The notes under the pieces: model-generated
What the model saw: only the letters and a program-made list of their open reading frames with translations
Told to the model about the DNA's origin: nothing
Databases searched by the model: none
Position numbers and translations under genes: made by a program
Sequence record: PP892526.1
DNA: 64,000 nt
Origin: Escherichia phage vB_EcoM_I14.1
Strand: one strand, 5' to 3'
Part shown: one piece after another, positions 1-64,000 of the stretch
Layout: every line of letters starts with the position of its first letter
Position numbering within the stretch: position 1 is the first letter of the stretch

Positions 1-333
1 TTAATTACGGTAAATGGTAAAGGCGCTCACAGTATTATGCTTGAGCTTAAACAACGATTAGAGATGAGTTCAGTCAGAGATTTAATTCTTGAAGAGACAG
101 GAGCTACAGTTCTAGATACTGGAGCTATCCCAAATGACTACACTTATCTTAATACAGATTTCGAAAATTCTGCACCTCTTGTTGTAACTCTTGTAAAAAA
201 TTCAGTCCTGAAAGATGAACGTGGAGGTATTATTGAACGTGTCATTGTTGATGGTGAATTGGTTTACGAAGAAGGACAAGAGCCACCAGAATATACTATC
301 CATCTAGATGTAGACTCCAAAGGGGTAAAATAA
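1..333 (+). CDS. virion structural protein, C-terminal part (frame open to window start; ORF track starts it at Met 37)
   Basis: Frame 1 has no stop from nt 1; stop at 331-333 abuts the sheath gene start; no motif recognised. Confidence 0.3.
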   Translation, partial: LITVNGKGAHSIMLELKQRLEMSSVRDLILEETGATVLDTGAIPNDYTYLNTDFENSAPLVVTLVKNSVLKDERGGIIERVIVDGELVYEEGQEPPEYTIHLDVDSKGVK

Positions 334-1686
334 ATGTGGAATCCAATTGTTAATGTAGATATTACATTGAACACCGCAGGAACTACAAGAGAAGGTTTTG
401 GGCTACCACTATTTTTAGCTTCAACAGATAACTTTGAAGAAAGAGTCCGTGGTTACACTTCCTTAACTGAAGTTGCTGAAGATTTCGATGAAAACTCTGC
501 TGCATATAAGGCTGCTAAACAACTTTGGAGTCAGACTCCTAAAGTAACCCAGCTTTATATTGGTAGACGTGCTATGCAGTACACTGTATCAATTCCTGAT
601 GAGGTTACTGAGAGCACCGACTATTCTTTAACTGTAGCTGTTGGCGGTGGAGTTTCTCAACCATTCCAGTATACAGCACAGACATCAGATACCGCTGAGA
701 AAGTGCTACAGCAGTTCAAAACACAGATTGAAGCAGAACCTTCTGTAAAAGACCTTGTTACTGTCAATGTAACTGGTGCTGGCGGTTCAGCAACAATGGT
801 AATCACCAAAGCTGGCGACAATGACTTCGTGAAGGTTACTACTACAGCACAAACAGTGTCAATTGCAAGCACAACTGCTGACACAGCATCGACTGCTCTG
901 GCAGCTATTGAAGCTTATTCAACTGACTGGTATTTCATTGCAGCAGAAGACAGAACTCAACAGTTTGTCTTAGCAATGGCTTCTGAGATTCAAGCTCGTA
1001 AGAAGATTTTCTTTACAGCTAACTCTGATGTAGCAGCACTGCAAGGTACAGAATTAGCCAGTGCAAATGACGTTCCAGCACAACTTGCTAAGAATAAGTA
1101 CACTCGTACAGTTTGCTTGTGGCATCACACAGCAGCAGAAGATTATCCAGAAATGGCATACATCGCTTATGGTGCTCCATATGATGCAGGTTCAATTGCT
1201 TGGGGTAACGCACAGTTAACTGGTGTAGCTGCTTCTCTACAGCCATCTAATCAGAGACCTCTGACAAGTATTCAGAAGTCAGCTTTAGATGCACGTCACT
1301 GTAACTTTATTGACCTTGATGGTGGTGTTCCAGTGGTTCGTAGAGGGATTACTTCTGGTGGGGAATGGATTGATATCATCCGTGGTGTTGACTGGTTAGA
1401 ATCAGACCTGAAAACTTCTCTGAGAGACTTGCTAATTAACCAGAAGGGTGGTAAGATTACTTATGATGATACTGGTATTACCCGTATTCGTCAAGTCATT
1501 GAAACCTCTCTGCAAAGAGCAGTCAACAGAAACTTCCTGTCATCTTACACAGTTAATGTTCCTAAAGCCTCTCAAGTTGCTTTGGCAGACAAGAAAGCTC
1601 GCATCCTGAAAGATGTTACCTTCGCAGGTATCTTAGCAGGGGCTATCTTGGATGTTGACTTGAAAGGTACAGTGGCTTACGAATAA
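334..1686 (+). CDS. contractile tail sheath protein (by synteny)
   Basis: 450-aa ORF immediately upstream of tube, chaperone and tape-measure genes; size and order typical of myovirus sheath; no motif verified. Confidence 0.5.
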   Translation: MWNPIVNVDITLNTAGTTREGFGLPLFLASTDNFEERVRGYTSLTEVAEDFDENSAAYKAAKQLWSQTPKVTQLYIGRRAMQYTVSIPDEVTESTDYSLTVAVGGGVSQPFQYTAQTSDTAEKVLQQFKTQIEAEPSVKDLVTVNVTGAGGSATMVITKAGDNDFVKVTTTAQTVSIASTTADTASTALAAIEAYSTDWYFIAAEDRTQQFVLAMASEIQARKKIFFTANSDVAALQGTELASANDVPAQLAKNKYTRTVCLWHHTAAEDYPEMAYIAYGAPYDAGSIAWGNAQLTGVAASLQPSNQRPLTSIQKSALDARHCNFIDLDGGVPVVRRGITSGGEWIDIIRGVDWLESDLKTSLRDLLINQKGGKITYDDTGITRIRQVIETSLQRAVNRNFLSSYTVNVPKASQVALADKKARILKDVTFAGILAGAILDVDLKGTVAYE

Positions 1687-1701
1687 TAGAGGTAAATTGG
1701 A

Positions 1702-2148
1702 ATGGCTATGTATCAGCAATATTCCCCTAAAGACGTTGTGTGTAGCTGGAATGGTATTGCCATTGAAGGCTTTGCCCCAGACTCATTCTTACGTCTACAG
1801 AGAACATCACCACTTGTGACACCAGTTGTAGGTGCAGGTGGTCAAGTTGCTCTGACAAGAAATGCAGACAAGACAGGTACTATTGAGATTGAGCTAATGC
1901 AGACTTCTCTCTCTAATCAGATGCTTTCTGCAATTCAAGCTAAACAAGACAATATGGAACTTGAAGAAGATATCTCTTCTAACTTCGTAATCTACGACCC
2001 ATCAGGCTCTGTTCTGGCAACTGGTATTAATGCTTGGTTGCAGGAACTACCACAGATTGAACTTGGTCGTGACCAGAACTCTAAAACTTGGATTTTTGGT
2101 TGTGAGAAGCTAGACTACACTTCTACAATTCCAGCGTCAAGTGTTTAA
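1702..2148 (+). CDS. tail tube protein (by synteny)
   Basis: 148-aa ORF between sheath and chaperone genes, followed by a hairpin plus T-run. Confidence 0.5.
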   Translation: MAMYQQYSPKDVVCSWNGIAIEGFAPDSFLRLQRTSPLVTPVVGAGGQVALTRNADKTGTIEIELMQTSLSNQMLSAIQAKQDNMELEEDISSNFVIYDPSGSVLATGINAWLQELPQIELGRDQNSKTWIFGCEKLDYTSTIPASSV

Positions 2149-2159
2149 TAAATCCTATA

Positions 2160-2193
2160 AGGGGGAGACTTTAAAAGGTCTTCCCCTTTTTTG
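2160..2193 (+). terminator. intrinsic terminator candidate after tube gene
   Basis: Imperfect GC-rich hairpin gggggagac...gtcttcccc followed by TTTTTT. Confidence 0.5.
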
Positions 2194-2221
2194 TTTCTTT
2201 TAAAAGTATTAAGGAATCACA

Positions 2222-2620
2222 ATGAAAACAGAATCTAGAGTAATTAATGGTAAGAAAGTAAACATCATTCTGCTTGGGGCAAGAGATGGTATTAAGATGT
2301 CTATGAAGTTGGGTAAAATTGTTGTTCCAACATTTGCACAGATGCTGTCAAGCCTGACTGATAAAGATAAGAAAGAAGCTCCGATGGTTCCGTTTAAAGA
2401 ACTTGTTGAAGCTTGTTTTGACAGAATTGAAGAAATTAACCTTGAAGAAATGGCTACCCTGTTATTTCAAGGGGCAACTGTTGATGACTTCCCACTTAAT
2501 ATTGATACATACTTCCAAGCAAACTATGGTGAATTTATTGATTACTTAGCATTTGCGCTGGAGGCAAACTTCGGAAGTTTTTTCGAAGCAAGCATTTTCA
2601 AAAGCCTAACTTCTCAGTAA
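2222..2620 (+). CDS. tail assembly chaperone (gpG/gpE-like)
   Basis: Position between tube and tape-measure genes; canonical slippery heptamer T_TTT_TTC at 2578-2584 near its 3' end. Confidence 0.55.
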   Translation: MKTESRVINGKKVNIILLGARDGIKMSMKLGKIVVPTFAQMLSSLTDKDKKEAPMVPFKELVEACFDRIEEINLEEMATLLFQGATVDDFPLNIDTYFQANYGEFIDYLAFALEANFGSFFEASIFKSLTSQ

Positions 2621-2622
2621 AC

Positions 2623-2861
2623 ATGGGTAATACTCTACAGACACCACTGACTGATGCTGCTGTAGAGGCAACCTATGAAGAAGCAGACGAGATGAAATTT
2701 GTGCTTGCTATTTATGGTATGGAAGGGTGTAAAGAAACACTTGACCAACTCTTTGCTATGACATTCTCTGATTTATTATCATTGAGACAATTTCTTGAGA
2801 TTCAGAGGTCGTATAAAGAGGAAATTGCTTACAACGAACTTAGAAGAGCAGGAAAAATGTA

Positions 2862-2862
<1 letters not shown>
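2623..2862 (+). CDS. tail assembly chaperone frameshift extension (gpGT/E'-like)
   Basis: Lies in the -1 frame relative to 2222..2620; that frame is open from the slippery site (2581) through 2862. Confidence 0.45.
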
Positions 2863-8246
<5,384 letters not shown>

Positions 8247-8247
<1 letters not shown>

Positions 8248-9716
8248 TGGCAGGACTAACTACAACAGGATTACAAACTCTAAGATATCAGGAGATTTTT
8301 GATAATATCAAATCAAGACTTCTTAGAGATATTTCACCAAACCTTGACGTTTCTGAAGATAGTCAATTAGGACTCTTCCTAGCTTCAATTGCAAGGTCTT
8401 TAGCAGATACTCATGAGATTCTATCAGAAGTCTACGATGGGGGTACAATTGATAAGGCTGAAGGCTTTAACCTTGATGATATTACAGCTTTAAATGCGGT
8501 ATACAGATATGTTGCTCAGGCAACAAGAGGTCAAGTTGAGTTTACTGGAACGACTGGTGCTACCATTCCTTCAACAACAAGATTAAGAAGTACTGCCGGA
8601 AACATCTTTTATCCAGTTAATAATATTACCCTTACTCCATCATATTGTGTTGAAGCTGTCCTTGAAGTTAACTCTTTACGAACTGATGCAGATTATGTTA
8701 TTATTATTGATAACGTCATTTTCTCATATAAACCAACCTCATCAGACACAATCACCACGCTTCTAACAAAATTGGCAGAGGCTATTAATGGTGGTATTGT
8801 AGCAAAAGCAGAAGTCATTAATGATGGAGCCGCATTAAGAGTCTATAAAGATGAGGGCGATATCATTGCAAGAACAAACCCTATGGTTGTCACTGCAACA
8901 ACGTTTCTGACCTTTACAAAAATTACAACTATTTCAGATGTAGTAGCTGAAGAGGTGGGTGCTACCCCTGCTTTGGCTGGTACACTTATTGAGATTGAGA
9001 CAACTGTTGATGGTCTTGACAGTATTTATAACAGGTATGACTTAACAACTGGTAGAAACGAAGAAACTGACACAGAACTTAGACAGAGATATTTAGAATC
9101 TTTAGCAGTTACTGGTGTAGGGACTTTGGATGCAATTGTAGCTGCTGTTAAAAGAGTTCAAGGTGTCTCAGATGCTTCAGGTGTTGAGAATGATACTGAA
9201 GAGACAAGCTCAGAAGGTCTTCCACCAAAATCTTTTAAGATTGTTGTAGTTGGTGGTCAAAATGATAATGTTGCTCAAGCAATCTGGGATACAAAACCTG
9301 CTGGTATTAGGGCTTATGGCTCAATTTTTGGTACAGCCCATGATTTAGGTGGTTTGGCACATAATATTTATTTTAGCAGACCAACACCAAAATACGCATT
9401 TGTTAAAGTCTCTTACTCTTTATATGATGAAGAAAGCTTGACAATCCCTGAAGAGGATATCAGAGACAGCATTGTACAAGGTATTAATGCCTACGGAAGA
9501 ACTCTTAAGGTTGGTAATGATGTTATCCCTAACAGAATCTATGGACATATCTATGACGTAATTAAAGGTATTGAGATTAATGAAGTTAAAGTAGCATTAT
9601 CAAATAGCCAATCAGTTCCACCTAGTGACGGGCAGTATACTACAGCAAGAATTACTGTTGACGGTGACCAATATACTGTTTGGGAAAGCAGTCAGTATAC
9701 CATCACTAAGGAGTAA
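8247..9716 (+). CDS. baseplate wedge protein (gpJ-like, by synteny)
   Basis: 489 aa, position and size. Confidence 0.4.
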
Positions 9717-9718
9717 TA

Positions 9719-10573
9719 ATGTTTGAAAAGATTGATAGTGTTTATTACAAAACACTTGATGAAAGGACTGTAACACAGTTTAAAGATAAATTTATCTATA
9801 CAAGTATCTTGAAAGCAATCACTGATGAGTTACAAACTCTAGAGGATGTTTGCTGGCAGATGCACACAGAGAGAAATATCAGGACGTCAGTAGGACAACA
9901 ACTGGATAATATTGGCTCACTGATTAAAGTTCCTAGACCTTTAGGTGCAGATGATGAAACATATAGAGCTATGCTTTATATCCAAATCTTCCTAAGACGC
10001 TCTGACACCACCCCAACATTCTTGCAAAAAGCAATTATGACACTATATGGTGCAACTTTCTCTCAGATTTTTGAGCATATTACTCCTAAGACTGGTGGTA
10101 TCGTTATCCGTATCAACACTAGGAAAAGCGTTCTAGATGCTGCATATACACTGTCAAAGATTTCTGCAACAACTACTGGCTCCGCTGTTATCTTAAGAGA
10201 TGTTACTTTAAAAGGAACTGCTTGGACTCCTGTAGAGGTTGCTGATTCATCACTTGCTATTGTTGATGATAAAGAGAACTGGTTTGTAACTGACGCTAAC
10301 AGAGGTCTTGTCACAAATAACACTGGTGGCTCTCTGGAGTCCAACCTAGTAGGGAGCCTTGCAGATGCTGGTGTTATTGATGGTTACTTTAAGGTTGACA
10401 GAACAGCAAACTCACAGAGTGATGATTATATGACTGTAGATAGGTCTAATAACAGTGGATATTTCATCGTTGGTAAAGAAGCTATCGCAGGTGGTGCATA
10501 CGGAATCATGGCTGAGGTTGCACAAATTGTCAAAGGCAGAAAAGATAAATCACAACAAGAAGGAAATTCTTAA
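9719..10573 (+). CDS. baseplate/tail-fibre-associated protein (gpI-like, by synteny)
   Basis: 284 aa, between gpJ-like gene and fibre genes. Confidence 0.3.
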
Positions 10574-10875
10574 TGGCAGTTTTAAATTGGTCTACAAATG
10601 AAGTAGATACTGATGGTAACCAGTTAAAAGTTTTACCACCACCGGAAGTTCAAGAGACAGGTCTTTTAAAGGGTGAACCTATGGGTAGACAGTGGTTCAA
10701 CTATATTATCAACTACCTGCTTAATAAAGTAAACGGCACTGTTGGTGAAGTTCGCTCATATGCAACTGAGCAACCAGATTTAGTGGCTAATGGCTGGAAT
10801 CTGATTAAGTCTGAGACAGGGACTGCATCAACAAGTACAAGAAACCTTTACACATATGAATATGTAGGAGCTTAA
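10573..10875 (+). CDS. hypothetical tail protein
   Basis: 100-aa ORF with overlapping start, upstream of fibre genes. Confidence 0.3.
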
Positions 10876-10877
10876 TA

Positions 10878-12053
10878 ATGGCAGTAGGTGAAATTCAAAT
10901 TAGTGCCTTGCCACAAGCGGCCTTACCAGTTGATTTAAGTGATATCTTCCATCTCAAGCAAGGTGTTGAGGATAAAAGATGTACGCTTGAACAGTTGTTA
11001 GCACCTCACGCATCTCTGAGGAATAACCCTCATGGTGTAACTAAATCACAAGTTGGTCTTGATAATGTTATTAACTCTCTTCAATTAGTTGCAGCTAATA
11101 ACTTGTCAGATATTGTAAGTGTTGCTGAGGCAAGAGCAAATCTACAAATTATGTCGTCAGAGGAAGTGAATAACTTAATTCAGCAACATATTGACGACAA
11201 AAGTAACCCACACAATACAACGAAAGCACAGGTTGGTTTAAGTAATGTTCAGAACTGGACAACATCTAATCTGTACAATGAAGATGCTGATAAGTATGCT
11301 ACCGCGAAAGCAGTTAATAATTTATATAAAGCTATCCAAGCGTCATATCCAGTAGGGACTATTCATCTATCTGTTAACTCTGCTAACCCATCCACTTACT
11401 TGCTTTGTGGAGGTACTTGGGAGTTAGTTTCTAAAGGTAGAGCATTAGTTGGTTATGATACAGATTCTAGACCTGTTGGTTCAACGTTTGGTTCTCAGAC
11501 TGTAGCATTAACAAATAATAATTTACCAGCACATACTCACTCTATCTATCTAACAGGTGGTGGTCATACACACTCTGCAAGTGTATCTATCTCTAGTTTT
11601 GATTATGGTTCAAAAAGTACATCAACTTTTGATTACGGTACAAAAACGACTAATAGTGCTGGTGCTCACACTCACACGTTTAGTGGCACAACAAGTAATG
11701 CTGGTAACCACAACCATAGAGTCCCTATGAGGGGTAATGATAGGGGTGGCACAAACGCTATTACTGCATCTGCTGATGCTGGTGTTGGTAATGCTATGTA
11801 TACTGATTTAGCTGGTGCTCACACCCATAGCTTCTCAGGTACAACTGCATCATCTGGTGCTCATAGCCATACTGTCGCAATTGGTGCTCACAGCCACACT
11901 GTTAATATTGGTTCGCACAGTCATACAGGCACTGTTACTGTTTCTAGCTCTGAGCATACACACTCAGGGACATCTGGTTCTGTTGGTGGTGGTCAAGCTT
12001 TCAGTGTTGAGCAGCCATCTTTTGTAGTGTATGTGTGGCAGAGAACAGCTTAA
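10878..12053 (+). CDS. tail fibre protein with His-rich HxH repeat tip
   Basis: C-terminus carries repeated GAHTHSFSG / GAHSHTV / GSHSHTG motifs (HxH repeats as in T4-type fibre tips) and ends in WQRTA. Confidence 0.6.
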   Translation: MAVGEIQISALPQAALPVDLSDIFHLKQGVEDKRCTLEQLLAPHASLRNNPHGVTKSQVGLDNVINSLQLVAANNLSDIVSVAEARANLQIMSSEEVNNLIQQHIDDKSNPHNTTKAQVGLSNVQNWTTSNLYNEDADKYATAKAVNNLYKAIQASYPVGTIHLSVNSANPSTYLLCGGTWELVSKGRALVGYDTDSRPVGSTFGSQTVALTNNNLPAHTHSIYLTGGGHTHSASVSISSFDYGSKSTSTFDYGTKTTNSAGAHTHTFSGTTSNAGNHNHRVPMRGNDRGGTNAITASADAGVGNAMYTDLAGAHTHSFSGTTASSGAHSHTVAIGAHSHTVNIGSHSHTGTVTVSSSEHTHSGTSGSVGGGQAFSVEQPSFVVYVWQRTA

Positions 12054-12062
12054 TTTCTTTAC

Positions 12063-12086
12063 AGGGGCTATAAAGCCCCTTTTAAG
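12063..12086 (+). terminator. hairpin between the two fibre genes (attenuator or weak terminator)
   Basis: aggggct-ataa-agcccct followed by ttt. Confidence 0.35.
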
Positions 12087-12099
12087 AGGAAAATTCATA

Positions 12100-14637
12100 A
12101 TGGCAGATTACAAATTGAGTCAGTTAAACTCAATCGACACAATTCGTTCAGAAGACCTATTGCACATCAGAGTTAAGAAAAGACCTAAAATGTTGGGTGA
12201 CGAAGACCGTAGAATGACCTATCAAGACTTCTTAGCATCTTTTAAACTTGAAAGATTTGTTCAGATTGCTGGTAGTACTATGACAGGTGACTTAGGGATT
12301 GTTAAGTTACTTTATGGTGGTAAGGCAGTATTTGACCCAACAGGCTCTTCTGAGGTTACTATTGGGGATATTTTAAAGACTTTTAAAATTAATTCAAATG
12401 GGCTTAAACTCACTATTGCAGATGCCACAAGGTCGGCAACTGTTTATCATACTTTGAACAAACCAAGCCCTAATGAACTTGGCATGAGAACTAATGAAGA
12501 GAATGATGCAAGATATGCAAGGCTTGCTGTTACAAACACATTCTCTGGAACTCAGAACATTCAAGGTGATGCTAACTTACTTCGCCTTAGAAACCGAAAT
12601 GCAAACAATGCACAATACATTGAAGGTGTAAACCTAGATGGTTCAGCTAGATGGTGGGTTGGTATTGGTAGCAATGGTTCTGACGAAGTAAAACTGTACA
12701 ATAACAAATACAACTCAGTCTTGACTGTTGCAAGTAATATCTCTGTTAATAAATCTTTAGCAATCACTGGACAAGTTCAACCTTCAGATTTCTCTAACTT
12801 AGATGCTAGATACTTCACTCAGACAGTTGCTAATCAGAGATTTGCACAGTTAGCTGGCAATAATACTTTTACAGGTGCTAACACTTTCACTAGCCTTGTT
12901 GTTAAGAAGAATGCTAATGCTATTACTTTGCAGAATACTGATACAAGTACAGCACTTTACATTCTCGGTAAGAAGTCTGATGGAACAAATAAATGGTATG
13001 TTGGTACAGATTCTGACGAGACACGTCTGAACATTTATAACTACCTTACAGGTTCACAGGTTTCACTAGGTACTACTATTGGTATCAATAAGACTGTGCA
13101 AATCACTGGACAAGTTCAACCTTCGGATTGGGCTAATATCGATTCTAGATATATTCCGGCAGCAACATTAAGTACGATTGCAAGAACTAATGCTGCTAAT
13201 ACATTCTCTGCACAACAGGTTATCAACGCTGATGGTGAAGCTCTTGCGTTAAAAGCAAAAACTGCAACGTCATTATTTATTAGAGGTAAGGATGTTGATG
13301 GAACCAGCAAGTGGTATGTTGGTAATGGTGATGCCAGTGATATCTTAAACCTGTATAACTACAAGACAGGTAAAGGGCTTAACATTGGTTCAGTATTTGA
13401 AATGAATGCAACTTTAGCAATCACTGGACAAGTTCAACCTTCTGATTGGGCTAATATTGATGCAAGATACTTTACGCAAAGTGCTAGTGATGGTAGATAC
13501 CTGAGAGTCAGAAGTACTGGCTTCAATAATGGAAACGTTGAAAAGTGGGCTAAAATTGCTACTGTCGTTATGCCGCAATCCGCATCTACTGCGGTGATTG
13601 AAGTGTTTGGTGGGTCTGGTTTTAATGTTAACGCACCACACCAAGCAGGTAAGTGTGAGATTATTTTACGAACATCAAACAATAACCCAAAGGGTTTAAA
13701 TGTTGTAGCTTGGAGAACCGCAGAGAATACCATTGTCACAGATATTGGTTATGTTAACACATCTGGCGACACTTATGATATTTACTGTAGGGTCGGTACG
13801 TACCAAAATGGTACAACATCAAGAGTTCAATCTTCTAGCAATGCAAGTGTGCAGCTATTTGAAGTCCCACAAACGTTTGATGATGCCCCACAAGGTATTG
13901 TGAAGGGTACAATTGCAAAATACTACACAAGTTTGCAAAAGCCAACCCCTTCAGATATCGGTGCATATACTAAAGCTGAAACTGACCAGAAAATTGCAGA
14001 AGCAATCAGTGACTCTACAGACCTGAATAAAATCTATCCAGTCGGTATTGTGACGTGGTTTAACAGTAATGTTAACCCTAATACAGCACTTCCTGGTCTA
14101 ACTTGGACGTACCTGAACAATGGTGTTGGCAGAACTATTAGAATTGCAGCAGCAAATGGCTCAGATGTTGCTACAACTGGTGGTTCAGACTCTGTAACGT
14201 TATCTGTTGGTAACTTACCTTCACACACGCATAGTTTCTCTGCTACCACTTCATCATTTGATTATGGTACTAAGACTTCTAGCACAACTGGTAACCATAA
14301 CCACAACAGGGGGACTATGGAGATTACTGGTACAGTAGGTTACTTCAGAAGTGATTCTAGCAGCTTCTACACAGCAAGTGGTGCATTCACACTTGGTAGT
14401 TCAACTGCTTCTAAAGGTTTTACTGGTTCTAACTTCACTTATGGTATCCCTGCTAACTTCAATGCGTCAAGAACTTGGTCTGGTGTAACGAATACAACAG
14501 GTAACCACAGCCACACTGTTGGTATTGGTGCTCACAGCCACACAGTTAGCGGTAACACAGGTGGTACTGGTTCTGGTTCAGCATTTAGTGTTACTAACCA
14601 GTTCTACAAGTTAATGGCTTGGGTAAGAACTGCTTAA
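12100..14637 (+). CDS. long tail fibre protein (three internal tandem domains, HxH repeat tip)
   Basis: Start taken at ATG 12100 behind RBS aagagga (ORF track begins at 12031); three ~110-aa repeats each ending ITGQVQPSD(W/F)(A/S)N(I/L)D(A/S)RY; C-terminal GNHSHTVGIGAHSHTV and WVRTA. Confidence 0.65.
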   Translation: MADYKLSQLNSIDTIRSEDLLHIRVKKRPKMLGDEDRRMTYQDFLASFKLERFVQIAGSTMTGDLGIVKLLYGGKAVFDPTGSSEVTIGDILKTFKINSNGLKLTIADATRSATVYHTLNKPSPNELGMRTNEENDARYARLAVTNTFSGTQNIQGDANLLRLRNRNANNAQYIEGVNLDGSARWWVGIGSNGSDEVKLYNNKYNSVLTVASNISVNKSLAITGQVQPSDFSNLDARYFTQTVANQRFAQLAGNNTFTGANTFTSLVVKKNANAITLQNTDTSTALYILGKKSDGTNKWYVGTDSDETRLNIYNYLTGSQVSLGTTIGINKTVQITGQVQPSDWANIDSRYIPAATLSTIARTNAANTFSAQQVINADGEALALKAKTATSLFIRGKDVDGTSKWYVGNGDASDILNLYNYKTGKGLNIGSVFEMNATLAITGQVQPSDWANIDARYFTQSASDGRYLRVRSTGFNNGNVEKWAKIATVVMPQSASTAVIEVFGGSGFNVNAPHQAGKCEIILRTSNNNPKGLNVVAWRTAENTIVTDIGYVNTSGDTYDIYCRVGTYQNGTTSRVQSSSNASVQLFEVPQTFDDAPQGIVKGTIAKYYTSLQKPTPSDIGAYTKAETDQKIAEAISDSTDLNKIYPVGIVTWFNSNVNPNTALPGLTWTYLNNGVGRTIRIAAANGSDVATTGGSDSVTLSVGNLPSHTHSFSATTSSFDYGTKTSSTTGNHNHNRGTMEITGTVGYFRSDSSSFYTASGAFTLGSSTASKGFTGSNFTYGIPANFNASRTWSGVTNTTGNHSHTVGIGAHSHTVSGNTGGTGSGSAFSVTNQFYKLMAWVRTA

Positions 14638-14644
14638 TCACTTG

Positions 14645-14673
14645 TTGACTGATTGTTAAGATGGTGTTAATAT
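14645..14673 (+). promoter_or_regulatory. sigma70-like promoter with dyad around -10
   Basis: TTGACT-N17-TAATAT; inverted repeat agatggtg...caccatct flanks the -10. Confidence 0.45.
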
Positions 14674-14716
14674 TCTTTATGGGTATTCTCACCATCTTGG
14701 CTGATGAGGTGATTAA

Positions 14717-14914
14717 ATGCCTACAATCCTAGCAATTCTTCTAAAAAATCTAGGTAGCTTCTTCTGGAAACTCATTTTATCCCTTCTAAGTGAATACATG
14801 ATTGAGAAAGTGTTCTTTAGGCTTGCAAGATACCTTGCGAGTAAAACAGACACACCTATTGATGATGAGTTCGTAGATAACTTAGAAAAAGCTTTTAAGG
14901 GGGAAAATAAATGA
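14717..14914 (+). CDS. small membrane protein (holin-like candidate)
   Basis: 65 aa with hydrophobic N-terminal segment; own sigma70-like promoter upstream. Confidence 0.3.
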   Translation: MPTILAILLKNLGSFFWKLILSLLSEYMIEKVFFRLARYLASKTDTPIDDEFVDNLEKAFKGENK

Positions 14915-15282
14915 AGTGGCTAGAGGAAGCTTTTAAAAATAATATTGGTGCAATTGTAGTTGGTATTTTTAGTGTTATTGGGATGTATACCACCATGCAA
15001 GTTTCAAGTGGTAAACAAGAAGTGTCTGTCACAACAAAGTTACAGCAGCTAGATAACTATTCCAAAAGTAATTATTCAGCTATTCGTGATTTACAGTCTG
15101 ACATGAGATTGATTCAGCTAGGGATGGAGAACCAGAAAGTTCAGTTAGAGAATGTTAAGGGTGAGAATGCAAAACTTACCAAAACTCTTGATAAGTTCTC
15201 TGATAGTGTGAACAATCTGGCTCAGTCAGTATCAGCCTTGCAAGCTATTACTGAAAAGAACACAAAGAATACTGAAAAGTAA
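14911..15282 (+). CDS. membrane-anchored predicted coiled-coil protein
   Basis: N-terminal hydrophobic helix (IGAIVVGIFSVIGMY) then heptad-like sequence; followed by terminator. Confidence 0.3.
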   Translation: MKWLEEAFKNNIGAIVVGIFSVIGMYTTMQVSSGKQEVSVTTKLQQLDNYSKSNYSAIRDLQSDMRLIQLGMENQKVQLENVKGENAKLTKTLDKFSDSVNNLAQSVSALQAITEKNTKNTEK

Positions 15283-15287
15283 AGTTT

Positions 15288-15317
15288 AAGGCTCCTTTTT
15301 ACGGGAGCCTTTTTTGT
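15288..15317 (+). terminator. intrinsic terminator between convergent gene clusters
   Basis: ggctcc-tttttac-gggagcc followed by TTTTTT. Confidence 0.65.
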
Positions 15318-15318
15318 T

Positions 15319-16218
15319 TTATTTACCTACTGACAAAGGTGCTTCAATCTTTCCTGCATGTTGGTAGTTGTTAATTCCACCGATAAAGTCACTTGCAGTG
15401 AGATGTTTTAGGTCACTTAAAGTATTAAGTTGTAAACCAATCTCAAAAGTAGGTGCATGGAACTCTTCATTGTTCAGTAGTTCATAAACCTGTTTCATGT
15501 GGTTCTGATAAATCTGGGTATCTCCAAAGACACCTATCAAGTACCGTGGAGTGTATCCAGTCATCTTACAAAGAACTTCCAGAATAAAGCCATAAGATGC
15601 AATATTAAACGGAAGTCCTAAAAAGGTGTCTACAGAACGCTGATACCATTGTAAGTCAACTTCACCCTCGTTAGTGATATAAATCTGAAACAGAACATGA
15701 CAAGGTGCTAAAGCCATTGAGTTTGCTGCAATATCTGCTGCATTCCAAGCATTAACAAGCATGTAACGGTCTGTGATATCACCCTTCATCTTTGTTACTA
15801 AGGTCTCTAACTGGTCTACAACACAACCATTATGACCTTCAAAGTTTCTCCACTGAACCCCGTAGATTCTTCCACCTGCATCTTCTAACCAATCTTGTTC
15901 AGAAGAGTAATTAGAGCTTAACCAGCGTTTAAAATCATCTGACCAGATTGTCCAACGTTCTCCATCATTTTCACCCCAAGTACGGTAACGGAGTTCACCC
16001 AACTTATTCTCACCATTCAGGAACCATAAAGCTTCCCCAATAACTTGCCGTGTGAACACCTGTTTAGATGTTAAGAGCGGGAAACCAGTTCGCATATCAA
16101 AACGAAACTGAGGTGGAGCAAAAGCAGAGATAACATCTCCAGTTCGTGTGGTACGCAGTTCACCAACGGATAAAACATGGTTCAGGATATTTTTGTAACT
16201 TGAATCTGCTTGTGACAT
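15319..16218 (-). CDS. thyA: thymidylate synthase (ThyA family)
   Basis: Motifs TTRTGD, FPLLTSK, IYGVQWR, catalytic APCHVLFQ, QRSVDTFLGLPFNIASY, GDTQIYQNH. Confidence 0.85.
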   Translation of the reverse strand: MSQADSSYKNILNHVLSVGELRTTRTGDVISAFAPPQFRFDMRTGFPLLTSKQVFTRQVIGEALWFLNGENKLGELRYRTWGENDGERWTIWSDDFKRWLSSNYSSEQDWLEDAGGRIYGVQWRNFEGHNGCVVDQLETLVTKMKGDITDRYMLVNAWNAADIAANSMALAPCHVLFQIYITNEGEVDLQWYQRSVDTFLGLPFNIASYGFILEVLCKMTGYTPRYLIGVFGDTQIYQNHMKQVYELLNNEEFHAPTFEIGLQLNTLSDLKHLTASDFIGGINNYQHAGKIEAPLSVGK

Positions 16219-16219
16219 A

Positions 16220-16765
16220 TCAAAGGTGTCCTTTTACTTGTGGTGTATAGATATCAAAAGTTGCTTTTCCATCTGCTGATGGTCTTGACTGAATCTTAGC
16301 AAAAATTTTACGGTCATGCAACTTGTCAAAGAAGTTCTCAAAAGGTAGATACACAGTTGCCTCTTCAGTCACTTCATGGAAAACTGTATGAAACACTACA
16401 TCAGCATACGGTAAAGCACTGACAAGGATACCTGCACCACCAATTACGAAAACATCTTCTTCAATATTACTGTCAAGATACTTTAAAAATGCTCCAAAAG
16501 AGTCTTGATGAGATTTAGCAAACATAACGTCATCTTTACTAAAATCTATACCGTAATAAGGCACAGAGTTTGTTAAGATAAGGTTTTCACGTTCAGGTAA
16601 AGGATTACTTCCCAGAGTCTTGAAAGTCTCGTTACCCATTACTACTAAGTTGTCTTTAGTGAGTCTCTTAAACTCTTGCATATCCTCTTTATGTCGAGGC
16701 CACGGCATACCAGTTGGAGTACCAAACTCACCATTTCCACCACTTGCAAAGATTAATTTAATCAT
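16220..16765 (-). CDS. frd: dihydrofolate reductase
   Basis: DHFR signatures: GMPWPRHKEDMQEF, VVMGNETFKTLG, VFVIGGAGI; co-located with thyA. Confidence 0.8.
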   Translation of the reverse strand: MIKLIFASGGNGEFGTPTGMPWPRHKEDMQEFKRLTKDNLVVMGNETFKTLGSNPLPERENLILTNSVPYYGIDFSKDDVMFAKSHQDSFGAFLKYLDSNIEEDVFVIGGAGILVSALPYADVVFHTVFHEVTEEATVYLPFENFFDKLHDRKIFAKIQSRPSADGKATFDIYTPQVKGHL

Positions 16766-17022
16766 TTTGTAAATCCTTTCTTAATGAACCAGTTGATAAC
16801 AGTCTTCACAGCTTTATTGCTATGGTAGATTAAGTGCGGTGTAGGTTGGTATGAACCATAAGCCCAGAAAGCAATAATTTCACTACACCCTGTACATCTT
16901 GTACTCTCTTCAGCAATATGACCGTTGACTATTTCACTTACCTCGCCTTGTAAGTCTGTACATCCACAATGTGGACAACGAATAGGTGCTCCGTCAGACT
17001 CATAGCAGTGTTCAATTTTCAT
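16762..17022 (-). CDS. zinc-ribbon protein
   Basis: CPHCGC ... CTGC cysteine pairs. Confidence 0.35.
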   Translation of the reverse strand: MKIEHCYESDGAPIRCPHCGCTDLQGEVSEIVNGHIAEESTRCTGCSEIIAFWAYGSYQPTPHLIYHSNKAVKTVINWFIKKGFTK

Positions 17023-17538
17023 TTATTTAACCTCAAAAACTGGCTCAAGAACCAATATAAAGTCTACACAGTCATCTTCTTCATCCAGAATACCATCAAA
17101 GTTCTTAGGAACGAAGTCGAAGAGGCTCATAACAAAGCAGTCAGAAGTAACTCTAATAGTGCCTCCCATATTCTCTACAGTCAACACTGTACGGCTTTCT
17201 TTTACCTCTCTCAGAAGATTACTCACAAAGTCATCTAAGAAGTACTTCATCAGTGACTTAAAGCCTTTAGGGTAATCTGTACCAGAGTATGTTTCAATCT
17301 GAGGTACAAGCTTAACATTTATGCTAGTCTTTGTTAAGAATGTGCTAGAGAACATACTATCAGGTAACTTACAAACAGTCTTTCCAGTACCTTCATGCTC
17401 AATCTCAACAAAACCAGCTTCGTCGCCACATGTAACTATTTTAAAAGATGCTTCATTCTCATACTGTGAAGCCATAAACTTTTTAAGCATTTCCTTAAGG
17501 AAATCTGCATGAGCATCTTGTAAGTAGATATCAATCAT
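17023..17538 (-). CDS. hypothetical protein
   Basis: 171-aa ORF in leftward operon. Confidence 0.35.
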   Translation of the reverse strand: MIDIYLQDAHADFLKEMLKKFMASQYENEASFKIVTCGDEAGFVEIEHEGTGKTVCKLPDSMFSSTFLTKTSINVKLVPQIETYSGTDYPKGFKSLMKYFLDDFVSNLLREVKESRTVLTVENMGGTIRVTSDCFVMSLFDFVPKNFDGILDEEDDCVDFILVLEPVFEVK

Positions 17539-17551
17539 AGTTAATCACCTA

Positions 17552-17911
17552 TTATGGGAACAGACACTTGATGTCATCGTTTTTGAAAACGAAACTTGTG
17601 TAATTGTGACCATCAACATCCAGCCAAACAGCCTGAACATCTACACCATCAAGATTGTGGTAAAGCTCTTTGATGAAGTGGTCTTTCACAATCTGGCTGC
17701 TAGTTGTTTCCAGCTTAATATTTGAGATTGCTGAACCTACAGCCATATAACCCATGACACGTTTCTTCTCAGTATGCTTAATCTTACCATCTTTGTAAGC
17801 CATAATGAGATTGGAAAGAATCTTCACACCATAATACTTTTCAAGGTGAGTAGGTACACCATAAAAGCCTAATGCGAAGTTTTCAGAGTGGATAATGTTT
17901 TCACGTTTCAT
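17552..17911 (-). CDS. hypothetical protein
   Basis: 119-aa ORF in leftward operon. Confidence 0.35.
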   Translation of the reverse strand: MKRENIIHSENFALGFYGVPTHLEKYYGVKILSNLIMAYKDGKIKHTEKKRVMGYMAVGSAISNIKLETTSSQIVKDHFIKELYHNLDGVDVQAVWLDVDGHNYTSFVFKNDDIKCLFP

Positions 17912-17912
17912 A

Positions 17913-18212
17913 TTAATCTGCCAACCTTAAATTAAAATTAACACCAAATTTTTCACATACTTCCAACATAAACTTAAGAGAAACATTACCAGTGAGATTG
18001 ATTATGTTGGATACACGAGACTGAGAGATACCACAAATTTTAGCAACTTGCTCTTGAGAAAGGCCTCTGGATTTAATCTCTCTCTTAAAACGATGTGCAA
18101 CGAAGTCTCTCATTTCGTCTACATCCATTGGACAAATATAACTCTCCATTTCAGCCTCTCTGTCAGCCTCCCAATCATCTTGTGGAGCATAAGGGTCAAA
18201 AACCTCATTCAT
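17913..18212 (-). CDS. helix-turn-helix DNA-binding protein (Cro/C1-type)
   Basis: LSQEQVAKICGISQSRVSNIIN resembles XRE-family HTH; start taken at internal Met (ORF track 18242). Confidence 0.4.
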   Translation of the reverse strand: MNEVFDPYAPQDDWEADREAEMESYICPMDVDEMRDFVAHRFKREIKSRGLSQEQVAKICGISQSRVSNIINLTGNVSLKFMLEVCEKFGVNFNLRLAD

Positions 18213-18417
18213 CTTTCTTCTTCCGTTTGCGTGAAGTGTCAATCAATGAATCTATGTTTGTAGCTCTGACCTTTTCACGTTCATCGTTAAGATAATCATC
18301 AAGAGCCTTTTCAATCTGTGAATCATCTTGACAGATAACTGTAAAGACTGTAAAGCCGTCTATATCATCAATTATCTTACCATAACCGCTTCTGGGATGT
18401 AACTTTTTCAGAGCCAT
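18205..18417 (-). CDS. hypothetical protein
   Basis: 70-aa ORF. Confidence 0.25.
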   Translation of the reverse strand: MALKKLHPRSGYGKIIDDIDGFTVFTVICQDDSQIEKALDDYLNDEREKVRATNIDSLIDTSRKRKKKDE

Positions 18418-18418
18418 A

Positions 18419-18802
18419 TCAAATACCTGTGCAGCTTCTGTTTTCTAAGAAATACTCAACACCATACATAGCTTTTTGCATCAAATCTTCTTTAAACTGA
18501 ATACGATGATTAAGCATAGCCTGTACATCAATATCATCATGGTGCTTCTCTTTAATATTTGCAGATTGCAGGAAATACTCTGCAAGAACACGATACTGAT
18601 AGTCAGTTACCTTGTCAGTCATCTCTGTTAAAGATTCTTCAGAGATTGGTTTAAGTAACTCACCATTAGCCAAAGCAACACCTTTAACAATCTGGCAAGT
18701 ATCTTCTGGAACACCTGATAAGTCCACATTTGGAAGTTCTGTTGCATTGACTGGTAAATTCATTGCCATAACCATTGCAGCAGCTAATAAAATCTTTTTC
18801 AT
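18419..18802 (-). CDS. secreted/periplasmic protein
   Basis: N-terminal signal peptide MKKILLAAAMVMAMNLPVNA; first gene of leftward operon. Confidence 0.4.
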   Translation of the reverse strand: MKKILLAAAMVMAMNLPVNATELPNVDLSGVPEDTCQIVKGVALANGELLKPISEESLTEMTDKVTDYQYRVLAEYFLQSANIKEKHHDDIDVQAMLNHRIQFKEDLMQKAMYGVEYFLENRSCTGI

Positions 18803-18846
18803 AATGACCTCAAAGTTATATTAAATTTTGTATTACATTGAGTATA

Positions 18847-18892
18847 AAAATAAGCTATAACACCTGACTTGTCAACAGATTTTATAGCTTAT
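18847..18892 (-). promoter_or_regulatory. leftward promoter embedded in an 11-bp perfect inverted repeat (operator candidate)
   Basis: Minus strand TTGACA-N17-TATTTT; arms ataagctataa (18850-18860) and ttatagcttat (18882-18892) flank the -35. Confidence 0.4.
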
Positions 18893-18910
18893 TTGGCAGA
18901 TTTTTTATAA

Positions 18911-19450
18911 GGCTACTGCCATCCTTCCATACCTTACCACACCAAACCACACCATACCGAGCCACACCCTACCAGACCCTACCAAACCCGACCGAGCATC
19001 ACTTAAAAATCCTCTTAGAAGACTCTTAAGTGATGTAATCGAATTTTAATGTAGCTCCGATTAACTACCCATACCTCACCTTACTTAACCGTACCGCACA
19101 GAACCACACCAAACCTAACACCACTTCTCATCACCTTATTAAAAACCCTGTTTAAAGACCTTTTAAAAAGATGAGTCTCATTTTAATGTAGATGAGACTA
19201 ACTACCCGCACCGAACCTCACCTGACCTGACAGCACCCGACCTCACCGCGCCATACCATACCATACTTCACTTAAAAATCCTCTTAGAAGGCTCTTAAGT
19301 GATGTAATCGAATTTTTATGTAGCTCCGATTAACTACCCGCACTTTACCAAACCTCACCCTACCCTACCAGACCTTACCTAACCGCGCCGTACCTCATTA
19401 AAAGACCCTCTTAAAGACCTTTTAAAAAGGAGCCTCCGAAGAGGCTACCT
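18911..19450. repeat. tandem array of four ~110-160-bp composite repeats (G-poor CA-rich tract + A/T-rich palindrome + hairpin with conserved loop)
   Basis: Unit ends at 19070, 19207, 19339; units A and C share a ~70-bp near-identical block; unit B keeps loop ttttaatgtag and tail aactaccc with a different stem. Confidence 0.6.
19420..19448 (-). terminator. intrinsic terminator for leftward two-gene cassette
   Basis: Minus strand hairpin gcctc-ttcg-gaggc followed by tccttttt, just past the stop of 19458..19898. Confidence 0.5.
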
Positions 19451-19457
19451 AGTCAAC

Positions 19458-19898
19458 TTAGAAAGGTTTTCTACGTTGCTTATTAATGTTAGCTTTCATA
19501 GCAGCTAAATGGTTTTGCTGTTCAATCAGTCGTGAGCGTTCTTGATGGCTAAGTGCCATAGTGTTCACATTCTCAATCGCTTGAGTGGCTTGCTTTAAAG
19601 CTCGACCAATCTTGCCAGACATTTTACGTTTTGCAATAGTTGCTTGATGCTTAGGTTCAACCACACGATAACCAACACCCATTGAAGCAACCAGATAAAT
19701 CTTCTCTTCTTTAAGAAGCTTCTCAATAAACTTCTCAAGTCGGTTTAGACGTGTAAGCGCATAAGCCTTCATTTCATCTTCGTACTTAACAATGTCACCT
19801 TGATAAGTTGGCTTCACAATACCTAAGAATGTGTCCATCTCAGAATGTGATACAGTGTCACCGTAACTAAACTTTGCTGCTAATGCTTTTGTATTCAT
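19458..19898 (-). CDS. hypothetical protein (repeat-flanked cassette)
   Basis: 146-aa ORF followed by leftward intrinsic terminator. Confidence 0.4.
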   Translation of the reverse strand: MNTKALAAKFSYGDTVSHSEMDTFLGIVKPTYQGDIVKYEDEMKAYALTRLNRLEKFIEKLLKEEKIYLVASMGVGYRVVEPKHQATIAKRKMSGKIGRALKQATQAIENVNTMALSHQERSRLIEQQNHLAAMKANINKQRRKPF

Positions 19899-19900
19899 AA

Positions 19901-20506
<606 letters not shown>

Positions 20507-20574
20507 TTAGTTGATTGTTAAGTTGTTTGTAAAGAACCCTCAACAGAAGACTCTTTAGAAACTTGGTAGATTTT

Positions 20575-20700
20575 TAACGTGGCTACTACCATCCACCCAG
20601 ACTTTACCATACCTCACCAGACCATACCTCACCTGGCCGCGCCTTGCCTTGCCAAACATCACTTAAAAACCCTTTTAAAAGACTCTTAAGTGATGCTGGT
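20575..20700. repeat. fifth copy of the composite repeat (CA-rich tract + catcacttaaaaa...cttaagtgatg palindrome)
   Basis: Shares ggctactaccatcc, the CA-rich tract and the 10-bp-arm palindrome with units at 18911-19450. Confidence 0.55.
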
Positions 20701-20725
20701 GAGTACCCGTTGGTTTATGCTGCTC

Positions 20726-20753
20726 AGTATACTCACCAAATTTTCTATGTCAA
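20726..20753 (-). promoter_or_regulatory. leftward sigma70-like promoter for cassette 20503->19458
   Basis: Minus strand TTGACA-N16-TATACT. Confidence 0.45.
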
Positions 20754-20760
20754 CAACTTT

Positions 20761-21897
20761 TTATTCGTAGTCTCGAATAACGAGGCCAACAGGAAACTGT
20801 AAAGAACCCTTACGAGTCATCTTCTGGAACTGAACCGTTAAAGGCTTCCCAATAAACTCTTCAGGATGTTCAGCAAGATACTGTTTCTTCTCATGAGTAG
20901 TCTTCCATGAGACATCTACAAAGACGTTAGGAAGAGTCTCTACAACGAACTTGCCATGACCACGCTTATCAGTCTTTACACCAGTCACTTTAAATTCTTC
21001 AGTGTGCATCTTCTTGTGCTTAATCAAGAAGTACGAACGGTGACAACACTCATAGAAGGAGTCTTCAGAGATTGAACGGTACATTGCACCTTCAAACTTA
21101 GCTTCAACCCACTTATCATGAGCTTCATCAAACTCTTCCCAAGAATTTACACGACGAGACTTAACAGGAACAACTTTACAGCCATCTCTGAAGTCATTCA
21201 ATGGTGAAGTCTCAATGATATCTCTACGCTCAGGCCACGTCTTAGTGCTGTCACAGATGTCGTACCAGTAAAACTGGAGTAGATGTCGGTCTGGATTGTC
21301 AGCATTCTTAATCATAGACACAATATCTTCTAAGTCCCAACCATGAGCATAAATCTCACCATCAAAGTCTTCGACTTGTGGATGCAATTTAAGCAACAAA
21401 AGCAAATCTGGGATTAGTTCTGCTGGGACGTTGTAAACAGCATTCTCACGAGAATAAGCCGTGAAGCTAACTGAATCAGCATCTCTTGAAATTCTACAAC
21501 GTACACCATCAAGTTTTGGTTGAGCATCAGCAGGGAATATCAAATACTTTGCATGACTCACCTTTGCAGCATCATGAGCAAGCTGTACACCTACCTTCTC
21601 AGTATTCTGTGCAGACTCTTTTGTGTAAGCATAGCCTTTGCGGTCAATTTGCTTTTTATACTTAGCAGCAACTTCAAAGAGAGCTTGCTGTTCAGCGTTA
21701 CGCTCATTCTTTTTACCGATGTTTTTCGGTTCTGCTGTGTACTCTTCAAACATCATCTTGCCATTTTCTTTACCGTAGGTTGTAATAACTTTGTCGCCTA
21801 CAGCAACGCATGACCATACGTTGAAAGAGCCATCTTTATTTTGTTTGTACAGTATTGTCATTTTATTCCTCTGAGTGATACCAAGTGTTGCAAGCAT
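20761..21897 (-). CDS. ATP-dependent DNA ligase
   Basis: Nucleotidyltransferase motif I KLDGVR, motif III DGEIY, motif IV EGAMYR, motif V LIKHK. Confidence 0.8.
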   Translation of the reverse strand: MLATLGITQRNKMTILYKQNKDGSFNVWSCVAVGDKVITTYGKENGKMMFEEYTAEPKNIGKKNERNAEQQALFEVAAKYKKQIDRKGYAYTKESAQNTEKVGVQLAHDAAKVSHAKYLIFPADAQPKLDGVRCRISRDADSVSFTAYSRENAVYNVPAELIPDLLLLLKLHPQVEDFDGEIYAHGWDLEDIVSMIKNADNPDRHLLQFYWYDICDSTKTWPERRDIIETSPLNDFRDGCKVVPVKSRRVNSWEEFDEAHDKWVEAKFEGAMYRSISEDSFYECCHRSYFLIKHKKMHTEEFKVTGVKTDKRGHGKFVVETLPNVFVDVSWKTTHEKKQYLAEHPEEFIGKPLTVQFQKMTRKGSLQFPVGLVIRDYE

Positions 21898-22054
21898 TAC
21901 ATGCGTAAAGCTCTAAGTCATTTTTATCTGGTTTATGAAAACAGTTTGCTCCGCAGTGGCAACGAAACGGCTTTCCACCAACTGTCAGGATGAAAGATTG
22001 AACCTTTCCATCAGGAGTTCGTACAGCATTTTTATGCTTATCTTCTTTGTTCAT
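21863..22054 (-). CDS. zinc-finger protein
   Basis: CHC ... CNAC cysteine/histidine cluster. Confidence 0.3.
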   Translation of the reverse strand: MNKEDKHKNAVRTPDGKVQSFILTVGGKPFRCHCGANCFHKPDKNDLELYACNACNTWYHSEE

Positions 22055-22356
22055 TTTCTCTTACCACCAATCTCTACGTCAATAACCTGAACATCACCAG
22101 CAACATCAAACTTGTGAATGATGCTTTCCACAGTGTAAGTCCAACCATCGATGCGAACCAATTCACCTTCTCGTGGGACTATTGGGTTACGTTGAGCTAC
22201 GGTTGTAGTGGAGTGAACAACATCATAACAATAGATATAGTTTACTAGGACTTCCATCGTGAAAACCTCACTCAATAACCGTAGTATGTGATTGACCATT
22301 TTTGCCATAGCTATAAGATGTTGTTGTTTGAGAGTTTGGACATCTGACAACAACAA
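22051..22356 (-). CDS. hypothetical protein (start uncertain)
   Basis: ORF overlaps the next gene; true start probably an internal Met. Confidence 0.25.
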   Translation of the reverse strand: MLLSDVQTLKQQHLIAMAKMVNHILRLLSEVFTMEVLVNYIYCYDVVHSTTTVAQRNPIVPREGELVRIDGWTYTVESIIHKFDVAGDVQVIDVEIGGKRK

Positions 22357-22504
22357 TATCTCTGCTTATGGCATCGCCATGTAACTTGTAGACTTTGCAA
22401 TCTTGCATCTCTGGTGGGAGGCTATAAGAAGCATTTTTATCCTCGTAAGAGGGATTGCAGCCAGCTAGAAAAATAACACCAAGCACAATTACTGCTTTCC
22501 ACAT
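22268..22504 (-). CDS. lipoprotein
   Basis: Signal peptide with lipobox FLAGC. Confidence 0.35.
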   Translation of the reverse strand: MWKAVIVLGVIFLAGCNPSYEDKNASYSLPPEMQDCKVYKLHGDAISRDIVVVRCPNSQTTTSYSYGKNGQSHTTVIE

Positions 22505-22691
22505 AGCACTTCTCCTATTTACTGTTCACGATGTTCTACTTCTCTATATGTACGCCGGTAGTATATGATGAGCTGTGCTAAGTCGCTACTTTTAACATCT
22601 GAGCGTAACAGTTGCCAATCAAAACCTTTACCGACCCTTCCATATAAACTAAAGAATTTTACTTTGCGTTTCATTTTGGTGTTCCCAATAC

Positions 22692-22919
22692 TCAGAGGTC
22701 AATGCTAATACGTTCACCCTTAAGGACTCCTGTACGGTCTCTTGCAATCTTACCGTCAACAATAAGGATATGCGCAGACTTTAAAGATTCACTATTAAAA
22801 CCTTTTACGAACTTACTAGGCATCACCACAATAAGCATCTCTTGAATCAACTCTGGAGTATAGCAATTGTCGTGAAGTTGCTGAATAACATCTGCAAGTG
22901 TCATTTTTGGTGTCTCCAA
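22692..22919 (-). CDS. small protein, paralogue A (possible S4-like RNA-binding fold)
   Basis: ~45% identical to 23107..23316; shared C-terminal GKIA(R/K)D(R/K)TGxLKGER(I/V)xI. Confidence 0.35.
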   Translation of the reverse strand: METPKMTLADVIQQLHDNCYTPELIQEMLIVVMPSKFVKGFNSESLKSAHILIVDGKIARDRTGVLKGERISIDL

Positions 22920-23110
22920 TACTCAATGTCAATAAGTTCTTGTGCAATGCTTTTCAGATTACCTTTCAAGAAAACCTTCTCAGAACCTGAAAGAGATGAA
23001 TTGTCAATTAACCTGTTCATTCTCTCAAACAACTTCTGTTTACGATTCTTGATAGTTTCCTTTGAAGCACCTTTCATCATCGCTGCATGGGTTCTTCCAC
23101 GGTGGCTCAT
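22901..23110 (-). CDS. small basic protein
   Basis: 69-aa ORF between the two paralogues. Confidence 0.3.
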   Translation of the reverse strand: MSHRGRTHAAMMKGASKETIKNRKQKLFERMNRLIDNSSLSGSEKVFLKGNLKSIAQELIDIEYWRHQK

Positions 23111-23316
23111 AGTAAACTCTCAATATTTACACGCTCACCTTTTAAGTAGCCTGTCTTATCTTTTGCGATTTTACCTCCAGCAATAAAGATATCTACTCTA
23201 CGTAGAACTTCAGGGTTTACCCTAGAACTACTGCAAATGACAATAAGCATACTTTCAATCTCTTTTTGAGAATACCCAGCACATTGCAACTGTACTTCAA
23301 TCTCTGAAAGTGTCAT
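23107..23316 (-). CDS. small protein, paralogue B
   Basis: Paralogue of 22692..22919. Confidence 0.35.
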   Translation of the reverse strand: MTLSEIEVQLQCAGYSQKEIESMLIVICSSSRVNPEVLRRVDIFIAGGKIAKDKTGYLKGERVNIESLL

Positions 23317-23377
23317 GTGACCTCCTATACAAGATACAGTATAAGGTACTCTTCCATGAGCACCTTGTCAATATTAA

Positions 23378-26077
23378 TTAGTGTACTTCAAGCCAGCTTT
23401 TACCAACCTTACCAGTACCTGTTACAAGTGTTTCTTTCTTAAGACCTAAGTTCTTAGAAGCTTGCCCATAATACCAGTCAGTAACTGCTTTCACTTCTGC
23501 CGTCATACTTTCTGGACATTCCCAACTCGTTTCATCGTGATATGCGCAGAGCAAGCGAGCACCAATAGCTGGTTGACGACCATTCAACTTCATCAAACCT
23601 TCGTCAATCATACGACGACAAGCAAGGTTAATTGCCTCATTTTGAATCTGAGCCTCTGAACCCATCAAAAGATAGTTCAACAGTTTGTGTGGAGATTTAC
23701 ACCACAACCAAGCTCCAGCAACCTTTACAAAACCCCCTTTAGAGATTGCAGCAGTCTTACCAAACACCTCTTCAAGTGCTTTTTTAGTCGCTTTGTAGTC
23801 AGCTTCCAAGTCATCAAGCAGCTTCTTAATTTTAGGCAAACGAATAAAGTAAGTCTGTTTAGTCAGTGCACCTTCCTGAGTAGTTGCAGCTTTAATCGTC
23901 TTAGCAAACTTCTCATCACCTGCACCGAACAGCAGTGCATAGATACCATTCTTAGCTTTCTTACGACCCTTACTAATCTCATGAAGAAGATTCTCATCCT
24001 GAGTAGCTCGGCAAGTCAAGATATCCTGCTCATCATTCAAGCTAAAGTAAATACTGTTCAGTGTGTGTGCATCAGTCCCTGAATAGACAACGTAAAGGTC
24101 ATTCTCAGAGTCATAGCGTAGGTACTTATCAATCTCTGGATTGAGGTACTCATCAAAGTGTTTGCAGTAATAGCGTCCATCTTCTTGACGAATAAACTCA
24201 ATCTCTTCTTTACCTTGCGTTACCGCTTTGGTGAAGTCTTTGTCACCCATAAAGTTACAAAGAAGAACTAGCTGGGCTGAGTTCATGTCTACAGAGACAA
24301 CGTTAGTACCTTCTTCACAAATCCACACTGCCCTCATTGGTTCCCCATAGACAGCAGCACCAGACGGTACGTTTACAATACCATACTGTGTCATACGCCC
24401 AGTTGAAGTACCAAATACCATTGCACCAGCACTAAGGCGACCATCAGGACGAATCTGGTTCAGCCAACCTTTTTCATCATCCTTTGAGTTCTCAATAGTT
24501 CTGCGTCGGTGCATCAAAGTATAGTACTTAGCAATCTTCTGTCCAAGCTCACCTTCAATCGTATCATAAGATGATTCAGTAAGCTTTGGTGAAGTCCTAA
24601 TCAGACAAGGTTCAAGTAAATCTGTGTACTTCTTCACAGACCAGTTATGCTCAATGTACTGGACACCTTCATGTTCAACATAACTCAACCCACACCGTTC
24701 AACCATCTCCTGCCACTTAGGATGCTTTGTAATCATCTTTTTGTTGTCTTTGAAACGACAAACTTTGACAGGGCGACCGTCTGAATCTTTCTTGTAGTTC
24801 CAGTCATCTGGAATCCAACCAACTGATTTCAAATAGTCTTTAACAACTGCTACCTGAGTCATACGAGAAACTTCGAACTCAATTGGTGTATATGGTGCAT
24901 CAATCAAACCTGTGTAGCGACTTGACTCAAGCTCAAAGTGGTTAACAACATGGCTGTTATAGTACTTCACAGTTTTAACTGTTTTTACTGGCTTCCAATC
25001 TTTGCATTTCTTACCAATCTTTGCATTCAACTCATTGCAAATTGCACGAGCATCCTTCATTGCTACAAAACCTTCCTTGTACTCTTCACCAGTTACAGAG
25101 TTGGTTGGTGTATAGCAATTCCGCTTTTCAATGTTAAAAATCTTTGTAGTTGGCTTACCAAATGGCTTGATTTCATATGTCTGCATCTCACCGTTACGTA
25201 CCTGCTGACGATACTTTGTCTTAGGGTACTTGGTAATTCTCTTCAATCCATCTGCATGCCCGAATGCTTCAACATACTCATTCCAAGCTTTTGCAAACTC
25301 TTCTCCAGTGACTTTACCTTTGGTCTTAATAGTTGGTGGAAGGTGTGGTTCAACTTCTGAAGCAAGCTCATTAGTCAACTTGTCAAGTTCCTTTACATGA
25401 AACTCCATAAGTTCTTTATCAGCTTTCCAACCATTGATAGCTTGTTGACTCATCCAGAAAGATGTTTCTTTAGCTCGCATGTAGGTTTCATAAGTATCTA
25501 CGCCACACTTCTTCAGCTTGAGATATTCATTATCCAGTGCGCGTTTAGTTTTGGCGTTAATACGGATATCTTCTACAACACGAGTGAAGATTTCTGCATT
25601 CCACACACCCCAATGTTCAATCTCTGGTTTACGTACACCAACACGAGCACCCCATGCTGCCAAGCCATGAGCGCCTTTATAGCCTTTTGGAGTTGGTCTA
25701 TCCATCCACTGAACACGAGACTGGATAAGAGAATCCTGAAAGAAATTACTCCACGGCTTACACTTTGGATTATCAAAGTTCCACAAATCAGGTGCAATGT
25801 GATTGAAAACCCACCAGTCATATCCCAGACCATTATGGATGCAAAGTCGTTTTGCCTTTAACGCAAACTCAACACCTTCACGCAAGCCACCCTTAATGTA
25901 CTTGGTATACTTGTGACCGAGGATAGGTTCATCTGTAAAGACCCATACAGGCGGCTCTTCATCGTCAGATTTATAGTCTGCGAAAGCCATTACGTGCACT
26001 TTAGTGAACTCAAGGAGTAAACCATCAGTTTCTGTATCACCAACTAAATGTAAGTTTTTAAAATCTACGTTTTCCAT
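23378..26077 (-). CDS. DNA polymerase, family A, with 3'-5' exonuclease domain
   Basis: Exo motif VGDTETDGL; Pol A motif B-like KKAKNGIYALLFGAG; motif C-like LLCAYHDETSWE; start at Met behind RBS gagggag (ORF track 26107). Confidence 0.85.
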   Translation of the reverse strand: MENVDFKNLHLVGDTETDGLLLEFTKVHVMAFADYKSDDEEPPVWVFTDEPILGHKYTKYIKGGLREGVEFALKAKRLCIHNGLGYDWWVFNHIAPDLWNFDNPKCKPWSNFFQDSLIQSRVQWMDRPTPKGYKGAHGLAAWGARVGVRKPEIEHWGVWNAEIFTRVVEDIRINAKTKRALDNEYLKLKKCGVDTYETYMRAKETSFWMSQQAINGWKADKELMEFHVKELDKLTNELASEVEPHLPPTIKTKGKVTGEEFAKAWNEYVEAFGHADGLKRITKYPKTKYRQQVRNGEMQTYEIKPFGKPTTKIFNIEKRNCYTPTNSVTGEEYKEGFVAMKDARAICNELNAKIGKKCKDWKPVKTVKTVKYYNSHVVNHFELESSRYTGLIDAPYTPIEFEVSRMTQVAVVKDYLKSVGWIPDDWNYKKDSDGRPVKVCRFKDNKKMITKHPKWQEMVERCGLSYVEHEGVQYIEHNWSVKKYTDLLEPCLIRTSPKLTESSYDTIEGELGQKIAKYYTLMHRRRTIENSKDDEKGWLNQIRPDGRLSAGAMVFGTSTGRMTQYGIVNVPSGAAVYGEPMRAVWICEEGTNVVSVDMNSAQLVLLCNFMGDKDFTKAVTQGKEEIEFIRQEDGRYYCKHFDEYLNPEIDKYLRYDSENDLYVVYSGTDAHTLNSIYFSLNDEQDILTCRATQDENLLHEISKGRKKAKNGIYALLFGAGDEKFAKTIKAATTQEGALTKQTYFIRLPKIKKLLDDLEADYKATKKALEEVFGKTAAISKGGFVKVAGAWLWCKSPHKLLNYLLMGSEAQIQNEAINLACRRMIDEGLMKLNGRQPAIGARLLCAYHDETSWECPESMTAEVKAVTDWYYGQASKNLGLKKETLVTGTGKVGKSWLEVH

Positions 26078-26137
26078 TTTTACTCCCTCTAAAATCATTA
26101 ACCTCATACATTACTGCAAAAAATTATAAAAAGCAAG

Positions 26138-26334
26138 TTGACAATGTACTTGACAAGGTGTTAATCTTTGCGAAGTGGGTTTTTACTTAAAAGGTTACTT
26201 AACAGTTTAACTATACAGATACTTTAAAACTCTTAAAAGATTATTTAATAGCTTTTAAAAAGCTTTAAAGTATAACGTATAGAATACGTTAAGATAAAAG
26301 ATTAAAACTTAATAGTTACTTAAAAGAGGCTTAC
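26138..26334. promoter_or_regulatory. divergent regulatory region between DNA polymerase (leftward) and rightward cluster
   Basis: Two TTGACA hexamers 12 bp apart; AT-rich; dyad taacgtat-agaa-tacgtta near 26270-26300. Confidence 0.3.
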
Positions 26335-26757
26335 ATGCAGAAAATGTTTGTTCACCCAGACATAGCTAACTTTGTTAGGGCTTTGCAGAAGTTGGAAGAA
26401 CTTGACATTGCTGCTCAACGGGAATATGCTCACCATCACAGGAGAATGGTTGATATACAACATGAAATAGAGTTGTCTGAAAACTATGAAGATGACTTAA
26501 AATGCTCTGTATTTGAGCATATGAAAGATGTTGCTACAGCGAGACGTAAAGCTAAAGACACAGTTGCTTTACTAGATTCTCTTAAAAAGAGGTTGCAAAG
26601 TGGTACAGACCTGTGTAATCTAGCGTCACTGATTAACGATGTTGAAACTTCTTGGGATAGACATTACTATCCACGTTCTGAAAAGACACTTGACTTTTCT
26701 TCATCAGAAAACTTAAAATGTTCTAGAAAGAAACTTAACCAACTGAGAGAGAAATAA
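26335..26757 (+). CDS. hypothetical protein
   Basis: 140-aa ORF, first gene of rightward cluster. Confidence 0.35.
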   Translation: MQKMFVHPDIANFVRALQKLEELDIAAQREYAHHHRRMVDIQHEIELSENYEDDLKCSVFEHMKDVATARRKAKDTVALLDSLKKRLQSGTDLCNLASLINDVETSWDRHYYPRSEKTLDFSSSENLKCSRKKLNQLREK

Positions 26758-26758
26758 T

Positions 26759-27571
26759 ATGAATACTACTGTAGACCAGATGCTTGAAGAAAAAGGTATT
26801 GACGAAGCATTCTTAATCAATGCCGTAGAAAGCATGGCTATGATTCTTCGTGGAAACAACTACACAGAACAGTTTATGCCTGCAAGCTATAACTTGCCTA
26901 AAGACAAGTCTGATAACGGTGCTTTTGCAGAACAGGTTAATATGATGCTGTGTGACAAAACACTTGCTTTAGCATCTATCGTTGTAGGTGTTGATGCTCT
27001 TGCAGAGTTCATTTTTTATGAGATGCAGAAAAATGACTATATTGCCATGACCTCTGAAGAAAAAGACTCGCTACTGCTCTTAGGTAATAATGAGCTAGTT
27101 GACCTGTTAATTTCGTCAACGAGTGCTGTTATGGCTGCTCTTGAGAAGCGCATGGTAGAGAAGCTGTCACGATATGAAAAACTTGATTGGGGTGTAGAAG
27201 AGTTAAACCCACGAATCAAAGAGATTATCCAGCAAACTAAAGACTCTTTAGCAGAAGCTGTGAAAGATGATTCTGTAGCTGATGTAGAACCACTACAGGT
27301 GAAGGTCGCTCTGATGATTCCAGCTATCTCTACAATGATGAATATCGTTGCACTAATCCAACTTTCTCAGATGTTGGGTGTAACCATTGAGTTCGTTGAG
27401 GAGATGACTGGTGGTGTCAGTATGCAAGCAATCAATGATGTTTTGGTAAACATTGGTGCTTCAATCATTGAAGAGAAGCTACGTATTAACTTCGGTGATG
27501 ATTTTGTGAAACAAATCTCAGCTATGGCTGAAAAAGAGCAATCACAGATTACTAGTGACCAACTGCACTAA
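26759..27571 (+). CDS. hypothetical acidic protein
   Basis: 270-aa ORF, followed by hairpin terminator. Confidence 0.35.
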   Translation: MNTTVDQMLEEKGIDEAFLINAVESMAMILRGNNYTEQFMPASYNLPKDKSDNGAFAEQVNMMLCDKTLALASIVVGVDALAEFIFYEMQKNDYIAMTSEEKDSLLLLGNNELVDLLISSTSAVMAALEKRMVEKLSRYEKLDWGVEELNPRIKEIIQQTKDSLAEAVKDDSVADVEPLQVKVALMIPAISTMMNIVALIQLSQMLGVTIEFVEEMTGGVSMQAINDVLVNIGASIIEEKLRINFGDDFVKQISAMAEKEQSQITSDQLH

Positions 27572-27580
27572 GTCTTTATA

Positions 27581-27612
27581 AATCTTACAAGCCTCCTTAG
27601 TTGGGGGCTTTT
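27581..27612 (+). terminator. intrinsic terminator candidate
   Basis: aagcctcc-ttagtt-gggggctt followed by ttt. Confidence 0.4.
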
Positions 27613-27632
27613 TAGTAATTAAGGGAGACAAA

Positions 27633-28376
27633 ATGAGTAATATTATTGCATTTACTGGAAAGGCACGTTCTGGAAAAGACACCTCATGTTCGATTGTTAA
27701 GAATATCTTAGAAGATGAGTATGGCTACAATGTTGCAGTAATGGCATATGCAGACAACCTTAAGCTTTCTGCATCAAAGATATTTGACCTGACTTGGAAT
27801 GACCTATACGGTGAAACTAAAGAGACTCCACAGGTTTTTGATTTATCATACTCTGAACTGATGTTCAAAGTTACAGAAGCTATGGAGTTCACCTTCAGAG
27901 ATGAACGTTACCATATGGACTTTAAGCTTATGTCGGAGTTAACCGGACGATTAATCATGGAACTTAAGAAGGTCGCTAAACCGACTCTATTGACACGTCT
28001 GGGGTTTAGTAAAAAGTATAAATTCTCATCAAGGCAAATTCAACAGATTTGGGGCACTGAAGTTATCCGTAAAGTTATGGGTGACAAATTCTGGGCTAAA
28101 GACCTCGAAACACGGATGGTTCGCTTCTTTGAATCTTGTTCACTAAGGAATCAAGAGGGTGTTGTTTTAATCAGTGACTTAAGGTTTGACTCTGAAGCTG
28201 AGTGGCTGAGTAGATTTGCACACCAAACTATTGAAGTAAAAAGAGACAATGTGGATAAGGTTTCATCACATGTTTCAGAAAATGGGATTTCTACCAAATA
28301 TGCGCGTGACATTATCCATAATAATGGTACTCTTGAAGACCTTGAAAGCAAGCTAAGAGCTATCCTGAAAATTTAA
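27633..28376 (+). CDS. deoxynucleoside monophosphate kinase
   Basis: N-terminus IIAFTGKARSGKDT closely resembles T4 gp1 P-loop (FLSGVKRSGKDT); similar length and C-terminal NNGTLEDL. Confidence 0.65.
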   Translation: MSNIIAFTGKARSGKDTSCSIVKNILEDEYGYNVAVMAYADNLKLSASKIFDLTWNDLYGETKETPQVFDLSYSELMFKVTEAMEFTFRDERYHMDFKLMSELTGRLIMELKKVAKPTLLTRLGFSKKYKFSSRQIQQIWGTEVIRKVMGDKFWAKDLETRMVRFFESCSLRNQEGVVLISDLRFDSEAEWLSRFAHQTIEVKRDNVDKVSSHVSENGISTKYARDIIHNNGTLEDLESKLRAILKI

Positions 28377-28384
28377 AATGGAGA

Positions 28385-28585
28385 ATGAAGATGAGAGTAA
28401 AAGATAATTTCAAGGTTATTGACCATCGTTTAGTGGAACTCTCATCTCTTTCCAATGAGGTAATGATTGAACGTCTTAAGAGAGTTGAATCACGAAGGAA
28501 AGAGATTGCAGATGAAATTCATGAACTGGACAAGATTGAAAATGGATTGAAGGCAGAACTACAACGAAGAGGTGCTAATGTCTAA
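28385..28585 (+). CDS. hypothetical protein
   Basis: 66-aa charged ORF. Confidence 0.3.
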   Translation: MKMRVKDNFKVIDHRLVELSSLSNEVMIERLKRVESRRKEIADEIHELDKIENGLKAELQRRGANV

Positions 28586-30563
28586 AGGTCGTAAATTGAA
28601 AGAGGCTGGTCAGTTTATTGGTCATTGTGCATGTCCACGTTGTGGTTCATCCGATGCTGGTTCAATCTACCATCATGACGATGATTCTTATTCGATGACT
28701 TGCTTTAGCTGTAACAAAGGTTTCCCAGAGTGGGATTTTGATAAAGGACAAATCGTGAGCACTTATTCTACTGGTTCAGATAATAAAAACCGTACTTTCC
28801 GTGGAATGGATTTAGACGATGTAAAAGAAAACCTAGAAGCAATGGACTTGAAAGACAGGAAAATTCCTGCAAAAGTCCTTGAACGTTTAGGTATCAAGGT
28901 TGATATTGATAGTGACGGCGAAATTGATGCGCATTTCTATCCAACTTACAAACGTAATGAAGATGGCAAGCTAGAACATGTTGGTTATCGTGTTCGTCAC
29001 CGTTACCCAGAAGACCACCCAAAAGAACACCTACGTGGTAAGCTAAAAGACTTTTCAGGTGGTGTTGGAGATATTAAAGGCGAACTGGCAATGTTCGGTT
29101 CATGGATTGCTCCAGAAGGTGGGAACCGACTGTTCATCTGGGAAGGTGAGATGGAATGTGCGACAGCTATCTACATGACTTCTTTGGCGATTAAAGATAA
29201 GTCTCGTCGTAAGAATTACTGTCACGTATCTGTTCCATCAGGTGCAAACATTAAGTCTATTAAGGACAACTATCAGTACATCACATCATTTGATGAGATT
29301 TACTTGTGCTTTGATAATGATGAAGCAGGTGCTAAAGCTACCAAAGAGGCTGCTGGTATCCTACCTATTGAGAAGGTTCGTTTGTTCCAGTATCCAGAAG
29401 GTGTAAAAGACCTTAACGAATGGTGGACAAAGTTCTATAAAGAGAAAGACACAGTTCTGGAAGGATTTAAACAGCGTATCTACAACGCACCTCGTTACTG
29501 CCCTGCTGGTATCAAGAACTTCGCAGATGGTTTTGAGGCAATGAAGAATCGTGGTCAGATTCCATTGATTCCTTTCCCAGAATCTTTCGGGGATTTGAAT
29601 AGGTTGACTTATGGTGGTTACGGTTTAGGTGAGATTACAACTCTGGCAGCACCATCTTCAGTAGGTAAATCAGCATACACCCGTGAAATGATTTACACTG
29701 CTTGGAAGGAAACCGATTACAATATTGGTGTAATTCCAGTTGAAGATACCTATGAAGAGTTGATGGAGATGCTCTGTGCAATCCACCTGAGCAAGCAGAT
29801 TTCTGAGATTCCTTATGACGAACGTGATTGGGATGAATTAAAGGAAGCACACGCAGAACTATCTAAAGGTCGTCGTATCCACATCGTAGACCATCAAGGG
29901 GCAATTGACCAAGATAACCTGCTGGAATTTGTTGACTATCTTGTTAACAGTTTAGACTGTAAGATTATTATTCTTGACCCTATTACGTTGGCTCTGTCAC
30001 GTTCAGATACGGATGAAGAGGAAGTTTTGTCTGAACTATTGCGTCGTTGCAAACGCTACCAGTATGCACAGGTTAACGTCTGTCACGTTCGTAAGAGTGC
30101 AGGTGGTCAGAAAGCCAACTCTGAAGGTGGAGATATCTCTGAAGAGGATATTAAGGGTTCTGGTGCATACTTCCAGATTTCCATGAACAACATTCTGTTA
30201 ATGCGTAACAAGGTTGACCCAGACCCTGTTAAGAAAAACTTGACAAAAATCAAGTTAACTAAGTGTCGTCGTCATGGTAAGTCAACAGGTATTGCTGGTC
30301 ATACTTGGTACAATCCAGACACAGGACGTCTTATCAAAGCTTCTGGGTGTGGTGTTGACATTGATGGTGCAGCAGAAAATATTCGTCAACAGTTTGGTAT
30401 TGGTGAAGCTGAAGACCATTATGACGACTCTTTACCTCATTATGAAGATGAAGTGTTTGACCGTGAGACTGGTGAAGTCTATACTGAAGAACAGCGTCAA
30501 AGCTCAACGATTCCACCTGTATTAAGTGAGGATGCAGATGACTGTCCGTTTGAAACTGAGTGA
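28572..30563 (+). CDS. DNA primase-helicase (T7 gp4-like)
   Basis: N-terminal Cys4 zinc ribbon CPRCGS...CFSCNKG; Walker A LAAPSSVGKS; Walker B IIILDP. Confidence 0.8.
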   Translation: MLMSKGRKLKEAGQFIGHCACPRCGSSDAGSIYHHDDDSYSMTCFSCNKGFPEWDFDKGQIVSTYSTGSDNKNRTFRGMDLDDVKENLEAMDLKDRKIPAKVLERLGIKVDIDSDGEIDAHFYPTYKRNEDGKLEHVGYRVRHRYPEDHPKEHLRGKLKDFSGGVGDIKGELAMFGSWIAPEGGNRLFIWEGEMECATAIYMTSLAIKDKSRRKNYCHVSVPSGANIKSIKDNYQYITSFDEIYLCFDNDEAGAKATKEAAGILPIEKVRLFQYPEGVKDLNEWWTKFYKEKDTVLEGFKQRIYNAPRYCPAGIKNFADGFEAMKNRGQIPLIPFPESFGDLNRLTYGGYGLGEITTLAAPSSVGKSAYTREMIYTAWKETDYNIGVIPVEDTYEELMEMLCAIHLSKQISEIPYDERDWDELKEAHAELSKGRRIHIVDHQGAIDQDNLLEFVDYLVNSLDCKIIILDPITLALSRSDTDEEEVLSELLRRCKRYQYAQVNVCHVRKSAGGQKANSEGGDISEEDIKGSGAYFQISMNNILLMRNKVDPDPVKKNLTKIKLTKCRRHGKSTGIAGHTWYNPDTGRLIKASGCGVDIDGAAENIRQQFGIGEAEDHYDDSLPHYEDEVFDRETGEVYTEEQRQSSTIPPVLSEDADDCPFETE

Positions 30564-30819
30564 TAGTTATAAAAGAGAGGGGTTCATACCCTTCTTTGAA
30601 GAAAAAAGTTTAAATAAATTTCAGGAAGAGTGTTTGACAAAGATTGATAGGTTCTATAGAATGCTCTACATGAAATGTGATGGAGGCGTTGAGGTAGAAG
30701 AAAAGTTCCATCACAGTATGATAACAGTCACTATTACTATACCTCGACATAATATTGGTTGGTTGTTTATAATTAAAGAAAATGTGTTTGAATATCAAGT
30801 ATATCGGAGAATATCATGA
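30526..30819 (+). CDS. hypothetical protein (doubtful start)
   Basis: ORF overlaps primase 3' end. Confidence 0.2.
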   Translation: MRMQMTVRLKLSDSYKREGFIPFFEEKSLNKFQEECLTKIDRFYRMLYMKCDGGVEVEEKFHHSMITVTITIPRHNIGWLFIIKENVFEYQVYRRIS

Positions 30820-30965
30820 AACACTCTAAAGCATTTGAAAAAGTTTTTGGGGATTCCTTAAAAGCCACTGCTGGCAAACCAGCAAAATACTATGAAGAGA
30901 AGCGTGTAAGAACTGGAAAAACTGCACGTAAAGCAGCTTCTAAAGATAAGCACAACTTCCAGTAA
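30816..30965 (+). CDS. small basic protein (49 aa, below ORF-track cutoff)
   Basis: ATG at 30816 behind RBS ggaga; Lys/Arg-rich. Confidence 0.25.
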   Translation: MKHSKAFEKVFGDSLKATAGKPAKYYEEKRVRTGKTARKAASKDKHNFQ

Positions 30966-31037
30966 TTAATGTTTGACAATAGAGTATCAACAAATTAGAA
31001 TTGGTACTCTTCATAAATTGAGATAGAGGTTTAAATA

Positions 31038-31895
31038 ATGTCTAAAGTTGTTAAAATGAAAGCTCCGGTAGAGAAGTACAATGGTACTGAACGTCAAACT
31101 CTGCGTTACCTGCTGAAAGATGTCTGGTTTTATTACCTGAACACTTCACCACGTCCGGGAAAAGGTAAATCAATTGATAAGAAATTCCCAGGAAAAGACT
31201 GCAACTACAGTGTTTCAATTCTGGCAGAAGATGGTAACAAGCTGTTTAAAGAGTTCACTAAGTCTAAGAAAAACCCAGAAGGTTGGGATAAAGTTACTAC
31301 TGAAGCAGTTGATGCAGATGATTTCGAAGAGAAGTTTGGTTGCAAACCACCATTTGAAGCAGACACTTACTACATCTTGAAAGTAAGTCGTGCAGCAGCT
31401 TATAAGGATGGTGCTGTGTGGACAGCTAAACAGTCATTCCCTGTAATGCTGATTGAAGAAGTAAACGGTAAGCGTGTAGCTGTTAAGCAGCCGATGAAGA
31501 AAATCAAAGCTCAAGCATCTGATAAGCATGAAGATGACAAGAACTATGATGTAATTCATCCAGATATTGCAGTTGGTAACGGTTCTTTTGGTAGTGTGAT
31601 TCTTTCTACTCACTTCTACACCTTTGAGAACAATGTTCTGACAAAACCTATTCAGGAACAGTTTATCATTGATACTCTTGTGCCTTACACTGGTGGTAAC
31701 GGTGCTAATGGCGAACCTGAACTGGATGAAGACGAACTTGCTATGCTTGGTCTTGATGGTGTTGAAGATAACGGTGAAATCACTGAAGAAGATGCAAAAG
31801 ACCACAAACCTTCGAATGATTCTGATGATGGTGACGATGAAGACTTGCCAGACCCAGATGACGAAGAAGATGAAGACTTCGATACAGAAGACTAA
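31038..31895 (+). CDS. single-stranded DNA-binding protein candidate (acidic C-terminal tail)
   Basis: C-terminus DDGDDEDLPDPDDEEDEDFDTED resembles acidic tails of T7 gp2.5 / T4 gp32; location in replication cluster. Confidence 0.4.
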   Translation: MSKVVKMKAPVEKYNGTERQTLRYLLKDVWFYYLNTSPRPGKGKSIDKKFPGKDCNYSVSILAEDGNKLFKEFTKSKKNPEGWDKVTTEAVDADDFEEKFGCKPPFEADTYYILKVSRAAAYKDGAVWTAKQSFPVMLIEEVNGKRVAVKQPMKKIKAQASDKHEDDKNYDVIHPDIAVGNGSFGSVILSTHFYTFENNVLTKPIQEQFIIDTLVPYTGGNGANGEPELDEDELAMLGLDGVEDNGEITEEDAKDHKPSNDSDDGDDEDLPDPDDEEDEDFDTED

Positions 31896-31957
31896 TCTCT
31901 AAAAGTTACTTTAAAGCCCTGTACTTAGTATGGGGCTTTTTCATATGGAGAGTCACA

Positions 31958-32998
31958 ATGGAGAAGTATACGCTAACAAAACTTCCCGATTCAGTTACAC
32001 ATGTCTTTATCGACTCTGACAGTATTGCCTATAAAGGTGCTTGTGTAGTTGAGAAAGCAAAATATAAATATGTCAATAAACTCACAGCAGAAGAATCTGA
32101 ACCATTTGATAATGCAAAAGATGCAGCAAGATGGTTAGCAGACCAGAGAATCCTTGTAGAAGAGCTTGGCCTAGCATTTGATGAAGATGAATGGGAAAGA
32201 CAGACTTGGAAAGAAGCTAAGAGTGAAAAAGAAGCTATCATGGCTACTCAGCAGGTTCTTCAGGAATGGCTTAAGGTTGTTGGTAAAGAAAGAACTTGGG
32301 TAGGTTACTTAACAGAGAAGGGTGTACATAAACATAAAGACATTAAAGGTCTTGAGCACCAATATCAAGGTAACCGTAAAGAGGCTGTCACACCAACACA
32401 CTTAGTTGCTTGTCGTGAATATCTTTTATCCAGACCAGAGTTCAAACTCTTAAAGGGTGGCTTCGAAGCCGACTCAATCGTTATTGCTAAAGCTGAAAAG
32501 ATGGGTAAGAAAGCTGCTCTTATGAGTATTGACAAAGACCTTCGACAAGCTGAAGGGACTTATTGTATTGATATGACTTATGAAAAGTCACCACTAATTT
32601 TTATTGCTGATAATAATGTTGGTGATATCTGGGATTGCCCTATCAAATCAAAACCAAAAGCTGCAAAAACAGTTGGTGTAGGTTTTAAATTCTTGTGTTA
32701 TCAGGCTGTTGCTGGAGATAATGCAGACAACTACTTCGGCCTTAAAGGTGCTGGCAAAGTAGCTGTGATGAATGCTTTAGATGGTAAAGAGACCTATAAA
32801 GAGTGTCTTGACGCTATCTATGAACTCTATGCTAAAAAAGACTCTTATACCTATGTGTCATGGGATGGACAGACTGTCACAAAGACACCATTAGAGTTAA
32901 TGGAACAGCATTTCTGGATAGCATATCAAGAGAGAAATCCAAAAGATAATTTCTCTTTTAAGAAATATAATTGGGAGCCGTGTATGAATGAAGATTAA
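31958..32998 (+). CDS. 5'-3' exonuclease / flap endonuclease (RNase H-like)
   Basis: N-terminal acidic cluster VFIDSDSIAYKG; H3TH-like FGLKGAGKVAVMNAL. Confidence 0.45.
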   Translation: MEKYTLTKLPDSVTHVFIDSDSIAYKGACVVEKAKYKYVNKLTAEESEPFDNAKDAARWLADQRILVEELGLAFDEDEWERQTWKEAKSEKEAIMATQQVLQEWLKVVGKERTWVGYLTEKGVHKHKDIKGLEHQYQGNRKEAVTPTHLVACREYLLSRPEFKLLKGGFEADSIVIAKAEKMGKKAALMSIDKDLRQAEGTYCIDMTYEKSPLIFIADNNVGDIWDCPIKSKPKAAKTVGVGFKFLCYQAVAGDNADNYFGLKGAGKVAVMNALDGKETYKECLDAIYELYAKKDSYTYVSWDGQTVTKTPLELMEQHFWIAYQERNPKDNFSFKKYNWEPCMNED

Positions 32999-33485
32999 AG
33001 GATTTGGCAATTGTCCTACCTATGGTCATTGGGTATCTTTATGTGGGGAAGTTGACCCCACTAAACATTTTGGTTTTGTCTATTTAGTACACTGTAAGAA
33101 AACCGGACAATATTATATTGGAAAGAAACAGCTTAATAGCGTGACCAAAAGAAAAGTTGCTGGCAAGACTCGGAAGAAGGTAGTCACTAAGGAGAGTGAT
33201 TGGATGACTTACGAGACTTCTTCTGAGTATATTAAAAAAGATATTGAGAGCTTTGGAAAAGAATTTTTTGACTTTTACATTATCCAAACCTACTACACGA
33301 AAGGTGGCCTAGTTTATGGTGAAGCAAACCTCCAACATAAATTCGATGTAATGACAAAAAGGATTGACTCTAAGCTCAGACTCTTCTACAATGCCAATAT
33401 TGCAGCAATTAAGTTTATCACTAAAGAAACTTATGAAGATGCTGAAAAAAGAATCCATAAGGTAATGAAAGCAAATTGTGCTTGA
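32988..33485 (+). CDS. GIY-YIG-like endonuclease candidate
   Basis: FVYLVHCKKTGQYYIGKK resembles the GIY...YIG motif; weak. Confidence 0.3.
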   Translation: MKIKGFGNCPTYGHWVSLCGEVDPTKHFGFVYLVHCKKTGQYYIGKKQLNSVTKRKVAGKTRKKVVTKESDWMTYETSSEYIKKDIESFGKEFFDFYIIQTYYTKGGLVYGEANLQHKFDVMTKRIDSKLRLFYNANIAAIKFITKETYEDAEKRIHKVMKANCA

Positions 33486-33491
33486 TAACTA

Positions 33492-33737
33492 TTGAGAGAG
33501 AATAAAATGTTTAACAAAAGTAAAGCTGTGAGTCATGTAGCAAAGGTTGACAGCAAGATTGAAGAACTTGAGCGCATTCTTGCAAATGCCAGAGAGTCAA
33601 TAATTAAAGAAGTTGAAGCTGTTGAATCTCAAATGCAGCACCTAATGCTTAAACGTCAAGAGTTACGTGAGCATCTGGAATATATTGAAACACGAGAGCT
33701 AAAAGTTAACAGGTTTTTAAGGAGTCCAAATGTTTAA
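33492..33737 (+). CDS. hypothetical predicted coiled-coil protein
   Basis: 81-aa ORF. Confidence 0.3.
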   Translation: MRENKMFNKSKAVSHVAKVDSKIEELERILANARESIIKEVEAVESQMQHLMLKRQELREHLEYIETRELKVNRFLRSPNV

Positions 33738-34485
33738 CTCAAGAGAATCAGTAAAAAACTGGAATCTTCGTTGCGGAAACACACAAAAACAACCTTACAG
33801 TGATGAGTATTGGGAATCTTTGAAATCCCAGTCTCTGTGTATGCTTGAAGAAGCAAAAGAGCTTGTAAAAGCAATTGAAGAGAAAGACCCCATTGAGACA
33901 CTGGATGCTCAGGCAGATTTGCAATATGTTCTTGACGGTCTAATTTATCTGTCACAACATGACCACAATGGCGCTATGGAAGCTGTTTGCCATAATAATG
34001 ACCTGAAGTACACAGATGACTATGAAGAAGCTTTAAAACGTCTTGCAGATATTGAGAAGCGTACCGGTCAAGAGTGTATTATCAGAATGTCAGTGGTTGA
34101 TGGTAAAGAGTGGTATGCGATTGTCCGTGCAGCCGATGGGAAGATTATGAAGCAATCAAATCTCCCTAAAGTTCAACTTGGTGAATACATTGTAGAGCTT
34201 GAAAGCCAAGAACTTTTTGTGGTAGTATCTGAGACATGCGTTATCTGCAAAGGTATTGTAGGTAGCTTAAAGGATTTGGGTGTAGATGGTTTTGTAGAAG
34301 TTAATCCAATTACCTCTAAAGCAGACAAAGATTTCTGTAAAGAGAATGGACTATGGATTGCAGATATTGTCTACTACGATGGTGAGCAGTTCCATGTAAC
34401 CTCATACCCGAAACTGAATTATGATGCTAATAACCTGAAGTGCTGGTTGAAAGGGGTTGGTTATAATGGATTCACAGAACATTAA
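33730..34485 (+). CDS. MazG-like NTP pyrophosphohydrolase domain protein with C-terminal CxxC domain
   Basis: LEEAKELVKAIEE...DAQADLQYVLDGLIY resembles MazG/HisE helices; C-terminal CVICKG. Confidence 0.35.
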   Translation: MFNSRESVKNWNLRCGNTQKQPYSDEYWESLKSQSLCMLEEAKELVKAIEEKDPIETLDAQADLQYVLDGLIYLSQHDHNGAMEAVCHNNDLKYTDDYEEALKRLADIEKRTGQECIIRMSVVDGKEWYAIVRAADGKIMKQSNLPKVQLGEYIVELESQELFVVVSETCVICKGIVGSLKDLGVDGFVEVNPITSKADKDFCKENGLWIADIVYYDGEQFHVTSYPKLNYDANNLKCWLKGVGYNGFTEH

Positions 34486-34789
34486 TAAAGAAGGTGTGGC
34501 TCAGAAGAGCCACTTCTCAAACTACAATATCTCTATGACGGTGTTTATGAATGACCCGTTACTTGAGAAGTATGGTGAGACTCCAGATACACTTCTGGAC
34601 AATGAACAAGTTTTAAAAGCAGTCCTGTACAAATATGGGATTGATATTGAGAAAGAGTATTCCTTTGAAATCTGCCAACACAGAAATACTTTTGGTAAAG
34701 TTGTGATGGCTCCACTCTTCATGGGTGTAGAAAGAACCGACTATGGTTGGTTATATCTAAAAAGAAACTTGGAGAAGTACCGTGTCTAA
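34457..34789 (+). CDS. hypothetical protein
   Basis: 110-aa ORF. Confidence 0.3.
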   Translation: MVIMDSQNINKEGVAQKSHFSNYNISMTVFMNDPLLEKYGETPDTLLDNEQVLKAVLYKYGIDIEKEYSFEICQHRNTFGKVVMAPLFMGVERTDYGWLYLKRNLEKYRV

Positions 34790-35123
34790 AGCAAAAAAGT
34801 TATCTTATGATGACATTATCTCAGGTGCTAAGTTAGGTGTTGACAGTATCGGACAAGACGTTAAGCACGGAGACACAGTTATGTACTGTGATGACCGAAG
34901 AGGGAGAAGTGCAATCTTGTTTGGAAGAATTGTTTGCAAGATGCGAGGTAATTACGTTGTTGCAGACATGGATGTGAACGTTACACAAAAACTTGAAACA
35001 CTTATGGATGATAATACATCATCATCATGGTTCTTCCTGAATTGTATGCACACTTCTTCAGTCACAAAAGTAAGTGATAAGTTTTACGATATGTGGCAGA
35101 ATGAGCAAATTTTCAAGATTTAA
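34782..35123 (+). CDS. hypothetical protein
   Basis: 113-aa ORF followed by terminator. Confidence 0.3.
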   Translation: MSKAKKLSYDDIISGAKLGVDSIGQDVKHGDTVMYCDDRRGRSAILFGRIVCKMRGNYVVADMDVNVTQKLETLMDDNTSSSWFFLNCMHTSSVTKVSDKFYDMWQNEQIFKI

Positions 35124-35125
35124 AC

Positions 35126-35153
35126 TAGGGAGCCTCTTCGGAGGCTCTTTTCA
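35126..35153 (+). terminator. intrinsic terminator upstream of nrdA
   Basis: gggagcctc-ttcg-gaggctc followed by ttttcat. Confidence 0.55.
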
Positions 35154-35169
35154 TCTGTAGGATTTAAAA

Positions 35170-37404
35170 ATGATTAAGACAATTAAAAAATCAAACGGTA
35201 CAGTAGTAAACTTTGACCCAGAAAGACTGAATAAGTGGGCATCATGGGCAGATAAGCGTGGTATTATCTGGTCAGAAGTCACTATGGAAGCTATGAAACG
35301 TGTCTATGAAGGTTGCACTACAAAAGAGATGCACCAAGCCATGATTGATGTTTGTGTTGATAAACAAACTCAAGAGTACTCAGATATGGCTGGACGGCTA
35401 CTGCTGGGAATTATCTACAAAGAAGCCTTTGGAGGCTTTACTAAGGTTCCTACGCTGATTACCTTCGTTAAAAATATGGAGAGAGCAGGACTTTGGGAGA
35501 AGATGGACTATTCTCAGGAAGAGCTTGAATATCTGCAAGGGTACATTGTGCACTCAAAAGATATCTCTTACGGTTATGCAGTCCTGAAACAGTTTAGAGA
35601 TAAGTATGGTATCCGTGATATTAAAACGGGAAGACTTTTTGAGTCACCACAGTTTATGTTTATGGGTATGGCTATGAAAGCCTTTGAGAAGCAACCAAAG
35701 CACCGTAGACTGCAAGATGTTATCAAGCTGTACACTTACCTATCTGACCTGAAGATTAATGCTCCTACGCCTTATCTGAATGGTTTAAGAGCTACTAAAT
35801 CAGGTTATGCGTCATGCTGTTTGATTAAGGCGAATGATACCGCTGAATCACTTGGTATTGCTGCAAAGGTTGCTTATGATATGACTACAAAGCAAGCTGG
35901 TATTGGGATGCTGATGGAGACTCGTACTATTGGTGATGGTATCCGTCAAAATACTATTGAGCACATGGGTAAGCTGCCTTATTACAAGCTTGTACGTTCA
36001 TCTGTAGAGGCAAATAAACAGAAGAGTCGTGGTGGTTCAGCTAACAACTTCTACACTGCTCTAGACCCGCAGATTGAAGATTTACTACGCTTGAAGCACC
36101 CTACAACGGTTCCTTCTAAACGTATTAACGAGATGGACTACTCATTTGGTACAAATGATTATTTCTGGCAGTGTGTTCAGTATGATACAGATTGGTTACT
36201 ATTCTCTTACAAGGATGCACCAAAACTTTATGATATGTTCTACACCGCATCTGCTGATGAGTTTGCTATGGCAGTTGGTCACGCAGTACATTCTGGTGTT
36301 AAGCACAGACGAGTAAAGGCTCGTGAAATTGCTAAACTGTTTATCCAGCAGCGTTATGCAACAGGTCGTGTGTATCCATTCTTCACAAATAATGCAAACA
36401 CACATACACCATTTAAAGAACCTTTGAAGATGTCAAATCTTTGTATGGAAATTGTGTTGCCAGTGTACGGTTTTGAGAAAGAGACAGACCTTTACAGAGA
36501 TGATGCTGTGAAAGAGGATGGTGAGGTAGCTCTTTGCTTCCTAGCTAGTTTGGTTGCAGGGAGAATTTCAGAAGATGAATACGCTGACGTTGCTTATTAT
36601 GCTCTTGCAATGGTTGACTCCGTTATTGACCTTATGGATTATCCGTATCCGTCGATGCGCAACCATGTTCAGAAGCGTCGTTCTGTTGGGATTGGCCTTA
36701 CAAATGTGGCTCATTACCTTGCGAAAAACTACGTGAACTATTCTTCAAGAGCAGGTAAGACGAAGCTTCATGAGCTTGCTGAAATGCACTCTTACTACTT
36801 ACATGAAGCTTCTTTAAGACTTGCTAAAGAACGTGGTGTACCTGAGTATATGCAGTTCACTAAGTATCCTGAAGGTTGGGTTCCTCCGAAGACAGCTAAC
36901 AAGAAGATTGATGAGAAGCATGATGCAAAACTAAGATATGATTGGGATGACTTAGCACAACGTATTAAAGAAAATGGTGGAATCCGCAACTCCGTATTAG
37001 AAGCTTACATGCCTAATGAGAGTTCTTCACTGGCAACTAATACGACAAATGGCTTGTATCCAATTCGTGACTTTATTTTAACTAAAAAGTCTGCAACTGG
37101 TAACGTACTGTTTATTGTTCCAGATTACGAAGAGTTGAAGTATGTCTATGAAATTGCTTGGGATATTGACACCTTTGACCTGATTGATTGTTATGCAATT
37201 GTTCAAAAGTTCACTGGTCAAGCTATCTCTTCAGATTTCTATGTTGACTACGCAAAAGCTAAGAAGGTATCATTAGCTCAAGCTTTGAAGTACATGATTT
37301 ATGCCAACTCAGTAGGTATGAAAACCATGTACTACCTTAACAGTCGCATTGGTGTAGGTAAATCTGCACTGCAAGATGCTTATTGCGAGGGTTGTGGTGT
37401 TTAG
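35170..37404 (+). CDS. nrdA: ribonucleotide reductase class Ia, alpha subunit
   Basis: 744 aa; ATP-cone-like N-terminus; active-site SNLCMEI; C-terminal CEGCG. Confidence 0.9.
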   Translation: MIKTIKKSNGTVVNFDPERLNKWASWADKRGIIWSEVTMEAMKRVYEGCTTKEMHQAMIDVCVDKQTQEYSDMAGRLLLGIIYKEAFGGFTKVPTLITFVKNMERAGLWEKMDYSQEELEYLQGYIVHSKDISYGYAVLKQFRDKYGIRDIKTGRLFESPQFMFMGMAMKAFEKQPKHRRLQDVIKLYTYLSDLKINAPTPYLNGLRATKSGYASCCLIKANDTAESLGIAAKVAYDMTTKQAGIGMLMETRTIGDGIRQNTIEHMGKLPYYKLVRSSVEANKQKSRGGSANNFYTALDPQIEDLLRLKHPTTVPSKRINEMDYSFGTNDYFWQCVQYDTDWLLFSYKDAPKLYDMFYTASADEFAMAVGHAVHSGVKHRRVKAREIAKLFIQQRYATGRVYPFFTNNANTHTPFKEPLKMSNLCMEIVLPVYGFEKETDLYRDDAVKEDGEVALCFLASLVAGRISEDEYADVAYYALAMVDSVIDLMDYPYPSMRNHVQKRRSVGIGLTNVAHYLAKNYVNYSSRAGKTKLHELAEMHSYYLHEASLRLAKERGVPEYMQFTKYPEGWVPPKTANKKIDEKHDAKLRYDWDDLAQRIKENGGIRNSVLEAYMPNESSSLATNTTNGLYPIRDFILTKKSATGNVLFIVPDYEELKYVYEIAWDIDTFDLIDCYAIVQKFTGQAISSDFYVDYAKAKKVSLAQALKYMIYANSVGMKTMYYLNSRIGVGKSALQDAYCEGCGV

Positions 37405-37456
37405 TTTTAATAACTATGAGGGTCGTAAAAGACCCTCTAAAATTAACTTTGGAGGA

Positions 37457-37717
37457 ACTATGAAAGACCTAATAGAAAAACATGAGAGACCCATATACTT
37501 GCTCCACAAACCTCGGAAAACGCTGTACTATGTAAGTAGCACAGATATGATGATAAAACAAAATGATGACTCATGGGTCGATGGTGTCTCTTACATCTCT
37601 ACAGCAGATGGTAAAATCTATGCAAGACCTTATGACATGTTTAACAAAGAAAATTGGGAAGTTTTAGACAGAAAACAAGCCTTAGAGATGATAAAGAAAG
37701 GAGAAATCACGCTATGA
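37457..37717 (+). CDS. small ORF between nrdA and nrdB
   Basis: ATG behind RBS ggagg; stop overlaps nrdB start (ATGA). Confidence 0.3.
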   Translation, partial: TMKDLIEKHERPIYLLHKPRKTLYYVSSTDMMIKQNDDSWVDGVSYISTADGKIYARPYDMFNKENWEVLDRKQALEMIKKGEITL

Positions 37718-38787
37718 TTAACCAACACCCAATCTTTTTAGGTGGTGAGAGAAAAACATTCGACTCACTTAATAAGCACTACCCAAAAATCTTTGAGCTA
37801 TATAAACAACAAAAAGCACAAGACTGGTCAGAAGATGAGTTCCCTTTTGAACAATCACGTCTTGATTTTGAGAGTGTACCAGCATCAATGTCAGGTGTAA
37901 TGCTTGAGATTCTTAAGTGGCAGTGGGAAGCAGATACCCAAGTTGCTAAGAGTTTAGCATTTTCCTTTGCACCATTCATCTCTGATGACATTTATGCAAC
38001 TGCAATTGTGAAGCAGACTGAGATTGAAAACCTACACGCTCTCACTTACTCGGAGATTGTAAGACAATGTATTAAAAATCCTGAAACAATCTTAGATGAG
38101 ATTAACCAGAACATTGCTGTACAAGACCGATTAAAAACTGTGAACCGTGTTCTTGAAGAATTGCTGGACGAAGGTATAAACTATCGGCTGAGTTATGTCC
38201 GTGACTCACTTCTGGATAAAGACCCTTTACACTTCCATAAAGTGATTCTAAAAGGTCTATTTGCAGTTACTGCACTTGAAGGTATTTCTTTTATGGCATC
38301 CTTTGCATGTACTTTTGCACTTGATGCTCAAGATAAATTTCAAGGTATTGCTCAAGCTGTCCAGAAAATTATGCTTGACGAAATCCTTCACACTAAAATT
38401 GATATTGAAGTTTTAAAAGAAACTTTAAGAGATGATGAGTGGCAAAAAGCTTTCCAACAAATTCTTCCAGAGATTAAAGTAATCTTAGATGAAGTAGTTG
38501 AAAGTGAAGAGAAATGGTCGTATTATATCTTCTCCGAAGGACGTGCTGTAGTTGGGTTAAATACAAAGCTTCTTCATGAGTGGGTTTACTATAATGCTGC
38601 CCCACTGTATGATATGTTTGGCATTCCCAGAGATTTTGTAGCTCCTAAAGAACCACCTTTGAAGTATATGATTAAGAAGATGGAAATTGATAAAGAGCAG
38701 AATGCTAATCAGGAGCAACAGAACGGTGCGTATTTATTAAATACTGTTGTAGACGATTTGAATAGTGGATTTTTAGAGGTTCCTTAA
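37714..38787 (+). CDS. nrdB: ribonucleotide reductase class Ia, beta subunit
   Basis: Follows nrdA; ~357 aa; start at Met behind RBS ggag (ORF track 37654). Confidence 0.85.
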   Translation: MINQHPIFLGGERKTFDSLNKHYPKIFELYKQQKAQDWSEDEFPFEQSRLDFESVPASMSGVMLEILKWQWEADTQVAKSLAFSFAPFISDDIYATAIVKQTEIENLHALTYSEIVRQCIKNPETILDEINQNIAVQDRLKTVNRVLEELLDEGINYRLSYVRDSLLDKDPLHFHKVILKGLFAVTALEGISFMASFACTFALDAQDKFQGIAQAVQKIMLDEILHTKIDIEVLKETLRDDEWQKAFQQILPEIKVILDEVVESEEKWSYYIFSEGRAVVGLNTKLLHEWVYYNAAPLYDMFGIPRDFVAPKEPPLKYMIKKMEIDKEQNANQEQQNGAYLLNTVVDDLNSGFLEVP

Positions 38788-39029
38788 TGACTTATGTAAT
38801 TTACTCCAAAACTGGATGCCCTCAGTGTGAGACTGCAAAGAATTTTGCGAAAGCTCGTGGTATTGACCATGTTGTGAGAATGTTAGGGCAGGATTATGAA
38901 CTGTCAGACCTGATGGATATTGCACAGATGCCAGTTCGTCAGATGCCATTCATCATGAAAACTGATGGTCAAAATCTAAAACCTGTTGGAACGCTACAGA
39001 ATTTTATGGCAGAGGTGAATAATGCTTAA
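38787..39029 (+). CDS. glutaredoxin-like protein (NrdH/thioredoxin-like)
   Basis: N-terminal CPQC redox motif; between nrdB and nrdD. Confidence 0.65.
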   Translation: MTYVIYSKTGCPQCETAKNFAKARGIDHVVRMLGQDYELSDLMDIAQMPVRQMPFIMKTDGQNLKPVGTLQNFMAEVNNA

Positions 39030-39228
39030 ACGCCTTTGGGAAGGTTTGGTTGTTGATGCACCAGCCATTGTGATTGGTATGCTTGTTGTTAACCTATTTA
39101 CTGATTTTGAACAAGGTTCATTGTTTGGAGCCATGTTACTATGGGTTATCTTTGAAATATTAGAGATACAGTTAGGCATCACGGAAAAACTAAGAAAACT
39201 CGTTTCGAAGTTTTCTAAAAAGATTTAA
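39022..39228 (+). CDS. small membrane protein
   Basis: 68 aa, two hydrophobic segments. Confidence 0.3.
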   Translation: MLKRLWEGLVVDAPAIVIGMLVVNLFTDFEQGSLFGAMLLWVIFEILEIQLGITEKLRKLVSKFSKKI

Positions 39229-39233
39229 AATGA

Positions 39234-39259
39234 AAGGGTCTCTTCGGAGACCTTTTTAG
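39234..39259 (+). terminator. intrinsic terminator or attenuator upstream of nrdD
   Basis: gggtctc-ttcg-gagacc followed by ttttt. Confidence 0.55.
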
Positions 39260-39276
39260 CATGTAAAGGGGTAATA

Positions 39277-41421
39277 ATGAACAAAGTACAGATTATTAAA
39301 AAGAATGGCTCACTTGAAGAACCTGATATCAAAAAAGTTTTAGCAGCAGTAACTAAGTCAGCTAACAGGGTTGGGTATAAAGAACTTCCACCAGATGTTA
39401 CCCAAGCTCTTGAGTCAGCATTTATGAGGATTCTGGTAAAGTCCACTAAGCAGAATAATTTGCTCATCTCGGTAAATGACATTCACAGTATTGTTGAGGG
39501 TGCTTTGGCAGAAGTCAATCACGAGATTTATGAGTCTTACTCAACATACAGAAATTACCGTAAAGAGGTTGCTCAAAATTGGGATGAGCTTTACCAAAAG
39601 ACTAAAGACACACTCTTCTTAGGTGACCGTGAAAATGCTAACTTTGACAGCAGTTTAATTTCTACAAAAGGTTCAATTATTCGTGGCTATCTGACTAAAG
39701 AAATCTTTAAACAATACCATTTAACACCAGAGGAACTCGAAGCCATTGAAAAAGGGTTTATCTACATCCATGACTTAAGAGACCTAATTTTTGGTGGTAT
39801 CAACTGTTGCCTGTTTGACATCGGTAAAGTACTGAAAGGTGGCTTTGAAATGTCTGGCATCGAATACTGTGAACCGAAGTCTGTACTGTCAGCCTTACAA
39901 GTTATCGGTGATGTAGTTCTTTCAGCAACTGCACAGCAATTTGGTGGATTTACTTTAGCAGAGATTGATAAGGTACTTGTACCATATGCTAAGAAGTCTC
40001 TACGCTATCATGCTGAGAAAGCAGCATCTTACGGTATTCCTAAAGAACATTACCATAACTATGTCATGGAGCAGTTACAGATTGAATTAACTCAAGGCTT
40101 CCAGTCACTAGAGATGAAGCTAAATACTGTACCTTGTAGCCGTGGTGATTTCGCATTCACAACTTTAACATTTGGTTTACTTGACTCAGACATGTCTAAT
40201 GAAGACAACCGACTACAATACATGATTGCAAACACTATTCTTGATGTTCGCATGAATGGACAAGGTAAGAGCAAGAAGCCTGTTGTATTCCCTAAACTGG
40301 TTTATATTCATGACCAGAAGAGACACGATGAGAATATCTGTCAAGGTCAACTGTACAGTAAAGCTATTGAGTGTTGCTCTAAAGCTATGTATCCAGATTT
40401 CTTAAGTGTATCTGGTCATGGTGCTGTAGCAGAGGCTTTTGAGCGTTCTGGCAAGGTAATTTCACCGATGGGTTGCAGAGCTTTCTTATCCCCATATCTT
40501 AACGAGAATGGAGAAGAGTTCTACGTTGGTCGTGCTAACATTGGTGCTGTATCTTTGAACTTACCAATGCTTTACCAGTATTCTAAAGAGAACGGTTTAG
40601 ATTTCTGGAAAGAGCTTGATAAGTACCTAGAGATGATTCGCAGCTTCCACAAGAAACGCTACGAAATGATTGCTAATATGCCAGCAAGTTCTAACCCTCT
40701 TGCATTCACACAAGGTGGTCTGTACAAAGGGACTAAGAAACCTACTGACAAGGTTGGTTGGGATATCGTGAAGTCTTTCACAGCTTCTTTTGGGGTTACT
40801 GCTCTTGATGAGCTGTCTGTTCTTGCTGAAGGTAAACGACTTCATGAAGTTGGAAGCTATAGTTTTGCATATGATGTTCTGGCATACATCAACATGAAAA
40901 CTGAAGAGTTTAAAAATGAAGATGGCTTCTTATATGCCGTCTATGGGACTCCAGCAGAATCACTTTGTGGAACTCAACTAAAACAGTTCAGAGATATGTT
41001 TGGCGTTATCAAAGGTGTTTCTGACAAGGAATACTTTACAAACAGCTTCCACATGAATGTTGCAGCAGACATCTCACCATTTGAGAAGCAGGACTTAGAA
41101 GAGCCATTCTTCCATATCTGTAGAGGCGGTAGAATCCAGTATGTTAGAGTAGCTAACCCAGAAAACTTACCAGCACTTAAAAGTTGTATTACAAGAGGGA
41201 TGTTGAAAGGTTTTTATCAGGGACTTAACTTTGACTTAGCAATCTGTGAACATTGTGGCAACAGGCCAAAGGCTGATGTTGAAGAATGTGAGGTTTGCCA
41301 TTCACATGACATCTCTGTGATTAACAGAGTGTGTGGGTATCTTGGGTGGACTAAGATTAAAGGCGAATCCCGAATGAATGATGCAAAAATTGCTGAGATT
41401 CGTGACAGGGTTTCTATGTAA
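39277..41421 (+). CDS. nrdD: anaerobic ribonucleotide reductase, class III
   Basis: 714 aa; C-terminal zinc site CEHCG...CEVCHSHD and glycyl-radical motif RVCGYLG. Confidence 0.9.
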   Translation: MNKVQIIKKNGSLEEPDIKKVLAAVTKSANRVGYKELPPDVTQALESAFMRILVKSTKQNNLLISVNDIHSIVEGALAEVNHEIYESYSTYRNYRKEVAQNWDELYQKTKDTLFLGDRENANFDSSLISTKGSIIRGYLTKEIFKQYHLTPEELEAIEKGFIYIHDLRDLIFGGINCCLFDIGKVLKGGFEMSGIEYCEPKSVLSALQVIGDVVLSATAQQFGGFTLAEIDKVLVPYAKKSLRYHAEKAASYGIPKEHYHNYVMEQLQIELTQGFQSLEMKLNTVPCSRGDFAFTTLTFGLLDSDMSNEDNRLQYMIANTILDVRMNGQGKSKKPVVFPKLVYIHDQKRHDENICQGQLYSKAIECCSKAMYPDFLSVSGHGAVAEAFERSGKVISPMGCRAFLSPYLNENGEEFYVGRANIGAVSLNLPMLYQYSKENGLDFWKELDKYLEMIRSFHKKRYEMIANMPASSNPLAFTQGGLYKGTKKPTDKVGWDIVKSFTASFGVTALDELSVLAEGKRLHEVGSYSFAYDVLAYINMKTEEFKNEDGFLYAVYGTPAESLCGTQLKQFRDMFGVIKGVSDKEYFTNSFHMNVAADISPFEKQDLEEPFFHICRGGRIQYVRVANPENLPALKSCITRGMLKGFYQGLNFDLAICEHCGNRPKADVEECEVCHSHDISVINRVCGYLGWTKIKGESRMNDAKIAEIRDRVSM

Positions 41422-41575
41422 AACTTGACAAGGTGGTGTGAGTCTTGATAGGCTTACATCACCTTTTTTATTGGATGTTAGACATGGCAGAGAGTATTAT
41501 TGGGTTGTTCATAGGTTCTGTCTTACTAGGGTTCTTTTTAGGACTTTCTTATTGTGAATTAAGAGGCAAGTTAAA

Positions 41576-41767
41576 ATGCTTAAAACATTGATACCCATAC
41601 TCCACATACTAGTCTTCTTCTTTGGGGTTAGCGTCATGGTATGGGGTTTTTCAGACCCACAATGGAGTTTCGCATATCATGGTCAGATGGATTTATGGTC
41701 ATGCTTCAAACCATTTTTAGGGTTAGCTATAGCATTCAGTGCATTACCAACTAAGGTGAAATTATGA
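41576..41767 (+). CDS. small membrane protein
   Basis: 63 aa, hydrophobic. Confidence 0.3.
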   Translation: MLKTLIPILHILVFFFGVSVMVWGFSDPQWSFAYHGQMDLWSCFKPFLGLAIAFSALPTKVKL

Positions 41768-42159
41768 TTAAGTTGAACAAAAAACAGTTAGAGTGGATTA
41801 AAGATTACGCCTCAGAGTGTGGCTCTTGCGAAAAGAATCACGTAAGATACTCAACATTTCATACGGTCTTCACATTGTATGTTGGCGACAACGTTCTAAG
41901 TGATTCCGTAGAAGACGGTGTAGCGTTACCTAATGAGTTACTTGATAAACTAGCTGTAGTCACTGGAACTTGGTCTGAAGAAGACGGTCATGAATTATCT
42001 GATGATGTTGTCTTCTACACTCTTGAAAACATCATGAATCCAGAGTACATTATGCTAATGACTTGTGCACAAGACTGTGTGCCATTACAAAACTTCATTA
42101 AAGAACACTGTGAAGAATTTATTACTAAACAGGTTCCTTGTCAGGTAGTGTTTGAATAA
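41764..42159 (+). CDS. hypothetical protein
   Basis: 131-aa ORF between nrdD and nrdG. Confidence 0.3.
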   Translation: MIKLNKKQLEWIKDYASECGSCEKNHVRYSTFHTVFTLYVGDNVLSDSVEDGVALPNELLDKLAVVTGTWSEEDGHELSDDVVFYTLENIMNPEYIMLMTCAQDCVPLQNFIKEHCEEFITKQVPCQVVFE

Positions 42160-42194
42160 GTAAAACAATTAAATAATATTGGTGAGGTAACTAG

Positions 42195-42680
42195 ATGAAT
42201 TACATGGAGATTCGACCATTTGACACAGCTAATGGTGAAGGGGTTCGTGTGAGCCTCTTCGTAGCTGGCTGCAAACATCACTGTGAAGGCTGCTTTAACA
42301 GGGAGTCTTGGAAATTTAATGCTGGTAAAGAGTTTACTTATGCAAACCTCTACGGCATCATTAAGTTAATGGATGATAATGCTATCAGTGGGCTGTCAAT
42401 ACTTGGTGGGGAGCCTCTGGATGACAGAAACATTCAAGAAGTCACCAACATATGCAAGCGTATTAAAACTGTTTATCCAGAAAAGTCTATATGGCTTTGG
42501 ACAGGTTTTCAGTTACACGAAAAAATTCACCTAGATGTGATGAAATATGTTGATGTGGTGATTGATGGTAAGTATGATTCTTCTAAACCAACAGTTAAAC
42601 CATATCGTGGTTCTGATAACCAAAACCTCTGGAGAAAAGAGTATGGATGGCAAGGCGATTGTCAATGGCGAGCAGAATGA
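42195..42680 (+). CDS. nrdG: anaerobic RNR activating enzyme (radical SAM)
   Basis: CKHHCEGC cysteine cluster; 161 aa; downstream of nrdD. Confidence 0.8.
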   Translation: MNYMEIRPFDTANGEGVRVSLFVAGCKHHCEGCFNRESWKFNAGKEFTYANLYGIIKLMDDNAISGLSILGGEPLDDRNIQEVTNICKRIKTVYPEKSIWLWTGFQLHEKIHLDVMKYVDVVIDGKYDSSKPTVKPYRGSDNQNLWRKEYGWQGDCQWRAE

Positions 42681-42918
42681 TTATTCTGGTAAGTGGACTT
42701 ACGACATTAACAAGTTAGATGCTTGGATGATTTATACGAGAGAAAAATTTGGTTCACGTTCATTATGCGCTCTTGCAACGATTGTAAAGAATGTCACGTT
42801 TGTCATTCATGAATCAGATAAGTTTGGAGACTTCTACAGGGTTCAAAATATCAGAGAAGGTATCACTCCAATAGGTATCACTGAAGAAGAACTTCATAAG
42901 TTCTGTATTAAACTTTAA
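42643..42918 (+). CDS. hypothetical protein
   Basis: Start at Met behind RBS ggag, overlaps nrdG 3' end (ORF track 42562). Confidence 0.3.
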   Translation: MDGKAIVNGEQNDYSGKWTYDINKLDAWMIYTREKFGSRSLCALATIVKNVTFVIHESDKFGDFYRVQNIREGITPIGITEEELHKFCIKL

Positions 42919-42933
42919 TGAGAGAGACTAAAA

Positions 42934-43200
42934 ATGGGAATTTTAGGTAATATGAAAGCTGGCTTCTTGAAGGCACTGGCAAAAGCAGCAGCAATCATTT
43001 CTATGACTGGAAAGCAGGTTGGTGTAGATGCTTCAGCAGTTGCACAAGTTCTTGCAAGCCAAATTGAACAGCAGCCTTACATCCACGTCGGACGTGGTAA
43101 AGGTGGTAAAAAACAAGCACATCGACCAACTGGTGCAGCAGCAATTAAACGTGCAGCTAAGAAAGCTCGTAACCGTAAACGTAACAAGAAGGCTAAATAA
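42934..43200 (+). CDS. small protein with highly basic C-terminus
   Basis: C-terminal KRAAKKARNRKRNKKAK. Confidence 0.3.
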   Translation: MGILGNMKAGFLKALAKAAAIISMTGKQVGVDASAVAQVLASQIEQQPYIHVGRGKGGKKQAHRPTGAAAIKRAAKKARNRKRNKKAK

Positions 43201-43202
43201 TC

Positions 43203-43523
43203 ATGAGTAAAGTTTATAACACTCATAAATTACAGATTTTCGTACTGTGCCAGTTTATGGCTAAAGAGTATAACTACTACTATTGTGGTACAGGGTTCAT
43301 CAGTGATAATGACGGCTCATATCTACCATTCAAAGAGGCTGTAAAACTCTTCAATGAAGAGAAAAGCTCTAAGAAAGATATTGAAAAGGTTAAGCTAACC
43401 TACAGCAAGAAAGATAAGAAGATTATCTGCCTAGATAACTTTGTAAAAGTTACTGGAGAAGCAAAAGAGTTTATGGATGAGAGTGAAATCTCATTCACAA
43501 GCATCTTGAAAGTAGCTCAGTAA
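43203..43523 (+). CDS. hypothetical protein
   Basis: 106-aa ORF, terminator downstream. Confidence 0.3.
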   Translation: MSKVYNTHKLQIFVLCQFMAKEYNYYYCGTGFISDNDGSYLPFKEAVKLFNEEKSSKKDIEKVKLTYSKKDKKIICLDNFVKVTGEAKEFMDESEISFTSILKVAQ

Positions 43524-43533
43524 AAAGATACTA

Positions 43534-43570
43534 TAAGGGGACTGTAAAGGTTCCCTTTTTATTTTTTGTG
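43534..43570 (+). terminator. intrinsic terminator candidate
   Basis: ggggac-tgtaaag-gttccc followed by tttttatttttt. Confidence 0.5.
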
Positions 43571-43578
43571 GAGATACT

Positions 43579-44094
43579 ATGTACCTGTCAAACCTGAAAC
43601 GTTCTGCTGCAATGTCTGTTCTGAGACTAAGCTTTGAAGAGCGTCAAGAGTTCATTGATTCCCACCAATATGACCCTTCCAATTCCAATCACATGATTCT
43701 CTGGAACCGTGATAACTTCCGTGAAAGAGCACTTGTCCGTTATTACCCACACTACACAATAGATAACCTGTATGAATGGTGTGTTGTGAAGAACACTATT
43801 GCAACACTTAACAATCTTTGCAGGTATACAGGCAAGCAAACATTTACACTAGGTCACCACAAGCCTGTTACAAAAGGTGGTGAACATCACTGTGCAAACT
43901 GGTTTATTCAAACTAAAGCTGATAACCAGAGGCAAGGCGATAACCTTCTAAGTACTCCTAAGATGACCTATGAAGAGCAAGAGAAATATATCAAAAATAA
44001 TATGCCAGATGTGCTTGACAACAACTATACAGATTTGGCAATATCTCTCCTGTTGAAGTTCGAGACAGTTTATAGGGCAACTTACAATGGCTAA
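43579..44094 (+). CDS. HNH endonuclease
   Basis: GHHKPVTKGGEHHCANW...NQRQG resembles the HNH core. Confidence 0.5.
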   Translation: MYLSNLKRSAAMSVLRLSFEERQEFIDSHQYDPSNSNHMILWNRDNFRERALVRYYPHYTIDNLYEWCVVKNTIATLNNLCRYTGKQTFTLGHHKPVTKGGEHHCANWFIQTKADNQRQGDNLLSTPKMTYEEQEKYIKNNMPDVLDNNYTDLAISLLLKFETVYRATYNG

Positions 44095-44365
44095 AGAGAA
44101 GTGGGAAATTTTACCATTAGTGAGTGAAGGCGGTAACGGTTGTGAGATGTACATGATACGTGGTCATGTCCCAGAACCAATTGCACTTGAGATGGTAAAC
44201 AACTTTACAGATGGCTCTTACAAAGACTTAGGAGAACCAACTGTCAAGCAACAATGGGTTAAACCTGTACCAGACAGCACAGGTAACTGTAGTGTACTTT
44301 ATCACGTTGTAGACCCTGCAAAATGCAAATCTGCAATGGCAGTAACAAACGTAACTTTTGACTGA
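44087..44365 (+). CDS. hypothetical protein
   Basis: 92-aa ORF. Confidence 0.3.
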   Translation: MAKEKWEILPLVSEGGNGCEMYMIRGHVPEPIALEMVNNFTDGSYKDLGEPTVKQQWVKPVPDSTGNCSVLYHVVDPAKCKSAMAVTNVTFD

Positions 44366-45257
44366 GAGAGAAACTATGAAAACATCTATCCGTGTTACAG
44401 TTCATTCACCGACTAAAGGGACTCATGAAGAAGAGTTTAACATCATTCAATTCCCTTCTGGTGAGATTGGTGGACACTTTTCACAAGAGCTTGTTGATTT
44501 TACTGCTTATGCAGCATCATCTATCAACAATGTGATTATGATTGTGAAAGGTTATGATAAGGACACATTGTTTGCTGTGGCACTTGCTAAAGAAGCAATT
44601 GATGATTTAGTCCCTCATGACTATGCCTTAAAGACTGTCATTTTTTACTACTTACCAAATGCACGATATGACCGTCACATGTTTAAAGGTGATGCAGCAG
44701 CTTTAAAGGTTTTTGCTAAACAGGTCAATGCAATGGGGTTTGGTGCAGTCTGTGCAGTTGACCCTCACAGTTATGTACCAGATAACCTGTTTAACTGCTT
44801 CCAGAGTATTCCTCAAAAGGAAATTGCAGTCCACTATGCAAATGACCCACTGGTTGATTACTTAGTAGCCCCAGATGCAGGTGCTGCTAAGAAGATTGCA
44901 GAGACTGCTAAAGAGGTGGATAAGCCATACATCACAATGTCTAAAGTGCGTAACCTTAAAACTGGTGAAATTACTGGTATGCGAATCCTTGATGATGTTG
45001 ATTTGACAGATAAAACCGTCATGATTCTGGATGATATTTGTGATGGAGGACGAACCTTCATAGAAGCAGCTAAACATCTTCGTGAAGCAGGTGCAAAACG
45101 TGTGGAACTCTATGTAACACATGGTATCTTCTCTAAAGGTGTTGAAAACTTACTTGACAATGGTATTGACCACATCTACACTACAAACTCTTTAGGGGAA
45201 GCTAAAGACCGTGGCTTAACACATTATGGTCAAGTTACTGTAGCAAATTTGGATTAG
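44358..45257 (+). CDS. prs: ribose-phosphate pyrophosphokinase (PRPP synthetase)
   Basis: PRPP-binding loop VMILDDICDGGRTF; ~300 aa. Confidence 0.8.
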   Translation: MTERETMKTSIRVTVHSPTKGTHEEEFNIIQFPSGEIGGHFSQELVDFTAYAASSINNVIMIVKGYDKDTLFAVALAKEAIDDLVPHDYALKTVIFYYLPNARYDRHMFKGDAAALKVFAKQVNAMGFGAVCAVDPHSYVPDNLFNCFQSIPQKEIAVHYANDPLVDYLVAPDAGAAKKIAETAKEVDKPYITMSKVRNLKTGEITGMRILDDVDLTDKTVMILDDICDGGRTFIEAAKHLREAGAKRVELYVTHGIFSKGVENLLDNGIDHIYTTNSLGEAKDRGLTHYGQVTVANLD

Positions 45258-45265
45258 GTATTAAA

Positions 45266-45757
45266 ATGGATAAGGGTTACTTCGAAAAATACCTAATATA
45301 CGAACCGGAGACAGGTTTACTAATTTGGAAAGTAACCCTTTGCAATACCGCTATTGCTGGTAATGTTGCTGGCACAAGGTCTAAGAAGGGTTATATCCAA
45401 GTCCAGATAAATAAGAAGAGGTACTATGCACATAATATTGCATGGATTATGTCTGGAGGTGAGATACCAAGTGGATATGAGATAGACCACATAGACCTTG
45501 ATAAATCTAATAATAAGTTGGAGAATTTAAGACTTAGCACAAAGTCACAAAATCAGAGGAATAGGGGTATATACAAGAATAATAAAACTGGTGTGAAGGG
45601 TGTAAGTTTTTGTAAACAAACAGGTCTTTACAAAGCAAGAGTCATGCTTTACCATAAAGAATACTTTTGTGGAAGATTTAAAACGGTAGAAGAAGCAAAA
45701 GAAGCTGTAATTAAAAAGCGAATAGAACTTCATGGTGAGTTTGCAAGACATAACTAA
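45266..45757 (+). CDS. HNH homing endonuclease with AP2 DNA-binding domain
   Basis: HNH_3-type YEIDHIDLDKSNNKLENLRL; AP2-like GVKGVSF...YKARV...GRFKTVEEAKEA. Confidence 0.7.
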   Translation: MDKGYFEKYLIYEPETGLLIWKVTLCNTAIAGNVAGTRSKKGYIQVQINKKRYYAHNIAWIMSGGEIPSGYEIDHIDLDKSNNKLENLRLSTKSQNQRNRGIYKNNKTGVKGVSFCKQTGLYKARVMLYHKEYFCGRFKTVEEAKEAVIKKRIELHGEFARHN

Positions 45758-45771
45758 GAGAGAGATAAAAT

Positions 45772-47553
45772 ATGAGTAAGTCACTTTACGCAGTACCAGC
45801 AGGTCTTAATGCAGATGCTTACAAGGCATCACATATATATCAGTATCCAGATGCTACGCAATATCTTATGTTGAACCTGACACCACGTAGTGACAAATGG
45901 TTTAACAGCCCCTTAGCAATTGATGGTGTAGTTGCTTTTGGTATTCAACGTTTCGTTAAAGATTACTTGATAGACCATTGGAATGCCACCTTCTTTGAAC
46001 GTGATAAAAAAGAAGCAATTGACGAAATCTTAGAAGTCATGAACGGTGTTCTGGGTAAAGATGCTATTGGTCGAGAACATTGGGAAGCACTCCACGATTT
46101 AGGTTATCTACCAGTTGAAGTATACGCTGTAGAAGAAGGCACAGTTGTTCCTATGCGTGTACCAATGATTGTCTTCCAGAACACTGTTTCAGGTTTCCAT
46201 TGGGTAGCTGGGTATCTGGAAGATGCTTTCTCTGCTGAGATTTGGAAGGCTTGTACCATTGCAACTATTGCATTGCACTATAAACGTATCTGTAAGAAGT
46301 GGTCTGACCTTACTTGTGATAACGACTTACATTTGCCTTATCAGTGCCATGACTTTGCTATGCGTGGTATGTCTGGCTTTACTGATGACGCATTTAACGC
46401 TGTAGGTCACTTAACCAGCTTTAAAGGAACTGACAGCTTCCCTGCTGTGTATACAGCTAAACGCATCTATGGACAGTCCTACCCAATCTCTGATATTGGT
46501 AGTTCTGTACCAGCCACTGAACACTCTGTAATGTGTGCAAACATTGCTTGGGAAGGTGGTAATGAGTTGATTGAAGAAGAAAGACGCTTTAAAGGTGAGT
46601 TACAAACCTTCCGTCGTTTCTTAACAGAAACTTACCCAACTGGCATTGCAAGTGTTGTTTCAGATACTTATAACTTCTGGAGAACTGTATCAGTTATATT
46701 ACCAGAACTTCGTAAAGAGATTATGGAACGTGATGGCAAACTGGTAATTCGTCCTGACTCTGGAGACCCTGTACATATTGTCACAGGCTATAAAGCAATC
46801 CACTTAGAGTGTGCTAAAAAGGCTTATTACGAACACCTAAGCAAGCTGGAAGCCAGCGACACAATGTTGAATGCTGTTCTGAACATGAAGCTTGAAAACA
46901 TCAATTATGGTATTGCTGGATGGCTATTGTCAGAAGGCTACGAAATGGTTGTTGACAGAGAAGACTTTGAAGTTGCTGATACAGTGCTGTTGAAAAATGC
47001 TTATATGGTTGGTTCTGCAAACGTTGTAACACGTCCTGTAGCGGAGATTGATGGAGCTATCAAGACACTGTATAACATCTTTGGAGGAACTATCAACTCT
47101 AAAGGTTTTAAAGTACTGGATGAGCATATCGGACTGATTTATGGCGACTCTATCACGTTGGAACGTGCAAACGAAATACTGAAGCGTTTGTATGAAATGG
47201 GTTTTGCAAGCTCTAACGTAGTGTTTGGTGTAGGTTCTTATACTTACCAGTACATGACTCGTGATACCTTTGCATTTGCTGTCAAAGCAACTCTTGCAAG
47301 CATTGGTGGTAAAGAGATTATGCTTGCAAAAGACCCTAAAACAGATAGCGGTGTTAAGAAGTCTGCTTTTGGTGGTGTAGCACCTATGTGGGATGGTGAT
47401 AATCTGAAAGCTGTAGATGGCTATGGATTCCAGAGCTTTGCAGATGTGCTAGAGCATCCAGCTTGTGCTTTACGTTTAGTCTTTAGCGACTCTGAGCAGT
47501 TCGGTTACACAACTCTTGGTGATATTCGAAATAATATTGACAAGCAGCTTTAA
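45772..47553 (+). CDS. nadV: nicotinamide phosphoribosyltransferase
   Basis: Alignable to NAMPT: DAYKASHIYQYP, CHDFAMRG, FKGTD, PATEHS, VVSDTYN. Confidence 0.85.
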   Translation: MSKSLYAVPAGLNADAYKASHIYQYPDATQYLMLNLTPRSDKWFNSPLAIDGVVAFGIQRFVKDYLIDHWNATFFERDKKEAIDEILEVMNGVLGKDAIGREHWEALHDLGYLPVEVYAVEEGTVVPMRVPMIVFQNTVSGFHWVAGYLEDAFSAEIWKACTIATIALHYKRICKKWSDLTCDNDLHLPYQCHDFAMRGMSGFTDDAFNAVGHLTSFKGTDSFPAVYTAKRIYGQSYPISDIGSSVPATEHSVMCANIAWEGGNELIEEERRFKGELQTFRRFLTETYPTGIASVVSDTYNFWRTVSVILPELRKEIMERDGKLVIRPDSGDPVHIVTGYKAIHLECAKKAYYEHLSKLEASDTMLNAVLNMKLENINYGIAGWLLSEGYEMVVDREDFEVADTVLLKNAYMVGSANVVTRPVAEIDGAIKTLYNIFGGTINSKGFKVLDEHIGLIYGDSITLERANEILKRLYEMGFASSNVVFGVGSYTYQYMTRDTFAFAVKATLASIGGKEIMLAKDPKTDSGVKKSAFGGVAPMWDGDNLKAVDGYGFQSFADVLEHPACALRLVFSDSEQFGYTTLGDIRNNIDKQL

Positions 47554-47574
47554 AAGTATATGATAAGAGGCTCC

Positions 47575-47600
47575 TACGGGAGCCTTTTTAATTTCTGGAG
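47575..47600 (+). terminator. intrinsic terminator after nadV
   Basis: gaggctcc-tacg-ggagcc followed by ttttta. Confidence 0.55.
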
Positions 47601-47606
47601 AATGCT

Positions 47607-47951
47607 ATGGACAACCTTTCCATATGGTTTAACAAGAAACCTGTACAACCGAAATACTTACAAGTTGCCTATACAGACATCCTTGAAGTTCTCGGTAAAG
47701 AAAAGTTTGAAAAGTTTTGTGAAGGTATCTACAATCACCACTGCCAATTTGCTACAAAAGAAGGTATGTTTGTCATAGAACAGTTCTTTGGCAGAGACCC
47801 AGATGATTATGAAGAGATTAGTTTTGTAATGAAATACATGATAGAGTATATTGAAAATCGTGGATTCGAAGTTAATCCTGAATTTTATGAGCATGAGGGT
47901 GTACCTTTAGCAAAAGGTTTTGATGGTATACTCGTTAACTGGACTTGGTGA
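47607..47951 (+). CDS. hypothetical protein
   Basis: 114-aa ORF. Confidence 0.3.
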   Translation: MDNLSIWFNKKPVQPKYLQVAYTDILEVLGKEKFEKFCEGIYNHHCQFATKEGMFVIEQFFGRDPDDYEEISFVMKYMIEYIENRGFEVNPEFYEHEGVPLAKGFDGILVNWTW

Positions 47952-48292
47952 AAATTATGAAAATCAAAGAAATGAACATCAACATTGTCTTAGAAGAACG
48001 CTGGGAGAACATCAAGAAGCCTGAAAATGGTCATAAGTTCCTCAACAAAATCTTAGTAGCAGCTAAAGAAGAACTGACTGGCAAGGTTGCAGCAGCAATC
48101 ACAATAAAGGTGTGTGTAAAAGGTCTTCCAGACAATCACCAATTTGCACTTGACGAGTTTAAAGAGAGCTTCTACAATCCAAACAAACAGATGCTTGAAA
48201 GTAACTTTGCAGTGTCTACAAGTATCGTCCATGACAGAAGCTTTATCCTTTACAAGAATATGAGAGGTGAGTCATGCAAGCATATTGGATAG
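47945..48292 (+). CDS. hypothetical protein
   Basis: 115-aa ORF. Confidence 0.3.
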   Translation: MVKIMKIKEMNINIVLEERWENIKKPENGHKFLNKILVAAKEELTGKVAAAITIKVCVKGLPDNHQFALDEFKESFYNPNKQMLESNFAVSTSIVHDRSFILYKNMRGESCKHIG

Positions 48293-48450
48293 AAATTTTA
48301 CTGTCACTTGGTAGTGTAGCAGTATTTGTTTACCTTCTTTGCAAGTACTATGCAGAGCACAAAAAATGTGACTTCTGTGACGGAGAAGGCTATACAAGAG
48401 CAGGTTGTTGCCCTATGTGTGGTGGTTCTGGTAAAATGTTTAATAAGTAA
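48274..48450 (+). CDS. small membrane-anchored zinc-finger protein (58 aa, below ORF-track cutoff)
   Basis: ATG behind RBS gaggtga; hydrophobic N-terminus then CDFCDGEG...CCPMCGGSG (DnaJ-like CxxCxGxG). Confidence 0.3.
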   Translation: MQAYWIEILLSLGSVAVFVYLLCKYYAEHKKCDFCDGEGYTRAGCCPMCGGSGKMFNK

Positions 48451-48478
48451 TTTAACAGTAAACTAAGAGGAAAGTATT

Positions 48479-50845
48479 ATGCGCATGGTAAATGACCACG
48501 CAGAAGTGATTAAGAGTTCAACTTCTTTGGAGACGTCTCAAGCACAGATTACGATGACACCTGAAATGTTCAGCCTTTTGAGTTCTGGTGTATATACCTT
48601 TAAAGAAAGGGCAGTGATTCGTGAACTGTCATGTAACGCAGTAGATGCTCAGAAAGAAGCTGGAAAAGAGAACATCCCATTCCATGTGCATTTACCTACT
48701 CGTTTTGAGCCTTATTTTGAAGTTCGTGATTTTGGAACTGGATTGACTCATGATAAAGTTATGAGTTTGTATCTAAATTACGGGGCTTCTACGAAGAATG
48801 ACTCTAATGATTACATTGGTGCAATGGGTATCGGTTCAAAATCTCCATTTGCAATCGCTCAGTCATTCACAGTATCTAGCTATGTTGATGGTGTTGTTAA
48901 TAAGTACTCTGTTTACCTTGAGAATGGTATCCCTCAAGTAACTAAGCTGACCACCAACCCAACAAAAGAACCTAATGGTTTAGCTGTACGTGTAGCAGTT
49001 GCTGACCATCGTATTTCAAAGTTCTTTGAAGAAGCTGGTCATGTATACTCATACTTTGCTGTAAAACCAGAAAGTAACATCGAGTATGACGATGTATTAG
49101 TAGATATGAATGTCATTGCCCGTGAAGAAGGTGTTTATGATGCCATGATTCACAAACAAAGCTGGCGTTCTAGTGGTAACAGGACAGAGTTTAATGTAGT
49201 GATGGGTAACATTGCCTACCCTGTTAATATGGAAGCATTACTTGGTGATGATTTCTTCAAAGTATTGCCAGAATTTTTCCGTAGGAGCGTAGACCTTGTA
49301 AACATCTACATGCCTATTGGTTCAGTTGCTATTGCAGCTTCTCGTGAAGCATTGCAGATGAATGACACGACAAAAAATGTTATCATCGAAGCTACTAAAA
49401 AGATAACTGAAGCAATTACAAAGGATGTTATCAAGAAAGTTAATAGCCAACCTACACTCATGGATGCTGCACAGGCTTATGCTGAGTTGCGTTTGAACTC
49501 ACGAGAGATGTTTAATGCTGTGTGTCCAAAGCTAGAGTGGGGAGGCGTTAAGCTTGATTCTCTGGAAGAAGAATTACTAAACATTCGTCGTGGAATTATC
49601 TACGCAGAAGATGGCTCAGTCATCTATGAACGTGATGGTAAAGGTAATATTAAAGTTGATAGGAATGGAAACAACATCCCTAAAGTAGATTATCTTTATA
49701 ATCCTGTTGCTTATGTTAAGTTCAACTCTTTAGAGAGTAAGATTCGTGCAACATCGCTTTCCTACACTCAAGAGGCAAGTATGTTCAATATCTTTGGCGC
49801 AATGCGTAAAAGCCAAATTGAACAGTTTTTGTTTGTTATCAATGACCGTCGCAATAAAAACGGTACTGAGAAAACTGTAGGACGCAACCAGATTCTGCGT
49901 GGTGCATGTCGAGACTATGCCAGCGAGTCAAGTCTGTTTCACAGATACAATGGTATTGTCTTTGTATTCTCTACTGAGAAAGAGCTAGATGATTTAATCA
50001 ATCTGCACAAACTTGATAAAAGCTTGTTAAAGATTGTGAAGATGTCTGATAAGGAACATCATTATCAGCGTAAAGAAGCTGTGAGAGGTGTTGTAAAACT
50101 CTGGAAAGCTGTTCCAGCAGAAGGTGTAGCTTCATACAAAGAGGTGTCAGAAGACTTTGATACAATTGAAGAGCCTCAGCTTTACATTAAGGCAGTCGGT
50201 GACACAGTTGATGGTGAATGTTTTTGCTCATCTCCAGAAGATGTAGCTAAGTCAGTTGCTAATGTTACAGGTAAGACAATCTATGTTTTCCGAAAAGCAA
50301 ATTGGAAAAAGATACCAGAAGACTGGATTGAAGTAGATGAGAAGCTCTTGAACGACAGCTTAACTGATGTTCACTGGATTAATTACAACAGGTATATGAC
50401 ACGTATCTATATGAATGGTGTCCTTGACCTTACAAGCAGTTGGATTATTGCCAGAAACTTTACGTTCAATAACAGGAAGATTTCTCGTGGTTATTGCTAT
50501 TCACGAGACACAAATAAAACTATCTTCTTAGAAGGCAATGAAGATGCTGTTGAGGCAATGTTTGGTAAAATCCAATACGTTGCTGCACCGTTTGCATACA
50601 CTTACACCGTTAGTCGGTTGCAAACTTTGAAAGAATGCCTTGACAACGATACAAAGCTGTACAAGAAAATTAAGAAAGCTGGTGACCGTATGGTTATTAA
50701 GGTGACAAACTATCTTTTAAAAAGAAAACAAGAAAACTTCTTGCTTTCTCATTTAGATTGGAATAAAGTGTCACCTATCGAAGTGAGTAAGTTCTTAGGC
50801 TTTGATGTGAAGTGTGTTCCAGAAGGGACTACAATTTACGATTAA
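48479..50845 (+). CDS. rIIA: rIIA protector protein
   Basis: N-terminal ATPase-like region matches T4 rIIA as recalled: AVIRELSCNAVDA, FEVRDFGTGL, NDYIGAMGIGSKSPF. Confidence 0.85.
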   Translation: MRMVNDHAEVIKSSTSLETSQAQITMTPEMFSLLSSGVYTFKERAVIRELSCNAVDAQKEAGKENIPFHVHLPTRFEPYFEVRDFGTGLTHDKVMSLYLNYGASTKNDSNDYIGAMGIGSKSPFAIAQSFTVSSYVDGVVNKYSVYLENGIPQVTKLTTNPTKEPNGLAVRVAVADHRISKFFEEAGHVYSYFAVKPESNIEYDDVLVDMNVIAREEGVYDAMIHKQSWRSSGNRTEFNVVMGNIAYPVNMEALLGDDFFKVLPEFFRRSVDLVNIYMPIGSVAIAASREALQMNDTTKNVIIEATKKITEAITKDVIKKVNSQPTLMDAAQAYAELRLNSREMFNAVCPKLEWGGVKLDSLEEELLNIRRGIIYAEDGSVIYERDGKGNIKVDRNGNNIPKVDYLYNPVAYVKFNSLESKIRATSLSYTQEASMFNIFGAMRKSQIEQFLFVINDRRNKNGTEKTVGRNQILRGACRDYASESSLFHRYNGIVFVFSTEKELDDLINLHKLDKSLLKIVKMSDKEHHYQRKEAVRGVVKLWKAVPAEGVASYKEVSEDFDTIEEPQLYIKAVGDTVDGECFCSSPEDVAKSVANVTGKTIYVFRKANWKKIPEDWIEVDEKLLNDSLTDVHWINYNRYMTRIYMNGVLDLTSSWIIARNFTFNNRKISRGYCYSRDTNKTIFLEGNEDAVEAMFGKIQYVAAPFAYTYTVSRLQTLKECLDNDTKLYKKIKKAGDRMVIKVTNYLLKRKQENFLLSHLDWNKVSPIEVSKFLGFDVKCVPEGTTIYD

Positions 50846-50925
50846 AGTGTTTGACAAGGGGCTTCAAAGCCCCTTAGAATAACCTCACAAAAATGATTTA
50901 TTAACTAACAAGAGAGAGCAATAAG

Positions 50926-52035
50926 ATGACTACTAAAACTAAAGCACAGATTGACGCAGAAATCTACAAACTGGTTAAAGAAGGTAAGCTGACTAAAACA
51001 GCTATTGCACAGAAGTTCAATACTTCAACCCGTTCAGTTGGTCGTGCTGTAGAGCGTCATGAAGCAACCTTAAAAGGGAAGAAAAAGGCAGCTTCGACAC
51101 CAGCCAAGAAGACTTTGAAGCAAGTTGCTAAGTCAGTTAAAAAGAAAGCTGGAAAACCAGTTGAAAAGGTTGTTAAAGACACTGTACAGAAAGTTCCAGT
51201 AAATAAACTGCACGAAGCTATGCAGAAAGATGACAAGATTGAGTACATGATTACTGGTGACTCTGTAATTATGACTTATGGTTCAGAATCTGAAATTGTT
51301 GAGTCTACTCATCCGAACTATCAAGAAATTGTAGTTCATGTTGTGAAAGGTGAGTTCAAGAAAGCATTTGAACTGATGAACATTCGTAAGTCTATCGAAA
51401 ACTTCACTCAGGGTGCTATCACAATCAAAGGTGACAAGTTATTCTACGGTGCTGTTGAGATGCGTTCTACTCTGGTTGACCGTATTCTTCACATGATGAA
51501 GACTGGTGATAAAGGTTTTGAACGACTTGTAATGTTCTTCGAAAAACTGATGGAAAACCCATCTAAAGATTCTGTAGAACAACTTTGGGGATTCGTATCT
51601 CACCTTGATGTTGAAATTGATGAAGAAGGTTACATCATTGGTTGGAAGAAAGTCTCTACTCGTGAAGGCAAGTTGGTTGACTCCCACACCTACAAAGTAC
51701 CTAATGATTTGGGTAACATTGTAGAAATGCCACGTTGGATGGTTGATAACAACCGTAACGTAACTTGCTCTCAGGGTCTTCATGTTGGTGCTTGGGATTA
51801 TGTTCGTTACTTCTCAGGTGATACAATCCTGAAGGTTCGTGTCCATCCACGAGATGTTGTATCTGTTCCGACTGATTACAACGATATGAAGATGCGTTCA
51901 TCCCGTTATGAAGTTGCAGCAATAGTTGATAATCAACGTAAAGTGTTGAAAGCATGGGACGGTAAGACTGAAGCTTTGCATGTCATCGTTGGCACTGCTG
52001 GTGAACTCATCTCCCAACGTAAACGTGAAATCTAA
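50926..52035 (+). CDS. rIIB: rIIB protector protein
   Basis: Downstream of rIIA; C-terminal RVHPRDVVSVPTDYNDMKMR and LVDRIL motifs match recalled T4 rIIB. Confidence 0.7.
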   Translation: MTTKTKAQIDAEIYKLVKEGKLTKTAIAQKFNTSTRSVGRAVERHEATLKGKKKAASTPAKKTLKQVAKSVKKKAGKPVEKVVKDTVQKVPVNKLHEAMQKDDKIEYMITGDSVIMTYGSESEIVESTHPNYQEIVVHVVKGEFKKAFELMNIRKSIENFTQGAITIKGDKLFYGAVEMRSTLVDRILHMMKTGDKGFERLVMFFEKLMENPSKDSVEQLWGFVSHLDVEIDEEGYIIGWKKVSTREGKLVDSHTYKVPNDLGNIVEMPRWMVDNNRNVTCSQGLHVGAWDYVRYFSGDTILKVRVHPRDVVSVPTDYNDMKMRSSRYEVAAIVDNQRKVLKAWDGKTEALHVIVGTAGELISQRKREI

Positions 52036-52047
52036 TAAGTAATTTCT

Positions 52048-52078
52048 TAAAAGGCTGCTTCGGCGGCCTTTTTTATTT
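52048..52078 (+). terminator. intrinsic terminator after rIIB
   Basis: aggctgc-ttcg-gcggcct followed by tttttt. Confidence 0.55.
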
Positions 52079-52135
52079 GTATTTTGTGCAGAGTGCTGTA
52101 TAATTGTTGTCACGATAAACTAAACAGGAGAACCA

Positions 52136-52684
52136 ATGAAGAAGTTGATTCTAGGTTTGTGCTTAATGTTTACAGCACACTTATCTTATGCAGTTGACTG
52201 CCCAGAGCTATCAATTAGCCAAAAAGTTAACATGTTAAAAGCTTACCAGTATGGTGAGAATAATATGGGGAAGGGCTGGGGTATTACTCTAGCAGCTATA
52301 GCCTTACAAGAGTCAGAGTTAGGTCTGAAGGTAGAGAATAAAAAGACCCATGACTATGGTATTTTCCAGAATCACTTGAAGACTGTTGTAAAGCGTAACA
52401 AAATTAGTCCTAATGTGGCTAAAAAGAAACTCTTAAAAGATTTTGACTATGCAGCAAAAGAGACGCATAAAGAGCTTGAGTTTTGGACGAAGGTACATGG
52501 TCAACCAAAGTCAAAGAAGACTTTACAAAAAGTTTTAGCATCATATAATGCTGGGTATTCGTACAAAATTCCTAAAGCTAAGAAATACTCTCAAGATGTC
52601 TACAACAATATGAAAGTTATTGCTCAATGTGAATTTGCAACAAACATTTCTAAGGTAAATCATGAAAAAATTAAGAAAGTCTGA
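52136..52684 (+). CDS. lytic transglycosylase (SLT domain) with signal peptide; endolysin candidate
   Basis: Signal peptide MKKLILGLCLMFTAHLSYA; SLT motifs ALQESELG, DYGIFQ, SYNAGYSY. Confidence 0.55.
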   Translation: MKKLILGLCLMFTAHLSYAVDCPELSISQKVNMLKAYQYGENNMGKGWGITLAAIALQESELGLKVENKKTHDYGIFQNHLKTVVKRNKISPNVAKKKLLKDFDYAAKETHKELEFWTKVHGQPKSKKTLQKVLASYNAGYSYKIPKAKKYSQDVYNNMKVIAQCEFATNISKVNHEKIKKV

Positions 52685-53357
52685 TGAAGTCCTGTGCCAT
52701 GCTTACGACCTACATCCTCATGAGTTAGGTCTTGATTCCTGTGTATGGACCTCAGAACAGTGCAGAGATTTTGAAGATACTGCAAGAGAAGTTGTATGTT
52801 CACTTGAAGAGTTCCACACATCAGAATCAATTGTGAACGTTGTGGACAAAGAGACTGGACAGCCTATAGGTGTAAGACGTGACAGTTTAGTCATAGTCAA
52901 TAAAGACCTTGTAGAAAAAGGTAACCTCATCTTAGCAGATATTGATGGTGTTCTTACAAATTTTAATCACGAAGATTGCTCAACGGAACTGACTGATGGG
53001 TCATTCTCACAGTACACTAATCTTCTTGACTCTGTAAGAGCAAAACCAACGTATGTTTTTAGTATTATTGATGCAATCGCTAATCATGCTGCCATTGGAC
53101 TCTTGACAGCAAGAGGTGAATCTCAGAGAATACCTACTGAGATGTTTTTAAGGCATAACATAGAGCATGATTACATGCTTTTTATGCGTGGTTTTGGAAC
53201 TAACTCTATAAGTGCAGAAAGTTTAAAAGCTAGGATGATTCAGTCTTGCATTCTGCCTTACTTTAATATAGTATGTTTTATAGAAGATACAGAGAAGAAT
53301 GTTCAGAAGGTAAACAGAATCCTTCCACACATTAAAACCATGTTAGTTAAACATTGA
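52662..53357 (+). CDS. HAD-superfamily phosphatase candidate (start uncertain)
   Basis: Motif I-like LADIDGVLTNF; weak. Confidence 0.35.
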   Translation: MKKLRKSDEVLCHAYDLHPHELGLDSCVWTSEQCRDFEDTAREVVCSLEEFHTSESIVNVVDKETGQPIGVRRDSLVIVNKDLVEKGNLILADIDGVLTNFNHEDCSTELTDGSFSQYTNLLDSVRAKPTYVFSIIDAIANHAAIGLLTARGESQRIPTEMFLRHNIEHDYMLFMRGFGTNSISAESLKARMIQSCILPYFNIVCFIEDTEKNVQKVNRILPHIKTMLVKH

Positions 53358-53833
53358 GAGAAAAACTTATGAACAATATCATTACGGTAGCACTGGACGA
53401 TACGACAAACAAATCTGTAGTAGTTCGTAAATTGATTCAAGGTAACTTTGAAGGTAAAATTTTTCGTGCTGTCAATGTAAAAACTGATGGCAGCATTCGT
53501 GAATATCGTGCATTGTTGAACGTTAAGAAGCACGTAAAAGGTGTTGGTTCAACGACTGCACACAAAGAAAACCTGATGACTATCTATGATATGGGTAAGG
53601 CTTCAGAGTTAGGTGCTGAAGGTATCGTTAAAGAAGGTGCTCCGTATCGCTCTTTCAATCTGGAAACTACTCTTATGCTTTCCTTTACAAGTGGTTCTAA
53701 AACAATCACTTACCTCTTTACTGATGCTGCAACGGTATCTGCTATTAAGGATGGCACTGTCAAAGCTGGCGTAGTTGCTGCTGCAAAAGCTTCTTCGATG
53801 GCTGCGAATATCCTTGCTAAAGTCCTCAGTTAA
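53354..53833 (+). CDS. hypothetical protein
   Basis: 159-aa ORF followed by terminator. Confidence 0.3.
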   Translation: MREKLMNNIITVALDDTTNKSVVVRKLIQGNFEGKIFRAVNVKTDGSIREYRALLNVKKHVKGVGSTTAHKENLMTIYDMGKASELGAEGIVKEGAPYRSFNLETTLMLSFTSGSKTITYLFTDAATVSAIKDGTVKAGVVAAAKASSMAANILAKVLS

Positions 53834-53843
53834 GGTTAAGATA

Positions 53844-53870
53844 CAGGCTCCTTCGGGAGCCTTTTTCATT
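53844..53870 (+). terminator. intrinsic terminator candidate
   Basis: caggctcc-ttcg-ggagcc followed by tttttc. Confidence 0.55.
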
Positions 53871-53885
53871 TCAGGAGATTGTTAA

Positions 53886-54233
53886 ATGACATTTAAAGAG
53901 TTCTGTCAAGCTACTTTCATAATTGTTTTCTTAGTTGGGGCAGGTGTCTGGGGAGGATACTCTTACAGAGACTACCAAGTTGCTGAAGCTGAGTTAAGCA
54001 ATGAGAAACTAATAAGTGTTGCTAAAGATGCTTATCAGGAAGGTTTAGCCACACTCAGCACCAATTACAAAAATGATTTGAAAGATGTGCTTGCTAAGAA
54101 TAAGCACACAAAAGAGGTACTAACATATGAAAAGACTAAGCCAGAGTTTTATAATGTTTGTGTTACTGATAATTATGTCAGGGTGTTCAACGAACAAAGT
54201 GAACAGTACATTCAAAAACTCCCAAGTAAGTGA
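53886..54233 (+). CDS. inner-membrane spanin (Rz-like) candidate
   Basis: N-terminal TM helix FIIVFLVGAGVWGGY then predicted helical periplasmic domain; overlapped by lipoprotein ORF. Confidence 0.4.
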   Translation: MTFKEFCQATFIIVFLVGAGVWGGYSYRDYQVAEAELSNEKLISVAKDAYQEGLATLSTNYKNDLKDVLAKNKHTKEVLTYEKTKPEFYNVCVTDNYVRVFNEQSEQYIQKLPSK

Positions 54234-54396
54234 GAGTGACAAGTACACTCAAGAAGAGTCAAGATTCACTGTCAAAGGTAATACTGGTAGTGATGTGGCA
54301 GCAGCCCTTGAGTTTTATCGTGATGGTTTTTACCAGTGCACAATCAAAGCTAATAACCTTATTGATATGATTTTATTAGGGAATAAACAGCAATGA
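54127..54396 (+). CDS. outer-membrane lipoprotein spanin (Rz1-like) candidate
   Basis: Starts in an alternate frame inside 53886..54233; lipobox IIMSGC. Confidence 0.4.
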   Translation: MKRLSQSFIMFVLLIIMSGCSTNKVNSTFKNSQVSESDKYTQEESRFTVKGNTGSDVAAALEFYRDGFYQCTIKANNLIDMILLGNKQQ

Positions 54397-54662
54397 CAGA
54401 GAATGAAGATACTTTTTACGTAGAAGGTTACTTACTGTTACCACGACCAAAAGAAACTTATATGCGGATTGATTTCTCACCAACCATTATGGATAATGTG
54501 ATGTGTCATATCTTTATGCAAGGTGTCACAGCACAGCTTAAGCACGTTGGTAAAGAGTGCAAAATAAAGGTTGACACTCATCCAGAAATCAAAGAGAATC
54601 ACTACACATGGTTCTTACCGGACTCTAAAGAAATCTTAGCAGTTCTTAAAACGAGGAAATGA
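54393..54662 (+). CDS. hypothetical protein
   Basis: 89-aa ORF. Confidence 0.3.
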   Translation: MTENEDTFYVEGYLLLPRPKETYMRIDFSPTIMDNVMCHIFMQGVTAQLKHVGKECKIKVDTHPEIKENHYTWFLPDSKEILAVLKTRK

Positions 54663-54973
54663 TTATGCAATTCCAGCCAACAAATCGTGGATTTTCTTAT
54701 GCAGAATTTAAAGATGCTAAAGGAGAGATTTGTACTTTACAAGAAAGTTCATCATATGAACCATGTATCTGGTTAGGTGCTAAAGAGGTCTCTGTTCAGT
54801 ACCTAGATGGTGGCTGGAAAACACTTGATATCCCAGCATTAGTAGGCAAAGATTTTGTAGGTAACCAAAGAATGAAGCTCAACCAAGAACAGGTGAAAGA
54901 GTTATTACCATACCTTCAGTACTTTGCTGAAAATGGTGAATTACCAACAGAGGAACTTACAAATGCAGATTAA
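54659..54973 (+). CDS. hypothetical protein
   Basis: 104-aa ORF. Confidence 0.3.
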   Translation: MIMQFQPTNRGFSYAEFKDAKGEICTLQESSSYEPCIWLGAKEVSVQYLDGGWKTLDIPALVGKDFVGNQRMKLNQEQVKELLPYLQYFAENGELPTEELTNAD

Positions 54974-55289
54974 TGGAAGAGACTTTGTAGCCGTTTACTA
55001 CGAGAAAGATAAAGAAGTTGGCGTAGCACAAGTATCTTATGGTAATGGTAAGTGGTTGTATGGGACAATCGCAGTAGTCGGAACAAGAAGTGATACAAAA
55101 ACTTTTAAAGACTGTGTTGACCTTCTTGAAGAATCCATCCATAATCATTGGTGTCTGATATGGATGACTGACAACGAAGTGATAGAACGCTTCAAAAAGA
55201 TTGGTATCAACATTGATAGCATTGAGCATGTTGACTTGTATGAGCTAACTGAGAAGGTAAACTATGAAAGTAATACTAGCCAGAGATAA
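54963..55289 (+). CDS. hypothetical protein
   Basis: Start at internal Met (ORF track 54924). Confidence 0.3.
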   Translation: MQINGRDFVAVYYEKDKEVGVAQVSYGNGKWLYGTIAVVGTRSDTKTFKDCVDLLEESIHNHWCLIWMTDNEVIERFKKIGINIDSIEHVDLYELTEKVNYESNTSQR

Positions 55290-55497
55290 AAAGACCCGTA
55301 AGATTGTACGTTCAGCAGTATTCAAAGGGAGACATGAAGTCGTCCCGTTTGCAGGAGAAGATGTGTTAACTTACAAGAAGGTGATGAAACGTGAGTCCAG
55401 TAACCATTTCCGTGACTTCTTCTCTGAACCATTAGAAGATTTTAAAAGTCGTTGTGGTAAAGGTATCATCACTCAAGAGGTAATTATTCATGGCTGA
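55264..55497 (+). CDS. hypothetical protein
   Basis: 77-aa ORF. Confidence 0.3.
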   Translation: MKVILARDKKTRKIVRSAVFKGRHEVVPFAGEDVLTYKKVMKRESSNHFRDFFSEPLEDFKSRCGKGIITQEVIIHG

Positions 55498-55690
55498 CTT
55501 CTGCAAAGACTGCTCTATCGAAATGTTCGGACGTGATACAGGTGACTTAAAAGGTCTTATCACTGAAGATGACTTTAAAGCTGGCTATGCAATGCCAGTA
55601 ATATGTGAAGGTTGTGGATGTATCTGGGTAGACCATGAAGGACAACGTGTAAAACCTTCAGAAGATAAAGAATCTTGGGAGAGATGCTAA
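55490..55690 (+). CDS. zinc-ribbon protein
   Basis: CKDC ... CEGCGC. Confidence 0.3.
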   Translation: MADFCKDCSIEMFGRDTGDLKGLITEDDFKAGYAMPVICEGCGCIWVDHEGQRVKPSEDKESWERC

Positions 55691-56476
55691 ATGGGTATTG
55701 TAAAAATCATCAATGGGGATATCTTCTCCGCATTTGATAAAGGTAAGTTTGATATCATTGGTCACGGTTGCAACTGTATGAACTTAATGGGTGCAGGTAT
55801 CGCTGCCAAGATTTCTAAACTTTACCCAAAAGCATATGAGACCGATACAGAAGTTTATCTGTATGCAGGTGGTATAGGCCACAAACCCTGTGAAAATTTA
55901 CTAGGTAATTTCTCTGTAGCACGTTTAGAACAAGGCCGTATAGCTAACCTTTACACTCAGCTTAAGACTGGTAAAGATGCCCGATACAGTGCTTTAGAGT
56001 CATCTTTGAAACAGCTTAACAGATACTGTGAAGTCAATCAGTTGAAGAAAGTTGGGTTACCTATGATTGGTGCAGGTATCGGTGGACTAGACCCTCAAGC
56101 CGTCGCAGTTATCATTAATCAGGTGATGAAGAGTGTAGATGTGTATCTGTATGTCTACGAAGGCGAGATGTACCACAAGTTACGCTCAGGTTGGAAGAAC
56201 TACTGTGAACCAGAATACTTTGCAGGTGTAGTAATGTTCACAGATGATACAGTTACCCTCTTCAGACGAAGAAAAGGTAAGATACATCAAAGTAACCCTC
56301 CGGTTGAGAAGATGTCTCTAAGTAACGCTCTAGTTACCCACCTGTCGAAGAGCAATCACAGAATTGCAGTAACATTTGGCAGTGATGCAGATACATATAT
56401 CTATGCAAGAACTGATGAGGATGTTGAGGAAATTTTCTCTTCACCGGAAGTTACCTTCTTAGACGCAAAGAACTAA
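55691..56476 (+). CDS. macrodomain protein (TARG1/DarG-like ADP-ribose hydrolase candidate)
   Basis: N-terminus VKIINGDIFSAF...FDIIGHGCNCMNLMGAGIAAKI resembles recalled TARG1/OARD1 signature (CISEDCRMGAGIA). Confidence 0.5.
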   Translation: MGIVKIINGDIFSAFDKGKFDIIGHGCNCMNLMGAGIAAKISKLYPKAYETDTEVYLYAGGIGHKPCENLLGNFSVARLEQGRIANLYTQLKTGKDARYSALESSLKQLNRYCEVNQLKKVGLPMIGAGIGGLDPQAVAVIINQVMKSVDVYLYVYEGEMYHKLRSGWKNYCEPEYFAGVVMFTDDTVTLFRRRKGKIHQSNPPVEKMSLSNALVTHLSKSNHRIAVTFGSDADTYIYARTDEDVEEIFSSPEVTFLDAKN

Positions 56477-56539
56477 GAAACTCTGTAGAATATTCACAAT
56501 AGACTAAGCCTTTCTTATCTGGTAAATTTTTCAGGTAAG

Positions 56540-56760
56540 GAGGGCTTTTTCATTTCAGGATTGTGCAGGCAGAGTTCTGTAGAGAAATCTGTAGAGAAAA
56601 TTTTGAACTCCAAAGAGAAAATTCATTTTCAAACTGTGCAGGTAATCTCCAAAGAGCTTTTTCATTTTCAAAACGTGCAGACCCCGCTCAGGTCGGGCAA
56701 GAAAAATCATTTTAGAATTGTGCAGGTAGGTGGGTGCAGGTGGGGATGTCGCCATTTCTC
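56540..56760. repeat. cluster of 4-5 direct repeats with core (t)TCATTTtCA(a)a(a)TGTGCAGG
   Basis: Copies near 56548, 56620, 56662, 56705, plus gtgcagg again at 56735; ORF-free, upstream of first early promoter. Confidence 0.5.
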
Positions 56761-56904
56761 ACAAGGCTACCACATCTGGAAATAAAAGTCAACAGAAAAA
56801 TTTGTAGCGGATTGAAAAATAATTCTTGATTATAGTTCTGTTTTGTGGTAGTCGCGTGCGCCCGTTTCATTACAGTTTTTGCAAAAATATTTTTAAAATT
56901 TTTC

Positions 56905-56993
56905 TTGACTCTCTGACTATGGTTATTTAATATTTGCATCAACGGGGGGCGATGACCTCCCAGCTAACTAACCTTAAACTAGGAGATTCAAAA
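56905..56993 (+). promoter_or_regulatory. early promoter plus conserved leader hairpin and RBS (cassette 1)
   Basis: TTGACT-N17-TAATAT, then aacggggggcgatgacctccc hairpin, then ccttaaactaggagattcaaaaATG. Confidence 0.55.
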
Positions 56994-57374
56994 ATGGCTT
57001 ATCGTGCACCTAAATTCATCAACAAAGACAACTTTCGCAACGTACTGGAGAAGGCACTTGATGAAAAATTTAACGGTAAAATAATTGTTGTTCATGCGTT
57101 CAATTTCAAGTATGATATCAACGGGAATAAAATCAACCATTACACGGCAACCATGTTAGATGGTACGCTATCAAGTGAAAAAGCCGTACTGAATGCACTG
57201 GCAGGACGTGGTAAAAACCTGATAAAATGCGATAAGAGACGTTATCAGGGCGGCGCATATGGTTACGATGATGCTGTTTACCATCTTGAAAATATGGGCT
57301 ATTCAGTGGAAAAAGCTGGAATATCTCAAATAATCGGCAGTGACGGCTATGTGACAATTTTCAAAATTAACTGA
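56994..57374 (+). CDS. early small protein, hypothetical
   Basis: ATG behind conserved ccttaaactaggagattcaaaaATG; promoter 56905-56933 upstream (ORF track 56934). Confidence 0.45.
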   Translation: MAYRAPKFINKDNFRNVLEKALDEKFNGKIIVVHAFNFKYDINGNKINHYTATMLDGTLSSEKAVLNALAGRGKNLIKCDKRRYQGGAYGYDDAVYHLENMGYSVEKAGISQIIGSDGYVTIFKIN

Positions 57375-57376
57375 TA

Positions 57377-57462
57377 AAGTACTTTACAAGGGGCTTATAG
57401 TTCGATAAAGTAAGCCCCAGATAAAGAGCTTTACCACTAAATCCTAAATTGGAGATTCTAAA
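57377..57462 (+). promoter_or_regulatory. intergenic stem-loop + RBS cassette (hairpin type)
   Basis: gtactttacaaggggcttatagttcgataaagtaagccccagataaagagcttta ... ggagattctaaaATG. Confidence 0.5.
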
Positions 57463-57720
57463 ATGGCTATTATCAAAAACGTTGTAATTACTGCAAAAAC
57501 TCGTGATGACGCTCGCATTATGGCTAAAAAGTTATGCGGGAAAGTGATTGACAACGGAAAAAAATCTGCTGTAAGATGGGGCGTGAAAGCTGATAAGCAA
57601 CTAACCTTAAAACGTAATTCAAGCAACCTTTTTAAAGGTGTGGAAACACTTGGTAAAGTGAACGTATTCACTAAGCAAGGTTATAAAATGCACTTATCAT
57701 TAACTGGTAAATTAATCTGA
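57463..57720 (+). CDS. early small basic protein, hypothetical
   Basis: Conserved hairpin-RBS cassette upstream; Lys/Arg-rich 85 aa. Confidence 0.45.
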   Translation: MAIIKNVVITAKTRDDARIMAKKLCGKVIDNGKKSAVRWGVKADKQLTLKRNSSNLFKGVETLGKVNVFTKQGYKMHLSLTGKLI

Positions 57721-57810
57721 TAAAGTACTTTACAAGGGGCTTAAAAGCTGATATCTTAAGCCCCAGATAAAGAGCTTTACTACATTAACCTTAAACTAGG
57801 AGATTCAAAA
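57721..57810 (+). promoter_or_regulatory. intergenic stem-loop + RBS cassette (hairpin type)
   Basis: Same framework; stem ggggcttaa...ttaagcccc with different loop. Confidence 0.5.
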
Positions 57811-58323
57811 ATGAAAACTGTAGACGCTACCTTTGAAGTTGTAAAAGAAAAATTTTCCATCATTTACGAAGCTGTTAACTGCTACGAAGCAAGCCATAGC
57901 CTTGATAATTGGAAATTTACAGATAATCATCAAGGTGGCGTGACTATTAAAAACCCCAACTATCGTTATAATGCTTTTAAATATGCAATCCCTTTACATT
58001 ACAGCCTTAAACAGCTTTCGAGTGACTATGCAAAACAAGGCCGGGAAAACCCTTCAAAAGAGGCTTATATCAGCTTACAAAGAGAACTAGAAAGGGATTT
58101 AGAGGCTTCAGCATATAATATTGCCGCGAAAGTTGTGGATGCAAACGGTAAAACGGTTTTAGAAAGTTTTTATACTGGTTACGCTTTTGATTGGGCATAC
58201 AGTGACGGCGAAGATTTAGAGGATAGACTAAAAGAGGAGGTGAGCAATTCAGGCGCAGAATCTGAAGTATTAGAACGCTTGGAAGCATTAAAAGATTCAG
58301 TGATGAATATCTTTAAGAACTAA
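57811..58323 (+). CDS. early protein, hypothetical
   Basis: Conserved hairpin-RBS cassette upstream. Confidence 0.45.
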   Translation: MKTVDATFEVVKEKFSIIYEAVNCYEASHSLDNWKFTDNHQGGVTIKNPNYRYNAFKYAIPLHYSLKQLSSDYAKQGRENPSKEAYISLQRELERDLEASAYNIAAKVVDANGKTVLESFYTGYAFDWAYSDGEDLEDRLKEEVSNSGAESEVLERLEALKDSVMNIFKN

Positions 58324-58412
58324 ATAGATTTCTTTACACGGGGCTATCAAGCTGATAAGATAGCCCCAGATAAAGAGCTTTATTAACTAACCTTAAACTA
58401 GGAGACTCAAAA
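58324..58412 (+). promoter_or_regulatory. intergenic stem-loop + RBS cassette (hairpin type)
   Basis: Stem ggggctatc...gatagcccc (compensatory change), then agataaagagcttta and RBS. Confidence 0.5.
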
Positions 58413-58709
58413 ATGAAATTATCAAATAAAGTTAGGGAAAATCTAAGCAAGTTACTCAACAAAATTGATTTTATCGAGACATCAAGGAATAGTCATGATG
58501 TTATGGAATGGTTACACGGAAAAATCAAAGGCCGTCGTGTAGTGATTTGCTTATGGAATAGTTGCAGGGAATATAAAAAACCTGTATTACAAGTCAATAT
58601 CTATGATGATACTTTTAAAAGCCATGTAAAGTCTAAAAGTGATTTATTAGAATCCTATGAGATAACTGTAAATGGCAAAGTATCACGTAAAGAGGAAACA
58701 CCATGTTAA
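58413..58709 (+). CDS. early small protein, hypothetical
   Basis: Conserved hairpin-RBS cassette upstream. Confidence 0.45.
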   Translation: MKLSNKVRENLSKLLNKIDFIETSRNSHDVMEWLHGKIKGRRVVICLWNSCREYKKPVLQVNIYDDTFKSHVKSKSDLLESYEITVNGKVSRKEETPC

Positions 58710-59035
58710 TGACTGGTATCACTGCAATCATTGCCATTTTCGCGCTATATAAGGCATATAAAGCCTATAATCTAGCAAATAAGGCAATCACACAGCAGGT
58801 TAGCAATAGCCTTGTAGAAAGCTTTCTAGGGCGTCTCAGTGATGAGCAAATAAAGCGGTTAGAAATGAGCTTCAGATTTCAATCGAGAACTTATCAAATC
58901 AGCGACATTTTCAAAGATGATTTTCAGCTTGTCGATGATTATAACTCCCTGATAAATGCTTTAAATATCAGTGACTTAAAAGACTATTACGCTGTAATTG
59001 TCCAAGAATTGAGCAAACGAAAAAATTTATCTTGA
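58703..59035 (+). CDS. early membrane-anchored protein, hypothetical
   Basis: N-terminal hydrophobic helix ITAIIAIFALY; overlaps previous stop. Confidence 0.4.
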   Translation: MLMTGITAIIAIFALYKAYKAYNLANKAITQQVSNSLVESFLGRLSDEQIKRLEMSFRFQSRTYQISDIFKDDFQLVDDYNSLINALNISDLKDYYAVIVQELSKRKNLS

Positions 59036-59126
59036 TTTTGGTTTTTAAAACAAGTAAATTACTAATCAACGGGGAGGGAATGACCTTCCCCCACTAAATA
59101 AAGTCCTTAAACTAGGAGATTCAAAA
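59032..59126 (+). promoter_or_regulatory. early promoter plus conserved leader hairpin and RBS
   Basis: TTGATT-N17-TAAATT, aatcaacggggagggaatgaccttccccc, ccttaaactaggagattcaaaaATG. Confidence 0.55.
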
Positions 59127-59399
59127 ATGTATACTACTAACAATGGTCGCACTTTAAACGTAACCCTGCGCCACTATGTGAACGGTGTAATGCACTTCGA
59201 GGATTTACAAGCTGAACAACATATACTAGATTGGCAACTTGCAGGACTCCAAAAAACTGCTACCGGATACGGGAAAAAGATTCCAACTAGCTGGAAAGTA
59301 TACTACGAAGGACGTTTGCGCAGAATTTATCAAGATGTATGCAGCAATAGCGCATCAAGTTACATCATGGTAAAAGGTGAAAAATTACACTTAGCATAA
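59127..59399 (+). CDS. early small protein, hypothetical
   Basis: Promoter-leader cassette upstream (59032-59126). Confidence 0.45.
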   Translation: MYTTNNGRTLNVTLRHYVNGVMHFEDLQAEQHILDWQLAGLQKTATGYGKKIPTSWKVYYEGRLRRIYQDVCSNSASSYIMVKGEKLHLA

Positions 59400-59484
59400 A
59401 GTACTTTACAAGGGGCTTATAGTTCGATAAAGTAAGCCCCAGATAAAGAGCTTTATCACTCAATCCTAAATTGGAGATTCTAAA
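59400..59484 (+). promoter_or_regulatory. intergenic stem-loop + RBS cassette (hairpin type)
   Basis: Near-identical to 57377-57462. Confidence 0.5.
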
Positions 59485-59889
59485 ATGGCTATTAATAATC
59501 GTGAGTTATCAATCTTAAAAGCACGTTTGACCGTTAACCGGATTAATGTTATTACATCATCAGCACCTGATGAGACATTGCACAACATTATCGGGAAGAT
59601 TCAAAGTGTTATCTTAGACGTTGAAAGCGTAAAAAACTCACTGGCTGACGTTGCAGCAGGTATCACGCTAGACGGTGCACAATATGAAATGGCTGACATG
59701 TTAGGCAAATCTAAGGTAATGAATAAAGAGCTTGATTTAAAAATGTTCCGCTTTGCCGTGAAAGTGTGGCTATCTGTCGAGTATGACGCAAATTTTGCAA
59801 TCGCTGACTTTTTCGCAACATGGTTGCAACGTAATTTAACAAATCATGATTTTCGTGATATCTGCGACGTAATTTACGCAGAACTTTAA
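59485..59889 (+). CDS. early protein, hypothetical
   Basis: Hairpin-RBS cassette upstream. Confidence 0.45.
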   Translation: MAINNRELSILKARLTVNRINVITSSAPDETLHNIIGKIQSVILDVESVKNSLADVAAGITLDGAQYEMADMLGKSKVMNKELDLKMFRFAVKVWLSVEYDANFAIADFFATWLQRNLTNHDFRDICDVIYAEL

Positions 59890-59898
59890 AAATTTCTC

Positions 59899-59992
59899 TT
59901 GATTTTGGTTTTTAAAACAAGTAAATTATTAATCAACGGGGAGGGAATGACCTTCCCCACTAAGTAAAGTCCTTAAACTAGGAGATTCAAAA
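59899..59992 (+). promoter_or_regulatory. early promoter plus conserved leader hairpin and RBS
   Basis: TTGATT-N17-TAAATT plus leader; ~95% identical to 59032-59126. Confidence 0.55.
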
Positions 59993-60196
59993 ATGGCTAT
60001 TATTAACGGCTTAAACATTGAAACTACTCACATCAAAGATATCAAAGTTGGTGATATAGTCCTTTTTCACGGCGTAGAAAAAACCGTCACTGAAAAGGAT
60101 ATCAAGGAGGATTCATTCATGGGCCGGACTCTCTTCGGTGATTCCTATTGCTTAGGTTACCTTGCAGTTTTAAAAGTTGTCAAAAATAACCGTTAA
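59993..60196 (+). CDS. early small protein, hypothetical
   Basis: Promoter-leader cassette upstream (59899-59992). Confidence 0.45.
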   Translation: MAIINGLNIETTHIKDIKVGDIVLFHGVEKTVTEKDIKEDSFMGRTLFGDSYCLGYLAVLKVVKNNR

Positions 60197-60282
60197 AGTA
60201 CTTTACAAGGGGCTTATAGTTCGATAAAGTAAGCCCCAGATAAAGAGCTTTACCACATTAATCCTAAACTGGAGATTCAAAA
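60197..60282 (+). promoter_or_regulatory. intergenic stem-loop + RBS cassette (hairpin type)
   Basis: Near-identical to 57377-57462. Confidence 0.5.
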
Positions 60283-60825
60283 ATGAAATGCTTTCACGGT
60301 ACTACTCAAGAAAACTTCGTCAACCTGATTAATAACGGTGATAAACCATCAGGCGCATGGAATTGTTCGGATATGGATGGCAATTTTTACGTTTATCCAG
60401 AAAATAAAATCTATGGCGACGATGAGGAAGAAATAATCTCTGAAGGCATTCAACAAGCTTTAGGTAATGCCACTATAACGGCAGCTTTTCAGATGAAAAC
60501 TCAAAACATTGTTATCTTGGAACTTGATATTCCAGAAGATGAGTTGAATGATGATTATTCTTGTGATAATATGTCGAGTGTGGCAAGTTTTACAGAGTAT
60601 TTTGATATAAGCTGGATTAAAAAGGTTTATATCACTGAATTTAATGCTATGTTTTCACCTTTTTGTCTTCCTTCACTGGATAACCCGAACTTAAACTATC
60701 TTGATGAGTCTCTGGAACTTCTCGCTAAAAGTGTTCAGCAATCGGACAGTATTCAGGTTTTTTGTGACATCATGGATACACTAACAGGAAACATTGCAGA
60801 AGAGGATTTGAAGAGTTTTTTCTAA
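60283..60825 (+). CDS. early acidic protein, hypothetical (N-terminal FHGT motif)
   Basis: Hairpin-RBS cassette upstream; FHGT at residues 4-7; acidic. Confidence 0.4.
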   Translation: MKCFHGTTQENFVNLINNGDKPSGAWNCSDMDGNFYVYPENKIYGDDEEEIISEGIQQALGNATITAAFQMKTQNIVILELDIPEDELNDDYSCDNMSSVASFTEYFDISWIKKVYITEFNAMFSPFCLPSLDNPNLNYLDESLELLAKSVQQSDSIQVFCDIMDTLTGNIAEEDLKSFF

Positions 60826-60851
60826 AAACCTATGCAATCACCTTATAAACA

Positions 60852-60878
60852 CTGATTAGCCCCTCACAGGGGCTTTTA
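60852..60878 (+). terminator. hairpin terminator candidate inside early array
   Basis: agcccctc-aca-ggggct followed by ttta. Confidence 0.4.
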
Positions 60879-60891
60879 GGAGGCTTTAATC

Positions 60892-61125
60892 ATGCTTACA
60901 ACCATTTACCTCATCCTTTCTATCTGTAATGGTCATTCGTGTGACTTTAAAGGGCTTGAAGAGTTTACAGGAAGTAAAGAAAATGCTATTCAAGTGTGCC
61001 AGATAGCAAGGCAAGACTATCCCGCCAGTGATGATATACAATGTTACTTTAAGACAGAAGATGAAGACGGTGTCTATTTTGACAGCGTAGACGGTCAATA
61101 TGAAATTATCATTGAAAAAGACTAG
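60892..61125 (+). CDS. early small protein with hydrophobic N-terminus
   Basis: RBS aggagg; terminator-like hairpin upstream. Confidence 0.35.
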   Translation: MLTTIYLILSICNGHSCDFKGLEEFTGSKENAIQVCQIARQDYPASDDIQCYFKTEDEDGVYFDSVDGQYEIIIEKD

Positions 61126-61214
61126 ACAAGCCTGATAAAAGTCTGTAAATTGTCAATCAACGGGAGGTAATAACCTCCCCACTAAGTAAAGTCCTTAAAC
61201 TAGGAGATTCAAAA
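61124..61214 (+). promoter_or_regulatory. early promoter (weaker -35) plus conserved leader hairpin and RBS
   Basis: TAGACA-N17-TAAATT, gtcaatcaacgggaggtaataacctcccc leader. Confidence 0.45.
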
Positions 61215-61556
61215 ATGGCTTATGTAACCGTAATTACCGACAAAGCTGGCTCATCTTGGTCAACTCAAGTAAGCGATAAGATGTCACCTATGAAGTGCCT
61301 AAAATACTTTGAGCAATGGAACAAAGGCGAGGATGTCAGCCCCTTTCAAGTGATGCAGATTATCCATACAGATAACGAAGGGAATAAAACTGTTTTGAAT
61401 AGTGAGTACTACGCAACCCGATTTGAAACGAGATGTAAAGCAATGAAGCTTTTGCGTGAGTCTGGTTATTCTCATATTGCCTCACTAATCTGGGATGACC
61501 TGCTAAAAAATCAGCGTATCAGCTATGTAAAACCTGAAAAAATATTCATCAGTTAA
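61215..61556 (+). CDS. early small protein, hypothetical
   Basis: Promoter-leader cassette upstream. Confidence 0.45.
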   Translation: MAYVTVITDKAGSSWSTQVSDKMSPMKCLKYFEQWNKGEDVSPFQVMQIIHTDNEGNKTVLNSEYYATRFETRCKAMKLLRESGYSHIASLIWDDLLKNQRISYVKPEKIFIS

Positions 61557-61685
61557 TCAACAACTTACAAAAAACTTTTAAAAAGATGTTGACAATCCCT
61601 CTTGACATTGGTAACTTTGTTCGAGGGGGTTTATCTAAAAGGGATTAACTTAAAAGATTCTTTATAGATAAACTTAAAAAATTGC

Positions 61686-61780
61686 TTGCAATCAACTATC
61701 AAAACAAGTAAATTACTAATCAACGGGAGGGATAACCCCCCCCCCACTAAATAAAGTCCTTAAACTAGGAGATTCAAAAA
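61686..61780 (+). promoter_or_regulatory. early promoter plus leader containing a C10 homopolymer
   Basis: TTGCAA-N17-TAAATT; leader gggagggataacccccccccc with C-run at 61736-61745. Confidence 0.5.
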
Positions 61781-62311
61781 ATGAACAAGTTCAAAGCTAT
61801 CAACTTCATTCGTTCAAATAGTGTTATGTCAAAGCCTGTTAAAGATACCTATGAATTTCGTTGCAATGGGGTGCATTTTGCAACCATTACCAAATCAGAA
61901 AACGGAGCTTATTACATCCATCGCCGTAATGTTGCAACCGTTGTTGTCTCTCACTTTATGCAAGCTGTCGCGGAACTTCTCCCGATGTTTTTAGGGCTTT
62001 ACTTGGATGAGTGTAAAAACGTTCACAATCACGTTAAAAACCTTTTAAACAGTTATAAAATGGCTTATGAACGTTCTATCAAGTCCTTAAACAAGTTTTA
62101 CAACGCACCTAAAAATACTGTATCAATGGCCTACGATGTAAATGGTGAGGCGGTGAGTCTCTTTGAAGTGGAAGAAATCAAGCTGCATGATTTACGCCCT
62201 AGCGGTGACTCTAAGACTCTCGGTGAAGGTTTAACGTTCAATATCAAGAACTTAGAGAAAACTTTAAAAGATATTGAAAAAGATATTGACGAGACAACCA
62301 AAAATCTGTAA
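61781..62311 (+). CDS. early protein, hypothetical
   Basis: Promoter-leader cassette upstream (61686-61780). Confidence 0.45.
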   Translation: MNKFKAINFIRSNSVMSKPVKDTYEFRCNGVHFATITKSENGAYYIHRRNVATVVVSHFMQAVAELLPMFLGLYLDECKNVHNHVKNLLNSYKMAYERSIKSLNKFYNAPKNTVSMAYDVNGEAVSLFEVEEIKLHDLRPSGDSKTLGEGLTFNIKNLEKTLKDIEKDIDETTKNL

Positions 62312-62376
62312 ATTGTCAATCAACGGGAGGGAATGACCTTCCCCACTAAGTAAAGTCCTAAACTGGAGTTATCAAG
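62296..62376 (+). promoter_or_regulatory. early promoter plus conserved leader hairpin and RBS
   Basis: TTGACG-N17-TAAATT, gtcaatcaacgggagggaatgaccttcccc. Confidence 0.5.
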
Positions 62377-62640
62377 ATGGAAAACGTAGAATTAACCGCA
62401 CTATTGCAGATTGCAACTGATAAAGAGGATGTAGCACTGTTCCACCGCATTGAAAGCGATTTGTTCAATGGTGAAATCATTAAAGAATCTTACGAAGTTG
62501 TCGGATTCAAAGATGGTAAATCATTTGGATTCTTTGACCTCGACAAAGGCAAAGCGGTTACAAAATATGATGTTTTATCTTGTGAGATTCTGACAAAATA
62601 CAACGAAAAAAGGCTTGCAACATACGACAACATGCAGTAA
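62377..62640 (+). CDS. early small protein, hypothetical
   Basis: Promoter-leader cassette upstream (variant RBS ctggagttatcaag). Confidence 0.4.
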   Translation: MENVELTALLQIATDKEDVALFHRIESDLFNGEIIKESYEVVGFKDGKSFGFFDLDKGKAVTKYDVLSCEILTKYNEKRLATYDNMQ

Positions 62641-62706
62641 ATTACTAATCAACGGGGAGGGATAACCTCCCCACTAAGTAAAGTCCTTAAACTAGGAGAT
62701 TCAAAA
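62641..62706 (+). promoter_or_regulatory. conserved leader hairpin and RBS (promoter -35 weak)
   Basis: taaattactaatcaacggggagggataacctcccc ... ccttaaactaggagattcaaaaATG. Confidence 0.45.
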
Positions 62707-62955
62707 ATGGCAACTATCCGCGCAACTGTCAATGCTTATGGCTGTTATACTCTGGACGTTAAATTTGATATTGGTGGAACTGATGAGTGTTTTTCATTAG
62801 TGAAGACAGTTATCAAGCAAGTTATCCCAGATTATAACCCTACTGATGACTTCTGGAAAGATGCTGTAAAAGAGGCATTAAACGACGAGCATCACTATCA
62901 TTACTGGGGTGACTTGATTATCTCACTGTACTACAATAAACAAGGTTACAACTAA
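62707..62955 (+). CDS. early small protein, hypothetical
   Basis: Leader cassette upstream; last ORF before strong terminator. Confidence 0.45.
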   Translation: MATIRATVNAYGCYTLDVKFDIGGTDECFSLVKTVIKQVIPDYNPTDDFWKDAVKEALNDEHHYHYWGDLIISLYYNKQGYN

Positions 62956-62961
62956 TCGCCG

Positions 62962-63017
62962 CAACGGGGCTAAATAGCCCCAGATACCTTCACAGCCCCA
63001 TTTAAGGGGCTTTTTTA
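62962..63017 (+). terminator. tandem hairpins with T-run; strong intrinsic terminator closing the early array
   Basis: ggggct-aaat-agcccc, then agcccc-attta-aggggct followed by TTTTTT. Confidence 0.65.
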
Positions 63018-63019
63018 CG

Positions 63020-64000
63020 TCTATGTAATAGCCTCTATACAATCCCTTTCCTTTCCTTTCCAGAATCTTACTAGACCTTAAAAGCAATAACTCTATAGTC
63101 TACTCTATAATCTCTTATCAAATCAACTTAAATAAAAGCCCATAACCCGAAAGGGAAGGGTAACCGTTTAAACGCTCTATAAAGCTCTATAACAGCCTTA
63201 TCAACCTAACTTAAGGGATTGCATTAACTCACCCTAAAAAGCCCTTTATAAAGCTTCCTAGAGCCTTAAAAGAATCTTATAAGGGTGTAAGCTTTATTAT
63301 CTCGTTAGTTCCTTGTGAATAACTAGAAAGGGCTTGTTAGTGTCTTAAAAGTATGTTATAGGGGCTATAAAGTTACTTCAAAGTTACGTAAAAGTGGTTT
63401 AAAAGTTACGTAAATGCTAGCCCCCTTAACATTTTCTTAACAATTTCTTAACAACCCCTACATAGTTATGCTTGTTAGCAACTTGTTAGCCCCTTGTTAA
63501 ATCTCTGTTAAAACCACGTAAAAGCCTTGTAAGAGTCTTTAGCATAGCCTTTAAAGCCCCTGTAAAGCCCTATAAATAGCTTTCTGTATAGTTGGGGTGT
63601 AATTACTAGGGAGAGACTAAAAAGAGCTTATAAGGAGCTATAGAAAGCTTTTAAGAGGGCTATTTAAAAGGTCACTAAGAAAGGAAAGGGAACGATAAGA
63701 AAAGAGATAGTGACCATGTTAATAGCTTGTTAAAAAGATTAAACACTTGTTAGGAACTTGTTAATTATCTTAACAAAATAACTCTTTAAAATTAACTTGT
63801 TAGCTCTTGTTAGTCATCTGTTAAGATTCTATAAAGACCATGTAGCAACTGTTAAGAAACTGTTACACCCTTGTTAGTTCTGTTAAGAATCTGTTAAGAC
63901 CTCTGAAGAGATGTTAAGAGGTTGTAAGAACTGTTAAGAGATTGTTAAGGATATTTTAAAATTCTGCAAAGGGGATGTTACAGGGATGTTAAGGGCTACC
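63020..64000. repeat. ORF-free, repeat-dense non-coding region (ctctata, acgtaaa and TGTTA word families)
   Basis: No ORF of 60 aa or more on either strand; ctctata x5, aaagttacgtaaa x2, 21 copies of TGTTA. Confidence 0.6.
63850..63995. repeat. helically phased TGTTA(A/G) iteron array
   Basis: TGTTA starts at 63850, 63861, 63872, 63881, 63892, 63912, 63932, 63943, 63976, 63987 (spacings 11, 11, 9, 11, 20, 20, 11, 33, 11), plus a tgtaag variant at 63923. Confidence 0.6.

Follow-up and report, generated by a model that had tools for sequence, protein, structure and literature searches.

The right end of the genome of Escherichia phage vB_EcoM_I14.1 carries a dense, helically phased array of short TGTTA units that fills the last 150 bp of a direct terminal repeat (DTR), the last unit ending 9 nt before the right terminus. 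The array lies at the end of the stretch analysed here, 64,000 nt of sequence record PP892526.1, which we refer to as the window. We hold with moderate confidence that the array acts as a protein-binding platform on one face of the DNA, which would belong to the packaging machinery and position terminase cleavage at the DTR boundary. Terminal repeats are already known in this phage group. For a TGTTA array we found no description in the papers on Felix O1, wV8 and UAB_Phi87, in genome announcements or in annotations, and the lattice inside the DTR is apparently undescribed.

The terminal repeat and its surroundings

Judging by its sequence the window phage is a Felixounavirus (Felix O1-type). 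Over its last 1101 bases the window is 100% identical to the end of Escherichia phage vB_EcoM_D4 (PP886228.1, 89,439 bp), and identities of 76–95% were obtained with about 250 further Felix O1-type phages. Identity to D4 extends over the last 2263 bases of the window, and the window and the D4 record end at the same base. The initial annotation of this DNA had suspected a genome end or an origin and had suggested a comparison with the other end of the genome. In this comparison window positions 63420–64000 proved identical to bases 1–581 of the D4 record. On the basis of this identity we regard 63420–64000 as the right-end copy of a 581-bp non-coding DTR, with 63420 corresponding to the left genome end and 64000 to the physical right end. 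The suspected genome end was thus located correctly, with the array inside the DTR.

Several independent sources agree with this assignment. The depositors of vB_EcoM_D4 reported a DTR from PhageTerm, and a 613-bp repeat has been published from PhageTerm for Ro111lw. The DTR boundaries are the same to the base in four independent records (D4, Ro111lw, SPJ41 and NBEco005), whose exact terminal repeats measure 581, 613, 613 and 651 bp, respectively. The ends of UAB_Phi87 have been mapped by time-limited Bal31 digestion and run-off sequencing, giving a DTR of 608 bp; the distance between the conserved boundary sequences is 614 bp in this phage, within 6 bp of the mapped value. Short terminal repeats were also inferred in the Felix O1 paper.

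In all four records the left boundary reads ...GTAAATGCTA|GCCCCCTTAACA... and the right boundary ...GTTAAGGGCTACC|AAGCAGATATACATC.... The left boundary with its cleavage context occupies 63410–63432 of the window, the cut falling between 63419 and 63420. It is kept in 12 Ounavirinae, and in Erwinia phage M7, which has a DTR of 444 bp, the boundaries are found within 2 nt of the homologous positions. At the right end the genome closes with the terminal sequence TGTTAAGGGCTACC (63987–64000, + strand), which is invariant in 12 phages and in UAB_Phi87 and is followed by AAGCAGATATACATC in the concatemer. The sequence AGATATACA is found once in the genome, immediately outside the right boundary. 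Read 5’ to 3’ toward each end, the termini are TGTTAAGGGCTACC| on the right and TGTTAAGGGGGC| on the left, so that TGTTAAGGG is read toward the end at both termini.

The DTR is part of a non-coding terminal region of ~1.7 kb, the largest non-coding stretch of the genome, which separates two converging operons that both end in a terminator. On the left side the rightward operon of small early genes (+ strand) ends at 62955. It is followed by a rho-independent terminator at 62994–63011 (element 62994–63020, + strand), which was detected in a terminator scan, has an annotated homologue in AYO145A and marks the left limit of the terminal region. The description of the array as adjoining a group of early genes is borne out by these positions. 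The flanking genes are small hypothetical ORFs, lysis or tail genes. Within the DTR no ORF of more than 26 aa is present on either strand, and TGTTAA/G at 11-bp spacing places stop codons in all + strand frames. A search against Rfam gave no family match in the DTR, its sole match being the terminator hairpin (E=0.71). A coding or RNA element was rejected on these grounds. Likewise, a cluster of promoters is not convincing: we counted 8 weak sigma-70-like matches against 3.5 expected, none of them persuasive, and such weak matches arise mostly because TTAACA resembles the -35 hexamer TTGACA.

Two points of annotation and assembly were noticed in the same part of the genome. On the - strand at 62923–63087 the D4 record annotates a 54-aa product, CDS0149, which overlaps both the terminator and the final part of the last early gene and is probably a spurious gene call. 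In addition, the D4 record contains at ~87100–87177 a direct duplication of 76 bp, flanked by C8 runs, of which the window has a single copy (~61737–61744). This difference would reflect either a near-identical isolate or a homopolymer artefact in one of the assemblies.

Phasing and conservation of the TGTTA units

An exact word search located ten TGTTA units on the + strand between 63850 and 63995, starting at 63850, 63861, 63872, 63881, 63892, 63912, 63932, 63943, 63976 and 63987. The start-to-start spacings are 11, 11, 9, 11, 20, 20, 11, 33 and 11 bp, a variant TGTAAG lies inside the array at 63923, and 21 copies of TGTTA occur across 63470–64000. Every copy number, position and spacing given in the initial annotation was reproduced. 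Its motif TGTTA(A/G) is slightly too narrow, two units being TGTTAC. For none of the ten array units is there a copy on the - strand.

A shuffled-sequence control of copy number places the array far above chance: in 2000 dinucleotide-preserving shuffles of the 146-bp array the mean was 0.47 TGTTA with a maximum of 3, compared to ten observed. Shuffling of the whole 581-bp DTR gave 1.5 copies on average and at most 7, compared to 21 observed. Outside the array region the densest 146-bp stretch of the window holds 3 copies, and in the rebuilt whole genome at least 5 TGTTA per 146 bp are reached only in the two DTR copies.

The best period of the ten array starts is 10.4–10.5 bp (Rayleigh R=0.86, p about 0.001). 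As null model we used random positions subjected to the same period scan (9–12.5 bp), in which the value of the array was reached in 0.14% of trials. When all 21 copies of the DTR are considered, R is 0.715 at 10.2 bp, a value reached in 0 of 5000 trials. The helical phasing that had been claimed from the spacings therefore stands, and it is helical and not merely an 11-bp tandem repetition. The 20- and 33-bp gaps contain units with one mismatch that fall on the lattice, TGTAA at 63923 and TTTTA at 63954. Because the wide gaps carry such units, the array (63850–63991, + strand) can be described as a lattice of ~13 helical turns in which most positions are filled.

The curvature prediction proposed at the outset gave nothing special: the array lies at the 80th–89th percentile of the genome, and static bending was rejected as an explanation of the array. 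This prediction used a wedge model with Bolshoy-Trifonov parameters, and we give its result little weight.

Further units are distributed over the remainder of the DTR. At its left edge three inverted units (CTTAACA on the + strand; 63425–63454, - strand) have their TGTTA at 63427, 63438 and 63449, again with 11-bp spacing. The first of them starts 8 nt from the left terminus, all three point toward this terminus, and together with 63923–63959 they form an imperfect inverted repeat. On the + strand there follow four CTTGTTA(G/A) units at an exact spacing of 11 bp (63471–63510; 63473, 63484, 63495 and 63506), two TGTTA pairs that are conserved in the alignment (63717/63728 and 63748/63759, within 63717–63763) and three units identified by word search and alignment (63798, 63808 and 63819, within 63798–63823). 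In the right two-thirds of the DTR every unit is located on the + strand and aimed at the right terminus. Beyond the DTR additional TGTTA are found at positions 736–957 of the D4 record.

We aligned the DTR and its flanks from 12 phages of the genera Felixounavirus, Mooglevirus and Suspvirus and counted identity relative to D4. Within the array the positions of the TGTTA cores are 99.1% conserved compared to 82.9% for the bases between cores (p=4e-8), and over the whole DTR the values are 97.0% for core and 84.0% for non-core positions (p=4e-13). Each phage contains 19–24 TGTTA, though overall identity drops to 76%. The irregular series of spacings is nearly invariant in the 12 phages, and each of them shows a best period of 10.4 bp (R about 0.9). 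The DTR varies in length through indels of 11, 22, 23 and 49 bp. These are confined to the part left of the array, and in all 12 phages the final 150 bp are free of indels. Measured from the start of the last unit, the right end is likewise at a constant distance of 14 nt, in UAB_Phi87 as well as in the 12 phages of the alignment.

The strongest evidence is provided by the Erwinia phages Prophecy and M7 (Kolesnikvirus). Only ~86 bp of them can be aligned to this DTR, and yet they show TGTTA spacings of 11, 11, 9, 20, 20, 20, 11 and 22 bp in the right third of their DTR. Since the Erwinia phages keep both the word and its geometry despite so little alignable sequence, we conclude from these comparisons that both are under selection across the subfamily. 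Phages that infect Escherichia, Salmonella, Shigella, Citrobacter and Erwinia have all retained the motif.

A possible role in packaging and its alternatives

The phasing together with the conservation suggests that a protein binds the array cooperatively along one face of the DNA. Among the functions that the initial annotation had considered (packaging site, replication origin, partition centromere), a packaging site fits the anatomy best, because units are found right at both cleavage positions, their orientation is reversed at the opposite edge and the distance to the cut is fixed; of an origin, a DnaA-box cluster and long iterons were looked for and are lacking, as discussed below. As at terminase sites, the units adjoin the position of cleavage (9 nt on the right, 8 nt on the left), and phages whose terminases are related have conserved the repeated elements. 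For small terminases, which recognise viral DNA, a wrapping model has been formulated in which the DNA may be wound around the ring (PMC7617512).

In the mechanism that we propose a DNA-binding component of the terminase machinery would recognise the TGTTA units. Because they recur every helical turn, the units would all be presented on one side of the DNA, where the bound proteins might assemble head to tail over the ~13 turns or, alternatively, the DNA might be wrapped around an oligomer. Held at a fixed distance from ...TGTTAAGGGCTACC|AAGCAGATATACA, the complex would position the nuclease of the large terminase there, and the three units of opposite orientation could have the same role at the left boundary TA|GCCCCCTTAACA. 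A replicating concatemer would contain one DTR per junction, and cuts at the two boundaries combined with copying of the intervening 581 bp would provide both genome ends with a full repeat. This duplication step is modelled on the established maturation of T7. A role in placing the cuts cannot apply to every unit, however, since many stand hundreds of bases from either cut, namely those at 63473–63823 and those beyond the DTR. As no small terminase was found next to TerL and binding is what we infer, we do not claim that the array is a member of the class of terminase recognition sites.

The closest analogue in genome biology is the junction of T7 and T3. As in the phage studied here, a short exact DTR is generated from concatemers, and non-coding arrays of short direct repeats lie by the repeat boundary. 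Using Tandem Repeats Finder we found the CCTAAAG-type array of T7 (SRL/SRR) again at 174–340; it is unannotated in the RefSeq record. The T7 units have a period of 13 bp, out of helical phase, and are mostly located just outside the 160-bp repeat, whereas in the present phage the period is 10.4–10.5 bp and the array is inside the 581-bp repeat, up to the terminus. In addition T7 possesses a known small terminase, gp18, while none is recognisable next to TerL here.

In its design the array also resembles the packaging sites of P1, SPP1 and lambda. The pac site of P1 is a complex site with seven hexanucleotide repeats (PMC11260489). Several short repeats around the region of terminase cleavage are common to pac and the DTR, but P1 packages by a headful mechanism from pac and has permuted ends and no exact DTR. 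The pac hexamers, TGATCA/G, carry Dam sites that regulate cutting, whereas TGTTA is devoid of GATC and is present in 21 copies compared to 7 in pac. At SPP1 pacL/pacR and at lambda cosB repeated boxes or R elements are likewise situated beside the nicking site, and an oligomer of the small terminase binds them cooperatively, bending or wrapping the DNA. These sites comprise 2–4 boxes with a known binder and serve headful packaging or cohesive ends. The array described here is in contrast much longer, unidirectional, present at both genome ends and without a known binder.

Other functions have to be weighed against a role in packaging. A replication origin is in our estimation unlikely. In this reading an initiator of the phage or the host would recognise the phased units in the manner of iterons and melt nearby AT-rich DNA such as GATATTTTAAAATT (63950–63963), and the array would stand in the DTR either by coincidence or as a link between initiation and the genome ends. 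Direct repeats at whole helical turns, on one face of non-coding DNA, are typical of iteron origins; the setting in the largest non-coding stretch between converging operons would suit an origin, AT-rich segments within and beside the array are conserved, and we found no mapped origin in the papers on Felix O1-type phages that we consulted. However, iterons are usually 17–22 bp long and have an initiator gene as well as DnaA boxes and an AT-rich unwinding element next to them, whereas the conserved core here comprises only 5–8 bp at a spacing of 9–11 bp and is locked to the genome terminus. A cluster of DnaA boxes is absent and the DTR contains none, the one relaxed match nearby (63314–63322) being outside of it; in the whole window relaxed DnaA boxes number 4 compared to a chance mean of 11.9. 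An origin would moreover leave the fixed distance of 14 nt to the terminus, the inverted units and the shared TGTTAAGGG ends unexplained. For a partition centromere there is nothing in favour in a lytic phage, as which vB_EcoM_D4 is described by its depositors, and none of the flanking genes suggests a par gene.

It is quite improbable, in our view, that the array is instead bound by a host protein for a purpose other than packaging, for example by a winged-helix response regulator or a nucleoid protein acting in protection of the ends, in control of ejection or circularisation, or in transcriptional insulation. The PhoB box (CTGTCAT-N4-CTGTCAT) and OmpR half-sites of the GTTACA type are head-to-tail repeats of 10–11 bp, and CTGTTAAGAATCTGTTAAGA presumably resembles the pho box in layout. 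The motif is kept across Enterobacterales phages as for a common factor, no phage-encoded binder was found among the proteins upstream of TerL, and viral contigs, among them some without relation to this phage, contain triples of TGTTAAG at 11-bp spacing ~5x more often than two control words. Yet the array departs from the PhoB and OmpR consensus sequences at key bases, the region between the two terminators offers no gene to regulate, the promoter-like matches are weak, and the tight tie to the cleavage positions would have no explanation. We consider it very improbable that the repeats merely aid pairing of the terminal repeats and their recombination into concatemers, or that they are by-products of replication slippage under weak constraint. 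Phages with a DTR do make concatemers via their repeats, as established for T7, and DTR lengths that vary in steps of 11, 22 and 23 bp indicate that slippage or unequal pairing does occur here. Nevertheless, products of slippage would decay or vary, whereas the cores are 99% conserved, the last 150 bp lack indels in 12 phages, and the irregular series 11, 11, 9, 11, 20, 20, 11 is preserved even in the Erwinia phages. For an aid to pairing, internal repeats would even be a cost, favouring pairing out of register. The probabilities that we assign to a packaging platform, an origin, a host-protein site and a pairing aid or slippage product add up to less than one, the remainder being reserved for functions outside these four.

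Terminase genes, similar arrays and neighbouring repeats

To our knowledge no small terminase has been assigned in Felix O1-type phages. The region upstream of TerL (15615–16946 of the D4 record, corresponding to L020:7616–8947) encodes a 244-aa protein, a tRNA-Cys gene and a 66-aa protein, and neither of the two proteins matches a small-terminase family in PHROGs or Pfam. The 66-aa protein (phrog_4397) was rejected as a small terminase: it is acidic, is predicted to form a two-helix hairpin, has no match to a terminase family and has near-identical homologues only. The 244-aa protein was also rejected, belonging to DUF7217 and showing helical matches of tape-measure and apolipoprotein-like type. 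Among 60 sampled related records, 0 carry an annotated small terminase upstream of TerL. A bolder proposal, which we regard as doubtful, is that Ounavirinae lack a canonical small terminase and that the phased TGTTA(A/G) lattice together with the inverted units forms a loading track for an undescribed recognition protein that measures both cuts at the DTR boundaries. The TGTTAAG arrays in unrelated uncultured viral contigs would then mean that such a protein-DNA module, or a shared host factor, is widespread.

We also scanned IMG/VR for exact occurrences of TGTTAAG-N4-TGTTAAG-N4-TGTTA and obtained 107 viral stretches, of which only 21 show a relationship to this phage. For two control words of matched composition and equal spacing the numbers were 17 and 20. 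The loci with TGTTAAG arrays (L026–L132) include L126:6769, L084:8614–8706, L052:5710–5769, L039:596 and L082. For the array-bearing contigs without a relationship to this phage, no related phage was found in GenBank. In one uncultured contig of 81 kb perfect tandem arrays of CTTGTTAAGAA are present at several separate places.

Felix O1-type phages are classic typing and biocontrol phages of Salmonella and E. coli, and Bas63 is an emerging genetic model. An array of 150 bp by the cut site that is conserved throughout the subfamily offers a ready bait for pull-down of its binder as well as a target for engineering of packaging signals, be it for transducing particles or for rebooting of synthetic genomes, in which case both DTR copies with their arrays must stay intact. 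The locus also accounts for the breaks and the collapse of assemblies of these phages at this place. Repeated recognition elements at phage genome ends are a well-established idea and the conceptual advance is modest; a modest surprise is the strictness with which the geometry of the array is kept.

Just outside the left DTR boundary Tandem Repeats Finder detected 4.2 copies of a tandem 11-bp unit, AAAGTTACGTA, at 63369–63414 (+ strand), whose flank TTACGTAAATGCTA is kept in 12 phages. More generally, the unique DNA that flanks the DTR on either side (63010–63419 of the window and 582–1032 of the D4 record) is made up of families of 10–12-bp repeats. These comprise CTCTATAA, CTTATAAGG, the four copies of AAAGTTACGTA, two copies of CTTGTTAGAGGG and, on the far side, three copies of TACTATATAG, and they recall the arrays of T7 beside its terminal repeat.

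Within the DTR a partly palindromic insert of 22 bp, AATTGGTATTGTTACCAATCCC, was found at two different sites (homologous to ~63771 and ~63797) in different phages when Ro111lw, Silverhawkium, SUSP2 and NBEco005 were compared. NBEco005 additionally carries a 49-bp insert with the ends ATTGGTA...TACCAAT, and a 23-bp insert, GTTGTGTTTGTAAACAACCACT, is present in SPJ41, NBEco005 and ESh21. These inserts could be small mobile or slippage-derived units. Most of them have lengths near whole numbers of helical turns. At the left edge of the DTR a few Danish records tag a 30-bp ‘repeat_region’.

Follow-up and report, generated by a model that had tools for sequence, protein, structure and literature searches.

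Phased heptamer arrays and mirror-related boundaries at the terminal repeat of Felix O1-like phages

Introduction

What is a long gene-free stretch of DNA, crowded with short repeated words, doing behind a strong double terminator in a phage genome? The question is raised by positions 63020–63850 of the window, by which the whole 64,000-nucleotide stretch of DNA analysed is meant. The original prediction, made from the letters alone, described one kilobase of maintained non-coding DNA with several families of short repeats, and suggested a terminal repeat or sites for host factors. As examined below, the region is a real, conserved and functional non-coding element. The matching records make it almost certain that it is the terminal non-coding end of the linear genome of a Felix O1-like phage (Ounavirinae). 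The terminal repeat itself is already known; its word architecture appears to be undescribed.

Source of the DNA and coordinates

Positions 62900–64000 of the window are the last 1101 bases of PP886228.1, the 89,439-bp genome of Escherichia phage vB_EcoM_D4 (Felixounavirus; D4 hereafter), at 100% identity, and about 250 further Felix O1-like records match the same interval at 77–95%. In the gap region, a window position is the PP886228.1 position minus 25,439; farther left, the offset is 25,363, because PP886228.1 has a 76-nt tandem duplication that is absent from the window. Judged from the alignment with this record, the right edge of the window (64000) is almost certainly the physical right end of the genome.

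A gene-free gap between convergent gene blocks

The gap begins behind the following feature:

62966–63017, + strand: tandem hairpin terminator at the end of the + strand block of small early-type genes, the last of which occupies 62707–62955

The terminator is made of a pair of G+C-rich hairpins, with T6 after the second, and folds at −24.4 kcal/mol (z = −3.7); a terminator-like site at 62994–63011 is followed by a T run. Phages AYO145A and Mordin have a terminator annotated at the homologous place. The claim that no open reading frame of at least 60 amino acids lies downstream of this double terminator is borne out. After position 63087, no frame of at least 30 amino acids starts in the window, and the longest stop-free run in the six frames of the entire gap is 57 codons. 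The region is thus gene-free, as had been described, but its extent had been put too low; the gap passes both 63850 and 64000 and measures about 1.6 kb. In PP886228.1, it goes on for about 610 nt, up to the terminator of the leftmost − strand gene. On the circular or concatemer map, the gap separates convergent gene blocks that are each capped by a terminator, a layout also seen in AYO145A, Mordin, SUSP1, Sf17, Alf5 and others. In replicating concatemers, it is one continuous, transcriptionally insulated spacer between these blocks.

The gap is AT-rich (31–36% G+C). Stop codons are present in every frame, as had been pointed out, but they are no feature apart from the words; they arise because the repeated words contain TAA or TAG.

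Several other kinds of content were considered for the gap and rejected. Hidden genes are not indicated: a 3-nt periodicity is absent from the gap, open runs do not exceed 57 codons, and the small coding sequences called there are inconsistent among phages. Sigma-70-like promoter sites number 8, against 3.7 ± 2.0 in shuffled sequences, which is not compelling, and none of them faces a gene. An Rfam scan for known structured RNAs gave no real match, the sole hit (E = 0.91) falling on the terminator hairpin. Long inverted repeats within the region (I2, I3 and I7, seen in D4) retain complementarity over only 12–22 pairs in relatives, without compensation, and are therefore by-products of the shared words.

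The direct terminal repeat and its boundaries

Two segments and two boundary motifs can be delimited:

63420–64000, no strand assigned: right-hand copy of the direct terminal repeat (DTR), 581 bp, recognised by its identity to the start of the record and by the boundaries in relatives
63018–63419, no strand assigned: unique left flank of the DTR, non-coding, phased at 10–11 nt, with 67–73% identity to other genera
63418–63432, + strand: left boundary motif TA^GCCCCCTTAACAT (the caret marks the boundary); the repeat begins at G63420
63986–64000, + strand: right boundary motif ATGTTAAGGGCTACC^; the conserved block runs on outside the window as AAGCAGATATACA

Positions 1–581 of PP886228.1 are identical to positions 63420–64000 of the window, which are therefore the right-hand copy of a 581-bp DTR; the left copy lies outside the window. 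In the virion, the left flank (63018–63419) is the sequence just inside the right-hand copy, and its identity to other genera equals or exceeds that of neighbouring genes. With 63020–63419 belonging to the flank and 63420–63850 to the repeat, the segment that was first singled out straddles the left repeat boundary. The guess that it might be a terminal repeat is hence correct for 63420–64000, but not for 63020–63419, which is unique flank.

The same boundaries recur in other phages, and with several methods. The authors of the vB_EcoM_D4 study determined the DTR ends with PhageTerm. Phage Pr103Blw carries an annotated 581-bp terminal repeat (PhageTerm), both ends of which align exactly to 63420 and 64000 in a multiple alignment; in the same way, the ends of a 570-bp repeat feature in Citrobacter phage HP1 (genus Mooglevirus) align exactly to these two positions. 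For UAB_Phi87, the ends of the 608-bp DTR were mapped experimentally with Bal31 and run-off sequencing; the published sequence, taken from the PDF, aligns to window coordinates 63428–64002 with 85% identity. For Erwinia phage M7 (genus Kolesnikvirus), the record shows a DTR of 444 bp with ends 3 and 2 nt from the homologous positions, and at least 10 more records from other laboratories begin or stop at these DTR boundaries. Reported boundaries vary by 2–9 nt between methods. On the strength of these alignments, the DTR described here is a member of the already documented DTR family of the Felix O1 group.

The two genome ends are mirror-related. Read inwards, the right boundary is GGTAGCCCTTAACAT, the inverted counterpart of the left boundary. 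The word CCCTTAACA is found at 63423 (+ strand) and at 63987 (− strand), that is, at both boundaries in mirror orientation and 3–5 nt inside the cut; it stands 2 nt farther from the reported end on one side than on the other. Read inwards, the boundaries share CCCTTAACA(T) and then, 11 nt on, T(T/G)TAACA, with 20 of 38 positions matching at the best offset. Both boundaries, TGCTA^GCCCCCTTAACAT and TGTTAAGGGCTACC^AAGCAGATATACA, are among the best-conserved blocks of the gap. Since CCCTTAACA is present twice more elsewhere in the window, the word cannot suffice alone. In a scan of viral contigs, a 21-mer spanning the right boundary was matched by 28 contigs, each with a single copy and all of Felixounavirus size.

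Heptamer arrays in helical phase

The gap has a period of 10–11 nt. Identity at a lag of 11 is 0.405, compared with 0.268 ± 0.013 in coding controls (z = 10.9), and harmonics appear at 21–22 and 31–32. The short words named in the original prediction all lie where they had been placed, and they cluster far beyond chance. They are not independent families, as had been supposed, but share the 11-nt phase. The dominant family, the heptamer YTGTTAR (in its wider form NTGTTAV), had not been named. The gap holds 34 copies of NTGTTAV, a density of 21 per kb, compared with 2.5 per kb elsewhere; on the + strand, 12 spacings are exactly 11 nt. For YTGTTAR, 20 of the 97 copies in the window fall within the 615 nt from 63334 to 63948.

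From left to right, the elements at the left boundary and within the repeat are:

63380–63392 and 63402–63414, + strand: two copies of AAAGTTACGTAAA, part of an 11/22-nt tandem array abutting the left repeat boundary
63426–63454, − strand: three reverse TGTTAA heptamers at intervals of 11 nt, beginning 6 nt inside the left repeat end
63472–63511, + strand: four YTGTTAR heptamers in exact 11-nt phase
63513: ACCACGTAAAAG, one site
63677–63709, + strand: tract with purines at 30 of 33 positions, in the middle of the DTR, where heptamers are few; its purine richness is kept in relatives
63716–63992, + strand: arrays of 17 forward NTGTTAV copies, with one reverse copy (63770), that reach the right repeat end

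In relatives, the copy number of AAAGTTACGTAAA is 1–3, and the copy nearest to the boundary is nearly invariant. The cluster of reverse heptamers at 63426–63454 is conserved in 11 of 11 phages, Alf5 having one extra 11-nt unit. Spacings in the array at 63716–63992 are mostly 9–11 or 20 nt, and forward heptamers extend right up to the repeat end (63975–63992). Only two 33-nt stretches as rich in purines as the central tract are found in the 64 kb.

CTCTATA words in the flanks

The left flank carries a different word, CTCTATA, at 63033, 63091, 63103, 63175 and 63185, in every case on the + strand. The window holds eight copies, five of them within these 160 nt and three others. This rarity elsewhere argues against a general phage promoter. 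The elements of the flank are:

63033–63061, + strand: CTCTATA copy (63033–63039) and CCTTT tract (×3.4, 63045–63061), indel-rich and non-conserved
63091–63109, + strand: first conserved tandem pair of CTCTATA, 12 nt apart
63138–63161, + strand: conserved block GCCC-ATAA-CCC-GAAA-GGG-AA-GGG(T/C), hairpin-like, with a GNRA-type loop
63175–63191, + strand: second conserved tandem pair of CTCTATA, 10 nt apart

Both words of the pair at 63091–63109 are unchanged in 10 of 11 phages from three genera, the exception being Alf5 (first word CTCTACA). The alignment shows that the CCTTT tract is missing or different in relatives, and that the copy of CTCTATA at 63033 is likewise not conserved. In the hairpin-like block, a 20-nt interval starting at 63141 is 100% conserved, without variation, in five distant phages.

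The orientation of CTCTATA depends on the side of the repeat. Across 11 phages of three genera, the left flank has 2–5 copies on the + strand versus 0–2 on the − strand, the right flank has copies on the − strand only, and the DTR has either none or a single − strand copy. The word therefore points at the repeat from both sides.

Conservation and selection

Of about 258 enterobacterial Ounavirinae records, about 254 contain the gap, namely those labelled Escherichia (119), Salmonella (76), Shigella (22), ‘Felixounavirus’ (14), Citrobacter (11), ‘Enterobacteria’ (9) and ‘Phage’ (3). Records with a terminase gene are equally numerous in each group except Salmonella (80 versus 76). The idea of maintained non-coding DNA is confirmed by this distribution, since the region accompanies the terminase gene in essentially every such record; likewise, alignment with related phages, which had been proposed as a check, finds it conserved rather than absent or freely variable.

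Between D4 and members of Mooglevirus and Suspvirus, identity is 74–78% in the DTR, 67–74% in its flanks and 46–72% in neighbouring genes. The gap is less conserved than the gene for the large terminase subunit (TerL), which is mostly 95–99% identical. Within the repeat, conservation is concentrated in the words; the five core positions of TGTTAR are 95–98% conserved, whereas positions between words reach 55–75% (means for five distant phages, taken across the repeat's 19 forward copies). Insertions and deletions of at least 5 nt follow the same period. Eighteen of 29 distinct events lie within 1 nt of a multiple of 11, six being exactly 11 nt, so the phase persists as units come and go. The layout of words is common to 11 phages of three genera, with 16–20 forward and 3–5 reverse TGTTAR copies per DTR.

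Phage M7 extends the comparison to a fourth genus. Its DNA aligns over only 9% of the query, and its repeat keeps 11 forward and 5 reverse TGTTAR copies, the TGTTAAG arrays and the 11-nt period; four of the five reverse copies lie within the left 130 nt of the DTR. In the left flank of M7, CTCTATA is replaced by TTCTAA (11 forward copies, 0 reverse). Given this difference in M7, the conserved terminase is not necessarily the partner of the flank word.

The substitution pattern indicates that the heptamer words, and not the spacers, are under selection. This word-specific conservation suggests, in turn, that the words are bound by protein.

A role in packaging and its alternatives

The gene for TerL lies outside the window, at 16968–18569 of PP886228.1. 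Its product is of the T4 type, with Terminase_6N and Terminase_6C domains; its placement in a clade is that of Bardina et al. 2016. No small terminase subunit was recognised among the open reading frames upstream of TerL (66, 244, 185 and 80 amino acids, the 66-aa frame at 16746–16946 of PP886228.1), all of whose matches are to families of unknown function; the same holds for the genes beside the region, which were inspected for DNA-binding candidates.

The reading preferred here, with somewhat better than even confidence for the explanation as a whole, is that the region is the DTR together with the site at which terminase would recognise and cut the concatemer junction. The phased YTGTTAR words of the repeat and the CTCTATA words of the flanks would be putative binding sites for the packaging machinery; the link between these words and terminase is drawn by analogy, and the chance of a role in packaging recognition is put at about even. 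The machinery may comprise the T4-type large terminase and a further DNA-recognition partner. It would recognise the concatemer junction and cut at the two conserved boundary motifs. In the simplest reading, a T7-type scheme, each boundary would receive a nick in one strand, with identical geometry at both; strand-displacement copying of the intervening 581 bp would then supply a full repeat to both daughter genomes. Immediately 3′ of both reported 5′ ends stands the same word, once on each strand, as the T7/T3 model predicts for a single nicking enzyme that acts with one geometry at the two sites. The heptamer array, being mainly one-directional, could provide the complex with polarity.

Replication might offer another account of phased words. 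An initiator of the phage or the host would bind the 11-nt-phased words as iterons and open an AT-rich stretch, and the DTR would merely overlap such an origin. The many phased direct repeats fit, although this is a generic trait that packaging sites share. A conserved AT-rich block does lie just past the window (at about 64071–64100), the phage has its own primase-helicase and DNA polymerase, and two 9-mers resembling DnaA boxes, TTATTCACA, stand in inverted orientation, one in each flank. Relatives, however, do not retain these 9-mers as DnaA boxes, the window shows no enrichment of TTATNCACA, no initiator-like gene adjoins the region, and conservation peaks at the two mapped DNA ends rather than at the AT-rich core. 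Cumulative GC skew tracks gene orientation and is therefore uninformative as a marker of origins. An origin is considered unlikely. Helical phasing in AT-rich DNA (31–36% G+C) would also be expected if host nucleoid proteins (IHF, Fis or H-NS) or intrinsically bent DNA aided the handling of the ends; cosB of phage lambda, for instance, uses IHF beside its terminase sites. Yet the conserved unit is a specific heptamer, not AT-richness, and the same word recurs in the Erwinia phage. The IHF consensus was not found in the gap, and the predicted curvature of the DTR is 19.9° against 19.0 ± 2.2° elsewhere, by a wedge model that is indicative only. With no IHF consensus, unconserved DnaA-like 9-mers and ordinary predicted curvature, the suggestion of host-factor sites finds no support, and this class of explanation is regarded as quite improbable.

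A protein of the virion, or an early protein, might instead bind the terminal heptamers and block RecBCD or pace the ejection of DNA, as has been proposed for the repeat-rich left terminal region of T5. Both physical ends open with two to three heptamers of the same polarity relative to the end, an arrangement that an end-binding protein would lead one to expect. Most heptamers, though, lie well away from the ends, either within the repeat or beyond it in the right flank. Stepwise DNA transfer is not known for this group, nor is it reported in the papers on UAB_Phi87 or the Felix O1 group; protection of the ends or paced entry is thus held to be very unlikely. It is hardly credible that the gap is neutral filler, in which a tandem repeat prone to slippage lies between convergent terminators and does nothing that depends on its sequence. 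Units do come and go 11 nt at a time, variation is free in the CCTTT tract and in roughly the first 70 nt of the flank, and the long inverted repeats of D4 are not kept in relatives. Against this stand the contrast between cores (95–98% conserved) and spacers (55–75%), conservation between genera that exceeds that of neighbouring genes, a word orientation that is the same in three genera with the heptamer retained in a fourth, and the presence of the region in about 254 of about 258 records.

Recognition and cutting of the concatemer junction by the packaging machinery therefore remains the preferred reading. A more specific version, that the arrays and the inward-facing CTCTATA words form an undescribed recognition architecture for a T4-type TerL without a recognisable small subunit, is put forward tentatively, with the balance of judgement somewhat against it. 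In this version, about 30 phased TGTTAAG words would be read by TerL or by some other protein of the phage, and one strand would be nicked at each of the mirror-image boundary motifs, 581 bp apart. If true, this would give a sequence-level handle on the duplication of short terminal repeats outside the T7 group.

Significance

Felix O1-like phages are widely used in typing, biocontrol and therapy directed at Salmonella and E. coli. Their ends are now pinned to two conserved, mirror-related motifs, and one heptamer appears to be selected across four genera; the boundary motifs and the heptamer are concrete targets for mutagenesis and footprinting. For annotation, the genome records of the group could open consistently at the DTR boundaries, and the small open reading frames that gene callers have placed in the gap can go. 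The papers on the Felix O1 genome, D4, Pr103Blw and UAB_Phi87, and the Bas63 essentiality preprint, contain no description of the word arrays; for the DTR, the papers give only its length or its sequence. To what these reports contain, the arrangement of the words and the mirror-related ends add something useful but incremental.

Comparison with known systems

The closest counterparts are the DTRs of the Felix O1-like phages themselves (UAB_Phi87, 608 bp; Pr103Blw, 581 bp; Felix O1; FO1a; M7). All are homologous, with boundaries that agree within a few nucleotides, and all occupy the same place, between the end of the small-gene block and the lysis and tail block; there is no essential difference.

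Any phage with short exact terminal repeats must convert the single repeat at a concatemer junction into two copies. In T7 and T3, the ends are thought to be made by staggered nicks at the repeat boundaries, followed by strand-displacement synthesis, and the 160-bp terminal repeat is reportedly flanked by arrays of short repeats (SRL and SRR). The likeness to the present region lies in the short exact repeat, the arrays of words of about 7 nt by the cut sites, the non-coding nature of the DNA and the need to duplicate the repeat. In contrast to T7 and T3, the repeat of the D4 type is 3.6 times longer and is itself filled with words, another family of words points towards it from either flank, and the terminase is of the T4 type without a recognisable small subunit. 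Moreover, no phage RNA polymerase is present here, whereas T7's own transcription helps the processing of its junctions.

Word-rich cleavage sites are also familiar from other packaging systems. P1 pac has seven TGATCA/G hexamers around the cut, lambda cosB has the sites R1–R3 and an IHF site, and SPP1 has pacL and pacR boxes. Multiple copies of a short word flanking the cleavage site, helical phasing, and conserved words with free spacers are common to these sites and the present one. The P1, lambda and SPP1 sites, for which binding by the small subunit is documented, have 3–7 copies within 100–250 bp and are used in headful or cos packaging; the present region has about 34 copies over 1.6 kb, with two cut sites 581 bp apart. 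Iteron origins (lambda ori and plasmid oriV) share the helically phased direct repeats and the AT-rich neighbour, but here there is no adjacent initiator gene, DnaA boxes are not conserved, and conservation peaks at the ends of the DNA.

Sequence words in the terminal repeat and its flanks

The terminal repeat (window 63420-64000) and its flanks carry different words, and these behave differently in Erwinia phage M7. In the left flank of the M7 repeat (L018, the M7 locus, 1485-2051), the enterobacterial CTCTATA is replaced by TTCTAA(G/A), present in 11 copies on a single strand, but the TGTTAAG word is retained inside the repeat. This exchange of one word without the other suggests that flank word and repeat word serve two distinct putative binding partners, of which the first would be specific to the lineage and the second conserved.

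Further features lie within or close to the repeat; L002 is the D4 sequence with the right flank beyond the window end.

Window 63138-63161: GCCC-ATAA-CCC-GAAA-GGG-AA-GGG(T/C) block, 100% conserved in three genera
Window 63314-63322, - strand: TTATTCACA word, DnaA-box form TTATNCACA
L002 1088-1096, + strand: TTATTCACA word, DnaA-box form TTATNCACA
Window 63677-63709: purine tract (30/33 bases) in the heptamer-poor centre of the repeat
Window 63953-63966 and L002 664-677: exact 14-nt direct repeat ATTTTAAAATTCTG

The two TTATTCACA words are inverted relative to each other, one in each flank of the repeat. The cores of both are conserved in relatives; in the alignment comparison, the full 9-mers are not retained there as DnaA boxes. 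Both copies of ATTTTAAAATTCTG are housed in conserved AT-rich blocks: relative to the right repeat boundary, the window copy falls 34-47 nt within the repeat and the L002 copy 84-97 nt beyond it.

Only two 33-nt stretches as purine-rich as the central tract occur in the whole 64 kb. Relatives keep its purine richness while the sequence itself drifts; a partial complement, the CCTTT tract at 63045-63061, is non-conserved. The block at 63138-63161 may fold into a small hairpin whose loop is of GNRA type; its complete conservation across three genera leaves no covariation to test.

Small reading frames in the gap and upstream of the terminase gene

Three small reading frames are relevant here, the first two annotated as CDS within the gap in the D4 record (PP886228.1).

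Window 62923-63087, - strand: small CDS, 54 aa
L002 1033-1170, - strand: small CDS, 45 aa
L019 (D4 large terminase locus) 10747-10947 = record 16746-16946, outside the window: 66-aa ORF, phrog_4397, function unknown

In the ESh21 and GEC_vB_BS records, other small CDS are annotated within the gap than in D4. Because the gap CDS of all three overlap terminators or non-conserved stretches, and none is common between records, they are probably gene-caller artefacts. The 66-aa ORF lies immediately upstream of the large terminase gene, the position expected for a small subunit; a family and domain search with it gave no match.

Comparison with the D4 record and absence of GATC

PP886228.1 (~87100-87220) contains a 76-nt tandem duplication that takes in the ribosome-binding site and initial codons of a 176-aa ORF together with a poly-C run. 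It is absent from the window (~61761), which therefore differs from an exact slice of that record; the offset between them changes there from 25,363 to 25,439. The duplication is attributable to an assembly artefact or else to a version or isolate difference.

GATC is wholly absent from window 1-64000 (0 copies vs 180 +/- 12 expected from shuffles) and from loci L001-L019, fetched for comparison. The remaining 4-nt palindromes reach 0.39-1.04 of expectation. The relatives likewise lack any GATC in ~110 kb of fetched sequence from four genera. Missing MboI/GATC sites are a genus trait already reported in the Alf5 and VpaE1 papers.
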